Source: a virus
Direction: 5' to 3' (one strand)
IMG/VR virus record: IMGVR_UViG_3300031788_000002
Location: 1-64,000 of that record
Length of the DNA stretch: 64,000 bases
Shown: positions 1 through 64,000 of the stretch, piece by piece
Layout of the letters: each line of letters starts with the position of its first letter
How positions within the stretch are numbered: the stretch's first letter is position 1
The notes under the pieces: model-generated
Told to the model about the DNA's origin: nothing
The model's database searches: none
What the model saw: the letters and a program-made list of their open reading frames with translations, nothing else
Position numbers and translations under genes: made by a program

Positions 1-2571
1 ACCAATCTCTTTACGGACTTCTTACAGAGCAACGGCGAAGTTCTGACGCAAATCGTTACCAGTGGTAAGTGCAACACGTTCCCCACGTTGAAGGGACTGG
101 CCGCCGGTGTCATCCGTTTGATGGAAGTGGTGGGTGGAAGTTACTACGTGTTTCCTACGGGCAATAGCAGCGCGCCCCCGAAGCGCTGTGCCGGCCAGAA
201 CATTTTCTTTAGCTACAACGAACTGCGCCTTCATCTGACACAAATGGTTGGGACACCGAGCAAGGACCCAACTAGCGAGCGCATCATGAAGTACCAGGGG
301 TACAGCGGAATGTTCTCCCGCGCTCTGGGTGCTCAAGGGGGAGAAGTTTCAATTCGGCAGGCTATGAATGCCATTTCGAAGATCATTTTCTATGAGATGC
401 ACCCACAACCTTGTCCTCAGTACATCCCGGGGTCGTACGGGGAAGTGAGCGGCATGAAGCGCGTAAAGCTTGCGGACAATCCGGACTTTGGTCAGTTCGC
501 AACCACTGCTAATGACGTCGTCACGGGTATCGCGGATCTCTTGACCCAACTTGGAACGGTGTCGACGGGGGATCCTGCAAGCTACACCGCTAGCGTGCAC
601 ACCTTGGCCACGACATTGATTCAGCAATTGGGCAGTGCTCGACGAACGCTGCTGCGTGCGGTAGCCCAAATGCGCAATGTGCCCGAACCGGCGCCCTCTT
701 TGATGAGCGCCTCGGCGCAGCTTTTGGGGCAAGCGTTGACATCCGCGCAAGCGCTGGGAGGCGCCAGCGTCCAGGGTAAGAGTTCTTCCAGCATGCTCAG
801 CGCGCTGCAACAAACGTTGACCCAAGCGCAGCAGAAGCTGCAGCAGGTGGCTAGTACCGACACGTACGTGGGTGGGGGTGTTAACCGAACGCCTGCACAG
901 CTTTACCAACAGGTGTTTCGCCCCGACGTTTGGTTTACGGCGCCGCCGCGCTGCAACGTGTTCTTTCCTGAACTCTATCAGGGTTTGAGCTACCAGCGTT
1001 CCTTCCTAAAAGAACCCACGCGTCTGATGCTGAAGACCAATGACGAGTTCTTCGGCGAGGACACGCTCTTCGACAACTTCTACTTTGCTCCCACCGCGGG
1101 TACCGTGAAGGGCGAGCAGGCGAACTTGACGAAGATGCTTCAATCGCAGCTTCTTCTGCACGAGCGCTTTACAGGAATCTTGCCGGTCTTCGAGAAGATG
1201 GGCGAGTTCAATGTCTTCGCGTCTCAAGCGGAGCATCGTGTGGGTATTAAGAAAGTAGGCTTGGCGCAACGCACGGCCAATTTTCTCTACTTCCGTCATC
1301 GGTTCAACGCGCGGCGCATGACGGTGTCGGGCAAGTTCAATCCGTACATTGCCGTGGGCTGCCCGGGGCTCATCCTCGATAAGTACGTCAACCGCGATGC
1401 CATCGCGCGGTACAACGCCTTGTGCGCACAACAGAATGTGCCGCAGACCGACGCGGGCGCGATCCTCGGAACCAACTTCCTCGGGAACTTCGCACAAGTT
1501 GTTCATCAAGCATCCGCCATGGGGCCCAACGGATCGACCGACATCCAAATCACGTTCGCGCGTCAGCCTGAAGAGCGCATTGACTTCTTGGGGGCCATCC
1601 CTGATGACGCTCGCGTACGCCAACGCGTTGATGGCGCCGACGCCGTTCGGTCAACGACCGTAGCGGCTCTTGCCGCACCGGCGATCTTCTCCCTTGGGCC
1701 TAGTAACGGTGTCATCAGCAATGTGGTTGATGTGACGTCGTCTTCTACGGGACAGTCACTGCCCTTTTTCTATTCGGGGTTCAAACGCAATTCGAGCTTT
1801 CGCCCCCCAAGCGTCCCAATCGGCGTCGACGTGAGCGCCAGCGCTTTAGGTTCTGATGACCTCATGAACTTGCTCGGGGGACCTGGCGTAACGGCGTACT
1901 TCCGCGCGTACACCGTGACCGAGAGCATCCCCCGGTACCGCAGCGAAGAAATGCTGCTTCCCGCTGAAGAATATATCCGGCCGGGTTGGTACGGGGACTG
2001 TTGGACTAATTCAAAGGTCGGCGAAGTTTGGAACGAGTTATTTGCCACGGGGGCCATCACCGACCCGCAAACCATCAGTGATCAGGGGCGCAGCTCAGCG
2101 GCATTGAGCCAGTCTCCTACCAGTGCCCAGCCCGACCCAACCAGTGGAAGCGATCCCGCTGGCGATGCACCGGGGGTGCTGTCCCTGCAAGCCAACGCGA
2201 GCATTCAACAAGCGGTAGAGTACTTGCTCTTAACCTACTCATACATTAAGCAATCGGGCGCGGACGTCGACGAGTTCATCGGTGCTTACACCTGGCGGCC
2301 CATCGCGACGCTCGTGGACATGTTTGGTACCAGCGACTTGGCCTACGACGCCAACGGTGAAAACGTTGTGCAAGGGTATGAGGGGTTTCACTCTCGGGCG
2401 GTAGGCCCTTACAACAATTTGTTCGGCTTGGTCACGCCTGATATTGAGACGGTGCTCAACATCAAGCGCGGGTCGACCGCCGCCCATAACATCGACATCC
2501 GCAAGGATCGCCGCGATATGGTTGAAGCCTACGTTACTGCATTGCTATACGGAAATGCTCTTCTCGGATGA
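1..2571 (+). CDS. Large putative virion structural protein (baseplate/tail-hub-like), 5' end outside window
   Basis: Frame is open from base 1 (TNLFTDFLQS...) to TGA at 2569; >850 aa; structural-gene context; no catalytic motif recognised. Confidence 0.55.
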   Translation, partial: TNLFTDFLQSNGEVLTQIVTSGKCNTFPTLKGLAAGVIRLMEVVGGSYYVFPTGNSSAPPKRCAGQNIFFSYNELRLHLTQMVGTPSKDPTSERIMKYQGYSGMFSRALGAQGGEVSIRQAMNAISKIIFYEMHPQPCPQYIPGSYGEVSGMKRVKLADNPDFGQFATTANDVVTGIADLLTQLGTVSTGDPASYTASVHTLATTLIQQLGSARRTLLRAVAQMRNVPEPAPSLMSASAQLLGQALTSAQALGGASVQGKSSSSMLSALQQTLTQAQQKLQQVASTDTYVGGGVNRTPAQLYQQVFRPDVWFTAPPRCNVFFPELYQGLSYQRSFLKEPTRLMLKTNDEFFGEDTLFDNFYFAPTAGTVKGEQANLTKMLQSQLLLHERFTGILPVFEKMGEFNVFASQAEHRVGIKKVGLAQRTANFLYFRHRFNARRMTVSGKFNPYIAVGCPGLILDKYVNRDAIARYNALCAQQNVPQTDAGAILGTNFLGNFAQVVHQASAMGPNGSTDIQITFARQPEERIDFLGAIPDDARVRQRVDGADAVRSTTVAALAAPAIFSLGPSNGVISNVVDVTSSSTGQSLPFFYSGFKRNSSFRPPSVPIGVDVSASALGSDDLMNLLGGPGVTAYFRAYTVTESIPRYRSEEMLLPAEEYIRPGWYGDCWTNSKVGEVWNELFATGAITDPQTISDQGRSSAALSQSPTSAQPDPTSGSDPAGDAPGVLSLQANASIQQAVEYLLLTYSYIKQSGADVDEFIGAYTWRPIATLVDMFGTSDLAYDANGENVVQGYEGFHSRAVGPYNNLFGLVTPDIETVLNIKRGSTAAHNIDIRKDRRDMVEAYVTALLYGNALLG

Positions 2572-2614
2572 AGCAGGCTCAGCCTTTGCACGCCCTTGGG
2601 GGTATTCTCCGGAC

Positions 2615-3520
2615 ATGCCCTCGGCCTTCTTCGACGAGCTTTGCAAGATCGCCGCCGCCAAAAGCCAGTTCAGCGTCCCCCAAACCCGTTCCGGGCGTCG
2701 GTCCATGACCGTAGAGACGCTGCTTCGCAAAGAAAAAGACGGGTCGCTCTACAAAGAGAAGGCCAAGCTGGCCGACGCCATCTCGAGTGGATTGCAGCAT
2801 ATGGCCTACGGTCAAGGTCTTCTACATGGGGGATTGGCCGAGAAGGCGGGCAAGAACCCGAGAGACTTTGACCCCGTCGAATTGCATGAGGGCACAGAGG
2901 AAGAAGAGCAAGAGCACACCAAGGATGTGCCGACCGCGCGCCAAATCGCGATGGACCATTTGACTGAGCACCCACATTACTACAAGGCGCTCGACAAAAT
3001 GGAGAAGCACCTCGATGAAGAAGAAGGTGAGAAGAAAGCGTGGGCCAAGCTCGCCGGTGTTTGGCGGAATCCGGCTTTGTACACGTACGGGGGACGACCC
3101 CGCAGCGGTTTAGACAAACACGCCGACTCCTGGAAACCGCAGTGGCTTGAGGCATCGTTCTCGCCTGACAGCGGGTATGGCACCCAAAACGCCGTGGTGC
3201 GTGCGAAGACCAAGCCTGGGGACGGCCCCGCGGTAGATGAAGGGCTCACCGAAGGTCAAAAGCCACGGGTCGACGCCACCTATTCCCAGCCAACCAATAG
3301 TTTGGTAGCGCCCAAAGAGGCGGCGGCGTGGTCCAAAATTGCAAGGCCCGCGGTCATGGGGCAGCTCGTGAGGAGCCCGACGGACACATGCCCCGATGCG
3401 GCCAGCTTGGGTGCGCCCGGGCGTATGCGTCATGAACTCGAGCACAATCTTGTAATGGGCCCTCTATCGGATGCCCAGCCGCTTACCGGGACGTCAACCG
3501 ACGCGTACCAGAGGACATAA
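2615..3520 (+). CDS. Putative head-internal protein with DUF5661-like domain
   Basis: Start MPSAFFDELCKIA behind a TATTCT box; motif GTEEEEQEHTKD...ARQIAMDHLTEHPHYYKALDKME matches DUF5661; repeated KxA motifs. Confidence 0.65.
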   Translation: MPSAFFDELCKIAAAKSQFSVPQTRSGRRSMTVETLLRKEKDGSLYKEKAKLADAISSGLQHMAYGQGLLHGGLAEKAGKNPRDFDPVELHEGTEEEEQEHTKDVPTARQIAMDHLTEHPHYYKALDKMEKHLDEEEGEKKAWAKLAGVWRNPALYTYGGRPRSGLDKHADSWKPQWLEASFSPDSGYGTQNAVVRAKTKPGDGPAVDEGLTEGQKPRVDATYSQPTNSLVAPKEAAAWSKIARPAVMGQLVRSPTDTCPDAASLGAPGRMRHELEHNLVMGPLSDAQPLTGTSTDAYQRT

Positions 3521-3522
3521 AC

Positions 3523-5145
3523 ATGCTGACTACTGTTGAAGCCGGCGCATTCTGCGATGAGCTGGCAAAGATCGCGTTGGTTGAGCGCTTGGCACGCCTT
3601 GGGGCGACGGATATTCCGGGCACGCCTCGCTTATTGATGAAACACCGTGACCCCGAAGAGCTGGCCGCGCTTCAACACGGGATTACGAACACGTGGGATC
3701 GAGGGGCCGCGCCGCTTAAGGCCAAGGTCGATGCCGTCGCCGAGCATGTTCCCACCGAGCTCGGTAAGAAGGTGGTGCGCGGCCTTGGGCACACGGCCAT
3801 CGATAACCCAGACGCCGCGTTGATGAGCGCCGTTCCCCTCCCGTTTGCCAGCGCTGCCTACATGGCCGGCAAAAGAGGGCTCGAAGGGCTCATTGATCGC
3901 GTTGCCCCCGTGGCTAACCCCCAGCCACTGCTCAAAGCGGCTTTCTTGGCGTCGGGAGGTTACCTCCTTAATCAAGTGGGTAAACCTAAGGTGCGCCCTG
4001 AAAACCCTGAGCCAAAACCCAGTCTTATTGTAAAACAGGGTATGTTTCCTACGGACACCCCGCCCGGACCGATTGATCCTTCGGTGACCAAACACCTCAA
4101 GGACAGCGCCCGTATCGCTGCACCAGGTAAGAGCCTTCCGGGCGTACCCAATTCGGCGGGCAGTGGGCACTCTATCGCGGGGGCGAAGACCGCTGCGAGC
4201 TGGACCAAGCTCGCGGTGAGCCCGGAGTGGATCAATGCTCGCGTACAGGCTGCGGCGGCGAACGGGGTGGACCCTGCCCGGGGGTACAAGTTTTTGGATC
4301 GCACGTCGAAGAAGTTCGTGTTCGGCACGAACGAAGCGGCGGCCAACAAGCACTTCTCGGCCAATTTCGCCGGATTGAAGGCCGGGCTGGGGAAGGCGCC
4401 CGAAGCAATTGCGGAAGCGGGGCGGCGCAACGCGGCCACCGCCGTCAGCGGCATTCGAAACGCAGCGCCAGCCGCGGTGGATGCGCTGGGGGCAACAGTG
4501 CCCTCTCTGCGCTCCACCGCTATTTCAGATGCAGCGCCGGTGGCGTCAGCCGCCCGATCGATGAACCCCTACCTGTTGGGGGGTGCCGCCCTTGGGGGCG
4601 CGGCGTTGTTGGGCGGTGGTGCCTACTTAGCGCACCGGGCGCTCTCGCGGCCAGCCCAAGAGCCGCTGCCTCCCCAGGAGAAAGCGGCCTGGGCTAAGCT
4701 GGCCTTTAGCGACAGCGGCTTTGGGCCCACGGGAGGCGTCTTCCGACCCCAGTACGCGAGCTACCAAGGCACCGTGCCCATCCCGTCCCCGGTGGTCATG
4801 GACCCACGGCTGAAGCACGGGGGCAATGCACCGCGCGATCAGAAGAAAGTGGCCTTCGACCAGAGTGGGTTTGGCATGGCCACGTCGATTGGGCCGACGC
4901 ACGGGAACGGGGGCAACCACGAGAGCTACCAGGGGCGCCTTCCCTTGCCTCCGGTCGTGACCCTCGATCCTTTTCTACGGAAGAAGACCGCGGCCATTCC
5001 CTTGACGCCCAAGGGGCGTTTAGCGAGCAGCGCGAGGGAAGGTGCGCCGAAGACCACGGGCTTTACCGGGCCCTCGGTAGCGGAAGTGTCCAAGCCGGTA
5101 GGTTTCGGGCGCAACCTGCCCGGTGCGTCGAAGGGCAGCATTTGA
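3523..5145 (+). CDS. Putative head-internal/ejection polyprotein (FxDELxKIA N-terminus, KxA repeats, one hydrophobic segment)
   Basis: N-terminal AFCDELAKIA mirrors upstream gene; WTKLA/WAKLA motifs; internal repeat AFxxSGFG...SYQGxxPxP. Confidence 0.55.
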   Translation: MLTTVEAGAFCDELAKIALVERLARLGATDIPGTPRLLMKHRDPEELAALQHGITNTWDRGAAPLKAKVDAVAEHVPTELGKKVVRGLGHTAIDNPDAALMSAVPLPFASAAYMAGKRGLEGLIDRVAPVANPQPLLKAAFLASGGYLLNQVGKPKVRPENPEPKPSLIVKQGMFPTDTPPGPIDPSVTKHLKDSARIAAPGKSLPGVPNSAGSGHSIAGAKTAASWTKLAVSPEWINARVQAAAANGVDPARGYKFLDRTSKKFVFGTNEAAANKHFSANFAGLKAGLGKAPEAIAEAGRRNAATAVSGIRNAAPAAVDALGATVPSLRSTAISDAAPVASAARSMNPYLLGGAALGGAALLGGGAYLAHRALSRPAQEPLPPQEKAAWAKLAFSDSGFGPTGGVFRPQYASYQGTVPIPSPVVMDPRLKHGGNAPRDQKKVAFDQSGFGMATSIGPTHGNGGNHESYQGRLPLPPVVTLDPFLRKKTAAIPLTPKGRLASSAREGAPKTTGFTGPSVAEVSKPVGFGRNLPGASKGSI

Positions 5146-5709
5146 CGCTGAGGGACGCACGAAGAAGCGGTATATGAGCCCCGCTACCAGCAGGTTGAAG
5201 GCGAGGACACCACCGGCGACGAGGATGATGACCAACGTTCGGTGTTCGGTTGCGGCCTCGAGTTGAGCCAAGGTACCCTGCGTTGCCGTGAGCGCGGCTT
5301 GGGCTTCCTTCAGAAGAGACGCGAGATAGTTCTCTTGTTCTGCTAAACGGGGGACGACAACCGTATCCCACGTTTCTCCGAATGTTTGACCTAGGGTACC
5401 AACCGCATGGTTAAAGCGTTGTTCGATGTCTTGCCCTGCCTTGCGCTCTGTTAATAAAGCCCGGGTCGCGAGGTGGTCACCGGCTACTTCCAGCTTGGTG
5501 AAGGACGCATCTTCAAAAGGAAGCACCGGCTGAAGTGCGCTCGTCATCAGCTTAGGGATTTCCGGCTCAACGCCTTTTGCAGCGCTTTGCATCAAGGAGG
5601 CCACATCGCTGTCGCCGTGCTTCACAAGAGTTTGTTCCGCCGACGCAAACCACGAGGCACACCCTGTAATAACGAGAGAAAAGCTCAGTACAAACCAGCG
5701 CAACATCAT
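5020..5709 (-). CDS. Lipoprotein with C-terminal transmembrane helix (candidate unimolecular spanin)
   Basis: Signal peptide with lipobox VITG-C; coiled-coil-like middle; C-terminal TM LVIILVAGGVLAFNLLVAGLIY. Confidence 0.5.
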   Translation of the reverse strand: MMLRWFVLSFSLVITGCASWFASAEQTLVKHGDSDVASLMQSAAKGVEPEIPKLMTSALQPVLPFEDASFTKLEVAGDHLATRALLTERKAGQDIEQRFNHAVGTLGQTFGETWDTVVVPRLAEQENYLASLLKEAQAALTATQGTLAQLEAATEHRTLVIILVAGGVLAFNLLVAGLIYRFFVRPSASNAALRRTGQVAPETYRLGHFRYRGPGKARGLRRTFPRAAR

Positions 5710-5747
5710 GATTAAATGGAAAGCGTGTGGTCTGGTCCCGTCAACAC

Positions 5748-5773
5748 AAAAGGCAGGGGATGCGTGGCATAAG
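5748..5773 (+). promoter_or_regulatory. Class A phage promoter (AAAA-N14-GGCATAAG)
   Basis: One of 11 copies of the motif upstream of start codons. Confidence 0.6.
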
Positions 5774-5786
5774 AGGGCTGAGACCT

Positions 5787-6449
5787 ATGACCTCGCATTT
5801 ACATGACGGGTGCCCCGTGGTGCTGGCCGCCGTGCGTCGGGCCACTTTTTTACCTCTGTGGTTATTCGTAAGCGATCAGGAAGCGCTTTGGGCTGACATT
5901 GAGGAGCGCGCACGCGCATCGCGCCCCGATGATACCGCCGTACGCTTGCGCATGTTCTACAGCCTTGAGCTTTTGTACACCCAAGCGATTCCTCGGCAGG
6001 TATTTCTGTCGGCCAGCCTTGCGCCGGTGACGCAAAAACTCACGCTCTCCTCCTACTTGAAGCCGATGTATCCAAGAACCAATGCGGGCCTTGTGGCCCT
6101 TCAGCAGGATGCGGTGCGGCTTCGTTTGCGCCTCTCCGGGTTGGCGGGTTCCGCCGTTCTTCTTCAAAATCATGAAGACACAAGCCTTCAATGGGTTGCC
6201 GTTTACGATACCCTGCGAACGCTACTCGGGGCCGTAACGACAACCGTTGACGCTATTAGTGGGTGCCTACGCCGCAACGATGTTCAACAAGCGGCACACG
6301 TAGGCACCTTGTTGATGCAGTCTTTTTACGATTCACATTTAACCAAAGCAGAGATCGAGGTTGAGCTGCACGCGTTGCTCAACGTGACGTCCTTCAATGC
6401 AGGAGCCCCATGGCAAAAGAACGTAAAGAACCCGAGCTCGCCGAGTTGA
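5787..6449 (+). CDS. Hypothetical protein
   Basis: ORF downstream of class A promoter; start MTSHLHDG. Confidence 0.6.
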   Translation: MTSHLHDGCPVVLAAVRRATFLPLWLFVSDQEALWADIEERARASRPDDTAVRLRMFYSLELLYTQAIPRQVFLSASLAPVTQKLTLSSYLKPMYPRTNAGLVALQQDAVRLRLRLSGLAGSAVLLQNHEDTSLQWVAVYDTLRTLLGAVTTTVDAISGCLRRNDVQQAAHVGTLLMQSFYDSHLTKAEIEVELHALLNVTSFNAGAPWQKNVKNPSSPS

Positions 6450-6787
6450 TCTTTCATGTTGAAGAACATTCATTGCTGGAATGCCCGGGAGCCCTGTTCA
6501 AGGCTACGGGACGCGTTATTCTTACAACGGAAGTTGGCAACCTGGCGTTGTGGGATCAGGTTGTAAAGAAGTTGGACGGCCTGCCGGTTTATTCAGCGAC
6601 TACACTGGCAGAGACCCTTGTGGAAGCGGTCAAGCAACGGACCACCAAAGCGTTGGAAGACGCTCGTGTGGAGATCGAGCAACTAAAAGCTTCCGTGGCC
6701 TTCGAGATCGATCGCAACGATCGGTTGACACGAGAAGCTAAGGATAAGATCCAAGAACTTCAACAAGAAGTTGATGTCCTTCGATAG
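6410..6787 (+). CDS. Hypothetical coiled-coil protein
   Basis: GGAG RBS; heptad-rich C-terminus. Confidence 0.65.
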   Translation: MAKERKEPELAELIFHVEEHSLLECPGALFKATGRVILTTEVGNLALWDQVVKKLDGLPVYSATTLAETLVEAVKQRTTKALEDARVEIEQLKASVAFEIDRNDRLTREAKDKIQELQQEVDVLR

Positions 6788-6817
6788 TTTATAGACGCGG
6801 GATGCTACGCTTAAGGC

Positions 6818-7294
6818 ATGCCCCGCACGATGAGCGTTTGTGAGTCACAAATTACAACGGAAGAGAGCGCTGACCGGCTGTACGCTTTCCTCAAGACCGG
6901 CGCGGATACAACGCAGCCTGAAGTCAATGCATCGGCGGTGACGGGCTTGAACCCGGATCCGTACGCAGCGCCGCCTCTGCGCAAAGACCTCGAAGGCACG
7001 GACAGCGCCCTGTGGGGACAAGAGCCGGAAAGCGATGGCAAGGCCACCGCTCAGGTGCACTCGAACGCGGTGTGGGATGGCTTTCGTGCTGGGCGGGAGC
7101 GGTTCCTTGAACGTAACTTCGATTCCTTTAAGCCGAGTCAAGAGCAGACGCAGGCACTGTTGAGCGGTCAGCTCGAGCACTTCAAAAGTGGGGATCACGA
7201 AAGCTCGACGCCCTTCACGCGAGACCACAGCAAGCGCCGCCCTGTAGAGGTCGAAACCGTGTTCGACAAAACCAAGCGGCTCTTGGGTACGTGA
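6818..7294 (+). CDS. Hypothetical protein (leaderless)
   Basis: TGCTACGCT 6 nt before ATG; 158 aa ORF. Confidence 0.65.
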   Translation: MPRTMSVCESQITTEESADRLYAFLKTGADTTQPEVNASAVTGLNPDPYAAPPLRKDLEGTDSALWGQEPESDGKATAQVHSNAVWDGFRAGRERFLERNFDSFKPSQEQTQALLSGQLEHFKSGDHESSTPFTRDHSKRRPVEVETVFDKTKRLLGT

Positions 7295-7320
7295 AAGCAG
7301 CAAGCATCCGAGGGCATAAC
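7294..7320 (+). promoter_or_regulatory. Class A promoter in front of the sigma gene (AAA-N16-GGCATAAC)
   Basis: Motif at 7313-7320, followed by GGAG RBS and ATG 7339. Confidence 0.6.
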
Positions 7321-7338
7321 ATCCTCGGAGAACACCAC

Positions 7339-8151
7339 ATGCCGACGATCGATCCTCTCAACAGCTATCTTCGGAAGAAGACGGCCGCCCAACAAAAATG
7401 TGAAGAAGACGATCACGCCTTGGTTACCCAGTGGCAGCAGGCGCATCAAGGCGACGCTGTAAACCCCGCGCTGACGCATCAAGTACTTCAGCGCTTTCAG
7501 CCTACGATTCAAACGGCGCTGAAGAAGTACAAATCGCCGCTCACGGGACCGGGCATCAACGCCGCTGCAAAAACCTATGCGGTTGAAGCCCTCAGAACGT
7601 ACGACCCCTCCCGCGGCGCTTCTTTTAACACGCATTTGACCAATACGTTGCGGCGGCTGCATCGAGAGAACAATCAAGCGCAAGCCTCCTACGTTCCGGA
7701 AGACCATGTGACGTACTTCGGGCCCGCTCAGCGCGCGCACGATGAATTCGTCGATGAGTTTGGGCGGACACCGACGCCGGAAGAGCATGAGCAACGGCTG
7801 AATGAAATGCTACCGGAACGCCGCCGTTTGGCCCCCGGGGCCTTGGCACCCATCCTGGCGCTCAAGCGCAACACCGTGGTCTCCAGCAACTTCGCTTCGT
7901 CTCCCAACACGTTTGCGCAGGATCTAGAGCAGCAAAATGTGGCGCTTGGGCGCCATGACCTCGCTGAGCCGGATCGCAAAGTCTACGACTTGATCTACGG
8001 CAACAACGTGACGAGTACCGGGGACATCGCTAAGCGCTTAGGTATGAGCGACCCCGCGGTTTCTCGTGCAAAGACCCGCATCGAAAAGACCCTCTCCCAA
8101 CCGGTGGGCGCTTCCAAGCGCAAGAAGCCGGGCGCTCTTTCTTCCCCGTAA
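7339..8151 (+). CDS. RNA polymerase sigma-70 family factor, group 3 (FliA/WhiG/SigB-like)
   Basis: Region 2 AVEALRTYDPSRGASFNTHL, region 3 GRTPTPEE, region 4 HTH STGDIAKRLGMSDPAVSR. Confidence 0.85.
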   Translation: MPTIDPLNSYLRKKTAAQQKCEEDDHALVTQWQQAHQGDAVNPALTHQVLQRFQPTIQTALKKYKSPLTGPGINAAAKTYAVEALRTYDPSRGASFNTHLTNTLRRLHRENNQAQASYVPEDHVTYFGPAQRAHDEFVDEFGRTPTPEEHEQRLNEMLPERRRLAPGALAPILALKRNTVVSSNFASSPNTFAQDLEQQNVALGRHDLAEPDRKVYDLIYGNNVTSTGDIAKRLGMSDPAVSRAKTRIEKTLSQPVGASKRKKPGALSSP

Positions 8152-8174
8152 TTCATTCTCCTGTCTATTTCCTC

Positions 8175-8206
8175 GCGGCGTCGGCTTACCCCGGCGCCGC
8201 TTTTTA
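8175..8206 (+). terminator. Rho-independent terminator
   Basis: GCGGCGTCGG-cttacc-CCGGCGCCGC followed by TTTTT. Confidence 0.8.
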
Positions 8207-8219
8207 TTTGGAGTTTTTC

Positions 8220-9434
8220 ATGAATCAGACCTCGTTCCCGGATTATCAAGCGGCCGCTTCCTCCGCAGTCGTACAACGAGCGGACAGGCGTCTCAAAGAG
8301 TACACGCAAGCGGGCAAGCTGGCGGGGATGGCCCTCTTCAATACGCTGCGCGAGAACATCATCACGCCCTATCGCATTTACACGACCGACATGACCTTCG
8401 AGGGCGCTGCAAAAATGGGGGAAGCACCGATCTATCGTGCGCAAGTGGGTGACACCCGCAAGCTGTTTCAGTTGCACCGTCATGCGCTCGGGCAGATGGC
8501 CAGCGAAGTAAAAATCCCGACCACGTTCGTAAACACCCTGACCGAAGGGGAAGATTGGGAACGCGTGGAGCTGGCACAACTGCTCGAAGAGCGCTTTCAC
8601 AAGCTCAATTTTAACCAGCGAGGGGGTGGTGCTCCCCGCTTCATCAACTTGGTGGTGGGGAACCAAGTACGGGGTTTCGTATCCCGCTCCTTCAAGCGCT
8701 ACTTGAAAAGCGGTCCTATCTTCGAAGCCTTCGTTACAGCCTGTGCGCAGTTCGGTGCCATGCCTGTGGAAGCGCTGACGAGCGACCTCGCATTTACGCT
8801 GCGCTGCGTACTGCCCTACGTATTCGAGCTCAAGCGCAACAACCACATTGCGGTGGGCGTCAGCTGCAGCAACAGCGACTTTGGCGCGGGTACGTTCCGA
8901 ATAAGTGCCACCGTTATGAACTTGCAAACGGGGGTGATCTCCGTCGTGCGCCACGCCAAAGAAGAAAAGCACGTGGGAGCCGCGGAGAAGGACACAGGCA
9001 ATAGCGAAGTCCTGTCCGACGAAACCATTGAAAAGAAGCTCTTGGCGACACAGTCGGAGGTACGGGATGTTGTGACTAGCGTGCTTCACCCAGATCACGT
9101 GAATGAGCTCTTGCAGCAGATTCGGGCGAGCATGGACAAGGAGATTTCCTGGTCCAGGTTTACGCATTACATGCAGGGTAAGCTGACAAGCGAAGAGCTG
9201 CGGGAGCTGAGTGTGACGCTCGAGAATGCGCAGAAGAGCTGCGCCATCGCGGACATTACCTACGACGTCGACCAGCAGGCCATCATCAATCTTTGGTGGG
9301 CCGCAAGCGCCACGGCGGAAGTAGCGAAGCGCCACATCGGCGAAAAGCGCGATGAGCTTCAGTGCGCCGCAGGGCATCTTCTTTCCAGTGCCTTCTCTGC
9401 AGGAACCTTTACACCTCCCCGCACCACGCTGTAA
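8220..9434 (+). CDS. DUF932-like phage protein
   Basis: HALGQMA...IP, VRGFVS..FK, GVSCSNSDFGAG motif, C-terminal NLW; GGAG RBS. Confidence 0.6.
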   Translation: MNQTSFPDYQAAASSAVVQRADRRLKEYTQAGKLAGMALFNTLRENIITPYRIYTTDMTFEGAAKMGEAPIYRAQVGDTRKLFQLHRHALGQMASEVKIPTTFVNTLTEGEDWERVELAQLLEERFHKLNFNQRGGGAPRFINLVVGNQVRGFVSRSFKRYLKSGPIFEAFVTACAQFGAMPVEALTSDLAFTLRCVLPYVFELKRNNHIAVGVSCSNSDFGAGTFRISATVMNLQTGVISVVRHAKEEKHVGAAEKDTGNSEVLSDETIEKKLLATQSEVRDVVTSVLHPDHVNELLQQIRASMDKEISWSRFTHYMQGKLTSEELRELSVTLENAQKSCAIADITYDVDQQAIINLWWAASATAEVAKRHIGEKRDELQCAAGHLLSSAFSAGTFTPPRTTL

Positions 9435-9444
9435 AAGCAGACCC

Positions 9445-10179
9445 ATGGCTAGACGACCAGTACCGACAGCAGCGCAAACGCGCGTGATGTCCCATGCTTG
9501 GTCTCGCCCTGGCCGCCATGTAATAGGAATTGACGAAGTAGGTCGAGGGGCCTGTGCAGGCCCCTTGGTCGTCGTCGGTGTTCTGGCGGAACGGGAGTGG
9601 GATCATGCGCTCGCCCGTGATTCGAAGAAGCTTTCCCACAAGCGCCACATGGAAGGCTACGACGCTTTTATTAGTCAGGGAAAAGCGGGTGATGGAATCG
9701 TGGCCGTTCTCTTGGCGGCGTATGAACCCGAAGAAGTGGATGTTCTAGGGCTTGACGCCGCGAACCGCGACTTGACCCTGCGCATAGCCCAGGCACTGTA
9801 CGCGCTTCAACCCTCCCCGATCATGCTCGATGGCGACCTGCTGCCTTTCATTGAGGGCATTCCGCCCGAAGACCTTTTCAACATGCCGTCTTCAGACGCG
9901 TTGGTCGCAAGCTCTGGAGCGGCCAGTGTTATTGCGAAAGCACACAGGGATACTGAGATGATGGAAAACCTGCACCCTGTCTTTCCTCAGTACGGTTGGT
10001 ACTTCAACAAGGGGTACTTGACCATGGGGCATGCGCAGGCCATCCAGCAGTACGGCGTGTGCCCCGTGCACCGCTATTCGTATCAACGCATCAAAGAATC
10101 CCTGGTAGACTCTTCCCTATGGCTATCCCGTCAGAAGCGGACCGTGACGCGCGCTTGGATGCGTTATCTTCGGCGTTGA
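9445..10179 (+). CDS. rnhB: Ribonuclease HII
   Basis: IGIDEVGRGACAGPLVV, DSKKL, LDG, AASVIAK..RD, YGW..NKGY, HR.SY motifs. Confidence 0.93.
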   Translation: MARRPVPTAAQTRVMSHAWSRPGRHVIGIDEVGRGACAGPLVVVGVLAEREWDHALARDSKKLSHKRHMEGYDAFISQGKAGDGIVAVLLAAYEPEEVDVLGLDAANRDLTLRIAQALYALQPSPIMLDGDLLPFIEGIPPEDLFNMPSSDALVASSGAASVIAKAHRDTEMMENLHPVFPQYGWYFNKGYLTMGHAQAIQQYGVCPVHRYSYQRIKESLVDSSLWLSRQKRTVTRAWMRYLRR

Positions 10180-10343
10180 GCGCGTGGTCTATACAGCGCA
10201 CGACGTACCTGAATAACCAAGTCGCTTTTTGCAAGCGCGTGCTTAAAGGGCGAACGGGCGCTGAGCGCCTGAACGCCGTCACGTCGACGCAAGCCAACGC
10301 ATTGACGGTGGATTCCCTCACTCAGTTTTTGACGGGTGCGTAG
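10119..10343 (+). CDS. Small hypothetical (probable virion) protein
   Basis: MAIPSEADRDARLDAL...; TGGTAGACT 7 nt upstream; stop lies 12 nt before the next gene. Confidence 0.55.
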   Translation: MAIPSEADRDARLDALSSALSAWSIQRTTYLNNQVAFCKRVLKGRTGAERLNAVTSTQANALTVDSLTQFLTGA

Positions 10344-10355
10344 TAAGCTAGTCGC

Positions 10356-11393
10356 ATGAGCATCATCGTCGGTACCCCTGTCCTCCCCCAGGTTGAGAAC
10401 ACCGTCGAGATTGTTCAACTTCAAGTTATTACACGTACCGAGGAATGGGAAAATCTCTTCGATCGCATTGAGATATGGCGCTCGAGGGTGTCGCCCCTTG
10501 GTCCGTTCGAAGCGCTCACGGCCTTGAGCTGGTCGCCGGCTATTCTCCCTCGAAACGCCGGGGGTATTCCCCCACTCCCGGTAACCGGACGCCAAGTGCT
10601 CCTGCAGGGAACACAGCTACTTTTGAAGGTCGATGGCGTCGATGACCTCGTCGTAACCTTCAGTACTCCTGGCGCTGTTTCGTACGCAGCAGCAGCAGGA
10701 ACAATCACTACTCAGGGCGCTGGGCGCTTCAGCGCCTATGTTGATGGTGACGGCAAAGTCATCCTCTTGGGAACACGTCCGGGAACTGGGGCGGTTCTTG
10801 AGGTTACGGGGGGAGACGCTGCTCCTCTGCTGGGGTTGCCCCTGCATGGCCCGGAAAACATCGCGTATGGTAGGGATGCGCATATCGGGTTGATTCCAGG
10901 GCAGCAACAGTACCTTTTCACGGACTTACGTGGGAGCAAGCGCTACTACTACCGAACGCGCTTTTTCAACGCGCAGACGCTGGCCACCAGTGAGTTCAGC
11001 ACCGCGTTCAGCGTCAACCAATCCTTGGGGATTAGCCCGGCCAACGTCGTTTTTGGGTTCGTGGCTTTGGTCGGAACCGATGGGCGCCCGTTGGTGAACC
11101 AGCTGGTACAGGTTTACGCGCCGACGCAGTCGCAATTGATTGAAGGCAAACTCGTCACCGGCCCCCGGCAAGCGCGGTTCACCGACGTCAACGGCTACGT
11201 TGCTTTCACGCTCGTACGGGGGGTGCAGTACGTTGTCAGCGTTACGGGAACGGATCTTGTGCGCAACATTCAAGCGCCAACTGACCCAACGATCACGATG
11301 TTCAGCTTGTTCGAAAAAAGTATCGGGCTTCAAGACGACCTGTTCACCGTCGACCGCCCCCCTTTGGTCTACGCCGAAGCGAGGACGTTATAG
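10356..11393 (+). CDS. Putative virion structural protein
   Basis: Beta-rich 345 aa; contains a ...LLGL insertion module like those of sheath/decoration proteins; leaderless box. Confidence 0.55.
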   Translation: MSIIVGTPVLPQVENTVEIVQLQVITRTEEWENLFDRIEIWRSRVSPLGPFEALTALSWSPAILPRNAGGIPPLPVTGRQVLLQGTQLLLKVDGVDDLVVTFSTPGAVSYAAAAGTITTQGAGRFSAYVDGDGKVILLGTRPGTGAVLEVTGGDAAPLLGLPLHGPENIAYGRDAHIGLIPGQQQYLFTDLRGSKRYYYRTRFFNAQTLATSEFSTAFSVNQSLGISPANVVFGFVALVGTDGRPLVNQLVQVYAPTQSQLIEGKLVTGPRQARFTDVNGYVAFTLVRGVQYVVSVTGTDLVRNIQAPTDPTITMFSLFEKSIGLQDDLFTVDRPPLVYAEARTL

Positions 11394-11638
11394 TGAACCT
11401 TTTCACCCTCATCTTTCCTGACCGCCAGGGAAGCGGGCGCATAGGGCGCTGTCGTTTACCCTGGGTCTCCGGTCAACCTGTGCGGAGGTACTTGCACGCG
11501 CCCGTGCTTCGGGAGCTCGGTCTTATTGGATTATCCCAACGCTGCAAGCTGTACAACAGCCAGAAAACCTTGGTGAAGCTGTACTACGTCCCTCCCCCCA
11601 ACGACTTCGTAGTGTTGATCCCCGTGAGAGCGTCATGA
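11393..11638 (+). CDS. Small hypothetical protein
   Basis: GTG start coupled to upstream stop; overlaps next start. Confidence 0.5.
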   Translation: MNLFTLIFPDRQGSGRIGRCRLPWVSGQPVRRYLHAPVLRELGLIGLSQRCKLYNSQKTLVKLYYVPPPNDFVVLIPVRAS

Positions 11639-12528
11639 GCTACCAGAACGTCGACGTCTATGTGCTCACTCGGGACACCCAGCAGCCAGTGTCCGGGGTT
11701 TTGGTGCGCGTGTTCTCCCCCGATGGTTCGGTCATTTTCACCGAGAGCGAAACCGACGAAGCCGGCCACGTCGGCTTTACGCTGTGGAGTCAAACCTACA
11801 GCCTGCGCTTCTACCGATTTCAGGCACGCTTTCGTCAGCCCCAGGTGATCGTTGTATCCGAAGGCGTAGGGGGTACCCCGGCACAGAACCAGTTCAATGT
11901 CTATGCCGAAATGATGGCATTGCCCATCGCGAACGACCCGTACCTTTGTCGGGCTTCCGGTACCTTTCGCGACATCACAGGTGCGCCGCATCGTAATCTC
12001 ACCATCATCTTCATTGGTGAGTTTGCCCCAATCTTGTTACAAGGATCGGGAGTTCTGTCAGAGCGCAGGGCTATCAGGACCGACGACAAGGGCTTCGCCT
12101 GCGTGGATCTCATCCGATGCGCCCGATATGCAGCGACGGTGGAAGGTTACGAGGATCATGTGCGCAAGATATGCGTACCCGACGCGCCGAGCGTGAGTTT
12201 GCCCGCGCTCCTCTTCTCTATGGTGGACTCCGTTTACTTCGATCCCCCCTCGCCCTGGACCCTCTCCGTTGGCAGCACGCTCTCCCTAACGCCTACCGTT
12301 TTCACCAACAGCCAAATTCCGACGTTGGGACCCGATGGAGCCAACGTGATCTGGAAAGCCGCAGACCCGACGGTGGTCAGCGTGACCTTGTTGAAGCGCT
12401 CGCTGGTGCTGCGCGGGCTGAAGGTGGGCAACACGCAGCTCTTGGCCTCGCGCCGCGATCTCAGCATCATACCCATCCCCTTCCAGCCCGAACTGCTGGG
12501 CTCGGGTCAGAGCGTCTTCGTCCAGTAG
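11635..12528 (+). CDS. Carboxypeptidase-regulatory-like / Ig-like domain virion protein
   Basis: QPVSGVLVRV...TDEAGHVGF and TDDKGFACVDL repeats; C-terminal Big-2-like WKAADPTVVSV. Confidence 0.6.
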   Translation: MSYQNVDVYVLTRDTQQPVSGVLVRVFSPDGSVIFTESETDEAGHVGFTLWSQTYSLRFYRFQARFRQPQVIVVSEGVGGTPAQNQFNVYAEMMALPIANDPYLCRASGTFRDITGAPHRNLTIIFIGEFAPILLQGSGVLSERRAIRTDDKGFACVDLIRCARYAATVEGYEDHVRKICVPDAPSVSLPALLFSMVDSVYFDPPSPWTLSVGSTLSLTPTVFTNSQIPTLGPDGANVIWKAADPTVVSVTLLKRSLVLRGLKVGNTQLLASRRDLSIIPIPFQPELLGSGQSVFVQ

Positions 12529-12749
12529 GCTTTCGGCGTGCGGCCCACGACGCCCAGTGGGTCTTCGCCCGCGCCGCCGTCGCCCAGGTAGCGGCCCGGG
12601 CCGAAGAGCTCTTGCGCTGGTTGGGGGATGCCCTGCCCGTGACCCGCCCCTTCTTGGACGCGTTCTGTTGCGGGCTGCGAGCCCTCTTTTTACCGCACAA
12701 GCCGCCCCTTGTGCCCCTGCTGGTCGAGGTACCACCCTCCGCGCCCTCG

Positions 12750-13220
12750 ATGCCGGCGCCATCGGCGTGGGAACCCGAAGGGCTCAACCTCAGCGACGTG
12801 CAGGAAGCGCTAGCGTGCTCGCCCGAGACCATTGATGGCTCCCAGGTCCGGGCATTGATGCTCGAGGTCATTCGACGCGCTGCGCACGACTGGGTTCTGT
12901 ACCGTACGTCCACACGTCTTGAACTGCGCGAGCTAGCGCACGACGCCTACATCTGGCTGTTTGAGGAAGAGCCCGAAGGTCCGCGCTGGGCACTGCGGTG
13001 CTCGGAGGGAAAACAACTCACGTCGCTGCACGGCATCTGCGACGTTTTGGAAGTTGACGCGGAGTTCGTTCGCAACCACGTGCGGCACTTGACGGCAAAG
13101 AAAATCAAGACCGCCGGTCGCCCACCAGAACGACGGAAGCGATCCACCGACGACGTCAGCTATTACAACGAGCACGCCCTTACGACCGCGTTTGAGTTTC
13201 CGGCGGAAGAAGAAAGCTGA
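12750..13220 (+). CDS. Conserved phage hypothetical protein (start uncertain)
   Basis: EVIRRAAHD...AYIWLF...SLHGICDVLEVD motif typical of a widespread phage family. Confidence 0.55.
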   Translation: MPAPSAWEPEGLNLSDVQEALACSPETIDGSQVRALMLEVIRRAAHDWVLYRTSTRLELRELAHDAYIWLFEEEPEGPRWALRCSEGKQLTSLHGICDVLEVDAEFVRNHVRHLTAKKIKTAGRPPERRKRSTDDVSYYNEHALTTAFEFPAEEES

Positions 13221-13263
13221 CACGCGGTATAGAGTCCTGGGCGTAGGTCACCCGGAGGTTCTC

Positions 13264-13400
13264 ATGGATACGCTTTATGTCCTGTGCTGCGCCTTGACCT
13301 TATTGCAGTAATTCAGTGGTCGCTCACCTTTTACCTTTACTGGCGTCTTAACCGTTTGCGCTCATCCGATAAGGAGCGCGAACCTCTGCATATTGCCTAG
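13264..13400 (+). pseudogene. Small membrane protein broken by a 1-nt frameshift
   Basis: GGAGG RBS + MDTLYVLCCALT; adjacent frame continues IAVIQWSLTFYLYWRLNR...*. Confidence 0.4.
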
Positions 13401-13412
13401 TGGGAGAAATAC

Positions 13413-13946
13413 ATGAATAGAGAATACACGCGCTTTTCGTTTGCAGTGCATGTAACGCCGCTGCAAAAAGAATGGCTCCTTGCAGCGAACGGTATCATTC
13501 TGAAGTCTAGCAGCGCCGGCGGCAGCAATACCTTGTACGTAAAGTCTGCCGTGCTGACGTACGACGATCTGAAATGGCTCACGCTGCAGTTTCGAGAGGA
13601 AGACATCTTTAGAGACAACGAGCAAACGCTCTATGAGGCTGCGGGTATCCGCATTACTGAGGGTCGGCATTTTGTTTATATCTATGCGGAGCAAGACGGC
13701 CAGCCTTACGTAGCTGCCATTATTTGCCAACGCTTTCTTAAGCACTTCGACCTCAACGATATTACCTGCTTTTCCTGGGCTACCTTTGGGGATGAGCCGA
13801 GCATCGCAACTTTCGGGGGTGGTGTTTGTGCTGTGCACAAGGACGAGATCATGCGGGTAGATACAAACGAGTTGTTGAGCGAGCTCGCGAGCGACATGCG
13901 TCGACGCCACCCCGATGCGAGCTTGAGTAACAGGGTCGATGGCTGA
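13413..13946 (+). CDS. Phage hypothetical protein
   Basis: GGAG RBS; FL..F......FSWA......FGGG motif; paralogue at 16370-16813. Confidence 0.7.
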   Translation: MNREYTRFSFAVHVTPLQKEWLLAANGIILKSSSAGGSNTLYVKSAVLTYDDLKWLTLQFREEDIFRDNEQTLYEAAGIRITEGRHFVYIYAEQDGQPYVAAIICQRFLKHFDLNDITCFSWATFGDEPSIATFGGGVCAVHKDEIMRVDTNELLSELASDMRRRHPDASLSNRVDG

Positions 13947-14244
13947 CAAGGTCACCCCCTTCCCCACCGAAACGGTGGATCGCGTCTGCCGCCTCGCGGG
14001 CGCTCTAGTTCACGTGCTTCAGCTCTCCGATGTGGATCCCCCGGAGGATCACCTCGCCGCGCTGCTCCTTGTTCAAACCGCCATTCAGCAGGCGGTGGTG
14101 CGCGAAAAGGGCCCAAGAGAACTTCAGCGCGTGCTCATCGCAGCCAACGAACGACGGCGTCGCTATGAGGCCGTGTGGGGATATACCCCGCGAGAGTCTC
14201 CGGGGGCTACCGTTCACGCGCTCAAGAAAGACGAGGAAGAGTAA
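13939..14244 (+). CDS. Hypothetical protein
   Basis: Overlapping start/stop with upstream gene. Confidence 0.65.
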   Translation: MADKVTPFPTETVDRVCRLAGALVHVLQLSDVDPPEDHLAALLLVQTAIQQAVVREKGPRELQRVLIAANERRRRYEAVWGYTPRESPGATVHALKKDEEE

Positions 14245-14267
14245 AGCGACCGCTCTTCGACAACCAA

Positions 14268-14305
14268 GGGCTAAAGAAAAGCGCTGCGGGCCTTACGGCC
14301 CGCAA
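14268..14305 (-). terminator. Terminator hairpin with TTTTCTTTAGCCC tail
   Basis: TGCGGGCC-ttac-GGCCCGCA between convergent genes. Confidence 0.7.
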
Positions 14306-14311
14306 GCGACT

Positions 14312-14944
14312 CTAGGTAGCACTGGCGCGCACGCCGTCGAGGATGACAAACACCAATTTCTTTTCGCCCTCGGTTTCCTCGTCTTCATAGTTGATAGACC
14401 CAAGGACGGCGCCGACGATCAGACTGAAGATACCAATAACGGCTGCGCCTACGACGAACCCCATTTCGAAGTCGTCGTTATTCTGCTTGCGCAGCGCCCT
14501 ACGCTCTTCCTCCGCTCTGCGCGAAACGCTCTCGGCGCGCAGGGTGCGCTCTTCCTCCGCTCTGCGCGAAACGCTCTCGGCGCGCAGGGTGCGCTCTTCC
14601 AGCTCTTCAACGTGCACGCGTTCAGCCTCAATTCGACCCAGCGCTTTGCGGAGCTCAGACACTTGGGGGGTAACGCGCATCAAGAAACTGCTGGCGGCGT
14701 CGCTGTGCAGAAGCGTCGCTGTATCCGTGACTTGGTTGTAACCCACCACGTAATCCCCCAACGAGGGCAACAGCTCCTTAACACGCGCAGGGATAAGGGG
14801 TTCCGCTACTACTTCTCCATTGCGGCGAATCGCGTAGAAGCACGCGTTCACGCGCGAGTAGACTTCGTCCACCAAGATAGCCGCCGCCTTCTTGCTGTCC
14901 TTCGGTTCAGGTTTCGTATCAGACGATGACGATTCTGAGGTCAT
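14312..14944 (-). CDS. Hypothetical membrane protein with duplicated 15-aa coiled-coil unit
   Basis: TM segment FVVGAAVIGIFSLIVGAVL; class A promoter at 14986-14993. Confidence 0.7.
   Translation of the reverse strand: MTSESSSSDTKPEPKDSKKAAAILVDEVYSRVNACFYAIRRNGEVVAEPLIPARVKELLPSLGDYVVGYNQVTDTATLLHSDAASSFLMRVTPQVSELRKALGRIEAERVHVEELEERTLRAESVSRRAEEERTLRAESVSRRAEEERRALRKQNNDDFEMGFVVGAAVIGIFSLIVGAVLGSINYEDEETEGEKKLVFVILDGVRASAT
14502..14600. repeat. 45-bp exact tandem duplication (2.2 copies)
   Basis: cgctcttcctccgctctgcgcgaaacgctctcggcgcgcagggtg x2. Confidence 0.95.
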
Positions 14945-15021
14945 GGCATCTCTCTTTCAGAGGAGGGTGATGTCCCTTCACTATTGTTATGCCTTAATCT
15001 TCGGGGTTTTTACCTAAATGG

Positions 15022-15050
15022 GGGCTAAAGAAAGCCCCGCGTGGGGCCTT
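15022..15050 (-). terminator. Terminator hairpin with TTTCTTTAGCCC tail
   Basis: GCCCC-gcgt-GGGGC hairpin just after the stop of the 15061-16098 gene. Confidence 0.6.
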
Positions 15051-15060
15051 CTCTGGAACG

Positions 15061-16098
15061 TTACGCGTCGGTAGCGGGAACGGGTTTGAGCCAATCCGTA
15101 AACGAGGAGTCTTGCTCGTCCTCTCCCAATTCGAGCAAGCGTTCGGCCATGTCCCCGAGGGTCACGCGCGCAAGCAGCTGCTTCAAGGTGACCACATTAC
15201 GCGCGGGGTCCATCCAATCGAAGCCCGTGGTGCGCTCGATGGGAATGATACATACCACCGCGCGGTGCCCAGGGGCCGTAAGGCATACCTCAACCGCTTG
15301 TTCGTCCGTGAGCAACGCAAGCAGTGAGCGGGAATCTTGTCGGATATCCTCATCCTCTTCCTCTTCGGCCTCGTCGTCCTCTTCATCGTCTGCGTCACCG
15401 CCGCCGATATGGTCCTGAAGCGCTTCTTCCAAGGCAACAAACGTGCGCACATCATGCCTGAGGGGATTGGCGTCGGTGACACCCAAGGTGAAGGCCAACG
15501 CGCGGGGCAAGGAAAGCGCCGAGACCGGGCAGTGCTTGTCTTTTCCCTGGGGGGACATCAGCGCATTGGTGAACCCCTCCAAGTAATACGCGTACGGCTC
15601 TCGCGCTTCAGCCTCGGCGCATTCTTCGCAGTGGGTCGTGCGCTCTTCTTTTTTCATGTCCTCCTCTACACTCTGCATGAGGGCTTCGACGGTGTCCTTG
15701 AGCGGCTTGTTCGCTTCCACCGGCGCCGGTGGCGGTGTGGGCCAACCCTTTGGTACTTCTTCCCTGCGGGAAAGGACGGCCCCAACCTTTTGCAGCAGCT
15801 CTGCGTTGGTGAACGTATCCAACGCGGGGGCATCCAGCTTCGACAGCATGTCGAGGTACGAAGAGGTACCATGTAAATGTGCGGCTGCGCCGATAGAGAT
15901 CAGCGTCAGCTTGGTCGTTCCCGTCGCCGTGTCGAAGTAGTGATGGTGAAGCATTTCTTGTGTCATCTGCAATACCTCTGGGATATCGCGTTCCCCGCAC
16001 TTCACGAGGCTCTCAGGGTGTTCCGTCTGCAAAACACGCAAGAGATCCGCAGCCACGTCGATAATCGTCTGCATGTAAGCCTTGATCATACTGGTCAT
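15061..16098 (-). CDS. Hypothetical acidic protein
   Basis: 345 aa ORF; AGGA RBS; acidic tract. Confidence 0.7.
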   Translation of the reverse strand: MTSMIKAYMQTIIDVAADLLRVLQTEHPESLVKCGERDIPEVLQMTQEMLHHHYFDTATGTTKLTLISIGAAAHLHGTSSYLDMLSKLDAPALDTFTNAELLQKVGAVLSRREEVPKGWPTPPPAPVEANKPLKDTVEALMQSVEEDMKKEERTTHCEECAEAEAREPYAYYLEGFTNALMSPQGKDKHCPVSALSLPRALAFTLGVTDANPLRHDVRTFVALEEALQDHIGGGDADDEEDDEAEEEEDEDIRQDSRSLLALLTDEQAVEVCLTAPGHRAVVCIIPIERTTGFDWMDPARNVVTLKQLLARVTLGDMAERLLELGEDEQDSSFTDWLKPVPATDA

Positions 16099-16121
16099 CG
16101 TACTGTGCTTTCCTTTTGGGT

Positions 16122-16370
16122 TTACTGCTGCTCGTAACGGGCAGCGATGCGCTGCTCGCAGCCCGAAATGTAGGCGTCCGCTTTGGCTTCCGTGAGTTCC
16201 GCGCGAAGACGCTCAAGTTCTTCATCACGGCGGTGATTGCGCTGCGTAACGTAGGCCACGGACAAGGTGGCCACGTTGACGATCGCCATACTGATCAGCG
16301 ACGCCGTGTTCATGTTGGGGCGAATCATCAGCGCGCAGGTGAAGAAAACAACGTAGACCAGAAAGTTCAT
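16122..16370 (-). CDS. Small two-TM membrane protein
   Basis: Two hydrophobic segments followed by a charged coil. Confidence 0.6.
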   Translation of the reverse strand: MNFLVYVVFFTCALMIRPNMNTASLISMAIVNVATLSVAYVTQRNHRRDEELERLRAELTEAKADAYISGCEQRIAARYEQQ

Positions 16371-16813
16371 TATTCAGTCCTCCGGTGCCTGTGGCCCTGA
16401 AGGGCATTGATCCCCTCGGGCCCAATGAGAATGGTGCCCGCTGCGGAGCGGCCCCGTGTGAGATTCATGGCCCGCCACGTTAGCCGAATGGCCAGCTCAG
16501 GGCGCCATCGGGCAAGGAAGGCGGCGAAGAAGAGCGCGGCGTGTCCTGGATTACCCAGCCCTTCATTGTCTTGGAGCGTCAGCGCCCCTCCATCCACCGT
16601 TATCTTCAGGGACAGCTCCTTGAAGTTGTTCGTCTCCTTTCGAAGTTTGGTGAGATGGGGGGAGAGACGGGCCACCTCTTCGTAAAGGTCGCCGCTGGTC
16701 ACCCCCGTCAGCACGGTGCGCGCCCAGGCGGCTTCCACCTCGTTCACGAAAAGGGTCTTGGTGAAATAAGTCCGAATTTCCTCCGAGCTAGTCGGCTTCG
16801 CGCGTTTAGTCAT
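16370..16813 (-). CDS. Phage hypothetical protein (paralogue of 13413-13946)
   Basis: GAGGT RBS; class A promoter at 16833-16840. Confidence 0.65.
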   Translation of the reverse strand: MTKRAKPTSSEEIRTYFTKTLFVNEVEAAWARTVLTGVTSGDLYEEVARLSPHLTKLRKETNNFKELSLKITVDGGALTLQDNEGLGNPGHAALFFAAFLARWRPELAIRLTWRAMNLTRGRSAAGTILIGPEGINALQGHRHRRTE

Positions 16814-16866
16814 GGGGTGTACCTCTACGGTTGTTATGCCGGCGGCTACCCATGTAATTCAGCGTG

Positions 16867-17061
16867 TTAGGTAGCGATGTACCCAAGTTTTGCGAGAATC
16901 AGCGTTCGCTGCTCATCCTCCTCTTGAACCTGTACCCACGTGCGCCCTGTCTCGTCCAGCGCGATGAGGATCGTGCATGCGCCGACGACAACGGTGATTG
17001 AGGCCCCTAACTTGCTCTGGGTGACAACGGCTTTGTTCTGGGTGACAACGGCTTTGTGCAA
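16867..17061 (-). CDS. Small hypothetical protein with 21-bp duplication
   Basis: GGAGGT RBS, TTG start, KAVVTQ x2; class A promoter at 17079-17086. Confidence 0.5.
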   Translation of the reverse strand: MHKAVVTQNKAVVTQSKLGASITVVVGACTILIALDETGRTWVQVQEEDEQRTLILAKLGYIAT

Positions 17062-17075
17062 GGTGTACCTCCACT

Positions 17076-17180
17076 CTAGTTATACCCGTAGAGGTAGGAA
17101 TAATTCGGGTATCTCTTGAAAGAATTTGGTGTTACGCCAAAGCACTGGCTTAGCTCTTCAAGCGTTGGCTCTTCATGCAT
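17076..17180 (-). CDS. Very small hypothetical protein
   Basis: GGAGGT RBS before MHEEPT; class A -10 element at 17218-17225. Confidence 0.4.
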   Translation of the reverse strand: MHEEPTLEELSQCFGVTPNSFKRYPNYSYLYGYN

Positions 17181-17254
17181 TACCTCCAAGGAGAAGGCGG
17201 TCTTCTTCCCCGTGTTTGTTATACCCACTCCGCTTCTTGCTAGGATTCTGACCC

Positions 17255-20200
17255 ATGTCCACCACCACGCCCCCAAGCATTGATCCCGATGAAGTCGCCG
17301 CTTCGGTTGCCAAGCTTGTACCCGGGGATCTGTCGACCCCTCTAGGAGCTCTCTCGACGAGAAACCTGTCCGTGTCCTGGGATGGGTTCCAACAGGCGGT
17401 TGTCGGGATGTTTATTTCGAGCAGTCAGGCTCCTTACTACGTTGTTAAATTGGCAAGAGACCGGCTTTTGACAGATATCAGCCACCTTATTCTCGAAGTA
17501 CAAGCCCTGAGCGCAGCGTGTTCGACAACGACCCGGCAGGTTCAACCGGTCACGAACATCGCGCCGTTGTCGAATGCTCAAGTTGCTCTTCAGGCTCTGA
17601 GTAAGGCCGCGGCTCAACGCACTGGGGTCTACCAGAACATCGCATCCATCCCAGCGTTCAACCGGCTCACTCAGAACGTCACCACCTTCTTGAAGACCGA
17701 AGGGGTGAAGGCCACACAGAGCGGACAATTGGTCAATACCCCCAGCCAGGCCAAGGGAACGCTGAGCGCTTCAGCTGTTCAACTTCGTACCGATTGGGAT
17801 GCCTTACTTACCAAGCTGACCTTGTGGTCGGGCAGTATGACGACCTATGCCGGCCTCAATCTCCCTGGTCTATTGAGCCAGACCATCTTGGGGAATGCCG
17901 CCGATGTCATGGCGCAGAACGTTCAGCAACTTCAGTCCCTTTCCCCCAACGACCGGCTGGGAGTACTGCGCTCTGTGGTGGTGGATACCGTGGCCATTCA
18001 AGCGACGGTTCAGGGCTTTGGCGCGCTGACGCCGCCCACGGTGTTCGTGCCCTTTACCGGGGTGGGTAAGCCCCTGGCCGATGCTCTTCATCCGGCAGCG
18101 CCAGCCACGCTTACCGCTGATTACCCTGGGGGCTACGCTGTGTACTTGGGCAAGGATACGCTGAGCTTGCTCCTCGATGGGCAGTACACCCAGACGATCC
18201 ATCCCCCGGGCTCGTTCGTAGCGCAGCAAGTTACCCCCACGGCCGGACCCTTTACGGTGCTCAGCGGTGTGACGCGCTTCAACGTTACCGTTGAGCAGAA
18301 CAGCGGGCCTACAACGCTTTCGACCTCGGAGCTCGTGACACTGCCCGTGGGCAGTAACCTGCCCTTGTGGACCATCGCTGATGCCATCAATCGGGGGGTT
18401 ACTCTGACCGAAGCGGGGGTCTATTTCATCGTTCAACAGACGGCCCAAGAGGTCACGGTGACGCCCACAAGCGACCCGGTGTCGTCAACCTTTACCCTCG
18501 AGAATGGGCTAACGTGGTCGGGGTTGAACGTCGACACAACCTTCTGGCTCATCCTCGCCGATACTCCCGCCGTGGGGCTGAGCCAGGTCTGGCAAATCAC
18601 GGGGGTAACGGGGGCCGTGGCCATCTGTACCCTCATCCATGGCGTGGTTACCCCCTTTCCCGCTCCTGTGGTCGCGACGGTGGGTACCCAGGCCAACCTG
18701 CGGCTGTACATCCGGTTGAAGAACCCGGCGACCGCGCTGCACTACGAACAAGCGCTGCGACTGACCGACGTGGACAGCGGGGCCTTGGCCCAGCTCTCCT
18801 TCTTCAGCGGCGCCGTGGCTACAAGCGCGCGAACAAGCGCGGCAACCCTCGCCCTCCTCATCAACCAGAGCACGGCCGCAGCAAGTCTTGATGGGACACC
18901 TCGGGTAACGGCCAGTACCGTATTTGTCCCCAACTTCTTCACCGGCCTGGGGAGAACATCGCCCACCGACCCCTTCAGCGTGACGTATTACCGGGGGCGC
19001 TCCGATGGGGTGAGCTTCGTTCCCAATAGCCCAACCACAACCGCGTTTACCGTGCCCACCCTAGCGGCCTCGGGCATCCTTCCGGGGGATGTCCTGGTCT
19101 TGCGAGCCACGAACAACGTGAACGATACGAACACGTGGGGGACGGTGGTGTCCATCACGGCCGACGGGGTCATCACCACAACCCTTACCCCCCTCGGTAC
19201 GGGCCCCGCGTTGATTGAGGTGGGCCCGAGCTTCTACCCCTTCTCGGACCAGCGCGCGGATGTTGAGCTCGCTATTGCCGAGCAACAGACCTTCGACGGC
19301 CAGTACCTGAACGCGATTACCCCCGGAGCGACCCCCCTCGATGTCAGGGTCACCAAGGCGCTCTTGGGTAATGTTGGGCCTGGCGGACAGCCTGTCTTTC
19401 TCCAGAACCTCCAGATGGGTCAGCGCTACGTGGTGTTGAATAGCCAGGACAGCACCACCGCGGGCGCGGTGCAGATCACTGGTCAGGGGAACTTTGATGC
19501 CTTCCTCGTGAACAGTACCCCTCGAAGCGCGGTGGCGATGGCGTCATGGGTAACGGTGCCCTCCCTTCCGAACAGTCTTCAACTGGGTGATCAATTCGAG
19601 CTCTACACGACCAAGGCGCTGACCCCGAGCTTTACGGCACTCATCACATCGGTCGATACCGCGGCCTCGGCGCTTGAGCTTAGTACCCCCTTGCCGGCGA
19701 ACCAACCCCCCTTCATGATGGACGTGACCTCAACGCTGCCCTTCGCCCGGGTGCGCAATACGGTAAATCAGTCCTTTGTGCAGGCATCACAGGTAGTGGA
19801 GGGGTGGCTCACGCTGCCTATGAACAATACAACCCAGGCGTTCCAATCCCTGGATGCGGCATTAAACCCGCTCATCGCCAACAGTAACCCGACCCAGGCG
19901 CAGGCTACGGTCGCGCTCACCATCTTCCAGAATATGTTGACGGCGCTCAGCAGCTTGATCGCCACGCTGCAAGGCTACACGGCCAACGTGGTCGAGGGTG
20001 TTGATAGCCTCATCAAGGGGTACCAGCAAAAGGGGCTAGATAAAGCCGTCGACATCTTGTTGATGGCCGACTTCGCTACCTTCTTTGGCCTGGACCAAGA
20101 CGACAGTAGCTACGCCGGCAGCTTGGCCAAGGCCATGAGCACCGTTCAAGTTACCGATTTCCCCGTTCGAAGAGATAACCGGGTCAATTCTACAGATACG

Positions 20201-20329
20201 GCGTCCGAGCAAACCCTCAGCCAGTTCGACGACGTCGACTTCGACTACACCCCCGACGTCACCGACCCCAACAAGCGCATCGATACGTCTGAGGGCAACA
20301 GCCCGAATATCAACCTGCCGAACACCTAG
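17255..20329 (+). CDS. Large virion structural protein (helical termini, beta-rich centre)
   Basis: 1024 aa, Thr/Val/Gly rich; leaderless TGCTAGGAT box. Confidence 0.65.
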   Translation: MSTTTPPSIDPDEVAASVAKLVPGDLSTPLGALSTRNLSVSWDGFQQAVVGMFISSSQAPYYVVKLARDRLLTDISHLILEVQALSAACSTTTRQVQPVTNIAPLSNAQVALQALSKAAAQRTGVYQNIASIPAFNRLTQNVTTFLKTEGVKATQSGQLVNTPSQAKGTLSASAVQLRTDWDALLTKLTLWSGSMTTYAGLNLPGLLSQTILGNAADVMAQNVQQLQSLSPNDRLGVLRSVVVDTVAIQATVQGFGALTPPTVFVPFTGVGKPLADALHPAAPATLTADYPGGYAVYLGKDTLSLLLDGQYTQTIHPPGSFVAQQVTPTAGPFTVLSGVTRFNVTVEQNSGPTTLSTSELVTLPVGSNLPLWTIADAINRGVTLTEAGVYFIVQQTAQEVTVTPTSDPVSSTFTLENGLTWSGLNVDTTFWLILADTPAVGLSQVWQITGVTGAVAICTLIHGVVTPFPAPVVATVGTQANLRLYIRLKNPATALHYEQALRLTDVDSGALAQLSFFSGAVATSARTSAATLALLINQSTAAASLDGTPRVTASTVFVPNFFTGLGRTSPTDPFSVTYYRGRSDGVSFVPNSPTTTAFTVPTLAASGILPGDVLVLRATNNVNDTNTWGTVVSITADGVITTTLTPLGTGPALIEVGPSFYPFSDQRADVELAIAEQQTFDGQYLNAITPGATPLDVRVTKALLGNVGPGGQPVFLQNLQMGQRYVVLNSQDSTTAGAVQITGQGNFDAFLVNSTPRSAVAMASWVTVPSLPNSLQLGDQFELYTTKALTPSFTALITSVDTAASALELSTPLPANQPPFMMDVTSTLPFARVRNTVNQSFVQASQVVEGWLTLPMNNTTQAFQSLDAALNPLIANSNPTQAQATVALTIFQNMLTALSSLIATLQGYTANVVEGVDSLIKGYQQKGLDKAVDILLMADFATFFGLDQDDSSYAGSLAKAMSTVQVTDFPVRRDNRVNSTDTASEQTLSQFDDVDFDYTPDVTDPNKRIDTSEGNSPNINLPNT

Positions 20330-20338
20330 GAGGAAGGC

Positions 20339-20752
20339 GTGAATGATGCATTTAGTAACTACTGCCTGCTCGAGAAAGAGCTGCGTGCCGTTCAATTGAA
20401 GAATGACAACGTCGAGTCACAAGAAGAAAACGCCATCCTTGCGATTATGGACAGCGTCTTGAGTAGTGAGTGTACTGTCTACGTGCCCCCTCTTCCCGAG
20501 GAACCACCACGCAAGTGGGTGTTCCTTAGTCAAGAAGAAGCAATGACGCTGCTCGAATGCATGGTGAGAAGTCTCGAGGAGATGGCCAGCAAGAATCCAA
20601 ACCGCCCTCTGGGCGATTACTGGCTGCTCATGCGAAGGAACGCGGACTTCAACAAGGCACTGGCGGCTTTGTTGATGAACGACCAGAAAGCATTGGAAGA
20701 AGTAGCGCGCGTAGGGTTGCCTGACATCGTGGTGAAAAACGAAACGCTTTGA
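20339..20752 (+). CDS. Hypothetical protein
   Basis: AGGAGG RBS, GTG start. Confidence 0.6.
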   Translation: MNDAFSNYCLLEKELRAVQLKNDNVESQEENAILAIMDSVLSSECTVYVPPLPEEPPRKWVFLSQEEAMTLLECMVRSLEEMASKNPNRPLGDYWLLMRRNADFNKALAALLMNDQKALEEVARVGLPDIVVKNETL

Positions 20753-20863
20753 GCTCATTCACTGAACTCTGAAGAAGAACCAACGAGGACGCTAAGGAGC
20801 AAGTGGCCGAAAGACGTAAGTTTTGCAGCAAAATCCATCGCGGATGCTGAGGACGAGCGCGTC

Positions 20864-21226
20864 ATGAACACGATGAGGGTGTTCACAGAGTCGAACCTCG
20901 ACTCGTACTCGCTGCTGATCTGGGAGGTGCTTTCGGAAGAAGTGCAACTGTACTTGCTGCCGAACTCGTTCCTCGACAGCGAAGATATAGCTGTACTGCA
21001 AGCCGCTCAGGGCAGCTACATCAACAGCGTAGTAACGTCACCGCCGGCGGAGGTAGCGCTCGACAAGATCAACAGTGCAGTCTGCAAGAAGGCAGAGCAC
21101 GTCAACGAAACGTTTCAAGGGACGCGGTGGGCGCAGCGCTACTCGAAGTACTTGTGGGCAGAGTACGCCCACGCTCCGATCAAGCGCATCGTCACCTGCG
21201 TCTATCAAGCTGGGTTCATGCTGTAG
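20864..21226 (+). CDS. Hypothetical protein
   Basis: GAGGA RBS; 120 aa ORF. Confidence 0.6.
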   Translation: MNTMRVFTESNLDSYSLLIWEVLSEEVQLYLLPNSFLDSEDIAVLQAAQGSYINSVVTSPPAEVALDKINSAVCKKAEHVNETFQGTRWAQRYSKYLWAEYAHAPIKRIVTCVYQAGFML

Positions 21227-21289
21227 GAGAGTCCATGGGCATCAACCACCACCGAAAGAAGGGCGCATGAACACGCTTGGGAGGCATCG

Positions 21290-21541
21290 ATGATTTGCAC
21301 GCGCTGTGCGGGGACCGGATTCATCAACACCCACCAGCTTCCCGACGAGGTGGACGTTGACGACCACGATGCAATGCGCGCGTGGATCGCTGACGACGCC
21401 AACGCGCCGCACGACGTTCAGGTGTGCGACTGCTGCGGCGACGGGGACGAGTGGCACGGTAAGCCGGGCGAGCACGACGAGGACCGGTTCGGACGCGAGG
21501 GGCCCTGCGGCTATAATATGGGTCTCCCGGAGTGCATTTAA
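21290..21541 (+). CDS. Small Zn-finger protein (CxxCxGxG twice)
   Basis: CTRCAGTG and CDCCGDG; GGAGG RBS. Confidence 0.65.
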   Translation: MICTRCAGTGFINTHQLPDEVDVDDHDAMRAWIADDANAPHDVQVCDCCGDGDEWHGKPGEHDEDRFGREGPCGYNMGLPECI

Positions 21542-21589
21542 TCCATGAACCTATCAGGGTCAGAACGAACTAATACAAACAGAGGAGAT

Positions 21590-23545
21590 ATGACGATGAA
21601 CACCTATGACAACTCATGCCGCGGACTCTACTCCTTCACGGCGGGCGCCGACCCCGACACTGGCATCGCCTATGACGCGCATCTCGAGCACCTCCCGTTG
21701 CTACAACAGTACGCCGACGGATGGGTGGCTAACGCGCGCTCTACCGTGCCGATGACCGAGGAGGACCGAACGATCACGGAGGCGGCTGTCCGTGCCCAAT
21801 ACCGCAACGCGGGCCGGCCGGAGCCTAAGACGGTGGTCTTCGCGCGTGGTCCGGTGACTGGGCACGTAGCCGCTCGCATCGCGTCCGGGATTTGGTACCT
21901 GCGGCAGCACCCGGAGGTGCAAGTCAAGGTGTTTGGGCACCTGTTGTCGGATCGTGGGCTGAAGGACGCGATCCTGCCGACATGCCGTATCGCGTTCGGA
22001 GAGCCGGTGAATCGAGTGCTACCGAAGAGATCCGTTGCCGCCGATGCCGCTGCCGCTGTCGCTGCCGATGCCGCCGCTTACGCTGCCGCTTACGCTGCCG
22101 ATGCCGATGCCGATGCCGCTGACGCTGCCGATGCCGCTGTCGCTGTCGCCGCCGCCGCCGATGCCGCTGCCGCTGCCGCTGTCGCTGCCGATGCCGCCGC
22201 TTACGCTGCCGCTTACGCTGCCGCTGCCGATGTCGCTGACGCTGCCGCTGACGCTGACGCTGACGCTGCCGATGTCGCTGTCGCTGCCGCTGCCGCCGCC
22301 GATTCCGCTGTCGCTGCCGATGCCGCGGCCGATGCCGCCGCCGCCGCCTCTTACGCTTACGCTGCCGCTGCCGATGTCGCTGCCGCTGTCGCTGCCGCCG
22401 CCGCCGCCGCTGACGCTGCCGCTGCCGATGTCGCTGTCGCTGACGCTGCCGATGTCGCTGCCGCGTGGCCCCTGGTCCTGTTCCTTTTGCGCTGCTGCGG
22501 GTACTACCGATATTGGCGCCGGTGGACGGACGGCGGCAACTTGTGGGTCTGGCGGAAGGTGCGACTCGGCTTCTTCCGCGAGGTGGCCCAGCTCCCGATC
22601 GATTGGACGAAGTGGATCCCGTACGAGGAGGCTGCGCGACACGCCGGGCCCCGATTCCACCGTGCGAACTTCGCGATCGTAAGTGACCGGTCTACCGCGT
22701 TTTGCCAGGACGATCGGAATCGACTGCACTGCGAAGATGGCCCGGCTCTCGCGTGGCGCGACGGGATCAAGCTCTACTACTGGCACGGCACCAAGGTCAG
22801 CCAGTGCCTGATCGAGGATCCAGAGTCCTACTCTCGCGAAGAGATCATGGCGGAGCCCAATAGCGAGGTCGTTCGCGCGCTTGCGGAGCGAATGGGCTGG
22901 GACGCGTTTCTCGAGCGCGTCGGAGCAACCGTCGTGGATCGTGGCGTGGACGAGCACACGGAGCTTGCGTATGAGCTGCTGGCGCTAGACCACAAGTTCG
23001 GCGACAAGCAGCCGAAACTACTGCGCATGCAGTCACCGGTTGAACACGACGGATCGCAGCCCCGGTACGCCGAGACCATCCCCTCCGAGATCGCGACGTG
23101 GCAGGCGGCTCGCGCCTGGAAATTCCCGCGCCCTGACGGATCGTGGCCGATTGCGGCGGAGTGCAACGCCGATCCGCGACTCGTTTTCGCCTACGAGGAC
23201 GGGATCGCGGTCAGCGGCGAGACGACGCACTACGCGCGACAGGGAGACGTGTGTATCCAGGTGATCGAACCCATATCGCTCGAAGGCCGCACAGAGGTAC
23301 CGCGCGCCGCGGAGGGGCTCGTACTGCGGCGTGGCACCGCCGCGGGTAACGCGCATGTAATTCGAGAAAATGGAGCTCGTCTCTACACGCCAGGAGACGT
23401 CAAGGGATCGACGCTGCTCATCGTCGACGCGGCTGTGGCTCTTGAGCACGCACAGCACTTCGACGTACCCTTCGTGCCGCAGTGGTATCGGATCATGCCG
23501 GCGCGGACTGGCACCGACGAGGCGTGGGCAGCCGTCGAAGACTAG
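21590..23545 (+). CDS. DUF6745-domain protein with Ala/Asp low-complexity insert and fused C-terminal RQGDV domain
   Basis: RLHCEDGPALAWRDGIKLYYWHG and EPNSEVVRALAERMGW (DUF6745); C-terminal YARQGDV...GNAHVI...LEHAQH; GAGGAG RBS. Confidence 0.75.
   Translation: MTMNTYDNSCRGLYSFTAGADPDTGIAYDAHLEHLPLLQQYADGWVANARSTVPMTEEDRTITEAAVRAQYRNAGRPEPKTVVFARGPVTGHVAARIASGIWYLRQHPEVQVKVFGHLLSDRGLKDAILPTCRIAFGEPVNRVLPKRSVAADAAAAVAADAAAYAAAYAADADADAADAADAAVAVAAAADAAAAAAVAADAAAYAAAYAAAADVADAAADADADAADVAVAAAAAADSAVAADAAADAAAAASYAYAAAADVAAAVAAAAAAADAAAADVAVADAADVAAAWPLVLFLLRCCGYYRYWRRWTDGGNLWVWRKVRLGFFREVAQLPIDWTKWIPYEEAARHAGPRFHRANFAIVSDRSTAFCQDDRNRLHCEDGPALAWRDGIKLYYWHGTKVSQCLIEDPESYSREEIMAEPNSEVVRALAERMGWDAFLERVGATVVDRGVDEHTELAYELLALDHKFGDKQPKLLRMQSPVEHDGSQPRYAETIPSEIATWQAARAWKFPRPDGSWPIAAECNADPRLVFAYEDGIAVSGETTHYARQGDVCIQVIEPISLEGRTEVPRAAEGLVLRRGTAAGNAHVIRENGARLYTPGDVKGSTLLIVDAAVALEHAQHFDVPFVPQWYRIMPARTGTDEAWAAVED
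22034..22465 (+). repeat. Low-complexity GCY/GAY/GTC/TAC codon repeat (Ala-Asp-Val-Tyr)
   Basis: ~144 codons almost entirely gcc/gct/gat/gac/gtc/tac. Confidence 0.95.
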
Positions 23546-23589
23546 CGTCCGTACGTTGGGCTTAGTGAGCGAAGGGAGGGCGAAGGACC

Positions 23590-23892
23590 TCAGCCTGCTT
23601 GAGGCGCAGCGGGCGGGTTCAGGATGGCATTGATCGAGGGCATGAGCGTCGCAACGGGGTCGACGCCGAGAGCCTTCATGTTCAGCGCCATCCAGCTCAG
23701 CGTCGTGGTGATGCTGCCTTGTGCGTCCGACGTGAACTTCGTGAGGACGGGGGCGGCAGCGTTCTGGGCTGCCGTGAGGGCAGCCTGGGCCGCATTGATG
23801 TTGTTGATGGCGGTCTGAAGCGCTACGCCGTCGGTCTGCAGAACGCCTTCGGCGGTTTCGACGTCATTGAGCGTGGGCGAATTATTGGGCAT
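23590..23892 (-). CDS. Hypothetical Ala-rich helical protein
   Basis: AAGGA RBS before MPNNSPT. Confidence 0.6.
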   Translation of the reverse strand: MPNNSPTLNDVETAEGVLQTDGVALQTAINNINAAQAALTAAQNAAAPVLTKFTSDAQGSITTTLSWMALNMKALGVDPVATLMPSINAILNPPAAPQAG

Positions 23893-23991
23893 TGGTGAAT
23901 CCTTTCGCCCGTAGGCTAGCGCCTCCTTCCTTATTTTGGGAATACGTTTTCGAATTGTCACCGTCTTGAAACGATTGGTAGGTTTCGGGTC

Positions 23992-24273
23992 ATGTCATCT
24001 GTAACGAATATACAGGCACGAGGCATTACATCAGCGGATCTGAATGAGTTGGTGATTCAAGCAGCGCTGGCAAAAGCGGCGCGAATTAACCGGGAAGGGC
24101 TGAGTGAACAAATCTTCTTTTTGAAGTCCGAGGGCATGCTTGACAGCCAACTTCTGGCGGCGGCCGTAGCGCGGCGTGATGCGCGGGAAGAAGCCGCGGC
24201 ACCGGTAGCGCAAGAAGAGCTGCGAACGCTATATCAACGCGTGGCCGGCTACGACCCCGAGGAGAGCAAATAG
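23992..24273 (+). CDS. Hypothetical protein
   Basis: TGGTAGGTT box 7 nt before ATG. Confidence 0.55.
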   Translation: MSSVTNIQARGITSADLNELVIQAALAKAARINREGLSEQIFFLKSEGMLDSQLLAAAVARRDAREEAAAPVAQEELRTLYQRVAGYDPEESK

Positions 24274-24334
24274 CGGACAACGTCAAGCGCATGACCCGGT
24301 TCAAGCTCGCCGTTTTGAAGGAGGTCGCGACGCT

Positions 24335-24652
24335 ATGAGCATCGTAAAGCCCACGGAGAACGAAGTGTTTGTTCTCGTGAACATCCCCCTTGCGGCGGGC
24401 TTCGATAAGTACGACGCAGCCTCGCTGCGCTTAATGACGAAGTACTATGCCGCCAAAGAAGAAGATCCGCCGCAAGAGCTTCGCAGCCAAGATACTCTAG
24501 CGGCATACCGTACCCACGATCGCTTGAAGAGCACCGAACGAGCGGTAGCTCTACGCAGGCATCGGCCCGTCAGCTTTGCGTTAGCCACGATGGTTCATTT
24601 GGAGGATGGGACGTCGCTCATCGAACGTAAACGTCTACGAAAGAGATATTAA
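24335..24652 (+). CDS. Hypothetical protein
   Basis: AAGGAGGT RBS. Confidence 0.65.
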   Translation: MSIVKPTENEVFVLVNIPLAAGFDKYDAASLRLMTKYYAAKEEDPPQELRSQDTLAAYRTHDRLKSTERAVALRRHRPVSFALATMVHLEDGTSLIERKRLRKRY

Positions 24653-25177
24653 GTGAGCCAGCCTCTGTGGAAGTACAGGCAACTGAAGAACGACAACAAG
24701 CTGCTGTGCGTGGATCATTCGCTTACGCGGCGCCACTGTCCTGAAATTCTTATAGCTGAAGAAATTAACGACACGGACCCCAGCAGGTTCGCGGTGTTCC
24801 GGGTACCTCTTGAGCGTTTGCAGTTGGGCGCGGATGGTCGCCTTGTGGATGTCATCGATGGCAAGGGGCAGCCACACACCGTTTGGTTTGAAGACGACGT
24901 ACATAACTCCGCGAAGTGCGGGAACAAGCCCGGGCCATGCGCGACGTGCCACAAGTACATCAGCCATTCCTTAACAGCCGCTGCGGAAACGGCGGGGGTC
25001 TATTTCATCGGAAGCTTGCGTAAGCAGTTCTGTGCGTCAAACGTTCTTACGCGATGGCGAGCCTACGAGGTTGTTGCGGGTTATCAAGGCTGGATGCCCT
25101 TCGACCCGTACCCGAAAGAGCTGACGGAAGAGGATTTCGAACACTACTGGGCGCTATTACCAAGAGAGGGGGCGTAG
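24653..25177 (+). CDS. Hypothetical protein
   Basis: Directly follows upstream stop; 174 aa. Confidence 0.6.
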   Translation: MSQPLWKYRQLKNDNKLLCVDHSLTRRHCPEILIAEEINDTDPSRFAVFRVPLERLQLGADGRLVDVIDGKGQPHTVWFEDDVHNSAKCGNKPGPCATCHKYISHSLTAAAETAGVYFIGSLRKQFCASNVLTRWRAYEVVAGYQGWMPFDPYPKELTEEDFEHYWALLPREGA

Positions 25178-25182
25178 ACAAC

Positions 25183-26097
25183 ATGAGTGACGATGAAACG
25201 CAGCAGTCGGCGAAGATCGTCATCGGGAGGAAAGAAATGACGCTGAATAGAGTCTTGATCTTGGATACCGAGACAACGGGCTTGGAAGAAGATGCGGTGT
25301 GCATCGAGGTCGCCGTGGCGCTCTACAGCGTGAAGCACGGAGCGGTCATCGAAACGTACTCATCACTGATTCGTCATAACGCCAACCCCGCCGAAGCCAT
25401 CAACGGAATCCCCGTTGATATTCTCCTAACTGCTCCGGAGTGCGATTGGGTATGGAAGAAGGTGCGTGCGCTGGTGTACGAAGTCGATGCGATTGTGGCG
25501 CACAACGCGGCTTTCGATAGGCGCTTCGTACCCATGACAGTAACCTGTTATACCCCCTGGATCTGCTCGTGCGACGACCTCATTTGGCCGAAGGCCCCGA
25601 AGCCGGGCATGAACCTCGTGGGCTTGGCCCTAGCGCACGGGCTCGGCGTGGCCCACGCCCACCGAGCAGCCGCGGACGTTGAGCTCCTCTGCCGGCTCCT
25701 TACGCGCGTGCGGGAGACGGTGGGCAGCTTGGAGCCCTTTCTTCGCTATGGCCTGCGCCCCAAGGCGCTCTTCCAGGCGCTCGTTCCCAAACCTGGGGCC
25801 GAAGCCAAGGCCGCGGGCTTTCGCTTCGATTGGGACACCCGGCAATGGCTGCGCACCATGGCGGTAGAGGACGCGGCTAAGCTGCCGTTCAAAACCCAGG
25901 AGGTCACCCGTGAAGGCGTTAAACGTGCGCTGTGTAAGAAGCACGAACACTCGGCCACGGTGACCGTACGTTGTCCTGTGTGCAAGGCCAGTAGGAACAT
26001 CAAGCCGTACGAATTCGCCGCCGATGACTTTCCGCTGTGTGAAAAGGATGGCAGTCCCATGCTGCCCGTGAAAGCAGCGTCGGCACCCAACGCATAA
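25183..26097 (+). CDS. DEDDh 3'-5' exonuclease (DnaQ/epsilon-like) with C-terminal Zn ribbon
   Basis: ILDTETTG (ExoI), AHNAAFD (ExoII), HRAAADV (ExoIII); CPVC...CEKDG. Confidence 0.9.
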   Translation: MSDDETQQSAKIVIGRKEMTLNRVLILDTETTGLEEDAVCIEVAVALYSVKHGAVIETYSSLIRHNANPAEAINGIPVDILLTAPECDWVWKKVRALVYEVDAIVAHNAAFDRRFVPMTVTCYTPWICSCDDLIWPKAPKPGMNLVGLALAHGLGVAHAHRAAADVELLCRLLTRVRETVGSLEPFLRYGLRPKALFQALVPKPGAEAKAAGFRFDWDTRQWLRTMAVEDAAKLPFKTQEVTREGVKRALCKKHEHSATVTVRCPVCKASRNIKPYEFAADDFPLCEKDGSPMLPVKAASAPNA

Positions 26098-26127
26098 ATA
26101 GCGGTGTGCGCGGGTATAACCGTCAGG

Positions 26128-26469
26128 ATGAAGGCGCCTCCCGCTAAAAGAACCGCGCGTCGACGCTGGTTCATTTCGAAAGACAAGAGCCCGACCCATT
26201 GGGTCGGGCCTTTCTTTGACAAAAACGAAGCCACCCAATTCGGTGTACAGCTCTTCTGCAGCCAAGCCTACAGCCCTCATTTCTTTTATGTCCGTTGCTT
26301 TCGTGAGAGTACGGACAATCTATGGGCTTTTGCTCTTGAAGAACCAAAGCGTGGGCGTAAGCCCAAGAACTCGCCGAAGTACAAGATACTCACGCGCGCC
26401 TACGCAGGCGTTTGGATCCCGTTATACAAAGCAACCAAGATCCTCATTCAGGAATACGCGGGAGGGTAA
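26128..26469 (+). CDS. Basic hypothetical protein
   Basis: GGGTATAAC 7 nt before ATG. Confidence 0.55.
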   Translation: MKAPPAKRTARRRWFISKDKSPTHWVGPFFDKNEATQFGVQLFCSQAYSPHFFYVRCFRESTDNLWAFALEEPKRGRKPKNSPKYKILTRAYAGVWIPLYKATKILIQEYAGG

Positions 26470-26471
26470 AC

Positions 26472-26651
26472 ATGACGCCGGTTGTAACGAAAGAGCCGGG
26501 ACAAGTGGCTTACGAAAAGCACAAGCAGCTATTGGACGCGGGGGATGAAAAGCGGTCGGTGCTGGGAGAGTGGCATGCTTTGACGCCTCCCGTTCAGCGT
26601 CATTAGGTGCTCGTAGAGAAAGCAGTGCACGACACCTATGGCGCGCCTTAG
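26472..26651 (+). pseudogene. Small protein interrupted by in-frame TAG (26604)
   Basis: PGQVAYE...W..L....QRH*VLVEKAV; GGAGG RBS; frame continues to overlap the next gene. Confidence 0.5.
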
Positions 26652-26928
26652 CCTTACGTGGGAAGCCGACGAGACGCCACCTTACGCTTTCTGTGAGCTC
26701 GTCTTTGCGACGAGCCTCAGGCCCTGGTGTATTCGTAAGCTTGGAAAAGCGGGGCTCAAGCTGGGCGGCGGCATTGACACGCCGTCGCTCTGCGGACGGG
26801 TCCAGCCATCGTGTACAAGCGGCGGCAAAGGTTCTGGGGGTTGGGACAACAGCGTGCGTATTATGCCGCAGCATCTAACGCATTGTTGCGCAACGTGTCG
26901 AGCGATCTATAAAAGGGAAACGGTATGA
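26638..26928 (+). CDS. Cys-containing hypothetical protein
   Basis: LCGR...GWD...CCATC; ATGA overlap with next gene. Confidence 0.6.
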   Translation: MARLSLTWEADETPPYAFCELVFATSLRPWCIRKLGKAGLKLGGGIDTPSLCGRVQPSCTSGGKGSGGWDNSVRIMPQHLTHCCATCRAIYKRETV

Positions 26929-27460
26929 GTGAAGCAAGCGTAGAAGAAGACCTCGCCTTTCTTACTGAGGCAGAGAACGTGCTCCAAAGCAGCAGGCCGA
27001 TTCTGTGGGACGAGGAATGCGTCCGTGTTCATGCCTTGGCGGCAGAGCCCTACCCATTCCTCGTGAGCCGGACGGACTTGCGTCGCCTGATTGCTCGAGC
27101 GCGTGTGCGCGTGTGCGCGTTCTTGCGCGCGTGCAGTGGCCTGCTACCCCTGCTGTGGCACCCGTAGCAATCGGCGACTTGTACATCTGGAAGGCTTTTC
27201 GATACACGCGTTTTTGGGGTCAGCTCTGTAAAGTCGTTTCTGTGCACGCTTGGCTGCCGAACAACGACGCTTACTTTCTACAAATTGTAGGAGATGCACC
27301 CGAGCCGTTCTTTGTTACCACTACGCTACTACATGACACACGCTTTTGGCTTCCATGGCCGCAGCCATGGCCGCAGCCATGGCCTAAACCACGTCCTGCC
27401 CTCCATGAATTGATTAGAGAGGCAATGGCAGGCCGACGAAAGAGGCGTTTGTATGAGTAG
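26925..27460 (+). pseudogene. Hypothetical gene frameshifted by an 8-bp tandem duplication
   Basis: GCGCGTGT x2.75 at 27099-27120; removing one unit joins ORF 26925 to the frame of ORF 27005. Confidence 0.65.
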
Positions 27461-27860
27461 CCGCGCGAAGTGGGTTACGAACATTGTTATGCAGGCACTT
27501 CGTGCTGGGGGCCTTAGTCTTAACGAAAGCCAAGCGTGCGACATCGACACGATGTTTCATAAAGACGCCCCGAAGTACAGGGAACAACTTGTAAAAGTGT
27601 CGGAGCTCGTTACCGCGGCTATCGCAGAGTGTGACGAGCAGCAAGGGTCTACGCGTACGCCCACCGTCGTTCATTATTGTGACTATGCTTCTCAGTCTGA
27701 CATTCGTATTTGCTGTACGCAGCGACTGACGCTCCCGCTCTGGAACATGAAGGAAACGGGCCCCGTATGGAGTGCTTCGCATGGTATGCTGTACGCCTTC
27801 GAGAAAGCTTTTGTAACCTGCCGCTTGTGCCAAGTAACCCTGCGGCGAAAGGAGGAGTAG
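27453..27860 (+). CDS. Hypothetical protein
   Basis: GAGG RBS; C-terminal CxxC. Confidence 0.6.
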   Translation: MSSRAKWVTNIVMQALRAGGLSLNESQACDIDTMFHKDAPKYREQLVKVSELVTAAIAECDEQQGSTRTPTVVHYCDYASQSDIRICCTQRLTLPLWNMKETGPVWSASHGMLYAFEKAFVTCRLCQVTLRRKEE

Positions 27861-27861
27861 C

Positions 27862-28336
27862 ATGCCGGGTAAAGCCTGGACCGACGCTGAGTTTCTGACC
27901 TACGTCGAGCATCATTCACAAACGGAGCGCGCGATCTTTTGCCGGGAGCACCTCCTGCGCTTGTTCGAGCTGGCGGGGTCGACGCAAAAGATTCCTGAGG
28001 AAGCCGCCTTCCTAGAGCTGCACTACGACAACGCACGTGTGTGTGTGTGTTGATATAGCGCGTGCGCGTCTTGGGGATGGCGTGTCTGATACGGCTTTCT
28101 TGCGCAATCTCGAAATCAATGCCAAAGCGGGCATGAACACCTACAACTACTACCATCTGCTGCGCCTCTTTGCGCTTTCGGGCGATATCTTTCCGTGTCA
28201 ACGGCCGACACTGGATGTGGTCATGCCCCCGAACAACGTGTTGACCATGGTCAAAACAGCGCGGGAGCGGGGGCGCCCGAAGCTCGTATTGGTCCACAGC
28301 ACCTCGAAAGCGTCCGAGGGAAATACCCGTGGGTAA
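27862..28336 (+). pseudogene. Two-repeat protein frameshifted at a (GT)7 microsatellite
   Basis: Halves share xDxxFL...HLLRLFxLxG; (GT)5 or (GT)8 at 28037-28050 restores the frame. Confidence 0.7.
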
Positions 28337-28616
28337 ACGCGTGCGCCTGCGTCGGAAGCGCATTAAGAGGGCGCTGCACCTGGAAGTATCCGAGGATCGG
28401 CCGGAATCCCTTGCCGTCTTGCACAAGCAGGTTAAGTCCGGTCAGTGCATTAGCGACCGAGATCCTGCAGACGCTGAACAAGGCCGCCATCGACGACATC
28501 TATACGTAGGACGATGCTAACTTCTTGGCGCTCATCAGTTACGCCGTTCGGTTCCTGTAGGTGCCACAGTGACCCTTAGCGAGGACAGGTAATCATGGCT
28601 AACGAAGTACTGACCC

Positions 28617-28985
28617 TTGAGCTTCATGGCGATACGTGGGAGCTGCCTGATATCAGTGAAAAGCGCGTTCGCAATTCTTATGAGGAGAACGTACGGCGAG
28701 CGCGCGCGGGTTTATGGAACGCCGTATCCGCCTGATGCGTTTCGAGGCGCTGCCGTCGATACCCTGCGCCTCGATGACGCCGCGAAGTGGACGGAGGGCC
28801 CTTGCGCAGGAGCGCCCCCGGCGCCCGTTCCGGGGGATTATTTGAAGCGCGCGGGCGTTGACAGGGGCATTGGCCCCGACGAAACGGTTGTTCAAGCCTT
28901 CGTACGTCTTGCACGCCAACGCGGGGCAACGAACACTTACGAGGGTCTCTTGGGCGCGCTTATGCGCGCGGGGGTACGTCGGTGA
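28617..28985 (+). CDS. Hypothetical protein (start uncertain)
   Basis: ORF overlapping next start (GTGA). Confidence 0.4.
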   Translation: MSFMAIRGSCLISVKSAFAILMRRTYGERARVYGTPYPPDAFRGAAVDTLRLDDAAKWTEGPCAGAPPAPVPGDYLKRAGVDRGIGPDETVVQAFVRLARQRGATNTYEGLLGALMRAGVRR

Positions 28986-29269
28986 CCAACGACAGAGCGA
29001 ACGAGATTCTGGCCCGCATGGCCGCTATGTTTCGTAAACAGGGGTATGCTCCGAAGCAGTTTCGCAGAGCTGATCTCCACCCGAGCCCTGCGGAAGCACG
29101 CGAGCACGCGCATTGGATGGCGCTTGAAGCGTTGACTATACCCGCGGATAAGATCGGTACGAAGTTTACGTGGATCGGTTGGATTCAGTGCACGCTGTGG
29201 CAGATGGGTGGTTTCTCCATCGACGAGATGCGGGCGATGAACATGCCTGTATTGTCAACCACGGGCTAA
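28982..29269 (+). CDS. Hypothetical phage protein
   Basis: HAHWM...K..TWIGWIQ..LW..G..SIDEMR..N motif. Confidence 0.65.
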   Translation: MTNDRANEILARMAAMFRKQGYAPKQFRRADLHPSPAEAREHAHWMALEALTIPADKIGTKFTWIGWIQCTLWQMGGFSIDEMRAMNMPVLSTTG

Positions 29270-29310
29270 AAGAACGAAGTCCAACAGCGACTTCATTCCC
29301 CCCTACTGCT

Positions 29311-29505
29311 CTAAGCCACGTGGCGTGGCTTGCGCTGAACGACAATACGGTAGTTGCTGCTCACGTCGCACTTGCGCGCTTGGGCATTGAATAGCTCAAA
29401 CATGCGTGGCCGTTGCCATGGACGCGCCGGGTGCTCCACAATCTCCAAGATGTGGGGCACCCGATTGTGATACATGCGCTTCAGCTTCGTGATATTCACG
29501 CTCAC
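29311..29505 (-). CDS. Small hypothetical protein
   Basis: GGAGGT RBS, GTG start; class A promoter at 29519-29526. Confidence 0.6.
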   Translation of the reverse strand: MSVNITKLKRMYHNRVPHILEIVEHPARPWQRPRMFELFNAQARKCDVSSNYRIVVQRKPRHVA

Positions 29506-29544
29506 CTACCTCCCTACTGTTATGCCTGACCGCCGGGTATTTTT

Positions 29545-29799
29545 ATGAATGTGGCGCAGAACAACCGCAAGCGTCCGAAGGGCCTCTCTTTTTTCATAGC
29601 TAGCGAACAGGTCAAGAACTACCTCGATGAAGTGGTCGAGCGGCGGGATGACTGTACGAACTACGAGACGTGCCTGTTCAACTTCGAGGGGCGCACGCGC
29701 GCGTACTGCCCGAAGGAGTGCGAGCATTACAAGGAGTGGAAGCCCCGCATTGAAAGCTATATGAGCTCGAACCGCTCGAACTGGGACACGGTGGAATAG
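29545..29799 (+). CDS. Small Cys-rich protein
   Basis: C..Y..CL...CP..C. Confidence 0.6.
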   Translation: MNVAQNNRKRPKGLSFFIASEQVKNYLDEVVERRDDCTNYETCLFNFEGRTRAYCPKECEHYKEWKPRIESYMSSNRSNWDTVE

Positions 29800-30213
29800 A
29801 TGAAGACAAGGGAAGAGATGACCCACGGGCTAGCGGCAGCTGCCATCGCGTGCAAGGCGTTAACAGAGCAAGAGCCGACCACGTTCAACGAGGATGGCGT
29901 TTCGAAAGAGGTTACGGACCTTTACGCAGCGGCGGCCCCTCAGAACCTCAACGCGTTGATGCGCCGTATTTCGCGGGAGAACTACGCCGCGGGCTGGCGT
30001 TATGATCTCGAAGTACTCTTGTGGGGTATACTTCAACGCGATTTGCCGAACACCGCGTATGTTGATCCAGTAGACTTAGAGCACCTGCGCCGCCTTGCAT
30101 CTGCTTCTGGGGGTTGGTTCAGCATGAACAAGCCATTTGCATTTGAGGCTTATTTTGTTCCAATGGATGAGTGGCAGCGGGAGTACGCTCTGCGTAAAAA
30201 ATCGTTGTTCTGA
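29800..30213 (+). CDS. Hypothetical protein
   Basis: ISRENYAAGW...LE..LW...GGW motif. Confidence 0.65.
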   Translation: MKTREEMTHGLAAAAIACKALTEQEPTTFNEDGVSKEVTDLYAAAAPQNLNALMRRISRENYAAGWRYDLEVLLWGILQRDLPNTAYVDPVDLEHLRRLASASGGWFSMNKPFAFEAYFVPMDEWQREYALRKKSLF

Positions 30214-30545
30214 AAAGCTCTGGAGTGGGCACCGGCCTCCACCGGTGTAAGGCGCTAGATACCCGCTCGTGCCGTTGTACCCGTAGGTCATCGCGGGATA
30301 CGTGAGTGTTGGGGCCCAGCGCCTCCCCGCATCGATCGTTTTCCATGTTGGATCGATGCGGGGCCTCCGAGGGAGCCGCCTCAACTTCGTGCACGAGTAA
30401 CGCGATCGCGCTGACGAGAACGGTCAGCTCGGTCATAACGATGAGATGGTTCACACGACCGGGCATGCTCGCGTTCGATGCTCGAGCGCGTGCAAGCATC
30501 GCGGAAGAACCTTCTTCTTTTAGGCATAAGAAGCTTGGAGAAATC

Positions 30546-30782
30546 ATGTCCGAGAAGAAGGATTCCGAGAATGTTGTATAGTACAAGACTACGTCGGCGC
30601 GTTGGAGCGAAGCGACGGGCGTGACGCCGCGCACGATCGCGGGAGCAGTGGTCCCCGATCCGATCGTCCCCGAGGGGGAGGGTTGGGTTCTGTGCGGTAA
30701 CGCGGTGCTACCCGCACGCATCTTTTGGTTTTGGGCGCGGTGCCTTCCTGTAAAGAGTGAGGAGTCTTCTGCCGTACGCTAG
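30546..30782 (+). pseudogene. Small protein interrupted by in-frame TAG (30579)
   Basis: Class A promoter + GGAG RBS; MSEKKDSENVV*YKTTSARW...PEGEGWVLCG...IFWFWAR...*. Confidence 0.55.
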
Positions 30783-30785
30783 GGC

Positions 30786-31040
30786 ATGGACCTCAAGATT
30801 CCCTTCGGTGAGATCGACGGCCTCGACGCTTCGTTCACGTTCAAGCAAAAAACCGATGGTATTCCAGGGCGGGATCTGGAGGAAGGCATGGCGCAAGACC
30901 GCGCTGCGGCGCTGGACGCGGCGGTGTTCGAGGGAGCACCGGCCGTTATCGAGGACGACGACGTGACCGCGAGCACGTTGGATATGGGTAAGAAGTTGAT
31001 GACAGCACTCCAGAAAGGGCGCAGGGACAAGGGTCTATGA
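30786..31040 (+). CDS. Small acidic hypothetical protein
   Basis: TACGCT 5 nt before ATG. Confidence 0.55.
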   Translation: MDLKIPFGEIDGLDASFTFKQKTDGIPGRDLEEGMAQDRAAALDAAVFEGAPAVIEDDDVTASTLDMGKKLMTALQKGRRDKGL

Positions 31041-31179
31041 TGAACAGCGAGCTGGCCGACGAGATCATCGCGAGGCGGGGGACTTGGGCGCAGGTGCCCG
31101 CACCGCCATCAAATTCATCGCGAACATCAGCGTTTCTAGGTGGCTGACCGAAAAACTGAGGCGACTGCGGTAATCGCGC

Positions 31180-31231
31180 GCTAAAGAAAACGCCGTGGAG
31201 CAACCCCGGGCGGGGGGAGCATCCACGGCGT
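31180..31231 (-). terminator. Terminator hairpin with TTTTCTTTAGC tail
   Basis: ACGCCGTGGA...TCCACGGCGT stem after the stop of 31247-31531. Confidence 0.65.
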
Positions 31232-31246
31232 CACCTTCTTCTACGC

Positions 31247-31531
31247 CTAACGCGGAAGCCCCGCCAGCTTCTTAGCGCTCCAGCGTACATCGGCGAGCCA
31301 GGCGCCTTGGGCGCGCCCATCGCTCTGCTGGGGCTCGACCCGGCGGGCCGCCGCGCGGTCGATGACATGCAGGGATGCGCCCCAGGCGACCAAGAGCAAG
31401 CGCTCGGGCTGAAGCTTGAGAACTTCTTCTAAAGAGTGGACCCAACCACGCTCGGCCGGCGTGAGGGGTTCCACGTCGGTCAGCAGGTCGTCTTTGGTGG
31501 CTTCCGTGCGACCGTTGATGAAGCGCGGCAT
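31247..31531 (-). CDS. Hypothetical protein
   Basis: 94 aa ORF followed by terminator. Confidence 0.55.
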   Translation of the reverse strand: MPRFINGRTEATKDDLLTDVEPLTPAERGWVHSLEEVLKLQPERLLLVAWGASLHVIDRAAARRVEPQQSDGRAQGAWLADVRWSAKKLAGLPR

Positions 31532-31558
31532 GCGCCCAAGGCTACCACGCTCTTTTTG

Positions 31559-31864
31559 TTAGCCCTCGGTTACGGCCGCATCGCCGTGGCTGTGCTTCAC
31601 ATCGGAAAATGTACTGGCGTTAACGCGTCGATGGTGTCCAACAAGTAATAGAACGAAGGGCTCCAAGCTTGCCGGCGACGAAGCCCTTCGTTCGGGAGTG
31701 TCCATGAGGAATTTAGCCCCTTCTCCGCGCGCAGGCAACGGGAACGTTGAGCCTTCGCTGTAGACGCCGCCGTTCAGCTTATCCCAGCGTGCTCGGTTCA
31801 TTTCTTCTTTTCGCAGCGTCTGAATGACGCCTTCATCCGTTGCACAGCTTTTGTTCTCGCACAT
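31559..31864 (-). CDS. Hypothetical protein
   Basis: 101 aa ORF in a minus-strand run. Confidence 0.45.
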   Translation of the reverse strand: MCENKSCATDEGVIQTLRKEEMNRARWDKLNGGVYSEGSTFPLPARGEGAKFLMDTPERRASSPASLEPFVLLLVGHHRRVNASTFSDVKHSHGDAAVTEG

Positions 31865-31898
31865 GGGAATGTCTTTTCGTATCGAAGGTACAAATGAA

Positions 31899-31924
31899 TG
31901 AAGCGGGCCCCTCGGCCCGCTTCC
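31899..31924 (-). terminator. Hairpin terminator
   Basis: GAAGCGGGCC-cctc-GGCCCGCTTC. Confidence 0.6.
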
Positions 31925-31944
31925 TGTAGTGTCAATGGGTTGGG

Positions 31945-32355
31945 TTACGCTTTCTGAGAACGCGCTTCCTCGTACACTGTGATGGCCTGGTACATCCAGC
32001 GTTCGCGCCCGATCATGGCCTTGACACCGGGCAGTGGCTTGGACAACCCACCGCGCAGGTGTTCATATATAAACAGCAGCCGAAAGATTTGAAGGTACTC
32101 TTGGTACGTCGATTGCGTGGCATTGTCCGACAAGGATGCCAACGCCACCTTGCGCGCGCGGGCGAAGGGTTCGGTATCGGCCTTCGTCAATTGGTCAACA
32201 GCATACCGAACTTGTTGTTGTTCTTTCCGGCGCTGGGCCTCGCACTCATCAAGGGACGGCATAGGCCGCGCCTCCATACTCTCGCAATCGAAACTCTCGC
32301 AATCGAACTGCCGCAGCCCAAATAAAACCCGGGCTCGATCTTCAGCGATGTTCAT
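31945..32355 (-). CDS. Hypothetical protein (15-bp duplication FDCES x2)
   Basis: AAGGAG RBS before MNIAEDRA. Confidence 0.6.
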   Translation of the reverse strand: MNIAEDRARVLFGLRQFDCESFDCESMEARPMPSLDECEAQRRKEQQQVRYAVDQLTKADTEPFARARKVALASLSDNATQSTYQEYLQIFRLLFIYEHLRGGLSKPLPGVKAMIGRERWMYQAITVYEEARSQKA

Positions 32356-32368
32356 CGTGCTCTCCTTA

Positions 32369-32736
32369 TCACCCTTCATCATCGTATCTGTGGTTTCCAT
32401 CCGCTCGATACGGCACTCCGCGGGGCCACGTCTCCGACGTCTGCCGCCGGACGTCTGCCGCCGGACGTCTGCGAGCGCGCCACCGAAGTCGATCTCGGCG
32501 GCCGGCGGGTACGTCGGATCGCACTGCACGATGCAGCAATCTTCCGTCGCGTCGGAGCACCAGCCCGGCTCACTCGGCTGGGGCCACACTTCGTCCCCGA
32601 TCCCTGGGAACAGCTTTTCCCGAAGTTGTTTCCGCTCGCGGATCTGGCCGGCCTCTCGCGTGTCCCGGTTTACAAGGTTTCGAACGTATGCCCGCGCCAG
32701 CCGTGACGGGTTTAAAAATCCGCGTGTCATCAGCAT
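32369..32736 (-). pseudogene. Hypothetical gene frameshifted by a 14-bp duplication, now fused to the downstream gene
   Basis: GACGTCTGCCGCCG x2.6 at 32436-32472; removing one unit gives a stop at 32369 just before the next RBS. Confidence 0.55.
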
Positions 32737-32752
32737 GATGCTACGATTGTAT

Positions 32753-33349
32753 ATGCAAACGTCGACTTGCGCGCCGCTAAACGCGAAAGCCGATTTTGCG
32801 GCGCCAGCCGCAGGAGAACACGAGGAAGTTCCCGTGAAAAACGATCGCCTTGCCAACACCGTGCTGTACATGCTTCGCGCGTGTCCAGACGCCGGCCTCA
32901 CCAAGCTTCTCAAACTGCTCTACTTTGCCGACTACGAGCACTACCGTGAGCACCTGACCACCATCACTGGTGCCACCTATGTGGCGCTTGCGCGCGGTCC
33001 TGTCCTCGACAACTATGAGGAACACTTCGGGTCGCTTGAGAGTCGTGGGATCATGGCCTCCAGGGAGCCCAACATGGAGGCATTCAGCGACGCTGAACTT
33101 GAGACGCTCAGCGCCGTGGTCCTAAAGTATGGCGGACTGACTGGACGAGCGCTCAGTAACATGACCCACGAAGAAGCTCTTCCATGGTCCTACGCGTGGG
33201 ATCCGGAGGCTCCGGGGAATGTGATCCCACCGTCCTTGTTTCGTTGGCTTGAAAACATGCCCAATGAACAAGACGTCGCTACTGCTAGGGCGCGCACTCA
33301 AGCAGCATTTACTCGACCCGACCCAGGCGCGCCGCCACCTGAGTCCTAA
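32753..33349 (+). CDS. Panacea domain (DUF4065/SocA/GepA) antitoxin-like protein
   Basis: TKLLKLLYFAD...ITG..Y.A..RGPV...L..V..KYG..TG..LS.MTH...PW; alternative start GTG 32834. Confidence 0.88.
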   Translation: MQTSTCAPLNAKADFAAPAAGEHEEVPVKNDRLANTVLYMLRACPDAGLTKLLKLLYFADYEHYREHLTTITGATYVALARGPVLDNYEEHFGSLESRGIMASREPNMEAFSDAELETLSAVVLKYGGLTGRALSNMTHEEALPWSYAWDPEAPGNVIPPSLFRWLENMPNEQDVATARARTQAAFTRPDPGAPPPES

Positions 33350-33464
33350 AACTCTGCGACGTATTGGCTCGCACCTCGGCTCTCAGTAGCAGCCATCAAT
33401 AAGAACCTCAGCAGCCAGGTGAGGTACGCCTTGCCGTCGTCGCTGGGGGGCATGCGGGGCGGCG

Positions 33465-34091
33465 TCACTGCCTCCTCGTGACGAGCCCGTTGCGCAGCAT
33501 GGCAGCGTCGGCCGCGAGCTTGGCGTCGGAGAGGCGGCGAAGCTCGGGGGTGCTCATCCCGCGAGCGTCGTAGCGGGCGTCACCGGCGGCCTTGCCGAAC
33601 AGGCGGCGAAGCTCGGCGGAGTAGGCGTCGTCGGCAGCGTAAGCGGCGGCGGAGTTCGTTGCGCTGGTGTTCGTGGTCGGCGTCGACAACGCCTCGCTCG
33701 GTGTGGCCTCCGTAGCGGCTCCCGCGAGCTGCAACAGTAGCTCGCCTGCGTCGCGAGCCTGGGCCGCGCTGAGGTAGGTCGAGATTCCACTCCCCTGGTC
33801 GTCCTTGCAGGTGACCATCGCCACCCACTCATCTCCGTCCGTCGGCTCGATCACGAACGAACACCAGTCTTCGTCCTCGTATTTTGCGATTAGACTCCGT
33901 TTTCGGTGCCGTGCGACAGGCGCCACAGGCGCCGGCAGCGAATCCTCGTGCGCCTGTTCAAGGATGGCGTCGACGAGGGCGAGGAGCACAGAGAGGCCGC
34001 GCTCGTCGAACCTCGCTTCGAGCGCAAACCGACTACTGAGGAAGCTCAAACACGCCTTAGCAGCGCCTTCGATATTAGATCTAGACATCAT
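33465..34091 (-). CDS. Hypothetical protein
   Basis: GGAGG RBS; C-terminal AAAYAADDAY..EL...FG..AGDARY. Confidence 0.55.
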   Translation of the reverse strand: MMSRSNIEGAAKACLSFLSSRFALEARFDERGLSVLLALVDAILEQAHEDSLPAPVAPVARHRKRSLIAKYEDEDWCSFVIEPTDGDEWVAMVTCKDDQGSGISTYLSAAQARDAGELLLQLAGAATEATPSEALSTPTTNTSATNSAAAYAADDAYSAELRRLFGKAAGDARYDARGMSTPELRRLSDAKLAADAAMLRNGLVTRRQ

Positions 34092-34203
34092 GCCTCCAAG
34101 CGTCACCAAGACGCGGCAAGGTACCCTACCCCCACCTCTGAACGATCCACCACCGCAGCAACAGGATGCGCGACGCGCACGTCGAGCACGGTATCATCGG
34201 TCA

Positions 34204-35205
34204 CTACGTACCTCCTGAGCCGACGCATCGCGAGCGCCCTTCTTTGTCGGCCCATCGGCCGGGGAGCGCGGCGTCGGTAGTGTACTTAACCGCGCCGCGC
34301 AGGTCCGCGCCGCTCATGTCCGCTCCGCTCAGGTCCGCGTGGCTCAGGTCCGCCTCGTACATGTTCGCGCGGCTCAGGTCCGCCTCGTACATGTCCGCGC
34401 CGCTCAGGTCCGCGCCGCTCATGTCCGCTCCGCGCATGTCCGCTCCGCTCAGGTCCGCGTAGCGCATGTGCGCGCCGCTCAGGTTCGCGTAGCGCATGTT
34501 CGCGTCGCACATGTCCGCGTAGCGCATGTTCGCGTCGCTCATGTCCGCTCCGCTCAGGTCCGCGTGGCACAGATCCGCTCCGCGCAGGTCCGCGTAGCGC
34601 ATGTTCGCGCCGCGCAGGTTCGCGCCGCTCAGGTCCGCGTGGCTCAGGTCCGCGCGGCTCAGTTTCGCTCCGCTCAGGTTCGCGCCGCTCAGGTCCGCGT
34701 AGCGCATGTGCGTGCCGCGCAGGTCCGCGTAGCGCATGTGCGCGCCGCGCAGGTTCGCGTGGCTCAGGTCCGCGTGGCTCATGTCCGCGCGGCTCAGTTT
34801 CGCTCCGCTCAGGTCCGCGCCGCTCATGTCCGCTCCGCGCATGTCCGCGCGGCTCAGGTCCGCGCCGCTCATGTCCGCTCCGCGCATGTTCGCGTGGCAC
34901 AGATCCGCTCCGCTCATGTCCGCTCCGCGCATGTTCGCGTGGCACAGGTCCGCGCCGCTCAGGTCCGCGCCGCTCAGGTCCGCGCGGCTCAGGTCCGCGC
35001 GGCTCAGGTCCGCGCGGGGGATTAGCCCCGCGCCCACCAGCCACGCCGCAAACGAGCCCTGCCACGCAGCCAACCAGATCGAGTGTAGTGGCGTCCATGC
35101 GACCGAGAGCGACCCCGACGGGGCCCACTGGTCAAACAGCGCCAGACCGGCGCTGCAGGCGCGAGCACGCACGAGATCGGCGCGGCTCAGCGTTACCGAG
35201 ATCAC
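34204..35205 (-). CDS. Pentapeptide repeat protein
   Basis: ~48 A(D/N/H/K)(L/M)xx repeats after an N-terminal LVRARACSAGLALF domain; GGAGGT RBS. Confidence 0.95.
   Translation of the reverse strand: MISVTLSRADLVRARACSAGLALFDQWAPSGSLSVAWTPLHSIWLAAWQGSFAAWLVGAGLIPRADLSRADLSRADLSGADLSGADLCHANMRGADMSGADLCHANMRGADMSGADLSRADMRGADMSGADLSGAKLSRADMSHADLSHANLRGAHMRYADLRGTHMRYADLSGANLSGAKLSRADLSHADLSGANLRGANMRYADLRGADLCHADLSGADMSDANMRYADMCDANMRYANLSGAHMRYADLSGADMRGADMSGADLSGADMYEADLSRANMYEADLSHADLSGADMSGADLRGAVKYTTDAALPGRWADKEGRSRCVGSGGT
34291..35015. repeat. 15-bp unit tandem array (pentapeptide codons)
   Basis: Variants of gcggacctgagcggc on the minus strand. Confidence 0.95.
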
Positions 35206-35390
35206 GCCCGCACCTCCCCCGCCGACCTGGCGCGCTCGCCGGCGCGGAGCAGTCGGCGCAGGGCGATTGCCTGCCTGCGCGCTCGGGTGCGATCCCGTAG
35301 CGCCTCGATCTCCGCGGCCTGCACCTCGAGTCGGCGCAGGGTCTGTTCTCGGTAGAGCGCATCAAGCTCTGCGGCGAGCGTGGGGCTCAT
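35202..35390 (-). CDS. Small hypothetical protein
   Basis: Overlaps start of the pentapeptide gene. Confidence 0.5.
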   Translation of the reverse strand: MSPTLAAELDALYREQTLRRLEVQAAEIEALRDRTRARRQAIALRRLLRAGERARSAGEVRA

Positions 35391-35463
35391 GTCGACCCCC
35401 GCAGGCTCGACAGGTTTGCGTTGACTTTTAGGCTGTTCATCGTCGTTCTCCTTTGGTCAGCTC

Positions 35464-35748
35464 TTACTGACCCTTGTACGTGACCCGGCGCACCACCGTG
35501 AAGGTCGGTCCCGTGCGATGCGCCGAGGCGCGCCCGACGACCACGTATTCCGTGGCGGGGTAAGGCCACGTCGCGAGGGGGCCCGAGGGATCCGCGTTCG
35601 GCGTACCGGCGATCTCGACGTCTGGCCCGAAGCGCTTACGGGCCGCGTCGAGGATGTCGGGTAGAAGGTGCGTGGCGTAAGCGATTCGAAGCAAGGTGGC
35701 GGGCGTGTTGCTGGGCTTCGAGGTCGTGCAGGTGCTATTCGTGTTCAT
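35464..35748 (-). CDS. Hypothetical protein
   Basis: GGAG RBS. Confidence 0.55.
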   Translation of the reverse strand: MNTNSTCTTSKPSNTPATLLRIAYATHLLPDILDAARKRFGPDVEIAGTPNADPSGPLATWPYPATEYVVVGRASAHRTGPTFTVVRRVTYKGQ

Positions 35749-35967
35749 GGGTGGACTCCGGTTGATCGGTGTGCGCCAAGAGCCTTGGCGGCGACTGCAA
35801 TCGCTACCAGGGCTCGACTTTGTTGTGAGCGTAATTACGCCTTGCGAGGCGTCTTGGTTCCTTTCTTTGCCTTCGGAGCAGGCGCCTCGGAGGCGTCGCC
35901 GCGTCGGAGCGCGAGGCGCAGATAGCGCGTCGTCGCGCGTTCGGAGAGGCTGCGGCGCGGCATGCGC

Positions 35968-36435
35968 TCAGCCCTCCCGCACGACGCGACCGCTACGCCC
36001 GTCGTTGGAGAGCTGCACATGGTGTCCGCGCGTGCAGACGCGGTAGCCGGGCACGTAGCCGGCCTCGTACCAGACGAGCGCGCGACCGCAGCGCGGCGCG
36101 GGGCACCGGCACCACGCGCCACGCTCGTACCAGGCGATCGCAGCACCTTCGGGCCACTCGCCGGGGTATTCCGGCTCGATGGCCAGGCGAAGCCCGAGCT
36201 GTTGCGTGGCCCCCCGTCCGATGCGCACGATCGCGAGCCCGCGCGGCACGGTGCCCTGGAGAGTGACCGTCCAGATCGGGCCGTCGGGGGTATGGGTCGG
36301 CGCGGCGACGTTGCCCGCGCCCTCCAGCGCCTCTCGGACGGGGACCGTGAGGCGCATCTGCTCGTAGACGGGAGGCATGATGCGGAGGCCCTCGGCGCGG
36401 CGGATTCGCGGGCTCACGACGGTGCGCAGCTTCAT
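35968..36435 (-). CDS. Hypothetical protein with C-terminal Zn finger
   Basis: GGAG RBS, MKLRTVV; CPAPRC...VWYEAGYVPGYRVC..GHH. Confidence 0.6.
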   Translation of the reverse strand: MKLRTVVSPRIRRAEGLRIMPPVYEQMRLTVPVREALEGAGNVAAPTHTPDGPIWTVTLQGTVPRGLAIVRIGRGATQQLGLRLAIEPEYPGEWPEGAAIAWYERGAWCRCPAPRCGRALVWYEAGYVPGYRVCTRGHHVQLSNDGRSGRVVREG

Positions 36436-37202
36436 GGCGTAACTCCCGTCAACACGGCGCAGAGATGGCTGGTTCCCTGCCATGCGCTGATGAGGCAGAC
36501 CGAACCCATCGGGCAATCGCTGCTGGTGGTGCACGCGGCGTTGCTGAGGGGCGTCGCGCCCGAAGCGCAGACCGAGACGTAGACCTGCTGCGCGCAGCCG
36601 GCGCCGGTGTTGAGGTCCGCATAGAGATAGCACCAGGGGCTCAGCGCATTGGGGCACTCGCCCGTTTGGTTTTGATTCAGGGGGTTACAGGCCGTGAACT
36701 GCTCGATGTAACCGCCGTCGACGCAGGGGCTGATCCCGGCATCTCCCGCATCGGCGGGCGGGTCCGTTGGCCCGGCATCGCTGGGGGTTGCGCCCGAGCT
36801 ACTGGAAGAGCTGCTGACCATCGTTGTGGTTACCTCTGAGGATGAAGAGCTCGAGGACGATGGCACGCTAGCGCCCGAAGATGAGCTCGAAGCGTTCGCG
36901 GCAGAGCTCGATGATGAACTCGAAGGATCTGCGCCGTTGAGGCAGACCGCGTTGAGCACGCAGTGCAGCAAGGGATTGCAGGTGTTGTCGCTGAAGCAGG
37001 GACAGCCTGCCGTTCCGGGCGAACAGAGAACCACGCTGTGAGTACTCGAAGAGGTGGTGGGCGCGTGGGTCGACGTGGGCGTGTCCACGCCGCCACCGCT
37101 TCCCGTGATCACGCCCCCGCCACAGGCGGTAAGCGCCAAAACGAGCAGAGCTGTAATGGCCACGAGGCCGGCAAGGGGAAGGGAGAGCATCATGTTTTTC
37201 AT
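36432..37202 (-). CDS. Myxobacterial-type Cys-rich lipoprotein with Ser/Thr linkers
   Basis: Lipobox LTAC; C..G..GCPC....C...L.C....C modules; poly-Ser; DAG motifs; GGAGG RBS. Confidence 0.8.
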   Translation of the reverse strand: MKNMMLSLPLAGLVAITALLVLALTACGGGVITGSGGGVDTPTSTHAPTTSSSTHSVVLCSPGTAGCPCFSDNTCNPLLHCVLNAVCLNGADPSSSSSSSAANASSSSSGASVPSSSSSSSSEVTTTMVSSSSSSSGATPSDAGPTDPPADAGDAGISPCVDGGYIEQFTACNPLNQNQTGECPNALSPWCYLYADLNTGAGCAQQVYVSVCASGATPLSNAACTTSSDCPMGSVCLISAWQGTSHLCAVLTGVTP

Positions 37203-37366
37203 TGGGTGTTCCTCCGTGTTCGTTGTGCCTGGAAAGCCCCGGGAATTATGGGAATCGCTAAAGTGGAACGGGTTATCGACGGACAAGACGTTCATAAAGC
37301 ATACGCGTCCGCAGCGCGCAGACGCGTATGCTTCACCGCTTGCTGGCCTACCGACAGGGTGCGCTT

Positions 37367-37950
37367 TTACTTTGTAGCGTCATCCCATGAAAGGAAGGAG
37401 TGCGGACGGTGGCCCGTGGCAAGGGCAGCGTCTACTTGAACGCGTTGAACGATCTCGTGGGCTTGCTCCATAACGCGGTCGACCTTGCGCCGACACCGTT
37501 GCCTTTCTTCATCGTCGTAATCCCGCCGCTTGCGCTTCGCCGTAAGCATTTCCCAGGGCGTGACCTCAAACGACACCGGCGGAGCGCGAAATGGTCCTTC
37601 TTCGGCCTCTACGGCCGCGCGAATGTCCGCTTCCATTAGAGTGAGTTCGCGCAGCCCGTACAGCGTTCTTTCGGTATCCCAGCGGGTCTTGAACTCTTCT
37701 TTTCGTCGCGCTTGGTACACGCAGTACGTGCCACCGCGCAGCTCATTCAAGCAGGTACGGCAGCAAGGAGCTTGCCCAAGCACCAGGCTCTGGTGAGATG
37801 CCCCGTGGTGCGAATCGCTGTTCGGCCACAGGAGCAACGGCACAGCCAACGGCGGCTTCCAGTGACCTCATCACGCTCTGACAACAGCATTTCTACCGTT
37901 AAATCGCCGTACGTTCGACCACGTAGATCCGCCGTGTTGCTTATTCTCAT
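37367..37950 (-). pseudogene. AP2/HNH-associated 'DLxGxxxGxLxV...WxCxCxCG' domain gene with 1-nt frameshift
   Basis: N-terminal half in ORF 37747-37950, continuation (GQAPCCRTC...) in ORF 37367-37849. Confidence 0.55.
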
Positions 37951-38022
37951 TCCTCGGTCTCCAAAAAGAAACGCCGCCAAGGGCGAACTCCCGACGGCGT
38001 TGGATTGAAACGTGTTGGTTGA

Positions 38023-38526
38023 CTACTTCGTGTGGCCGACGTGCTTCATAACGGTGAGCGCGCTGTTCATCTCGGCAAAGCCCGAGTACGCCACCGTCTT
38101 CTGCAAGTTCCCCGCGGCGAGCTGCTGAGTCTTGAAGCTGTTGACCAGGGTGACGAGATCGGTCGCCGCATTGCTGACGGCCTGAACCAGCGCGGCGAAG
38201 GTGGGAAGGGGGTTTTGGGCATCGATGGCGATCTGTACCCCGTCGGCGAGCAGGGCCAAGGTATCATTGACCTTGGCGACTGCAGCCGTGTACGCCGCCG
38301 TGATCTGCACTTGGGTGGCGACGGGCAGGGATCCCTCGATAGACTGAAAGGCCACTTCGGCGTCGAGTAGAACAACCTGGACGATCTGGTCAAACGCCTG
38401 AACTCCCGCGACCGGGTTCGACTGGAAATTCTGCCACCAGGTCGCGGGCGAGGGGCAGCCCGTGCAGCACACCGCGCAGATTCCGACCATCATGGACAAC
38501 AGCGTCACCGAAATACGTTTCTTCAT
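38023..38526 (-). CDS. Helical lipoprotein
   Basis: MKKR + hydrophobic core + CTG-C lipobox; AAGGAG RBS. Confidence 0.7.
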   Translation of the reverse strand: MKKRISVTLLSMMVGICAVCCTGCPSPATWWQNFQSNPVAGVQAFDQIVQVVLLDAEVAFQSIEGSLPVATQVQITAAYTAAVAKVNDTLALLADGVQIAIDAQNPLPTFAALVQAVSNAATDLVTLVNSFKTQQLAAGNLQKTVAYSGFAEMNSALTVMKHVGHTK

Positions 38527-38580
38527 CAGTTTCTCCTTTGGGATGAGCGCTTCGTACATACGCCGGATCACTTCCAGACG

Positions 38581-38784
38581 TCAAACGGGTAGCGGAGGCG
38601 CTTCCCGCGTCTTCTCGGGAGTGATCCTAAAGGCGTGGATAGGGCACTCACTTTTGATGACGTCGTGACACGTGCAGCGGCGGGAGGCGACCATGTTGCA
38701 TTTGATGCAGCGGCCTTGTTGCCGACCCCCGACCATACCGAACTCAAGGACGTCGCTATGGCAGAGAAAGCAATGCCATTTCAT
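38581..38784 (-). CDS. Small Cys-rich Zn-binding protein (paralogue B)
   Basis: CFLC...GRCIKC...CTCHDV...ECPIH. Confidence 0.7.
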   Translation of the reverse strand: MKWHCFLCHSDVLEFGMVGGRQQGRCIKCNMVASRRCTCHDVIKSECPIHAFRITPEKTREAPPLPV

Positions 38785-38975
38785 CAGACCATCTCCTGGG
38801 TTTCTTCACCATCTTCGGCTTGCCCATGGATAGGGCACTCGTTTTGAGAAACGTCGTGGCAGGCACAGCCGCGGGAGCATGTCATGCCGCAACGTGTACA
38901 ACGCCCGTGTTGGCGCTGACCAAGAATCCTGCGGGACTCCACGCGCCCTTCACACAAAAGGCAGAACCAGTGCAT
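38784..38975 (-). CDS. Small Cys-rich Zn-binding protein (paralogue A)
   Basis: CLLC...GRCTRC...CACHDV...ECPIH. Confidence 0.7.
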   Translation of the reverse strand: MHWFCLLCEGRVESRRILGQRQHGRCTRCGMTCSRGCACHDVSQNECPIHGQAEDGEETQEMV

Positions 38976-38976
38976 G

Positions 38977-39288
38977 CTAGGGGACCTTCTTTCCTTGAAC
39001 GATGAACCCCGCGTCTTCGGGAACAGTGAGCTGATGCGTTGTTCCCTGAAACGTGAGGGTGACGTTGGCGCTACCGGCCATCGCTCTAATGTCGATAGTG
39101 GGCGTTTTGATGGCAATGTATCTGGCGGAATGCCTGAAAACAATCAAGGTGCCATGGTCGTTGAAGCGTACGCCGGCGAAGTAGGCGGTCGCCATCAACA
39201 ACGAGAAAGTGTTGGCACCAAGAAGGGGGGCGAAGCGGCGACGGTAAAGCGCTACACGCCGCATATGGTCGCATTGACGGCAGGCCAT
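38977..39288 (-). CDS. Hypothetical protein
   Basis: Fits minus-strand operon packing. Confidence 0.5.
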   Translation of the reverse strand: MACRQCDHMRRVALYRRRFAPLLGANTFSLLMATAYFAGVRFNDHGTLIVFRHSARYIAIKTPTIDIRAMAGSANVTLTFQGTTHQLTVPEDAGFIVQGKKVP

Positions 39289-39297
39289 TGAAGAAGC

Positions 39298-40281
39298 CTA
39301 CGAGGACTTCTTGGGCTGTGGGGTAACGTAGCCGCCGTGGATTGAGTTCGTGGGGATGTCAGGAAGCGGCTTCATGCGGCGGTGAAGCAGTGCTTGCAAA
39401 CCCTCTCGCGCCGCTTCTTTGAGCTCGGGGTAATCCTCGGCGCGTTCCGCTGCCGTGCCCTCGACTTTGATGATGACACTCTCCCCTGACAACGTGATTG
39501 TAGCCGAGCGCGTGTGCACATCGGCATACTCACGCTTTTCACAGGCGGACAGGCGCTCCATAATGCTCGTGGGTAGATCGTGTCGGTGTGCCATGACATG
39601 CGTCTCAAGTCGCTGAAGGCGTGCTTCCAGATCGCTAGACGGTACCTCGTGTGTTGCTGCCGAAGCGCTGGCGGGCGCCGGTTGCGCCTTTTCCAGCGCC
39701 GTACGGGGTGCAGACAGCTCTTCTGCAACTTCTTGAAAGATGGCCGGGGGTACATCGTTAGCGGAACGGTCCGCGTCGTCGTAGGCGTAGGTCCTATTCA
39801 CATTCTTTTTGGTGATGAGCTCCGCTTGGAGCAGGCACTTGTCGAGCTCCATGTGCAGAAAGCGTCGATGATGGCGTACGCGCGTGATCCAGGGTTCTCC
39901 CAGTGCACTGACGACTTGGGTGAGGCGCCGCCGGGCGCCTTGCACCGTAGTGGACCCATCTTTTCCGATGCACGCGAAGACGTCGATGATTGCCGCGGGC
40001 CATGCGCGGGGCCAGCTATACTTCGAAGGATAGCGGGCCGTGGGCCTACTACGCTTTTGAACTTCGTAGTAGTCCCGCAACCATGCCTTGAGCACGCTGA
40101 TGTTCTCAACAATGAGATGCAGGTCGTCGAGCGCTTTATCTGCTTCTTGCAGCGTGGCCCACTTCTCGCTGCGTACCATGTCTTGCCACGTCCTCGCTTT
40201 GTTGAGTTCCGTTGCAGACCACTCTTCTGCGTTTACGCCACTGGCGTTCGTTTTATTGTCCTTCGTGTGCTTGTCGCTCAT
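39298..40281 (-). CDS. Hypothetical protein
   Basis: 327 aa; AAGGA RBS. Confidence 0.65.
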   Translation of the reverse strand: MSDKHTKDNKTNASGVNAEEWSATELNKARTWQDMVRSEKWATLQEADKALDDLHLIVENISVLKAWLRDYYEVQKRSRPTARYPSKYSWPRAWPAAIIDVFACIGKDGSTTVQGARRRLTQVVSALGEPWITRVRHHRRFLHMELDKCLLQAELITKKNVNRTYAYDDADRSANDVPPAIFQEVAEELSAPRTALEKAQPAPASASAATHEVPSSDLEARLQRLETHVMAHRHDLPTSIMERLSACEKREYADVHTRSATITLSGESVIIKVEGTAAERAEDYPELKEAAREGLQALLHRRMKPLPDIPTNSIHGGYVTPQPKKSS

Positions 40282-40343
40282 GGTATTCCTTTAACAAGTG
40301 ATCCCCGTATTTGTTGTGCCATGCACTGTGGTAATTTTGTGGG

Positions 40344-41153
40344 ATGACCTACGTAGACTCGTTGACGTTCGCGGCACCGACGTTGGGTTGTTCTGCACTT
40401 CTTCCTACGCTGCCGAATGAGATCGGCCCGGCGCGGGAGGACCGCTTGTTCGAGCTGTACATGGCGGGGCAGTGCCCCCTGTGGTTGCGCCAATGGAAGG
40501 AGATTGTTGTAGAGGCCGAAGGGCTCAAGGGGTCCTTCTTCGTTCTTCCAGATTTCCTCTGCCTCGGCACGGACACCGACTACCTCTATACGCCGATGGG
40601 CGCGCTCAATGCAGAGCGCATTCTGGAACAGCGGTTCAACGCTGTGCTACCGACCGAACGCATGGTCGACTTGATCTACGCCGCGTCGAAACGGCAAGCG
40701 GCGCAGCCCTGGGGACCGCCTTACGACGATTCCATGATGAACACCAGCCGCTGGCCGGCGCAGAGCGCCAAGGTCATTGGGATGCAGCGTGCCCGCGGGG
40801 TGACGACAGGACAATTGGTAGAAGGCCATTGCAAGAACGTCATCGTGAGCGATAAAGCCATGGCGAAGCACGGCGTTCACCTGGGCTTCTACGGTTGGTT
40901 CTTAAACAACGGGGAGCCGATCCAGCAAGACAGCCTGGAGCATGGGGCTCTCTATTGCGATTACTCGCACGGCGTTCGTGGCGTGCTCAGTACAGTCGTC
41001 GTGGAAGACCAGACTATGAAGCTAGCGGACGCACTGAAGGACGAGCGGGCGCACGTGCTATTTTCGAGTACGCGCTTCGACCCGGGGTCGTACACGGCGG
41101 CGCGCGCCGCTTACTTCCAGATGCGTGGCGTCGAGGCGCCCTTGATTTACTAA
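40344..41153 (+). CDS. Conserved uncharacterised protein, possible cell-wall enzyme
   Basis: PM...LPT..MVD.I...GH.K.V..S...YGW...NG.PIQ....H...Y.DYSHG motifs; leaderless box. Confidence 0.55.
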   Translation: MTYVDSLTFAAPTLGCSALLPTLPNEIGPAREDRLFELYMAGQCPLWLRQWKEIVVEAEGLKGSFFVLPDFLCLGTDTDYLYTPMGALNAERILEQRFNAVLPTERMVDLIYAASKRQAAQPWGPPYDDSMMNTSRWPAQSAKVIGMQRARGVTTGQLVEGHCKNVIVSDKAMAKHGVHLGFYGWFLNNGEPIQQDSLEHGALYCDYSHGVRGVLSTVVVEDQTMKLADALKDERAHVLFSSTRFDPGSYTAARAAYFQMRGVEAPLIY

Positions 41154-41213
41154 GAGCGGAAAGTTCAGCGTGCGCACGGTATAAGCATCCTGGGAAGGAT
41201 GCCGCGCTAGAAC

Positions 41214-41720
41214 ATGCCGTTTGATAATACCCTTCGACCACTCTCCACGGCGTCAGCGACGGAATACGTCAATCGACTGCTCAAAAAAGGGTACTACCCC
41301 ATCAATAAGCTCCCAAGAGATTCCCTGTTGCGCATTCCTTGGGAGAATGGTCCTGTTGTGTCCCATGGGTTAACCACAGGGCTACCTAAGGTACAACGGG
41401 GGACAGTGGATAGGTACGACCTACCGGCGATCACGCACAACGGTGCGATGTGCGCTTGGGGACCTGTGGTCTACCCACTTCTTTGGAAGCAGCTCCGCGA
41501 ACACGCGAACGAAAAAGAGCCCTCGACGGAACTTCTGAAACGATTCGTGTTGGACATCGCGCGTATTGCGAACAGTGCGGCGCTACAGCGCACCCTTTTA
41601 CAGTCCTACATTATCGCGCATCTTCAAGAGAACAAGGATCGCGCCTTCTTGCGCGTAGCTATTGACAGCGCGCTCTGTTTGTTGTCGAAAGAAGAAAGTA
41701 GTGCTGCCCCACATCGATAA
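41214..41720 (+). CDS. Hypothetical protein
   Basis: Class A promoter at 41178-41185. Confidence 0.6.
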   Translation: MPFDNTLRPLSTASATEYVNRLLKKGYYPINKLPRDSLLRIPWENGPVVSHGLTTGLPKVQRGTVDRYDLPAITHNGAMCAWGPVVYPLLWKQLREHANEKEPSTELLKRFVLDIARIANSAALQRTLLQSYIIAHLQENKDRAFLRVAIDSALCLLSKEESSAAPHR

Positions 41721-41798
41721 ACAACTGTTGATCGGCCTGTTCATCATTTTGATGATCAGCATGCTCCGCACCTTGTCGTGCTGAGCTTTAGGAGCCCC

Positions 41799-42377
41799 AT
41801 GCCCGAAGAACCCACTGCAACGCCTTTCCTTGACAGTCTCACGGACCGTCGCGTCTTTCGCGTTTTCATCCCGGCGATCACCAAAGACCAGCTGAAAGAA
41901 AATCAGCCCTACGTCATCCGCATCGTTATCCCCAAGGGCGCCCAGTTCCTTGAAGTGATGCAGATCGAACCGGTGTCCGCGGGGCTGGGAGCTTTTTCAG
42001 GGAGCTCGACGACGGCGTACGCTTTTCTGTGCGACCACGATGTTAAGGAAACGGAGACGTTCTACACAACCAGTTGGTTCAGCGACCGACCGATGCCCTG
42101 GGCGTCCGGGCAATCAGCAAAGTACGTCGATGCAACGCCTTTTCCAAAGATTTGTTGCTCGCCTCTGAACACGACGTCGCACAGTGGTATTCCGCTGCTG
42201 CACCTGCGCGTATGCGTGGTCCCAACAGATTACAAAGCCTTCGAAGCTGAGTTGGTTACTGTGGGGTACGTCATCATCAACACGAAGCCCTACGACTCGG
42301 AATCGTTGCTCGCTTACTATCAAGCGCGAGCGAAGAGCGCGCCTTCTTCGCCAACTTCACCCCCTGCTGTAGGCTAA
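41799..42377 (+). CDS. Hypothetical protein
   Basis: AGGAG RBS. Confidence 0.65.
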   Translation: MPEEPTATPFLDSLTDRRVFRVFIPAITKDQLKENQPYVIRIVIPKGAQFLEVMQIEPVSAGLGAFSGSSTTAYAFLCDHDVKETETFYTTSWFSDRPMPWASGQSAKYVDATPFPKICCSPLNTTSHSGIPLLHLRVCVVPTDYKAFEAELVTVGYVIINTKPYDSESLLAYYQARAKSAPSSPTSPPAVG

Positions 42378-42416
42378 TCGAACGCGCTTGAGCACCGCGT
42401 AATCGAGGAGCAATAC

Positions 42417-42695
42417 ATGAACGTGGCGAAGCCACCGATGCCTGCTGTGGCGTCGGACATGGACTCTTTTGTCTCTAGCGTCGACTTTGCTTACTTTCGC
42501 ACGACGCTGCTGCGTATGAAGGGGCGCTACCCGGCGATTTACGGGCACGTGGCCTACGTGGACCCGTATATCGACTATGTGCGCGTGGAAGCAGCAGTAC
42601 CCATTAGGACTACGGCGATGCTGGTAGCCTGGTCAGGGACGCAGGCAGCGTGCTACGAGAAGTGGGAAGGCTTTCTTCCGAAGGGAGATGCGTGA
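42417..42695 (+). CDS. Hypothetical protein
   Basis: GAGGAG RBS. Confidence 0.6.
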   Translation: MNVAKPPMPAVASDMDSFVSSVDFAYFRTTLLRMKGRYPAIYGHVAYVDPYIDYVRVEAAVPIRTTAMLVAWSGTQAACYEKWEGFLPKGDA

Positions 42696-42916
42696 TGCCG
42701 CGGGTACTTTCGTTTCAAGCGTTGAGCGATTCTACAAAGGAGGAGGCTGGCTATCTCCTCGATAACCTGGTCGATGATATCGCGGCGCTTGCAGAAGACG
42801 TCGCCGAAAGAACGGCGATCCACAGGTACATGGTGGACAAGCTTCGGGAGCCCATTGAAGCCGACGACGATGAGGAAGCAGAGGCTAACGAGGAAGAGGA
42901 CGAAGTTTTGGCGTAG
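42695..42916 (+). CDS. Small acidic protein
   Basis: GGAG RBS; TGATG overlap. Confidence 0.55.
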   Translation: MPRVLSFQALSDSTKEEAGYLLDNLVDDIAALAEDVAERTAIHRYMVDKLREPIEADDDEEAEANEEEDEVLA

Positions 42917-43169
42917 CGGCCTTCCCGCTGTACGCCGTTTGTACCCGGTGCCCTCGGGCTTAAACGAGCAGATGCTCAGGCCGGGTAACTTTTAGCTGTC
43001 GCCCTTGCTCCGGCTACGCGGGCAAGGGCGATGACCGCCTCAGGTTTGTTTTGTCACCGAAGCGCAACATCTTGGTGATGCCGCCCGTACTTGCTCTAGC
43101 CCTTCTTTTTTATTACGAGAAACTCCGGTCGGTGTACATTGTGCACCGAGCACACCCTCCAGGAGCTTC

Positions 43170-44282
43170 ATGAGCGAACAACACTTGCTGCATCCGGATG
43201 TTCATCGCCCGGCGTCTCAATGGAGTGAAGATCAGACGCTTCACTTGGCCGCTTGCTACAGCAATCCTTTTCGCTGGCGTGTACGCCGCGAGTTGGCCAA
43301 TGACTTCCGTCGGCATATTGCGCAGATGCCCAACGTTCGTCTGCACTTTATTGAACTGGCGTACGGGGATCGCCCGTTCGAAGTAACAAATCCAGCGCTC
43401 TACCCGGATGACATCCAGGTACGTACGCCCCATGAGCTGTGGCATAAAGAGAACATGCTCAATGTCGCCATCCAGCACTTCCCCCCAGATTGGAAGTATG
43501 GCGGCTACCTCGATGCCGACGTGCAATGCACCCGTTACGACTTTGCGCTGGAGGCCATTCATCAGCTGCAGCACTACGAGTGGGCGCAACTTTTCTCGAG
43601 CTACACAAATCTCTCGGGTAAAACGATTCCAGGGCGGGGGCATCAGCGCATTGGGGAAACCTATGGCTTTGCCTACTTGTACTCAGAGTCCATCGACTTG
43701 ATGCTGCATTCTTCTAAAAAGACGCAGCTTGAAAGTGGTTTCGCCGCTCAGCCTGGTGTTCACATGCGTGGCCGACGTATGGGGGGTAACCCGGGTTTGG
43801 GTTGGGCCTTTCGCCGAAGTGCCTTCGATGCTGTAGGCGGTCTTCTCGACCGTTGCATTCTAGGTAGTGGCGACGGTTTCATGGCTTTTGGCCTTGCGGG
43901 AACTTACGACGAGTTGAAGAAGTATGGCGTGCCCCTCAACATGCGGCATTGGAGCGAAGTTCGCAACATTACGTTGTACACCGAGGCGTACCGTAGTGCG
44001 ATCTATGCGTGGCAGGAGCGTGCGGCGCGCTTAACCCGTAACATTGGGTACGTTGATCAGCACGTGATCCACCACTATCACGGACCCAAGGATCGCCGCG
44101 GATACACCACGCGCGATGCAATCCTCATCGAGGAGAAATACGATCCGATGCGCGACGTATACCCTGATTATCAGGGTATTCTTCAGCTATCTCCGGACAA
44201 GCCCCGTTTGCGAGATCGCATTCGTGCGTACTTCCTCTCTCGTGTTGAAGATCTGCCACACATCCCTTCCGACCTCGTCTGA
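43170..44282 (+). CDS. Glycosyltransferase-like protein (GT-A fold)
   Basis: LWHKENMLN, YLDAD (DxD), PGLGWAFRRSAFDAVGGL, LGSGD, HHYHG; AGGAG RBS. Confidence 0.7.
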   Translation: MSEQHLLHPDVHRPASQWSEDQTLHLAACYSNPFRWRVRRELANDFRRHIAQMPNVRLHFIELAYGDRPFEVTNPALYPDDIQVRTPHELWHKENMLNVAIQHFPPDWKYGGYLDADVQCTRYDFALEAIHQLQHYEWAQLFSSYTNLSGKTIPGRGHQRIGETYGFAYLYSESIDLMLHSSKKTQLESGFAAQPGVHMRGRRMGGNPGLGWAFRRSAFDAVGGLLDRCILGSGDGFMAFGLAGTYDELKKYGVPLNMRHWSEVRNITLYTEAYRSAIYAWQERAARLTRNIGYVDQHVIHHYHGPKDRRGYTTRDAILIEEKYDPMRDVYPDYQGILQLSPDKPRLRDRIRAYFLSRVEDLPHIPSDLV

Positions 44283-44344
44283 TTCTTTTAGCCCGCGATT
44301 TCGCGGTAGACTTCCCGCACAACGTTTTGTGTCGAGGAGGTCTT

Positions 44345-45376
44345 ATGGCCGCAGGTTCTGGTGTCTTCAGTACAGCACGACCGAAAAACGCGAATTTGGT
44401 GTACGCCGGTAAAGGAGGGATCGGCGGTGAGGTCGGCGAGCTTCGCCAGGACGTGGACAATGCCCTGTCCCCGCTGGCCGCGATCACGGTGGAAGAGTTC
44501 ATCAATCCGGTGGCGCCGTCGCCCACCGCCCTGATGGCCGCGACGGCGTCATCGACCACGGCGCTGTCCTTCACCAAGTTGGCGGGGAGCTTCACCCTGG
44601 CGACCTTGGCGAGCATGGCCACGGCTCCGCGGCAGGTGCAGCTCACGACGGGGGGAACGACGCCTGCCAATCAGCCGGCGACGTTGGTGTTGAAGGGGCT
44701 CGATGAGCGGGGTAAGCCGCAGAGCGAAACGATCAATCTCCTGCAGACCGCGGGCAACGTGCTGAGCAAGTACTTCTACACCGAGCTCGATGCTGCTCTC
44801 CCGGCGGCAGGGCTCGGTGCGGGGGCTACCCTGGCCCTTGGCGTTGGTAGCAAGTTGGGCCTCTCGCGCAAGGTCAAGACGCGCGCGGGGCGCGTCGCGG
44901 TGCTGCAAGAGGTTGCGCTTGGCGCAGTCGTGACTTCGGGCGTGGTGGTGGCGGAATCCACCGGCGCGGCGGCCACCGAGACCGGGCTGGGTGACCTGAC
45001 CAACGCAGCCACCATCGCCGCATTGAACGGGCAGACGCTGATCTTCAGCTTGGACAAGCAAGAGTTCAAGGCCGTGCAGTTCAATGAGCCTGCGAACGAA
45101 GCCGCGGTGGTTACGCAGATCAACGCGGTGTTTGGGGTGACCGTGGCGGCGGTGGGCGGCGTGGGCAACAAGTTCCTCGTACTGACCAGTACCACGCAGG
45201 GCATTGATAGTCAGATCGACATTTCAGCTGAGAGCACGGCGTTGGTACTCCTTGGCTTTGTACCCGGCCTCATCACGGGATCGGGCAATGGTACCTACGG
45301 GTCGTACACTCCTTCGGCGGCACTCAACGGCGCCAATGACTACGCCGTGACGTACGAGTTCGATCCCACCGTCTAA
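44345..45376 (+). CDS. Putative capsid decoration / virion protein
   Basis: Ala/Gly/Thr rich, high codon bias, GAGGAGG RBS, own terminator. Confidence 0.55.
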   Translation: MAAGSGVFSTARPKNANLVYAGKGGIGGEVGELRQDVDNALSPLAAITVEEFINPVAPSPTALMAATASSTTALSFTKLAGSFTLATLASMATAPRQVQLTTGGTTPANQPATLVLKGLDERGKPQSETINLLQTAGNVLSKYFYTELDAALPAAGLGAGATLALGVGSKLGLSRKVKTRAGRVAVLQEVALGAVVTSGVVVAESTGAAATETGLGDLTNAATIAALNGQTLIFSLDKQEFKAVQFNEPANEAAVVTQINAVFGVTVAAVGGVGNKFLVLTSTTQGIDSQIDISAESTALVLLGFVPGLITGSGNGTYGSYTPSAALNGANDYAVTYEFDPTV

Positions 45377-45394
45377 TCCCGCACTAAGCGAAGA

Positions 45395-45434
45395 AGGGAC
45401 ATGCCCCTCCCACGAAGGAGAGGGGCTGCCTTTC
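45395..45434. terminator. Hairpin between convergent genes
   Basis: GCCCCTC...GAGGGGC stem. Confidence 0.5.
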
Positions 45435-46026
45435 AGGTCATGGCGGTTCCCGCCCAAATGCCGACGTCAACCCAGTTCGTCGTGCATTCCGTAACGGCGC
45501 GCAGTTCGTCGTTGCTGAGATTGGGTGCGTCTTGCCAAAGCAGGGCCACGCAATCCAGTGACGTGTGATGCCTCTTCCAGCGTGCGACGGGCTCGAAACG
45601 GTCATCTACGAACACGTGGCCGAAGACCAGGTGCTTGTCGGCGGTAAAGTGCACGCGGGAGGCGGCATCGCGTCCGAAGAGCTCGCGCAGCCACTCCCGC
45701 CGGTCGTAATCCCAGGTGGGGGATGTATACGGCGACGACGTGATGAAGTGAACCTCGTTGCCGCGCAAAAGCTTTTGTACCCCTTCGATGGCACCCGGCA
45801 GCGGCTTCATGGATGCGGCGCGTCCAGGCTCGTTGATCAACGTCCATGTAGCGCGCATCTGTTCGTCCGTAAGCTTCAGCGCACTTTTGTAGTCGTAAGA
45901 GCTGACCAGCCCGAGATCGTTTCGCGTGAAAGTTGTACCGTTGGCTTGGTTGCAGCAATCCACGTACAGCTGCCGAAAGTCGGCGATGACGCCGTCTACA
46001 TCCAGAAGAATAATTGGTTGGCTCAT
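45433..46026 (-). CDS. 5'(3')-deoxyribonucleotidase (HAD, NT5C family)
   Basis: LLDVDGVIADF, PLPGAIEGV, ITS, K...VFVDD. Confidence 0.88.
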   Translation of the reverse strand: MSQPIILLDVDGVIADFRQLYVDCCNQANGTTFTRNDLGLVSSYDYKSALKLTDEQMRATWTLINEPGRAASMKPLPGAIEGVQKLLRGNEVHFITSSPYTSPTWDYDRREWLRELFGRDAASRVHFTADKHLVFGHVFVDDRFEPVARWKRHHTSLDCVALLWQDAPNLSNDELRAVTECTTNWVDVGIWAGTAMT

Positions 46027-46262
46027 TTAAGTTCCGTGGCCAGGTTGCTCAGCGTGTCGACGCTGAAGCGCCGCCCGTTGATTGTAACGGTAAGAACCCA
46101 AACCGATTCTTTGAAGTATTCCTTCTGCACATGCTTCGCGTAGGTCAACGCGCGCTGCTCGATGCTTGCATTTTTGCTGTGTACGACATCGAAAGGAAAG
46201 GCGTTGATGACCCATTCGGCGACAACAACCTCGTCCTGCTCTTCGCTATTCTGTGTTGACAT
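46023..46262 (-). CDS. Small hypothetical protein
   Basis: MSTQNSEE; overlaps nucleotidase start. Confidence 0.55.
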   Translation of the reverse strand: MSTQNSEEQDEVVVAEWVINAFPFDVVHSKNASIEQRALTYAKHVQKEYFKESVWVLTVTINGRRFSVDTLSNLATELK

Positions 46263-46269
46263 AGGGCTC

Positions 46270-46587
46270 TTAACGGTAGAAGCGAACCTTGGGGAACAGC
46301 TTTCGGATCTTTTCTTTGGCGTCTTCCCGCGTAAACGCGCGCAAGTTATCGTCGATGGTTCCTTCGTCGTTGGCGTACCAGTACAAGGGGGCGCCCAGCC
46401 CCCAGTAGGTTCCGCGCTTGTCGTAGCCGCCACTGTTGAGGTAGACGCGCTGCAAGACGAGCTTGCCCGCGTAATCCTTGGGTTCCGCTCGAAGGCCCGT
46501 GCGGCCGTACGCAGCGCCGCGTTGTGGGTCGCCGCCCCAACCACGTGGGTCACGTGTTGAGTAGCTTGGGGCCACGCTTCTTTCCAC
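46270..46587 (-). CDS. Conserved phage hypothetical protein
   Basis: GAAYGR...LNSGGYDKRGTYWGLGAPLY...RA..R..AK motif. Confidence 0.7.
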   Translation of the reverse strand: MERSVAPSYSTRDPRGWGGDPQRGAAYGRTGLRAEPKDYAGKLVLQRVYLNSGGYDKRGTYWGLGAPLYWYANDEGTIDDNLRAFTREDAKEKIRKLFPKVRFYR

Positions 46588-46897
46588 AGCGCTGTTGCGC
46601 GCGTATGTTGTTCTGCACGTCTGCTTCCATTTGCTTCGCCGCCTTCGGCCCGCGTTGTGTTGCGCGTTGGATGTATTGATCGTTGCTTTCTGTCAACGCC
46701 CGGAGAGGATCTTCCTCTTCTTCATGAAGCCGACGAAGAAGGCAGCGCAATACGTCCAAATGCAGTTCGAGCCCATGGCGCGCCGGCCCCTTGACGTCTG
46801 CTGTGCGCCTCGTGTCGATAAGGATGCCAACACTTGTGGTGACGCCGGCGGCACAGCAGCGCAAAACGTCTGATTCCTTTGGCGTGGGATTTCGCAT
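46550..46897 (-). CDS. Hypothetical protein (MRxPTxxE paralogue)
   Basis: AGGA RBS; similar to the upstream ORF. Confidence 0.55.
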   Translation of the reverse strand: MRNPTPKESDVLRCCAAGVTTSVGILIDTRRTADVKGPARHGLELHLDVLRCLLRRLHEEEEDPLRALTESNDQYIQRATQRGPKAAKQMEADVQNNIRAQQRCGKKRGPKLLNT

Positions 46898-47082
46898 GTT
46901 TCTTCCTGTTCTGTCTTCAAACGGTCAATAACCTGGTGCAGAACACGCAGATTTAATTCGAAGGCATCGATGGTGTGACATCGCAATGCAGGGTTTTCGT
47001 GGAACAGCGTTGGTGTCTTTCGCAGTAAAGCGCGTAGGGAAAGAACAAGAAGCCATACTTCGTCGTTTGTAGGTTTTCGCAT
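46693..47082 (-). CDS. Hypothetical protein (MRxPTxxE paralogue)
   Basis: GGAGG RBS; C-terminus runs over the downstream paralogue. Confidence 0.45.
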   Translation of the reverse strand: MRKPTNDEVWLLVLSLRALLRKTPTLFHENPALRCHTIDAFELNLRVLHQVIDRLKTEQEETCEIPRQRNQTFCAAVPPASPQVLASLSTRGAQQTSRGRRAMGSNCIWTYCAAFFVGFMKKRKILSGR

Positions 47083-47141
47083 GACGCGCCTCCGGCGCAT
47101 GCATCTGGGTGAACCTCGAAAGGCGTGCTACAAAGCGCGCA

Positions 47142-47693
47142 ATGGCAATGACAGCGAAAGCAATTCTCGCTCTTCTCTTGGCGCTACCACGCTACAGCGC
47201 CGATACCGAGACCGCCGAGCAGCGCACCAAGCGCCTCGAAACCGTGGCGACGTCCATCAACGTGGTCAGCGAAAGCGCCACGTGTTCCGGGCGCTACGAG
47301 GGAAAGGAAGGGTGCAAGCGCTTCTGGCCCTTGAGTGCCAAGGCGCTTCAGCGCTTGCTCATCACGGAGGGTTTTTTCGAAACGGGGTTTGCTCAGCGCG
47401 TGCACGAGGGGCATTGCTTGAAGCATGAGTGCGACGGGGGGCGCGCTCGAGGCCCTTGGCAGCTCCAGCGCAACGGCCTCATGCCCATCGAAGCCTGGGA
47501 GAAGATGACGGATGCCGGCGAAGAGAGTACGCGCGTGGGCGCCTTCTACGCCGCACGTAAGCTCGCTCAGGATTTCAACGCGTGCCAAAGCATGGAAGGT
47601 GCCATCGCGCGGTACGCTACAGGGAGCTCCTGTACTTGGTCAGGCGCCCCCGCACGCGTGCGCTTTTTTGAGCGCTTGATGGCTAAGGACTAG
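47142..47693 (+). CDS. Lytic transglycosylase-like (lysozyme fold) protein with N-terminal hydrophobic signal
   Basis: ETGF catalytic-like motif, DGGRARGPWQL, IARYA. Confidence 0.65.
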   Translation: MAMTAKAILALLLALPRYSADTETAEQRTKRLETVATSINVVSESATCSGRYEGKEGCKRFWPLSAKALQRLLITEGFFETGFAQRVHEGHCLKHECDGGRARGPWQLQRNGLMPIEAWEKMTDAGEESTRVGAFYAARKLAQDFNACQSMEGAIARYATGSSCTWSGAPARVRFFERLMAKD

Positions 47694-47698
47694 CCTGA

Positions 47699-48052
47699 TT
47701 ACTCCGTGGAACGCAAGCGTTCATCCCAACAGCAAGCGTCTCCAACCCAGGCTTTTTGATGCCGGTGAGCAGTTTCTTTCGGAACGAGCGCGCGGCAGAA
47801 TCGGCAGCGTACGCGCTTGTGTACCGTAGGCGCATGACCGCACTGCGCATGCAATTCCCGTAAGCGAGTGCGAATGTTGCCTTCTTCTCGTTGCAGCGCC
47901 ACGCCATCATCAGCATCTTTTGCTTGTACATAGCGGTCGATGTCTCCCGCTAGGTAGATGAGCGTGGTGAGCAGGTCCTGAAGATCGCGATCCGCTCTGT
48001 TCTTGTAATTGAAGAGCGCATCTGGCAGACGCGCGTCAATGGACGAAGTCAT
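47699..48052 (-). CDS. Hypothetical protein
   Basis: C-terminal CRFC...AH.HQ..WVG..CCWDERL. Confidence 0.6.
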   Translation of the reverse strand: MTSSIDARLPDALFNYKNRADRDLQDLLTTLIYLAGDIDRYVQAKDADDGVALQREEGNIRTRLRELHAQCGHAPTVHKRVRCRFCRALVPKETAHRHQKAWVGDACCWDERLRSTE

Positions 48053-48558
48053 GTGGGTACTCGGCGGCGCCCCGGAGGTATGGGCATCGTGGGGTTGGTT
48101 TCGCTGGGCGCGTGGGTCGCGCACAAATCACGGTTCGGGCCCGCCGGGCGGGCACAGCGTAAACACATGGGCCGGTCACAGGTTGTACCGGGGGTTTTAC
48201 CCGGCCCATCGCAGAGCTTGGTGCTAGAGGCTTGGCAGCGGTAGCAGGGCGCCTTCTTGCGGCCACAGATGAAGGTCGCAAGGGGTTCCGCCGTGGGGGG
48301 TCCTGCGGGCGGTGGAGCAGGATATTCGGACGTGCCCAGCAAAAAGTCGAGGGACGCCCCAAGGGCTTTGGCGAGACGGCGCGCGAAGTGAAACGAGGGC
48401 TCCACCTGACCCTTCTCAACCTTTTCGAGGTAAGTGGCGGTAATGGGCGTGATGCCCGTATTACGCATATTTTGGGCAAGGAGGGTCTGTGTCCATCCTT
48501 TTTCCTCGCGGATCGCTTTGACGCGAAGCCCGAAAGAGGGCTGCATCGCTTTGACCAT
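48049..48558 (-). CDS. XRE-family HTH regulator fused to a Cys-rich Zn-binding domain
   Basis: FGLRVKAIREEKGWTQTLLA...VEKGQVEPS...LAKALGASLDFLL; C..C...LCD...CD.PMC..C...DLC..H. Confidence 0.85.
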   Translation of the reverse strand: MVKAMQPSFGLRVKAIREEKGWTQTLLAQNMRNTGITPITATYLEKVEKGQVEPSFHFARRLAKALGASLDFLLGTSEYPAPPPAGPPTAEPLATFICGRKKAPCYRCQASSTKLCDGPGKTPGTTCDRPMCLRCARPAGPNRDLCATHAPSETNPTMPIPPGRRRVPT

Positions 48559-48607
48559 TATGCTTCTCCAGCGTTAAAAGGCGACCCGTGAAGGCCGCCT
48601 GTAAAGG

Positions 48608-49075
48608 TCACGCTTTAGGCGGACCGTCGTCGGGTACGCGCGTGTTGACCCCGTATAGGGCCTCTTGCGCCCGTGCTTCCAGCCCAGGAATGGCAATCAG
48701 CCGGGCATCATACAAGGCCGCCGCAAGGCGAAGAAAGACCAACATGCGTGGGTCGGGGGCGTCGTCGCAGGAGCGCACGGTGTTGATCAGTTGGATCGCC
48801 GCATCCACATAGCTGTCCGCGAAAAGACGGGGCAGGGTGTGAAGAAGGATGCCGTGCAGCTCGGCTTTGTCGTCCTCCGAAATTTCGTCCTCGAAGTCAT
48901 CCACAGCATGGATGATTTCGTTGAGGTGCTGCGCGGTGGTCTCCCGCAGTTGGTGGAACAGGTCCATCTGCGCCTTGTTCAAACACGCCAGATGAAAAGC
49001 CATCAAGACTTTCAGGTCGTGGTCTTTCAAGTCTTTGAGCAACTTCTGCTTCAGATCGTCTTCACTGATGGTCAT
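48608..49075 (-). CDS. Hypothetical helical protein
   Basis: MTISEDDLK; follows the ligase. Confidence 0.6.
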   Translation of the reverse strand: MTISEDDLKQKLLKDLKDHDLKVLMAFHLACLNKAQMDLFHQLRETTAQHLNEIIHAVDDFEDEISEDDKAELHGILLHTLPRLFADSYVDAAIQLINTVRSCDDAPDPRMLVFLRLAAALYDARLIAIPGLEARAQEALYGVNTRVPDDGPPKA

Positions 49076-49121
49076 GGTTTCTCTTTGAGTAAGCGGCGCG
49101 CTGAAGCGCGCCGTGCAGGTT

Positions 49122-50228
49122 TCAGGTTCCGGGTTCACGAATGTCGCCGCCGGTAGCGCAGCAGGGTTTTCCGTCTTCTGTCCAGCCGGTATACCGAACA
49201 GTGAGCTGTTTTCCGATGAGTGCGGGTGCTTCGATGAGCATCCGCCGACGTTTATCCGCGGTCCCTCGTGGAACCACTTCGAAGGGCGCTCCGTTCTTGG
49301 TCTTACAGGTGAAGACCGGCATATCGAGAAACTTGCCCTTGCCGACCGTGTAGCCAACGATCGGAAACTCTGCATCCTCGAAGGCTTTGAACTTGAGCAG
49401 ATCCGGGCTTCGAAAACCGTACCGGTAGGTGCCCTCATTCAAGCGCACGATGCCACCTTCGTAGCCCTCGGCCACAAGCCGATCATGGTGGGCCTGGACG
49501 TCGTTCGGTGAATGGACAGTCCATGTCGGAACACATTTGATGGGGCCGTCCGTATGGGTTTCGAGAAAGGCCGAGAGCCAGACGCAGCGCGTTGACCACG
49601 GCACACTGCTATCGGGGGGCCACGTGGCATCGTAGGCATGGTACTCAATCAGTACCGACTCCGGTTGGGGCTTGCGCACCAACGAGTTAATGCGCTCGAG
49701 GCTCATGCCGTGCGTGTACAGCTCGCCGTCAAGCGTCGTGTGCACAGGTAAAAACGTGCTTAGGGCGTTTGCAATGTGGACCACGCTGTAGGGATCGCCG
49801 CCTCTGGATTGAAGGCGTACGCTGCCGTTGCTCCAATAAGAAAGGCAGCGCAACCCGTTGTACTTGGGCTGCATCGTCGCCGGCCATACGATCCTCTTAA
49901 CGCGATCCTTGAAGTTCAGCGCCAACATAGGCTTGAGCAGGAAGCTCAGCTCCCGCGTCTGGTTGTACTTCTTTTTGCACTGCTTCTTCCACTTCGCGAT
50001 GGCTTCAAACCGTGCTTGTTCCTCCGCCGTCGTGGCGTTGACGCGTCCCACATTCTTGGGAACGCAGCGAAAGCGCGCTTCTTGCTGTTGCCCCTCCTCT
50101 AAACCCCAGCGTACGCAGACATCCGGACCTTCGACCCAGCACAGCCACGTGTTGGTCGTTCCCGTCGCCGTCTTTGCGTAAAGGAGGGGAAGGGGGCTGT
50201 TCCCCTTCCAATTATCAATGTCGTCCAT
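49122..50228 (-). CDS. ATP-dependent DNA ligase with N-terminal WGR-like domain
   Basis: Motif I QPKYNGLR, III LDGELY, IIIa YHAYD, IV EGGIVR, V LLKFK; OB-fold GKQLTVRY. Confidence 0.92.
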   Translation of the reverse strand: MDDIDNWKGNSPLPLLYAKTATGTTNTWLCWVEGPDVCVRWGLEEGQQQEARFRCVPKNVGRVNATTAEEQARFEAIAKWKKQCKKKYNQTRELSFLLKPMLALNFKDRVKRIVWPATMQPKYNGLRCLSYWSNGSVRLQSRGGDPYSVVHIANALSTFLPVHTTLDGELYTHGMSLERINSLVRKPQPESVLIEYHAYDATWPPDSSVPWSTRCVWLSAFLETHTDGPIKCVPTWTVHSPNDVQAHHDRLVAEGYEGGIVRLNEGTYRYGFRSPDLLKFKAFEDAEFPIVGYTVGKGKFLDMPVFTCKTKNGAPFEVVPRGTADKRRRMLIEAPALIGKQLTVRYTGWTEDGKPCCATGGDIREPGT

Positions 50229-50336
50229 CGTAAGTCTCCGTAATAGTTATGCCAAAAAGTATCTGATGTTTCACGTGTTAGACGGCGCTCAGTACCGTTG
50301 TGCCCTAAATCCGTGCGATGTTGCTAGACTGAAGCC

Positions 50337-50678
50337 GTGGCCTCCGACAAGGACAAAAGCGAAGAACGCGCGCAGCAAACAGCGCAGATGAAAATGCGCT
50401 CGGCGATCAACGATGCCTACGCCGCGCTTCAAGGAGATGCGGCCACACAATCCTTCGTGGCATTTACTTTTGAAGAAGCCGTGGACAGCCAGATCGAACG
50501 CATTTCGGGAACCAGTACGCGCTTGCGGCCCAATGAGCTGGATCGCGTGACCGCGATTCAGAACAATTTAACCCAAGCCATTCAAGTCATTAAGCAGTCG
50601 CCCCCGTCGGCCTTCATGGCCCCCGATCCGACGCGGGACGTCAATACACCCGTTACCCCTACAGGGAGTGGATCATGA
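50337..50678 (+). CDS. Hypothetical (probable virion) protein
   Basis: TGCTAGACT 6 nt before GTG. Confidence 0.6.
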   Translation: MASDKDKSEERAQQTAQMKMRSAINDAYAALQGDAATQSFVAFTFEEAVDSQIERISGTSTRLRPNELDRVTAIQNNLTQAIQVIKQSPPSAFMAPDPTRDVNTPVTPTGSGS

Positions 50679-51274
50679 GAGCAGTGACGGCAGCAGTAGG
50701 TTCTCGTGGAATTGATGCGTTGACCCTTGTGAACACACCCGCCGTGGCCGCTGGGTTGAAGAAAAGCGGTGTTGATTTTGTTGGGCAGTACCTTGGCCGG
50801 GTTACGCCGGCGAGCGTCGCTTGCCTCTTGGAAGCCGGCTTGGCCTTTACACCGATTACTTACGCCGACATCTTCGATCCCAATGACGGGCTTGAGGTAC
50901 TGAAGCTCCTCGGTGCTCCTTCAGGATGCACGGTTTGGCTCGACGTGGAATCGGTAACGACGCTGACGGTCGCTGAATTGCAACAGAAGATCAATGCCTG
51001 GGCGAGTGCCTTGGCAGGCGCGGGGTATCAACCCGGCGTGTACGTGGGCTGCTTGAGCTTGTTGACGAGCGCGGAGCTCTACGCACTCAAGGTGGTGCGC
51101 TACTGGAAGTCGCAGAGCTGCGTACGGGATCGCTTTAACAATCTGGTCGAGCCTACATGCGGTTGGTGCATGTACCAGCTTTACCCCAGCGTTAGCTGGG
51201 CAGGGGTCTGGTCGGACGTCAACTTCGTGCAGCAAGACCATAAGGGGCGCTTGCCTGTCTTGGTGCAGGCGTAG
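50675..51274 (+). CDS. GH25-like / DUF1906 glycoside hydrolase (putative endolysin)
   Basis: GID, FVGQYL, TVWLDVE, AGYQPGVY, MYQ, DVN. Confidence 0.8.
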   Translation: MRAVTAAVGSRGIDALTLVNTPAVAAGLKKSGVDFVGQYLGRVTPASVACLLEAGLAFTPITYADIFDPNDGLEVLKLLGAPSGCTVWLDVESVTTLTVAELQQKINAWASALAGAGYQPGVYVGCLSLLTSAELYALKVVRYWKSQSCVRDRFNNLVEPTCGWCMYQLYPSVSWAGVWSDVNFVQQDHKGRLPVLVQA

Positions 51275-51280
51275 CTTTTC

Positions 51281-51309
51281 TTGACAAGGGATCGAACTTG
51301 TTTTAGCCT
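51281..51309 (+). promoter_or_regulatory. Host sigma70 promoter TTGACA-N17-TAGCCT
   Basis: Perfect -35, 17-nt spacer, TAnnnT -10. Confidence 0.75.
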
Positions 51310-51314
51310 TCCCA

Positions 51315-51394
51315 CTCCTTCGTTGGTTCGGGTGATTCGTCGCGTGTGTGCTCTTCGAAGACCCGCTGGTTAGCTCCGGCGGGTCTTCGTCTTT
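51315..51394 (+). ncRNA. Putative ~80-nt small RNA
   Basis: Own promoter and terminator, no ORF, 5' CUCCUU. Confidence 0.55.
51356..51394 (+). terminator. Rho-independent terminator
   Basis: CGAAGACCCGCTGG-ttagct-CCGGCGGGTCTTCG followed by TCTTT. Confidence 0.8.
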
Positions 51395-51412
51395 GTGGTG
51401 TAGAATCACGCG

Positions 51413-52072
51413 GTGGCTCTCGACCTACAGATCATCCAACCGCAAAACGCGATTCCCGTTAGTCGCACCACGCTGGTGACCATCGGAGGGCTGCGCGCGC
51501 TGGATGTTTTGGGTTCGGACTTTCGCAGTGTTGATACGGTGTACATCAACGACGTGGAGAGCCCCGATGTCATCGTGGTCAGCGCAACGCGTCTCCTCGC
51601 GCAGTTGCCAAGCAGCTTGCAGAGCTTCCCCGACGTTCAAAGCGTTCAGGTACTGAGCCGCCAGCTGACCCTGTCGAAAAGCAGCGTCCTACGCTTTATC
51701 ATCGGAGATACCCCCGGTACGGTGTTTGGTATTCTTCGGTTGCTTCAGCTCTTCGTGAAAGTGCTTCTGAGTGAACCCGGCAGCGACATATTCAACAAGA
51801 CGTTGGGGGGTGCGCTCCTTCGTTCTGTAGGCACTACCTTTGGCAGCGAAGAGGGCGACAACATTCGAACCAATGCGCTGATCGCGGTAGACCGAACCTC
51901 GCGACAGATCATTTCAATTCAAAGCCGCAATGGTACGCTGCCCCGCGACGAGCGCTTGCTCAGTGCAAAGCTGATGGGCGCCACGTTTTCTCGAGCAAGC
52001 ACGTCCATGTTTCTCAGCATTGAAGTCATGTCCCAGACCGGTGTACCGGCACGAATGAACATGGAGCTATGA
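51413..52072 (+). CDS. Baseplate wedge gp25-like protein with N-terminal IPT/TIG-like domain
   Basis: GILRLLQLFVKVLLSEPGSDIF....GG...ERL; directly precedes the baseplate J-like gene. Confidence 0.65.
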   Translation: MALDLQIIQPQNAIPVSRTTLVTIGGLRALDVLGSDFRSVDTVYINDVESPDVIVVSATRLLAQLPSSLQSFPDVQSVQVLSRQLTLSKSSVLRFIIGDTPGTVFGILRLLQLFVKVLLSEPGSDIFNKTLGGALLRSVGTTFGSEEGDNIRTNALIAVDRTSRQIISIQSRNGTLPRDERLLSAKLMGATFSRASTSMFLSIEVMSQTGVPARMNMEL

Positions 52073-55000
52073 ATGGCCCTGCGCGATTATGAGGCGTTTA
52101 TCCGGCAGTGTGTTGCGGCGTTCGACCCGAACCTCGACACGACTCCCGGCTCGCCGTTCGACAACAAGGTCATTCAGCCCCTCGAGCGCCGTTTAGGCCC
52201 CGATCCCTTTTCGGTGGACTTGATGACCTTTGTCATCGAGCGCTTGCGTCAAGCGTACCCGCAAATGGCCACGGGGGAAGCGGACACTCTGACGGATCTC
52301 TTGGTCAAACCCGTGACCCTGCTCTGGGATCCACTGGTCCGCGAGAACACGCGCGTGCGTCGCAATTTATCGTTTGCGGATCCCAGCACGCTAACTGCTG
52401 AAGAGGCCGATAGCTTGGGCGGCAACTTTTTTGTGCCGCGGCAGCTCGGCAAGTTCTCTCAGGGGACAGGGCGCGTTTACTTCGCAACCCCACAGCAGAT
52501 TACGGTGACCCAAAACAACTTCGTCACGGCACTGGGAGGGCTCATTTTTGTGCCCACGTCGGTGCAGAGCATTCGCAGCGAAGAGATGCTCCTAAACATC
52601 GATACGAACGGTCTTTACTACATCGACATTTCCTTGATCGCGAGCGCCCCGGGAAGCGCGTACGACATCACTCCCAACACGCTGTCGTCCATCGCCAACA
52701 TCCCGTCGGCGGTGCAGATCACCAACCTGGCGCGCTTTCAAGGAGGGGATGACGAAGAGTCCCCCGTGGATTATGCCGGGCGGCTTCAGCAGGGGTTGGG
52801 GGAAAAGAGCTTGGTTACCCTGCGCGGCGCCGCGGCCAAGCTGCTGGAAGCCTTCCCCGCGATCAACCGGTTGAACTTGGTGGGGGCGGGGGACCCGGAG
52901 ATGCAGCGCGACGTGCTCACCGGTGGCGGGCTAGGGCCCATCGTGGCTTCGGGGACCGGGGGCGTGGCCATCAGCGATGGGGGCGATGGGGCATTTACGC
53001 GACGCTTCTTCACCAACGAAGTGAACTTCGACGACGTCGTCGGGTCCGAGACCGATTTTGTGCTGACCGTCTTCGGGGCTGTGTCCGGGGTGGCCGCCGC
53101 TGTCGACATTGCAGTGCAGCGCGTCGTCGATCAAAACAGCGTCGATCTCGTAAGTCCTCTTTTGGTGCTGACGACGTCGGGCATCGCATGGATGCTGCGT
53201 CAGACGCAATTGACGCTAAGCACCATCCCCGGGGGAATTCTCTTTCCCAACACGCCCAACGGGGAACTGGTGGTCCCGAGCGGAACCATTCACATAGGGG
53301 GCGCTTTTGACTCTTACGTGCGCGGCAATGACTTTGATACAGCCACGTTGGCCCTCGCCAATGTGGCGGCAGACACCCCGTTGATTTCGGGTGTGCACGC
53401 GCTCGTTACGGACAACACGGGGGGCGGCGTAACGAACACGTCCTTGGTTACGCTGGCGGATTTGCTGCTTGGAGGGAACTACCAAGCGGGAGACAGCACG
53501 GACACCGTGCTCGCCACCGCCGAGTACGAGGGGTACGCCTTTCAGCTCGAGAACGGACCCAACACGGGAACGTATCGCATTCTTGAGTACTTTCCGGCCA
53601 GTGCCCCGGGGGGAAATCCAGCCCTTCGTGTAGCGGGTGCTTTGGCGGTCAGCACCCTTGTACCGGCGCGCTGGCGGCTTTTCAGTGACATCGACGTCAA
53701 CTTGATTGAACCGAAGCAAACCCATGTGAGCGGGCAGGATTTGGTGGCGACGCAAGGCAGCGCGCTTGTTACTACCGAAGGGGACATCAGCTTTACAGAT
53801 TTTGGCGTCAGTAAAGGCGATACGCTTCGAATCCTTGATGGCCCCAATGCGGGGGATTACACCATCATCGCTAACCCCCTGGTGCCGGATTACGATTACA
53901 TCCAGGTGGACCGGGCGCTTGCTTTCTCGAGTACGGATACAAGTTACACGGTATTCACGCCGAATAGCGGAAGCCTGACGCTGCCACTGGTGCGCATTAC
54001 GAGCGTTGAATTGTTGGACTCCAGCGCGCAGCCGCTTGGTAGCTTTATTCCCTACGCAAAGCCTATCGACATTCAAAGCCGGTCCTTTCAAAATGCTGGG
54101 CAGGGCGTTAAGCACGATCTACGCAACGTTCGTGTAGGGCTCGTCAGCCTTCAGGCGGATCCCACATCGCTGAGCTTTGTCATTGGCGTGGGCGCTACCA
54201 CGTTGACATTTTACTTCCCCACGTTGGCGTACCCTGCGGTTACGGTGACCTTAACCCCGGGCGCGGTTCTTTTAACTGATCTCATCGACCAGCTCAACGA
54301 ACTGCTTTTGGTAGGAACTGGGGGTATTTATGCTGAAGTCATCGTTCAGGTAAACACACGTCAGTTTGGCGTGCGCCCGGTGGGTGACGGCTTCGTAGCC
54401 CTCATCGGGGGTACTGCGCGCACCACCTTATTTGGCTACGCCGATTTGCGCACAACCGCGGATATCCGTACCGACGAAGGCGACACCGTCGACAATTGGT
54501 GGGGTACTCTAAACCCCGCCATCGACCCCATTACAGGGCTGGACGTGGTGCAGATCATCGATGGGCGCAATAGCGGGTTCTACGCGGGTCCTTTCCTTTT
54601 GCAGGCGCAGGACACGACCGACTTTCCCCAGGCCGCAGCCTCCCGTGCTCTGCTCATTGGAAGCTCCCTCGACGCGTTGAGTAATGGGGGCGTCTGCTTT
54701 GCTCCTGATGCCCAGCGCCATGTCATTCTGGGTTCGCGGTCCCTTGGCAGCGCGCGCGTTTACTTCTTGGAACCCACGACGTTCGAGGTCAACGCCAACA
54801 CCGTCTTTACCTACGACGCGGGCGCGACAGGTTTCATTCAGTTCATCCCGGACCCCACGCTGAACCAACAGCAGATTCCGCCTCTACCAAACGGTGTAAC
54901 GCCCACCGATGGGGTGGCTACTGCGGCGGGTACTTCGTTCAGTTCCGCGAGCCAGGACTTTCTTCTTTCGGGCATTAACATTGGGGATCAGCTCTTCATC

Positions 55001-56200
55001 GACAACATTCCCCTGGCTGGTACGGTTGCACTGACCAATCCCGTTGTAGGGGCTGCTGGAACAACGCTGATTTACAGCATTCAAGACAGCCCGGATCGCC
55101 AGCTCGTGTTGGTGCGTGATGACCCAACGATTCCCGCCAATGCCGTTACAATGACGGGCATCATCAACCAGATCAACGCATCCATCGGATTGACAGTGGC
55201 GTCGTACAACGCCAGCAATCAGCTGACGTTCAGCACAAGTCTTCCCTTTGTTATTCGAGCGCAGGGAACAGCAAACCCCATTCTGCTAGGGGATATTCTG
55301 GGGTATGCGGGGCCTCGTGCGTTCAGCGATGAAGACACCAGTAATGCGTCGCCGTACAGTTTGGAGGATGGGTACACCGTCACGGATGTGGGCACGACAA
55401 CGTTAGGGGTAATGCCAGTCTTCACGTCCAGCGACCCCAACTGGCCCGCTACAATGACGAATCAAACCTTTCGCGTACTGCGCAAAGGGGTGCAGCGGGT
55501 ATCCACCACGCAAATGGCTGTGCAGATAGCGGAGGCGGGGCTTTACTACGTGGATGTGCAGCTCGTTAGCATGGGCGCCGGAGACTTCTGGAACATCACC
55601 GACAGTAACCAGATGACGGCCATGGGGTACAAATCCGACGGGTATTACTTAACGACCGCCGATTCCAATTTGACGTTCAGCCTTGTCGAGCGGCCTACCT
55701 TGATCGTGTCCCGAACCATCCTCGAGCAGGGGGTGGATGATGATCCGCGAAACGCGACACAGGTTTCTGGGCAGAACCTTCAGATTGCGTACGATCGCTC
55801 AGACCTCGTGGGATCCGTTCAAGCGTTTGAGATGAGTGAAACGGAGCGGGTTGTTTGTGCGAGCCCCCTAAGCCGCCACCTGATCCCTCATTTCGTGCGC
55901 TTCGACATGACGTACTACGGGGGTAGCGACGAAAGCGTCGTTCTGGCGGATGTGCAGACGTACATCAAGAACATTTACCCAACGGATGGGCTGGACGCGT
56001 CCGAAGTTCAACAGTTGGCGGGTAATCGGGGAGCGACCAAGGTCACGAACCCACTGACCCTCCTCGCAGTGGTTCACTACGAAGACCGCTCCGTTTACAT
56101 TCAGCGGTCCCAGGATTCTCTGGGTGTCAGCCGTCTAAATGCGTTCTTCCCTGATGTGCTCAACATCACGCGCAGTCTTTCGAGCACGAGTAACCTATAA
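52073..56200 (+). CDS. Baseplate J-like wedge protein (extended)
   Basis: SQGTGRVYF, A..PG..YDI....L, ITN...FQGGDDEES...Y..R motifs; 1375 aa. Confidence 0.75.
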   Translation: MALRDYEAFIRQCVAAFDPNLDTTPGSPFDNKVIQPLERRLGPDPFSVDLMTFVIERLRQAYPQMATGEADTLTDLLVKPVTLLWDPLVRENTRVRRNLSFADPSTLTAEEADSLGGNFFVPRQLGKFSQGTGRVYFATPQQITVTQNNFVTALGGLIFVPTSVQSIRSEEMLLNIDTNGLYYIDISLIASAPGSAYDITPNTLSSIANIPSAVQITNLARFQGGDDEESPVDYAGRLQQGLGEKSLVTLRGAAAKLLEAFPAINRLNLVGAGDPEMQRDVLTGGGLGPIVASGTGGVAISDGGDGAFTRRFFTNEVNFDDVVGSETDFVLTVFGAVSGVAAAVDIAVQRVVDQNSVDLVSPLLVLTTSGIAWMLRQTQLTLSTIPGGILFPNTPNGELVVPSGTIHIGGAFDSYVRGNDFDTATLALANVAADTPLISGVHALVTDNTGGGVTNTSLVTLADLLLGGNYQAGDSTDTVLATAEYEGYAFQLENGPNTGTYRILEYFPASAPGGNPALRVAGALAVSTLVPARWRLFSDIDVNLIEPKQTHVSGQDLVATQGSALVTTEGDISFTDFGVSKGDTLRILDGPNAGDYTIIANPLVPDYDYIQVDRALAFSSTDTSYTVFTPNSGSLTLPLVRITSVELLDSSAQPLGSFIPYAKPIDIQSRSFQNAGQGVKHDLRNVRVGLVSLQADPTSLSFVIGVGATTLTFYFPTLAYPAVTVTLTPGAVLLTDLIDQLNELLLVGTGGIYAEVIVQVNTRQFGVRPVGDGFVALIGGTARTTLFGYADLRTTADIRTDEGDTVDNWWGTLNPAIDPITGLDVVQIIDGRNSGFYAGPFLLQAQDTTDFPQAAASRALLIGSSLDALSNGGVCFAPDAQRHVILGSRSLGSARVYFLEPTTFEVNANTVFTYDAGATGFIQFIPDPTLNQQQIPPLPNGVTPTDGVATAAGTSFSSASQDFLLSGINIGDQLFIDNIPLAGTVALTNPVVGAAGTTLIYSIQDSPDRQLVLVRDDPTIPANAVTMTGIINQINASIGLTVASYNASNQLTFSTSLPFVIRAQGTANPILLGDILGYAGPRAFSDEDTSNASPYSLEDGYTVTDVGTTTLGVMPVFTSSDPNWPATMTNQTFRVLRKGVQRVSTTQMAVQIAEAGLYYVDVQLVSMGAGDFWNITDSNQMTAMGYKSDGYYLTTADSNLTFSLVERPTLIVSRTILEQGVDDDPRNATQVSGQNLQIAYDRSDLVGSVQAFEMSETERVVCASPLSRHLIPHFVRFDMTYYGGSDESVVLADVQTYIKNIYPTDGLDASEVQQLAGNRGATKVTNPLTLLAVVHYEDRSVYIQRSQDSLGVSRLNAFFPDVLNITRSLSSTSNL

Positions 56201-56202
56201 TG

Positions 56203-56571
56203 TCAACGGTGTACTCCGCTGACATCATCATCCAGGGGGATGGTGGGTACGAAGTGGCCTTCGTCGACGATCAATCCACTGCGTGGGTTCATCAAGAGCT
56301 TGCACGAAAGGCAGCGCAGAAGCGCTTGCGCCGTTGCGCAGTCTGGAAGCCATGTGGTGCCGGCACCCCGTGCACCACCGATAAATTCACGGATCATGTC
56401 GCTGCGGCAGCTCGGGCACACGAATTGGTTGTAGAAGGCGGCGTCTGCCTTGGCAGCCGGCGCAATTGCATCCGTGTATCCTTGAATGGCCTTGCGCGCG
56501 ACGTCCGGGTTCAGCGTTTGAACCGCGCCGCGGGCTTGCGCAAAGTCAGCCAGCGTTATGGTCTTCGACAT
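56203..56571 (-). CDS. Zn-ribbon protein (leaderless)
   Basis: CPSC...CLSC; TGCTACCCT 6 nt before ATG. Confidence 0.7.
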
Positions 56572-56588
56572 CGAATGAGGGTAGCAGA

Positions 56589-59500
56589 ATGCCGAGTGCT
56601 GTAGCGCTTTTGACGTTTTCTCAAGGGTTGCGTGTAGGCAGTCCGGGTCAGGCACTGATCGTGGTCGACGGCGCTCCCGTCACCATCACCAATGCGGGGA
56701 ACTCGGGCGTTCAATCCTTTTTGATCGAGCTTCTGTACGCGCCCCCAAGTAGCAGTCAGCAAATCACCCCGGGTACGCAGCCTCCGACGGTGTTGGCACA
56801 GGGTAACGGTGTACCGACGGCCAGTTTGATGCCCGACGAGGGCGTTCACGGGTGTTACCGTCTTCGTTTGACGGTGTGGGCGGGGACGAATTACACGGGG
56901 CAATCGGACGTCGACATCCGCAACGTCGCGGTGGTGACACCGATCTTGAAGTCGGTGAAGCCCCCCTACCAAAAGTTTCCGGATCCGTTGCCTCTGGAGG
57001 CCACAGGGGTTTCCGGTGCCAAGCCTGATGAGCTGAATTTCGAAGGGCAGCCGTGGGGATGGTCCGGTTCGGATTCCTATGAACGCACGGAGTACCACCT
57101 CTTAGACTCGTTTATGGAGCGCGTGGACGGCTTGGCCAGCGAGGGCATCGCCGGCCCCACAGGTCCCGCGGGCGCTACTGGTGCGGCGGGAGCCACGGGA
57201 ATCCCGGGGCTTGCGGGAGCTACCGGTGCGACGGGAGCCCCGGGCGCTACCGGCGCGATGGGGTCGGCCGGGCAGTCTTTGGCCGCCAATTCCATCGACT
57301 TGTTCAATCGCGTGGGTCCCACGTTGAACATGTCCGCGAGCTGGCCTCCGCAGCCTACGGGCGCATTGCTCCCCTGGGGTGCTTTCCCCCAAACGGTTAC
57401 GGGGGCGCATCCGTTGACGCTTTCGGTAGATCCCACCACGAACGCGGTGGAAGGGGTTGGGCCTTTTGTTTGGTACACGCGCGTCGGGTCCCGGGACTTG
57501 GTACGCGTGGACATGGGCGCCGGGGGTATTTCAAGCAACGCTAGCGTCGTGGTGCCCTTATTTGGGGTTGCCCCCAACGTGACCATCCTTGGTCATCTAC
57601 AAACGCCCGGCGCACTCTGGGTTTTTGCGTACACCACCGTTTCTTACAACCCGGTGAAGACCCTCATCGCGCGCGTCGACTCCGCTACCACCGCGGTCAC
57701 GTACGCGTACTACCCAGGAGATGTGAGTGCACCCACGGAGCCTGGGGCTATTGGACTGACCAACGCGTACGTTGCCCCGGTGTTCAATACGTACCTCGGA
57801 AAGATTTTGTTCACGTCGGGGTATGAACAAATCACCACTTTTCTCGTCTACAGCCTCGACGTTGTAACCGGCGAGGTGGACCATCTCACTCTTTCGCTAA
57901 CGTCTCTCGATGGAACCCAGACGATGTACTTCACCAACATCATGGGGATGTTGATGGTCGGCGCTTACTTGTGGCTGGTTGTCTCTGGTGATTACAGTAC
58001 TTCGCCGGATATCGGTTCCAACGCGACGTACTTGGTAAAAGTCAATCCGTACACGTATCAAGCCCTCGATCTTGTCGAGCTGTACACCAGCTCTTCGGGC
58101 ACGCCCAGCAAGATGCTGGCTACGGCAACCAAGATTTACATTTACCCTTACCATCCCGGAAGCGCGTCTGAGCCAGGCTACACAACGACGCTCACGCAAG
58201 TGGATATGACGACGCTTGCTGTTGAAACCGTGACGTGGTTGGGCGAAGGAAGCATCACTGCGCTGGCTTACGATGGTACCTACGTGTGGGCTGCGGTGGC
58301 GTTGTCATCGGCTCCTGAAATCGGATCACCGGCGCTTCAATTCAATCAGCTGACACTGGTAGAAACGGCCACGCCGGTTTGGGGGTCGTCGTTTAATGTG
58401 AATCAACCGGAACCGGACGGCGTAGAGGGTAACCAGTGGTATTGGGGGCCTATTGTCGCTTACGACATGGCGTACGACCCGTACACGCAAACGTTGTACG
58501 CGGTGGACTCCAACAACGACTTTTTGATTACCTGTGCTTTACCCTCGGGGGGTACCTGGCTTGGTGGAACGAAGGGCATCGTAAATTGGGGGAATGGCGC
58601 GCAAGGCCCCGTGGGAGCCACAGGCACAGACGGTGCAACTGGAGCCAAGGGGGCTACTGGTGCAACTGGTGCCACCGGTGCAACTGGAGCCACGGGGGCT
58701 ACTGGTGCAACTGGTGCCACCGGTGCGACGGGTGCAGCGGGGAGCTCCGGCGCTTTCACGGCGACAACAACCGCAGGGTTCACTCAGCCGGCGGTCAATG
58801 CCTCTGTGGTCGTCGCCGTGCCGACGGCACCTTTCACGACCGGGCAGCAAGTAACGATTCCAGGGGTCGGCACGTACACCGCGACGGTGACGGACGGCTC
58901 ACATCTAACACTGTTGAATTCGTACCTTACGAAAAACGCCGCGCCGGGCACCGTCGAGCCGAGCGGGCTTATCGTGACGTCAGGCGGCTTGACGTCGCGA
59001 GACGTTCGCACGCCGGTACCCCTGCATGAGTGGTACCTCACCGAATCTTCGAGCCCATTCGCTGATACGGGGTCGAGTGCTAATCCATTCTCCTTCGCTG
59101 TTCTTACGGGTACGTCGGTCTCGTTTCAGCAGGCGGGACCCTTGCAATACGCGGTCGATACGAGCAGCGGCCTAAACCCCCCGCATGGGGGGGCTATGAC
59201 GGGCGGCAACAACGCAACCGAGGAAATCGTCTACCCGTTTACGCTGAGTGTGTGGTTCTGGAAGAACTCGAATCCTGGAACATCGGGTTTACTTGGCCGA
59301 AGCTACGGAACATCCGGTGGAATTACGAGTTGCTCGTGTGGCCTATGGGACTACAGCGGTACGCCTGGGTTTGGGTTGTACACTTCCGCGACCGTTACTC
59401 TCGTTAGTTCTTATCAGACTATCACTTTGGGTGCCTGGCACAATATTGTGGGCACCTACGACGGCGCGTACGCGCGCCTGTACTACGACGGGAACCTCGT

Positions 59501-59699
59501 GCAATCGACGGCGGTAACGGGGGCAATTCAGTGGACGACGACCAACAACTGGTGGTTTGGCGATGAGCTTGTAACGTCGAGTTCGACGCTCAACCCAAAT
59601 TCCTACCCAGGCATGGTCGCGCTCCCTCGCATTTACAACGTCGCGCTGACCGCCGTGCAGGTTCAAACGCAGTACCAAGCCATGATGGGTCGGTTCTAG
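56589..59699 (+). CDS. Tail fibre: two collagen-like segments, beta-propeller-like domain, C-terminal LamG/ConA-like lectin domain
   Basis: Gly-X-Y runs; [10 protein letters not shown]...LYYDG...[10 protein letters not shown]. Confidence 0.85.
58596..58750 (+). repeat. Collagen-like (GAT)n repeat
   Basis: GATGATGAT... encoded by 9/36-bp units; a second run lies at 57144-57272. Confidence 0.9.
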
Positions 59700-59700
59700 C

Positions 59701-62700
59701 ATGAGTTTCGGTAATACCCCGTGGGGTAGCAATTGGGGAGCCGGAGAAGACGCTGTTCCCCTTGAGAATATTCCCACGAGCCGCCAGTGGGATATCTTCG
59801 ATTTATCGGGTGTTGCACGACCCGATGACTTGGAGCGCGTCGCTACCTTTGTTCAAGTGGCTCTTGTCGGAAGTGCTGAAGGATTCTTTCCCAGTTCCTT
59901 CAATGTTGCATCTGGGGGAGCGTACCCAGCAACCACCGCTATCCTAGCGATTGATGTTGCGGTCACAGCTTCCTTCACGGTTCAGTACGACGTTAGCTTT
60001 GAGGCGCTCCCCCCGGACTTTAGTGGCTTATCCCAGGACGTTCCTTGTGGGCCTCATGTTTACCTAGGGGTTTGGGATGCCAATGGGTACGCTGCCGGCT
60101 TTTTCATCTCGGAAGAGGGTTGGGCTTATACCGGGGAAGTCACTATCGACAGCGATGGAAACATCATCCCCGACCAGCCCGTTACGCAGATTCCGGGAAG
60201 CGCCACGTGGACGCAAGTCGGGGTTGAGTACGTTATTCGCGTTGTTGTCGACGCCAGCGCTCAGCTTTTGTACCTGTTCATTACACCCAGCGCGAGCGCT
60301 TCTGCGGGACAGCAGCTTCAGGCCATTCTAGTAGCGCTGCCGACCATCAGCGACATTCCTAGTGCCGCCTTTGTTTCGGTACTAGGGGCGCCCGAGGCTG
60401 TTTCTTGGGTCGAGCTATTCAACTACCAGCTTTCCTCTCAAGCGCTTTTGTTGTCGGTACCCCCCACCGCGAACGCGGGCAGTGATCAGACGACGCTGTT
60501 CTGCAGTATTGTGCAGTTGGATGGTAGTGCGAGTTTTGACCCGCATGGACTCGCGCTGACGTACGAATGGCGCTTGGTCGACGCACCGAACGGCAGCATG
60601 TTTTTGGCCACGGGCGGTGACGGCCAAACGTTCGAAGAGGTACCCCCCACCGGGTTTACCGATACCTTCTACAGCGAAGATTTGGTAGCGATTGATGCAC
60701 TCGAACCGCTGCAAGTCGGGGATGTATTAACGGACAACGACGGGTCGTTCACGATCGTTAATATCAATAGAGTAAATCCGTTTTCTGTCCAAGTAGAGTA
60801 CCAAGATTTGCCCGAGAACATTTCGGGTACGCAGTTCAAAGTACTTCGACAGAACGGGATCAATGGAGCAACAACGGTCAAGCCGACGTTCTACCCCGAC
60901 GTCTTGGCGTTCTTTACGTTTGACCTTCGCGTGAATAACGGCAGCACAAGTTCGAGCCCCCAGGGAACCAATCGAAGCCGCGTGCTGGTGAACGTGCTCG
61001 AGAGCGCGCTTCCAAAGGGATGTCCTATTGATGCGTCCTTCCTGTTCGATAATTTGCTGTCGGTCTGGAAGCAGGTTGAGGATCGGGATCGCATCAGCGT
61101 CTTTTGGGAGGCGTTGGCGCGCGTTGCGTCCACTGAGCTCTATACGCTGTGGCAGGTCGAGTACAGCAAGAGCCTTCGGGATATTCAGCGCACCTTTATT
61201 CGTCGTTGGATTCACTACGACTTGTTGTTGCCCGAACCGTCGCCGGAGCTTACCGCCGTGCGTTTCATCTGGGGTGGGATTACCTCCAATGCACTGCCCT
61301 CCTCAGGGGTGAGCGGGGTCGCGGGCACGCGCGTGGTGGTGGGCTCTCCTTTCTTGGCGGCACCCGTGGCCGTCCCCTTGGTCGGACTGGGCACGGTGCC
61401 CCCCACAGCCTTCGCGCAAGAGCTGCAGGCACGCCTTCGCGAAGTGTTGGGGCCTAGCGTCACGGCCACGGTGTGGTGGACGCGCCCCTCAGTTACTTCA
61501 GCGCCCATCGGCGTGTTGACGTACCCCGACGCCGTCGCGGGGCTCACTCTGACCGTTTCCGTGGACGGGGTATCCGCTACGGCCACCGTCGGAACGCCAA
61601 GCGATCTTCCCAGCTTTCTGGCGGACTTGGCCGCGCAGTTGCCCGCAGCCGTGCTGACGCTGACGAGCGCGCAGGGCCTGCGCGTTGGTTCCCCTACCGT
61701 GGGCAGCCCCGCCGGGGCGGCGCTCAGCATTGATCTGGGCAGCACACTGCTTGTGAGCAATGGGGGGCCGCTGACCTTCGCTTCGCTGACCTCGGCGCCC
61801 GCGGCGTATGTGCACGTAACCGCCGCGATTCCTTTTGTTCTCCTTGGTACATCGACGTCGCCAGGCTTTACGTACCCGTGCGTCAACACCTTGTTAGGGG
61901 GTACGGGCGGCGAGGCGTTGAGTGCTTACGCCTTTCGGGTTTCGTGCTCTCTAAGTGACAGCGCCCTACTGGAAGACGACTTGTTGGTGGTTAACCGGCA
62001 AGGGTACCGCGTGGTGCGCGCCGTGGATGACCCTAGCGATGACTTCGCGTTTCAACGCCTCGTGGTTAAGGACCCCCTTCCACCAACAGTGTTGGGCGGC
62101 GCGAGTTGGGTGGTTCCGGGGTGGGTGGATTCCACCTTTTTGAATTTCTGGGCGGGACTGGTGGACGCGGGCGACCCCGTGGACTTCGAGCTCATCGTTC
62201 CGGTCAACGGGCAGAACGTCATCACGTTGGTGTCCACCGTGGCCCTCGGAGCGAATGCAACGCAGGTCAATCGCCTGGCGGTGGATACGGGACTCTTGGC
62301 GGCTCAGCTGTCGCTTCAGCCCGGCGCGTTCGTACGTCTCGCTCGTGTACTGCGCCGTCATTTCATTCCGGTGGACAGTCGCATCGTCGATATCCCCACG
62401 CTCAGCGATGTCATCGCGATCGTGGATACAGACGAGGTGTTGCTACGGAACGTGGATTACTTCCTCGAAGCGTTTCGAGGACAGTCGGCCCTGCGTTTCG
62501 TGTCGGGTGTTGCGCCCGATGTCGGGGATGTTTTTGAAAGTGAGCGTCCCCCGGTGCGCTTGTGGGCGGAGTACACCTTTTTCGATAACAGCGATCTCAT
62601 CGAGGCCAACTTCGGCTCTGCGATCGGTCTAACCCGGGACATGGTACCCGCTACCGTGGATTACCTATCGGCGGTGCGGGGCATCTGGTACGCGCGATAC

Positions 62701-63984
62701 AACGGCCCGACGATGCAGAATCTGCGCATCGCCATGCAGATATTCTTAGGGCTACCCTTTGCGGAAGAAGCGGGCACCATTCTTGAGATCCGCACGGACT
62801 TCTTTACGCAGCAAAGCCGTATCCTAATTCAAGATACGGCGAATGCAGCTCTTGTTCGTTCCTACGTGTACCCCCGTGTTCTTGGCCTCGAAACCAACTC
62901 GGTGACGAATGCGCTGTACGCGGTTGGGGATACGGTTACGCAATTCGCGCCTCTTGTAACGGGCGCCGAGGTCGTGGATTACGTCAAGGATCCCTCGTGG
63001 TTTCAGGGGATCTTGATGCAGGGGGTCTTCTACGAAGTTCAGAAGTACCACACCTTCTTAATCCAGGTTAATAGCCAGGCGTTCAACCTTGCGTCAGTGG
63101 TGTTCGCGCAACAGTTTATTCAGAGCATCAAACCGAAGTACACGATCCCGCTCTACGTAGTGTCCATGGATGCGGGGGCGTCGGATGGCACCAACGGCGA
63201 TCAGATTGACGTGGAGGATGACGTCACCATGGTGTTGACGCTTTACCTGTACGACACACCAGGAGATCGAGAGGGCGCGAGCATTTACTTCGATGAGCCG
63301 TGGCCTTCGGGTGCGCGCTACAACAACGAGAGCTGGCGCAACTACTACGATCGTGGGGATGACCCGACCGTGGCGCTGCCCGTTTATCCTGGTCCTTCGG
63401 CACCAGTACCCTGGGGTTTTGATAAGGAGTGGGTGTGCCCTGCAGACGAACTTGAGGCAACTCAGTCAGCTGTCTTCCCCGGGGGTACCCTTCCCACGTA
63501 TGACAGCGTGTTCGCGTATGACCAAAATCTAACATCCCAAGAATTCGCGACCGTTCTTCCACCTCCTGCGTACCCCGCAACGGTTCCGCTGTTCATCGCA
63601 CCCTACGGCGGCACGATTCAACGTGCCAGTATTCAGTTGAACGGGCCTACCCAGGGGGGCGCTGCGTTAACGCAAGCTGCATGGGTCGCTACCCTTCTCG
63701 TTAATGGGGTTGCTGTGGCAATCCTACCGTTTACGCTGGGGTATACGCACCCCGTCAACGGCTTCGTTGTAACCCTACCTCAGAACATCGAGCTCACGGT
63801 AGCGCTGACGGCTGCGTTGAATGGTGGGGATGCTGTTGCCTTGTCGATTGCACCGGTGAGTGCGCTCGAACAAGTGCCGGGCTGGACGCAGATTGTGGCC
63901 GCGGTGTTCATTGAGCGCGGCGCGTGGGCATTTGATGTACCCTTGGCGGCGGGAACATATTGTAGTACGGGGGATGTTACATGA
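59701..63984 (+). CDS. Large baseplate/tail protein with PKD-like domain
   Basis: PPTANAGSDQ...VQLDGSASFDPHG..LTYEW; GPT..NL...LGLP; IKP.YT; 1427 aa. Confidence 0.7.
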   Translation: MSFGNTPWGSNWGAGEDAVPLENIPTSRQWDIFDLSGVARPDDLERVATFVQVALVGSAEGFFPSSFNVASGGAYPATTAILAIDVAVTASFTVQYDVSFEALPPDFSGLSQDVPCGPHVYLGVWDANGYAAGFFISEEGWAYTGEVTIDSDGNIIPDQPVTQIPGSATWTQVGVEYVIRVVVDASAQLLYLFITPSASASAGQQLQAILVALPTISDIPSAAFVSVLGAPEAVSWVELFNYQLSSQALLLSVPPTANAGSDQTTLFCSIVQLDGSASFDPHGLALTYEWRLVDAPNGSMFLATGGDGQTFEEVPPTGFTDTFYSEDLVAIDALEPLQVGDVLTDNDGSFTIVNINRVNPFSVQVEYQDLPENISGTQFKVLRQNGINGATTVKPTFYPDVLAFFTFDLRVNNGSTSSSPQGTNRSRVLVNVLESALPKGCPIDASFLFDNLLSVWKQVEDRDRISVFWEALARVASTELYTLWQVEYSKSLRDIQRTFIRRWIHYDLLLPEPSPELTAVRFIWGGITSNALPSSGVSGVAGTRVVVGSPFLAAPVAVPLVGLGTVPPTAFAQELQARLREVLGPSVTATVWWTRPSVTSAPIGVLTYPDAVAGLTLTVSVDGVSATATVGTPSDLPSFLADLAAQLPAAVLTLTSAQGLRVGSPTVGSPAGAALSIDLGSTLLVSNGGPLTFASLTSAPAAYVHVTAAIPFVLLGTSTSPGFTYPCVNTLLGGTGGEALSAYAFRVSCSLSDSALLEDDLLVVNRQGYRVVRAVDDPSDDFAFQRLVVKDPLPPTVLGGASWVVPGWVDSTFLNFWAGLVDAGDPVDFELIVPVNGQNVITLVSTVALGANATQVNRLAVDTGLLAAQLSLQPGAFVRLARVLRRHFIPVDSRIVDIPTLSDVIAIVDTDEVLLRNVDYFLEAFRGQSALRFVSGVAPDVGDVFESERPPVRLWAEYTFFDNSDLIEANFGSAIGLTRDMVPATVDYLSAVRGIWYARYNGPTMQNLRIAMQIFLGLPFAEEAGTILEIRTDFFTQQSRILIQDTANAALVRSYVYPRVLGLETNSVTNALYAVGDTVTQFAPLVTGAEVVDYVKDPSWFQGILMQGVFYEVQKYHTFLIQVNSQAFNLASVVFAQQFIQSIKPKYTIPLYVVSMDAGASDGTNGDQIDVEDDVTMVLTLYLYDTPGDREGASIYFDEPWPSGARYNNESWRNYYDRGDDPTVALPVYPGPSAPVPWGFDKEWVCPADELEATQSAVFPGGTLPTYDSVFAYDQNLTSQEFATVLPPPAYPATVPLFIAPYGGTIQRASIQLNGPTQGGAALTQAAWVATLLVNGVAVAILPFTLGYTHPVNGFVVTLPQNIELTVALTAALNGGDAVALSIAPVSALEQVPGWTQIVAAVFIERGAWAFDVPLAAGTYCSTGDVT

Positions 63985-64000
63985 ACGCCGACAATGTTCT

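Follow-up and report, generated by a model that had tools for sequence, protein, structure and literature searches.

A conserved gene-less transcription unit beside a leaderless baseplate promoter in uncultured large phages most likely makes a non-coding RNA of about 80 bases

A gene-less stretch of 115 bases in the genome of an uncultured large phage has its own bacterial-type promoter and terminator, and most likely makes a non-coding RNA of about 80 bases. The same unit was found at the same junction, directly before the leaderless promoter of a baseplate operon, in 17 distinct relatives with a neighbouring-protein identity of 40–78%. The best reading is that of a new RNA family of a known kind, which has the layout of the small RNAs DapZ and MicL and occurs in uncultured large phages from peat and soil. 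We tentatively regard the RNA itself as the functional product, that is, as a phage riboregulator. The original prediction had described a stand-alone small RNA with an anti-Shine-Dalgarno (anti-SD) 5' end that pairs, among others, with a site at 20777. The ORF-less unit, which runs from promoter to terminator and is followed by a leaderless promoter, was confirmed and is conserved, whereas the anti-SD seed, the site at 20777 and the stand-alone character were not borne out.

Elements of the unit and its neighbourhood

The analysed DNA (the window, 64,000 nucleotides) corresponds to the opening 64 kb of one contig of 167,481 bp (G+C content 58.6%) from a virus record, whose completeness was estimated by CheckV to be about 89%. 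Near-identical DNA is present in many peat metagenomes. The features of the locus are listed in Table 1. When the sequence was read directly, every element named in the original prediction was present where it had been placed.

Table 1. Positions of the unit, its flanking genes and related features in the window.
Feature	Position	Strand	Basis
Upstream gene, 199-aa Rv2525c-like glycoside-hydrolase (lysin-like) protein	50675..51274	+	Pfam PF08924, E 4e-7
Small 7-bp hairpin spanning the lysin stop codon	51252..51271	+	Hairpin scan
−35 hexamer TTGACA	51281..51286	+	Sequence
Promoter spacer, 17 nt	51287..51303	+	Sequence
−10 hexamer TAGCCT	51304..51309	+	Sequence
5' arm of the RNA, about 42 nt, predicted unstructured, A-poor, pyrimidine-rich	51314..51355	+	Composition, no conserved structure
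Intrinsic terminator hairpin, 14 bp, 6-nt loop, 10 G-C pairs	51356..51389	+	Hairpin scan, folding
T-rich tail TCTTTGTGG, expected 3' end of the RNA	51390..51398	+	Sequence
Promoter of the next operon without −35: TG, TAGAAT at 51401–51406, six bases, start codon	51399..51412	+	Sequence
219-aa protein, gene 1 of the baseplate operon, leaderless GTG start	51413..52072	+	ORF list
10-nt complement of 51320–51329, GAACCAACGA; chance match, not part of the system	20777..20786	+	Sequence

The −10 hexamer is followed by a 46-nt U/G/C-rich and A-poor stretch, which contains ACUCCUUCGUUGGUUC from position 51314 onward. The start of the RNA at 51314–51316 was deduced from promoter spacing only. Folding of an 85-nt RNA yielded −33.8 kcal/mol, with a z-score of −3.4 compared to shuffled sequences. 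The unit is crossed only by mechanical ORFs of 30–43 aa, which lack an SD and have no frame common to the relatives. There is no conserved ORF across the unit, in agreement with the original prediction. A small peptide as its product was rejected on the same grounds (SD absent, no shared frame); the open frames result from the A-poor composition.

Scanning the whole window with 4227 Rfam models gave no match at the gathering threshold. The best match of a permissive Rfam scan was ctRNA_pGA1, which scored 22 bits compared to a threshold of 45 and covered the hairpin and tail only. A tRNA search gave no match. A riboswitch or attenuator was rejected because no alternative pairing can rival the 14-bp stem and because the next gene has a promoter of its own. 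Similarly, a primer for a replication origin was rejected, since a GC-rich hairpin and not an AT-rich unwinding region follows the promoter.

The promoter of the next gene, which the original prediction had located at 51401, is part of an arrangement that is conserved in relatives: TA(G/A/C)nnT, followed by 5–7 nt and GTG or ATG, is kept in nearly all of them, with or without the unit. The 219-aa gene opens a run of very large baseplate-type genes and is followed by a gene for a 1375-aa protein, which has a weak match to Baseplate_J and a match to the baseplate wedge subunit of phage G. Gene callers often overlook the leaderless GTG and place the start 20 codons downstream, which shortens the product to 199 aa (P0014–P0016, P0022, P0025, P0027). 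Both SD-led and leaderless genes occur in this phage, as judged from crude ORF picks whose start positions are approximate, here and in the target scan below. The promoter of the unit is the only one with a −35; elsewhere this genome uses leaderless promoters that lack such an element.

Conservation of the unit in relatives

For the 219-aa protein, 249 homologs were found in metagenomes and none among the cultured phages of the collection searched. The DNA upstream of about 28 distinct homologs was compared. In the 17 relatives that carry the unit, its parts follow each other in the order TTGAC(N), spacer, −10, RNA stretch, hairpin with T tract, and leaderless promoter. In an 18th relative (L015) the hairpin is kept and the contig ends before the position of the promoter. 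TTGAC occurs in 16 of the 17 and TTGCC in the remaining one; in most relatives, the TGA stop codon of whichever gene lies upstream is located inside the −35 TTGAC. The spacer has a length of 17 nt in the window and in 12 of the 17 relatives, and of 16 or 18 nt in the other five. All relatives have an A at position 2 and a T at position 6 of the −10, and most members of the close clade share an initial TAG. In the nine lineages of this close clade, TTGAC, the spacing and A2/T6 are fixed, whereas the spacer sequence has drifted to an ungapped pairwise identity of 26%, which is the random level. Hexamers kept at a distance of 16–18 nt around a drifting spacer, as expected of a bacterial-type transcription unit, were thus found in 17 relatives.

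The hairpins of the relatives comprise 10–16 bp and are in all cases followed by a T-rich tail. Compensatory changes were found at three of 11 consensus pairs in nine relatives, so that the intrinsic terminator is supported by covariation. The hairpin ends 23–50 nt before the downstream start and 11 to about 30 nt before the downstream −10. In the more distant relatives L032–L041, the T tract of the terminator runs into a conserved TTTTTAGCCC motif about 17–20 nt before this −10, which may be a −35-like element of the downstream promoter.

The transcribed stretch that precedes the hairpin is 21–53 nt long in 16 of the 17 units and 115 nt long in one, and has no conserved structure among the relatives. 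Ungapped identity of the arms is 31–32%, compared to 41% at third codon positions of the next gene, and the arm sequence appears about as diverged as random. The pooled arms of the 17 units contain 58.7% pyrimidine and 12.7% A, compared to 20.7% A genome-wide; more than half of the arm is pyrimidine in 15 units, and the arm of the window contains 5% A. This pyrimidine-rich, A-poor composition seems to be all that is conserved in the arm.

A maximum-likelihood tree built from the neighbouring protein has carriers of the unit throughout the family and requires that the whole unit was lost at least four to five times. The unit therefore looks old and repeatedly lost as a whole. Junctions of the main clade have either the full unit or nothing, with no remnants that consist of the promoter or the terminator only. 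Three outlying lineages have a terminator only, and in the most distant lineages the genes overlap. In L021, L016, L027 and L018, both flanking genes are present with no unit between them. At least five lineages lack the unit, which is hence dispensable there. From the conservation, the covariation, the loss of whole units and the uniqueness described below, we conclude that promoter and terminator are both under selection and form one unit.

The unit stays next to the leaderless promoter in all 17 relatives, whichever gene lies upstream. Immediately 5' of it, at least four different genes were found: the Rv2525c-like lysin is located there in the window and in L010, a PG_binding_1 lysin in many other relatives, and a Lys-rich protein in L033 and L034, whereas L001 and L002 have only a homolog of a 113-aa gene and no lysin at this place. 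Insertions at the junction are always located 5' of the unit.

Chance level and uniqueness in the genome

The pattern TTGACN-N16-18-TANNNT has one match in the 167-kb genome, compared to 5.8 ± 2.6 expected from shuffled sequences. The promoter match alone is no more than chance; the unit exceeds chance because it is conserved at the same junction in relatives. In the contigs L001 and L031 (118 kb and 103 kb), the strict pattern likewise has a single match, which is that of the unit, and canonical −35/−10 promoters are nearly absent from this genome and from these two records. The background of a relaxed pattern is 0.014 matches per 150 nt. An automated promoter scan omitted the TTGACA/TAGCCT promoter, since its −10 matches the consensus in only three of six positions.

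The original prediction had suggested a search for sibling units in the same genome. None was found by means of blastn-short, the promoter pattern or a terminator scan; a look-alike with a 14-nt stem at 104976 lies inside a coding sequence. The hairpin at 51356–51389 is among only about eight strong terminators in the 167-kb genome. The other terminators are located 10–35 nt past a stop codon, whereas that of the unit lies 82 nt past it, with the promoter in between. None of the leaderless promoters elsewhere in the genome, including those before other structural genes, is accompanied by such a unit. Scanning viral contigs for the pattern of 3' arm and tail retrieved a known relative and otherwise only three chance matches.

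RNA cover at the junction

RNA data were available as assembled contigs of public peat metatranscriptomes. Three contigs from three runs and three studies bridge the lysin stop codon and enter the unit (51072–51342, 51045–51346 and 51047–51291); the second of these ends in adapter. They also pass through the small hairpin that spans the stop codon (51252–51271), which therefore does not stop transcription and is no effective terminator. This hairpin has no counterpart at the junction in relatives. No RNA contig in four metatranscriptomes crosses the hairpin at 51356–51389. Cover is absent from 51365 to 51436 and resumes at 51437, such contigs being unable to reveal a small RNA. This is the cover expected if transcription ends at the hairpin and starts anew near 51413.

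As the contigs run from the lysin gene to just before the hairpin, this hairpin also ends the lysin message. The sequence of the unit is thus at the same time the 3' UTR of the lysin mRNA, and the RNA is, contrary to the original prediction, not strictly stand-alone. The contigs cover 51045–51346 joined to the lysin gene and can reveal neither a start at 51314 nor the strand nor an 80-nt species, so that we infer the independent transcript rather than see it. Contigs of the lysin 3' end (starting at 51045–51072) have the highest depth of all contigs aligned to the genome in two of the three runs, and in one run the remaining lysin gene has no cover. The higher depth is a weak hint at a stable 3' fragment that is protected by the terminator.

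The 5' arm and its possible partners

The motif CUCCUU, which the original prediction had taken for an anti-SD seed, is located at 51315–51320. At the 5' end it is specific to this phage: in relatives, CUCC or UCCC occur elsewhere in the arm or are missing. GCUC is present in nine of nine close relatives and is the only word common to all of them; CUCC is present in six. The seed, which was expected to be conserved in related phages, is not, whereas the transcription unit is.

Pairing with the SD was assessed by the best duplex of each arm with the SD sequence, i.e. the complement of the 16S rRNA tail. Compared to random segments, the arm of the window lies at the 33rd percentile, and compared to its own shuffles at the 40th. 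Among the 17 units, pairing is significant in L044 only, and the combined p is 0.24 compared to shuffles and 0.025 compared to the locus background, the latter value reflecting the pyrimidine content. A conserved unpaired C/U-rich motif that is complementary to the SD above chance was thus not found in the 17 units. In the distant relative L044 (1090–1200), the stretch CCUCCUUUCU of the arm is similar to the 16S rRNA tail and pairs with AAAGGAG; the next gene of this relative has a strong SD (AAGGAGGAG) in place of the leaderless start.

The 10-nt complement at 20777 exists as predicted, at chance level. It lies about 85 nt upstream of an ATG at 20864 and covers no ribosome binding site (RBS). 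By chance, a 44-nt arm should have about 46 complementary 9-mers across the genome; the count without self matches was 66, none of them at an RBS. A duplex scan of 202 start regions against 60 shuffled RNAs yielded a minimum of −43.2 compared to −42.2 ± 2.3 and a top-10 mean of −40.7 compared to −38.1 ± 1.1. It gave no clear target, and the phage start regions that had been proposed as targets contain no outlier. The longest complement in the genome, 12 nt at G000 74087–74098, pairs with 51341–51352 and is located about 95 nt upstream of an ORF at 74184; away from any RBS, it is probably due to chance. A translational switch by means of an anti-SD seed is not supported by these results and should be dropped.

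Function of the unit

It is plausible to assume that the RNA itself is the functional product and acts as a riboregulator, an explanation that we favour while giving it somewhat less than even probability. A promoter of the housekeeping-sigma type would start the RNA near 51314–51316, and the 14-bp hairpin with its T tract would end it near 51395–51398, which corresponds to about 80 nt. The product would consist of an unstructured, pyrimidine-rich and A-poor 5' arm of about 40 nt and the terminator stem-loop. The same terminator also ends the lysin message, the RNA sequence doubling as the 3' UTR of this mRNA, and would shield from upstream transcription the leaderless promoter that serves the baseplate operon and lies 11 nt downstream. 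Because no other promoter of the genome has a −35, unmodified host holoenzyme should read the unit, and host RNA polymerase could make the riboregulator possibly before any phage protein exists. A sole canonical promoter fits a product that is required in large amounts or ahead of the takeover of transcription by the phage. The single-stranded arm would then pair with purine-rich RNA of the host or the phage, with a specificity that changes between phages.

The riboregulator is supported by the promoter geometry, which is kept in 17 relatives around a spacer that drifts to random, by the compensatory changes in the hairpin, by the limited length range and the shared composition of the arms, and by the lack of a conserved ORF. 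Further support comes from an old unit that is lost whole, from a terminator located 82 nt past the stop codon, and from RNA contigs that stop before the hairpin. Against it count the near-random arm, which has no conserved seed and no target among phage start regions, and the dispensability of the unit in at least five lineages. Furthermore, all RNA seen could be lysin 3' UTR, since the contigs join the region to the lysin gene. A role in cis fits as well, because the unit always lies directly against the same leaderless promoter.

The main rival, considerably less probable in our view than the riboregulator, is a device that acts at the level of transcription on the adjacent promoter and makes the RNA as a by-product. 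Polymerases fired from the only −35-dependent promoter of the genome would stop 15 nt short of the point at which the next promoter, which has no −35, begins its leaderless message. Either early polymerases would occlude the late promoter until a phage factor disables −35 recognition, or a polymerase that terminates after about 80 nt would keep sigma, slide and re-initiate at the neighbouring −10, which the unit would thus feed. This rival accounts for an architecture that is conserved when the RNA sequence is not, for the tie to the same leaderless promoter in 17 of 17 carriers despite differing upstream genes, and for the short distance between hairpin and downstream start. The two promoters belong to complementary classes, one with a perfect −35 and a weak −10, the other with a strong −10 and no −35, and −35/−10 promoters are almost absent from these phages. 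The phage sigma-4 blockers AsiA, gp39 and P7 silence −10/−35 promoters and spare extended −10 ones (PMC7403470), and after intrinsic termination polymerases stay on the DNA and re-initiate nearby (PMC6978380, PMC6978322, PMC10372574). However, the unit accompanies none of the other leaderless promoters in the genome, five lineages manage without it, and the distance from hairpin to −10 varies. A feeder that needs −35 recognition would fail if the phage blocks this recognition. Moreover, occlusion by passing polymerases is usually weak. The Pfam model of AsiA had no match in the genome, a weak negative because sigma-4 blockers are small and diverse. More specifically, the unit could be a hand-over or timer between the two promoter classes, the RNA being incidental; this we consider unlikely. 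The −35 promoter would capture unmodified holoenzyme, whose run of about 80 nt would be short enough to retain sigma. The RNA would be released at the promoter without a −35, and the polymerase would either block this promoter until −35 recognition is switched off by the phage, or slide in and start the baseplate message.

It is quite improbable that the unit is just a terminator at the end of a long 3' UTR and that its promoter-like hexamers are not used. The RNA contigs are continuous from the lysin gene to 51346, the −10 is weak (three of six positions), and a single promoter match per genome is within chance, all of which agrees with such a terminator. On the other hand, TTGAC, the 16–18-nt spacing and A2/T6 persist in 17 relatives despite a changing spacer and upstream gene, the other terminators of the genome lie much closer to the stop codon, and the main clade never keeps the hairpin without the promoter. 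Slightly more doubtful still is silencing of SD-led host or early phage mRNAs by the CUCCUU seed, which would spare leaderless late mRNAs. The motif and both classes of genes are present, the arms are pyrimidine-rich in 15 of 17 units, L044 has its 16S-like stretch, and C-rich small RNAs that pair with SD regions exist in other bacteria (6C, RsaE/RoxS). Yet the motif is conserved in neither position nor presence, SD pairing does not exceed controls, no start region is an outlier, the site at 20777 is a chance match away from an RBS, and a single short RNA would need to prevail over ribosomes on a very large number of mRNAs. Least probable of all is a late antitermination leader of the lambda pR'-tR' type, in which a phage factor would permit read-through into the structural genes. 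The parts come in the same order: first a promoter of the housekeeping type, then a short RNA and a strong terminator, and after these a long operon of late structural genes. Antitermination activity is also known from gp39 and P7 (PMC7403470). However, the operon has its own conserved promoter with a leaderless start even in relatives without the unit, the first gene would have no SD on a message made by read-through, the sequence between −35 and −10 is not conserved, and no RNA contig crosses the hairpin.

Comparison with known systems

DapZ and MicL of enterobacteria are type I 3'-UTR small RNAs, which have their own promoter at the end of the upstream gene. The unit shares their layout: the promoter overlaps the end of the upstream ORF, with the stop codon inside the −35 in most relatives, the terminator is shared with the upstream mRNA, and a single-stranded arm precedes the hairpin. 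In contrast to DapZ and MicL, it is phage-borne, has neither a sequence relation to them nor an Rfam match, and its terminator abuts another promoter. It also lacks the conserved seed that is typical of type I RNAs; arm identity is near random and no target stands out.

The oop RNA of lambda, 77 nt long, is made from a promoter of its own, ends at its own terminator and is complementary to its target cII as an antisense RNA. The unit is likewise a short, ORF-less phage element with an intrinsic terminator that host polymerase would read. Unlike oop, it has nothing encoded on the opposite strand, and its target, if any, therefore lies elsewhere. More recent examples of short phage regulatory RNAs have been described (PMC12197685). 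The unit also resembles a moron in having its own host-type promoter and terminator, in lying between genes that are adjacent in some relatives, and in being dispensable. Morons of the HK97/HK022 type are units of promoter, gene and terminator inserted between late genes. The unit contains no protein-coding gene, has no distinct base composition, and is apparently old and repeatedly lost rather than recently gained.

With the 6S RNA of lambda, made from pR' to tR' under the control of Q, the unit has in common a constitutive promoter, a short terminated RNA and a late structural operon. The operon here has its own leaderless promoter, and the spacer holds no conserved Q-binding site, since its sequence is not conserved. 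The late genes do not depend on read-through: a TAGAAT-type promoter is kept with and without the unit. 6C/B11 of Actinobacteria and RsaE/RoxS of Firmicutes are C-rich small RNAs that pair with SD regions, and their C-rich motifs are conserved and located in loops. The unit, too, has an unpaired pyrimidine-rich stretch that could pair with a purine-rich RBS, but its motif is conserved neither in sequence nor in position, and its pairing does not exceed chance. For this region, no match to the models of 6C/B11 or RsaE/RoxS was reported by the permissive Rfam scan.

To our knowledge, little has been learned about non-coding RNAs in virulent and giant phages, and this metagenome-only family has been without a described example. 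Here, a unit that contains no gene has persisted although its carriers diverged deeply. Host polymerase probably reads it before, or independently of, the phage programme, because it has the only canonical housekeeping promoter among leaderless promoters that lack a −35. If the RNA acts in trans, it would represent a new family of phage riboregulators whose specificity changes quickly. A unit that works in cis would show how a terminator and the promoter after it can be coupled in nature. If polymerases are indeed handed over, it would be a natural, conserved case of polymerase recycling after termination or of promoter interference that is specific for a promoter class.

Homologs of the lysin and a possible host

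Homologs of the lysin are encoded on L045, a contig of a Candidatus Sulfotelmatobacter MAG (56% identity), and on L046, a contig of a Myxococcales MAG (43% identity). An acidobacterial host is compatible with the G+C content and the peat origin; the binned contigs may themselves be phage. The protein encoded at 7291–8151 of the window has weak sub-threshold Pfam matches to Sigma70_r3 (16.7 bits) and HTH_24 (20 bits). In L045, the lysin gene is followed by TTGACA, then by 17–18 nt and a −10 that is positioned for a leaderless gene.
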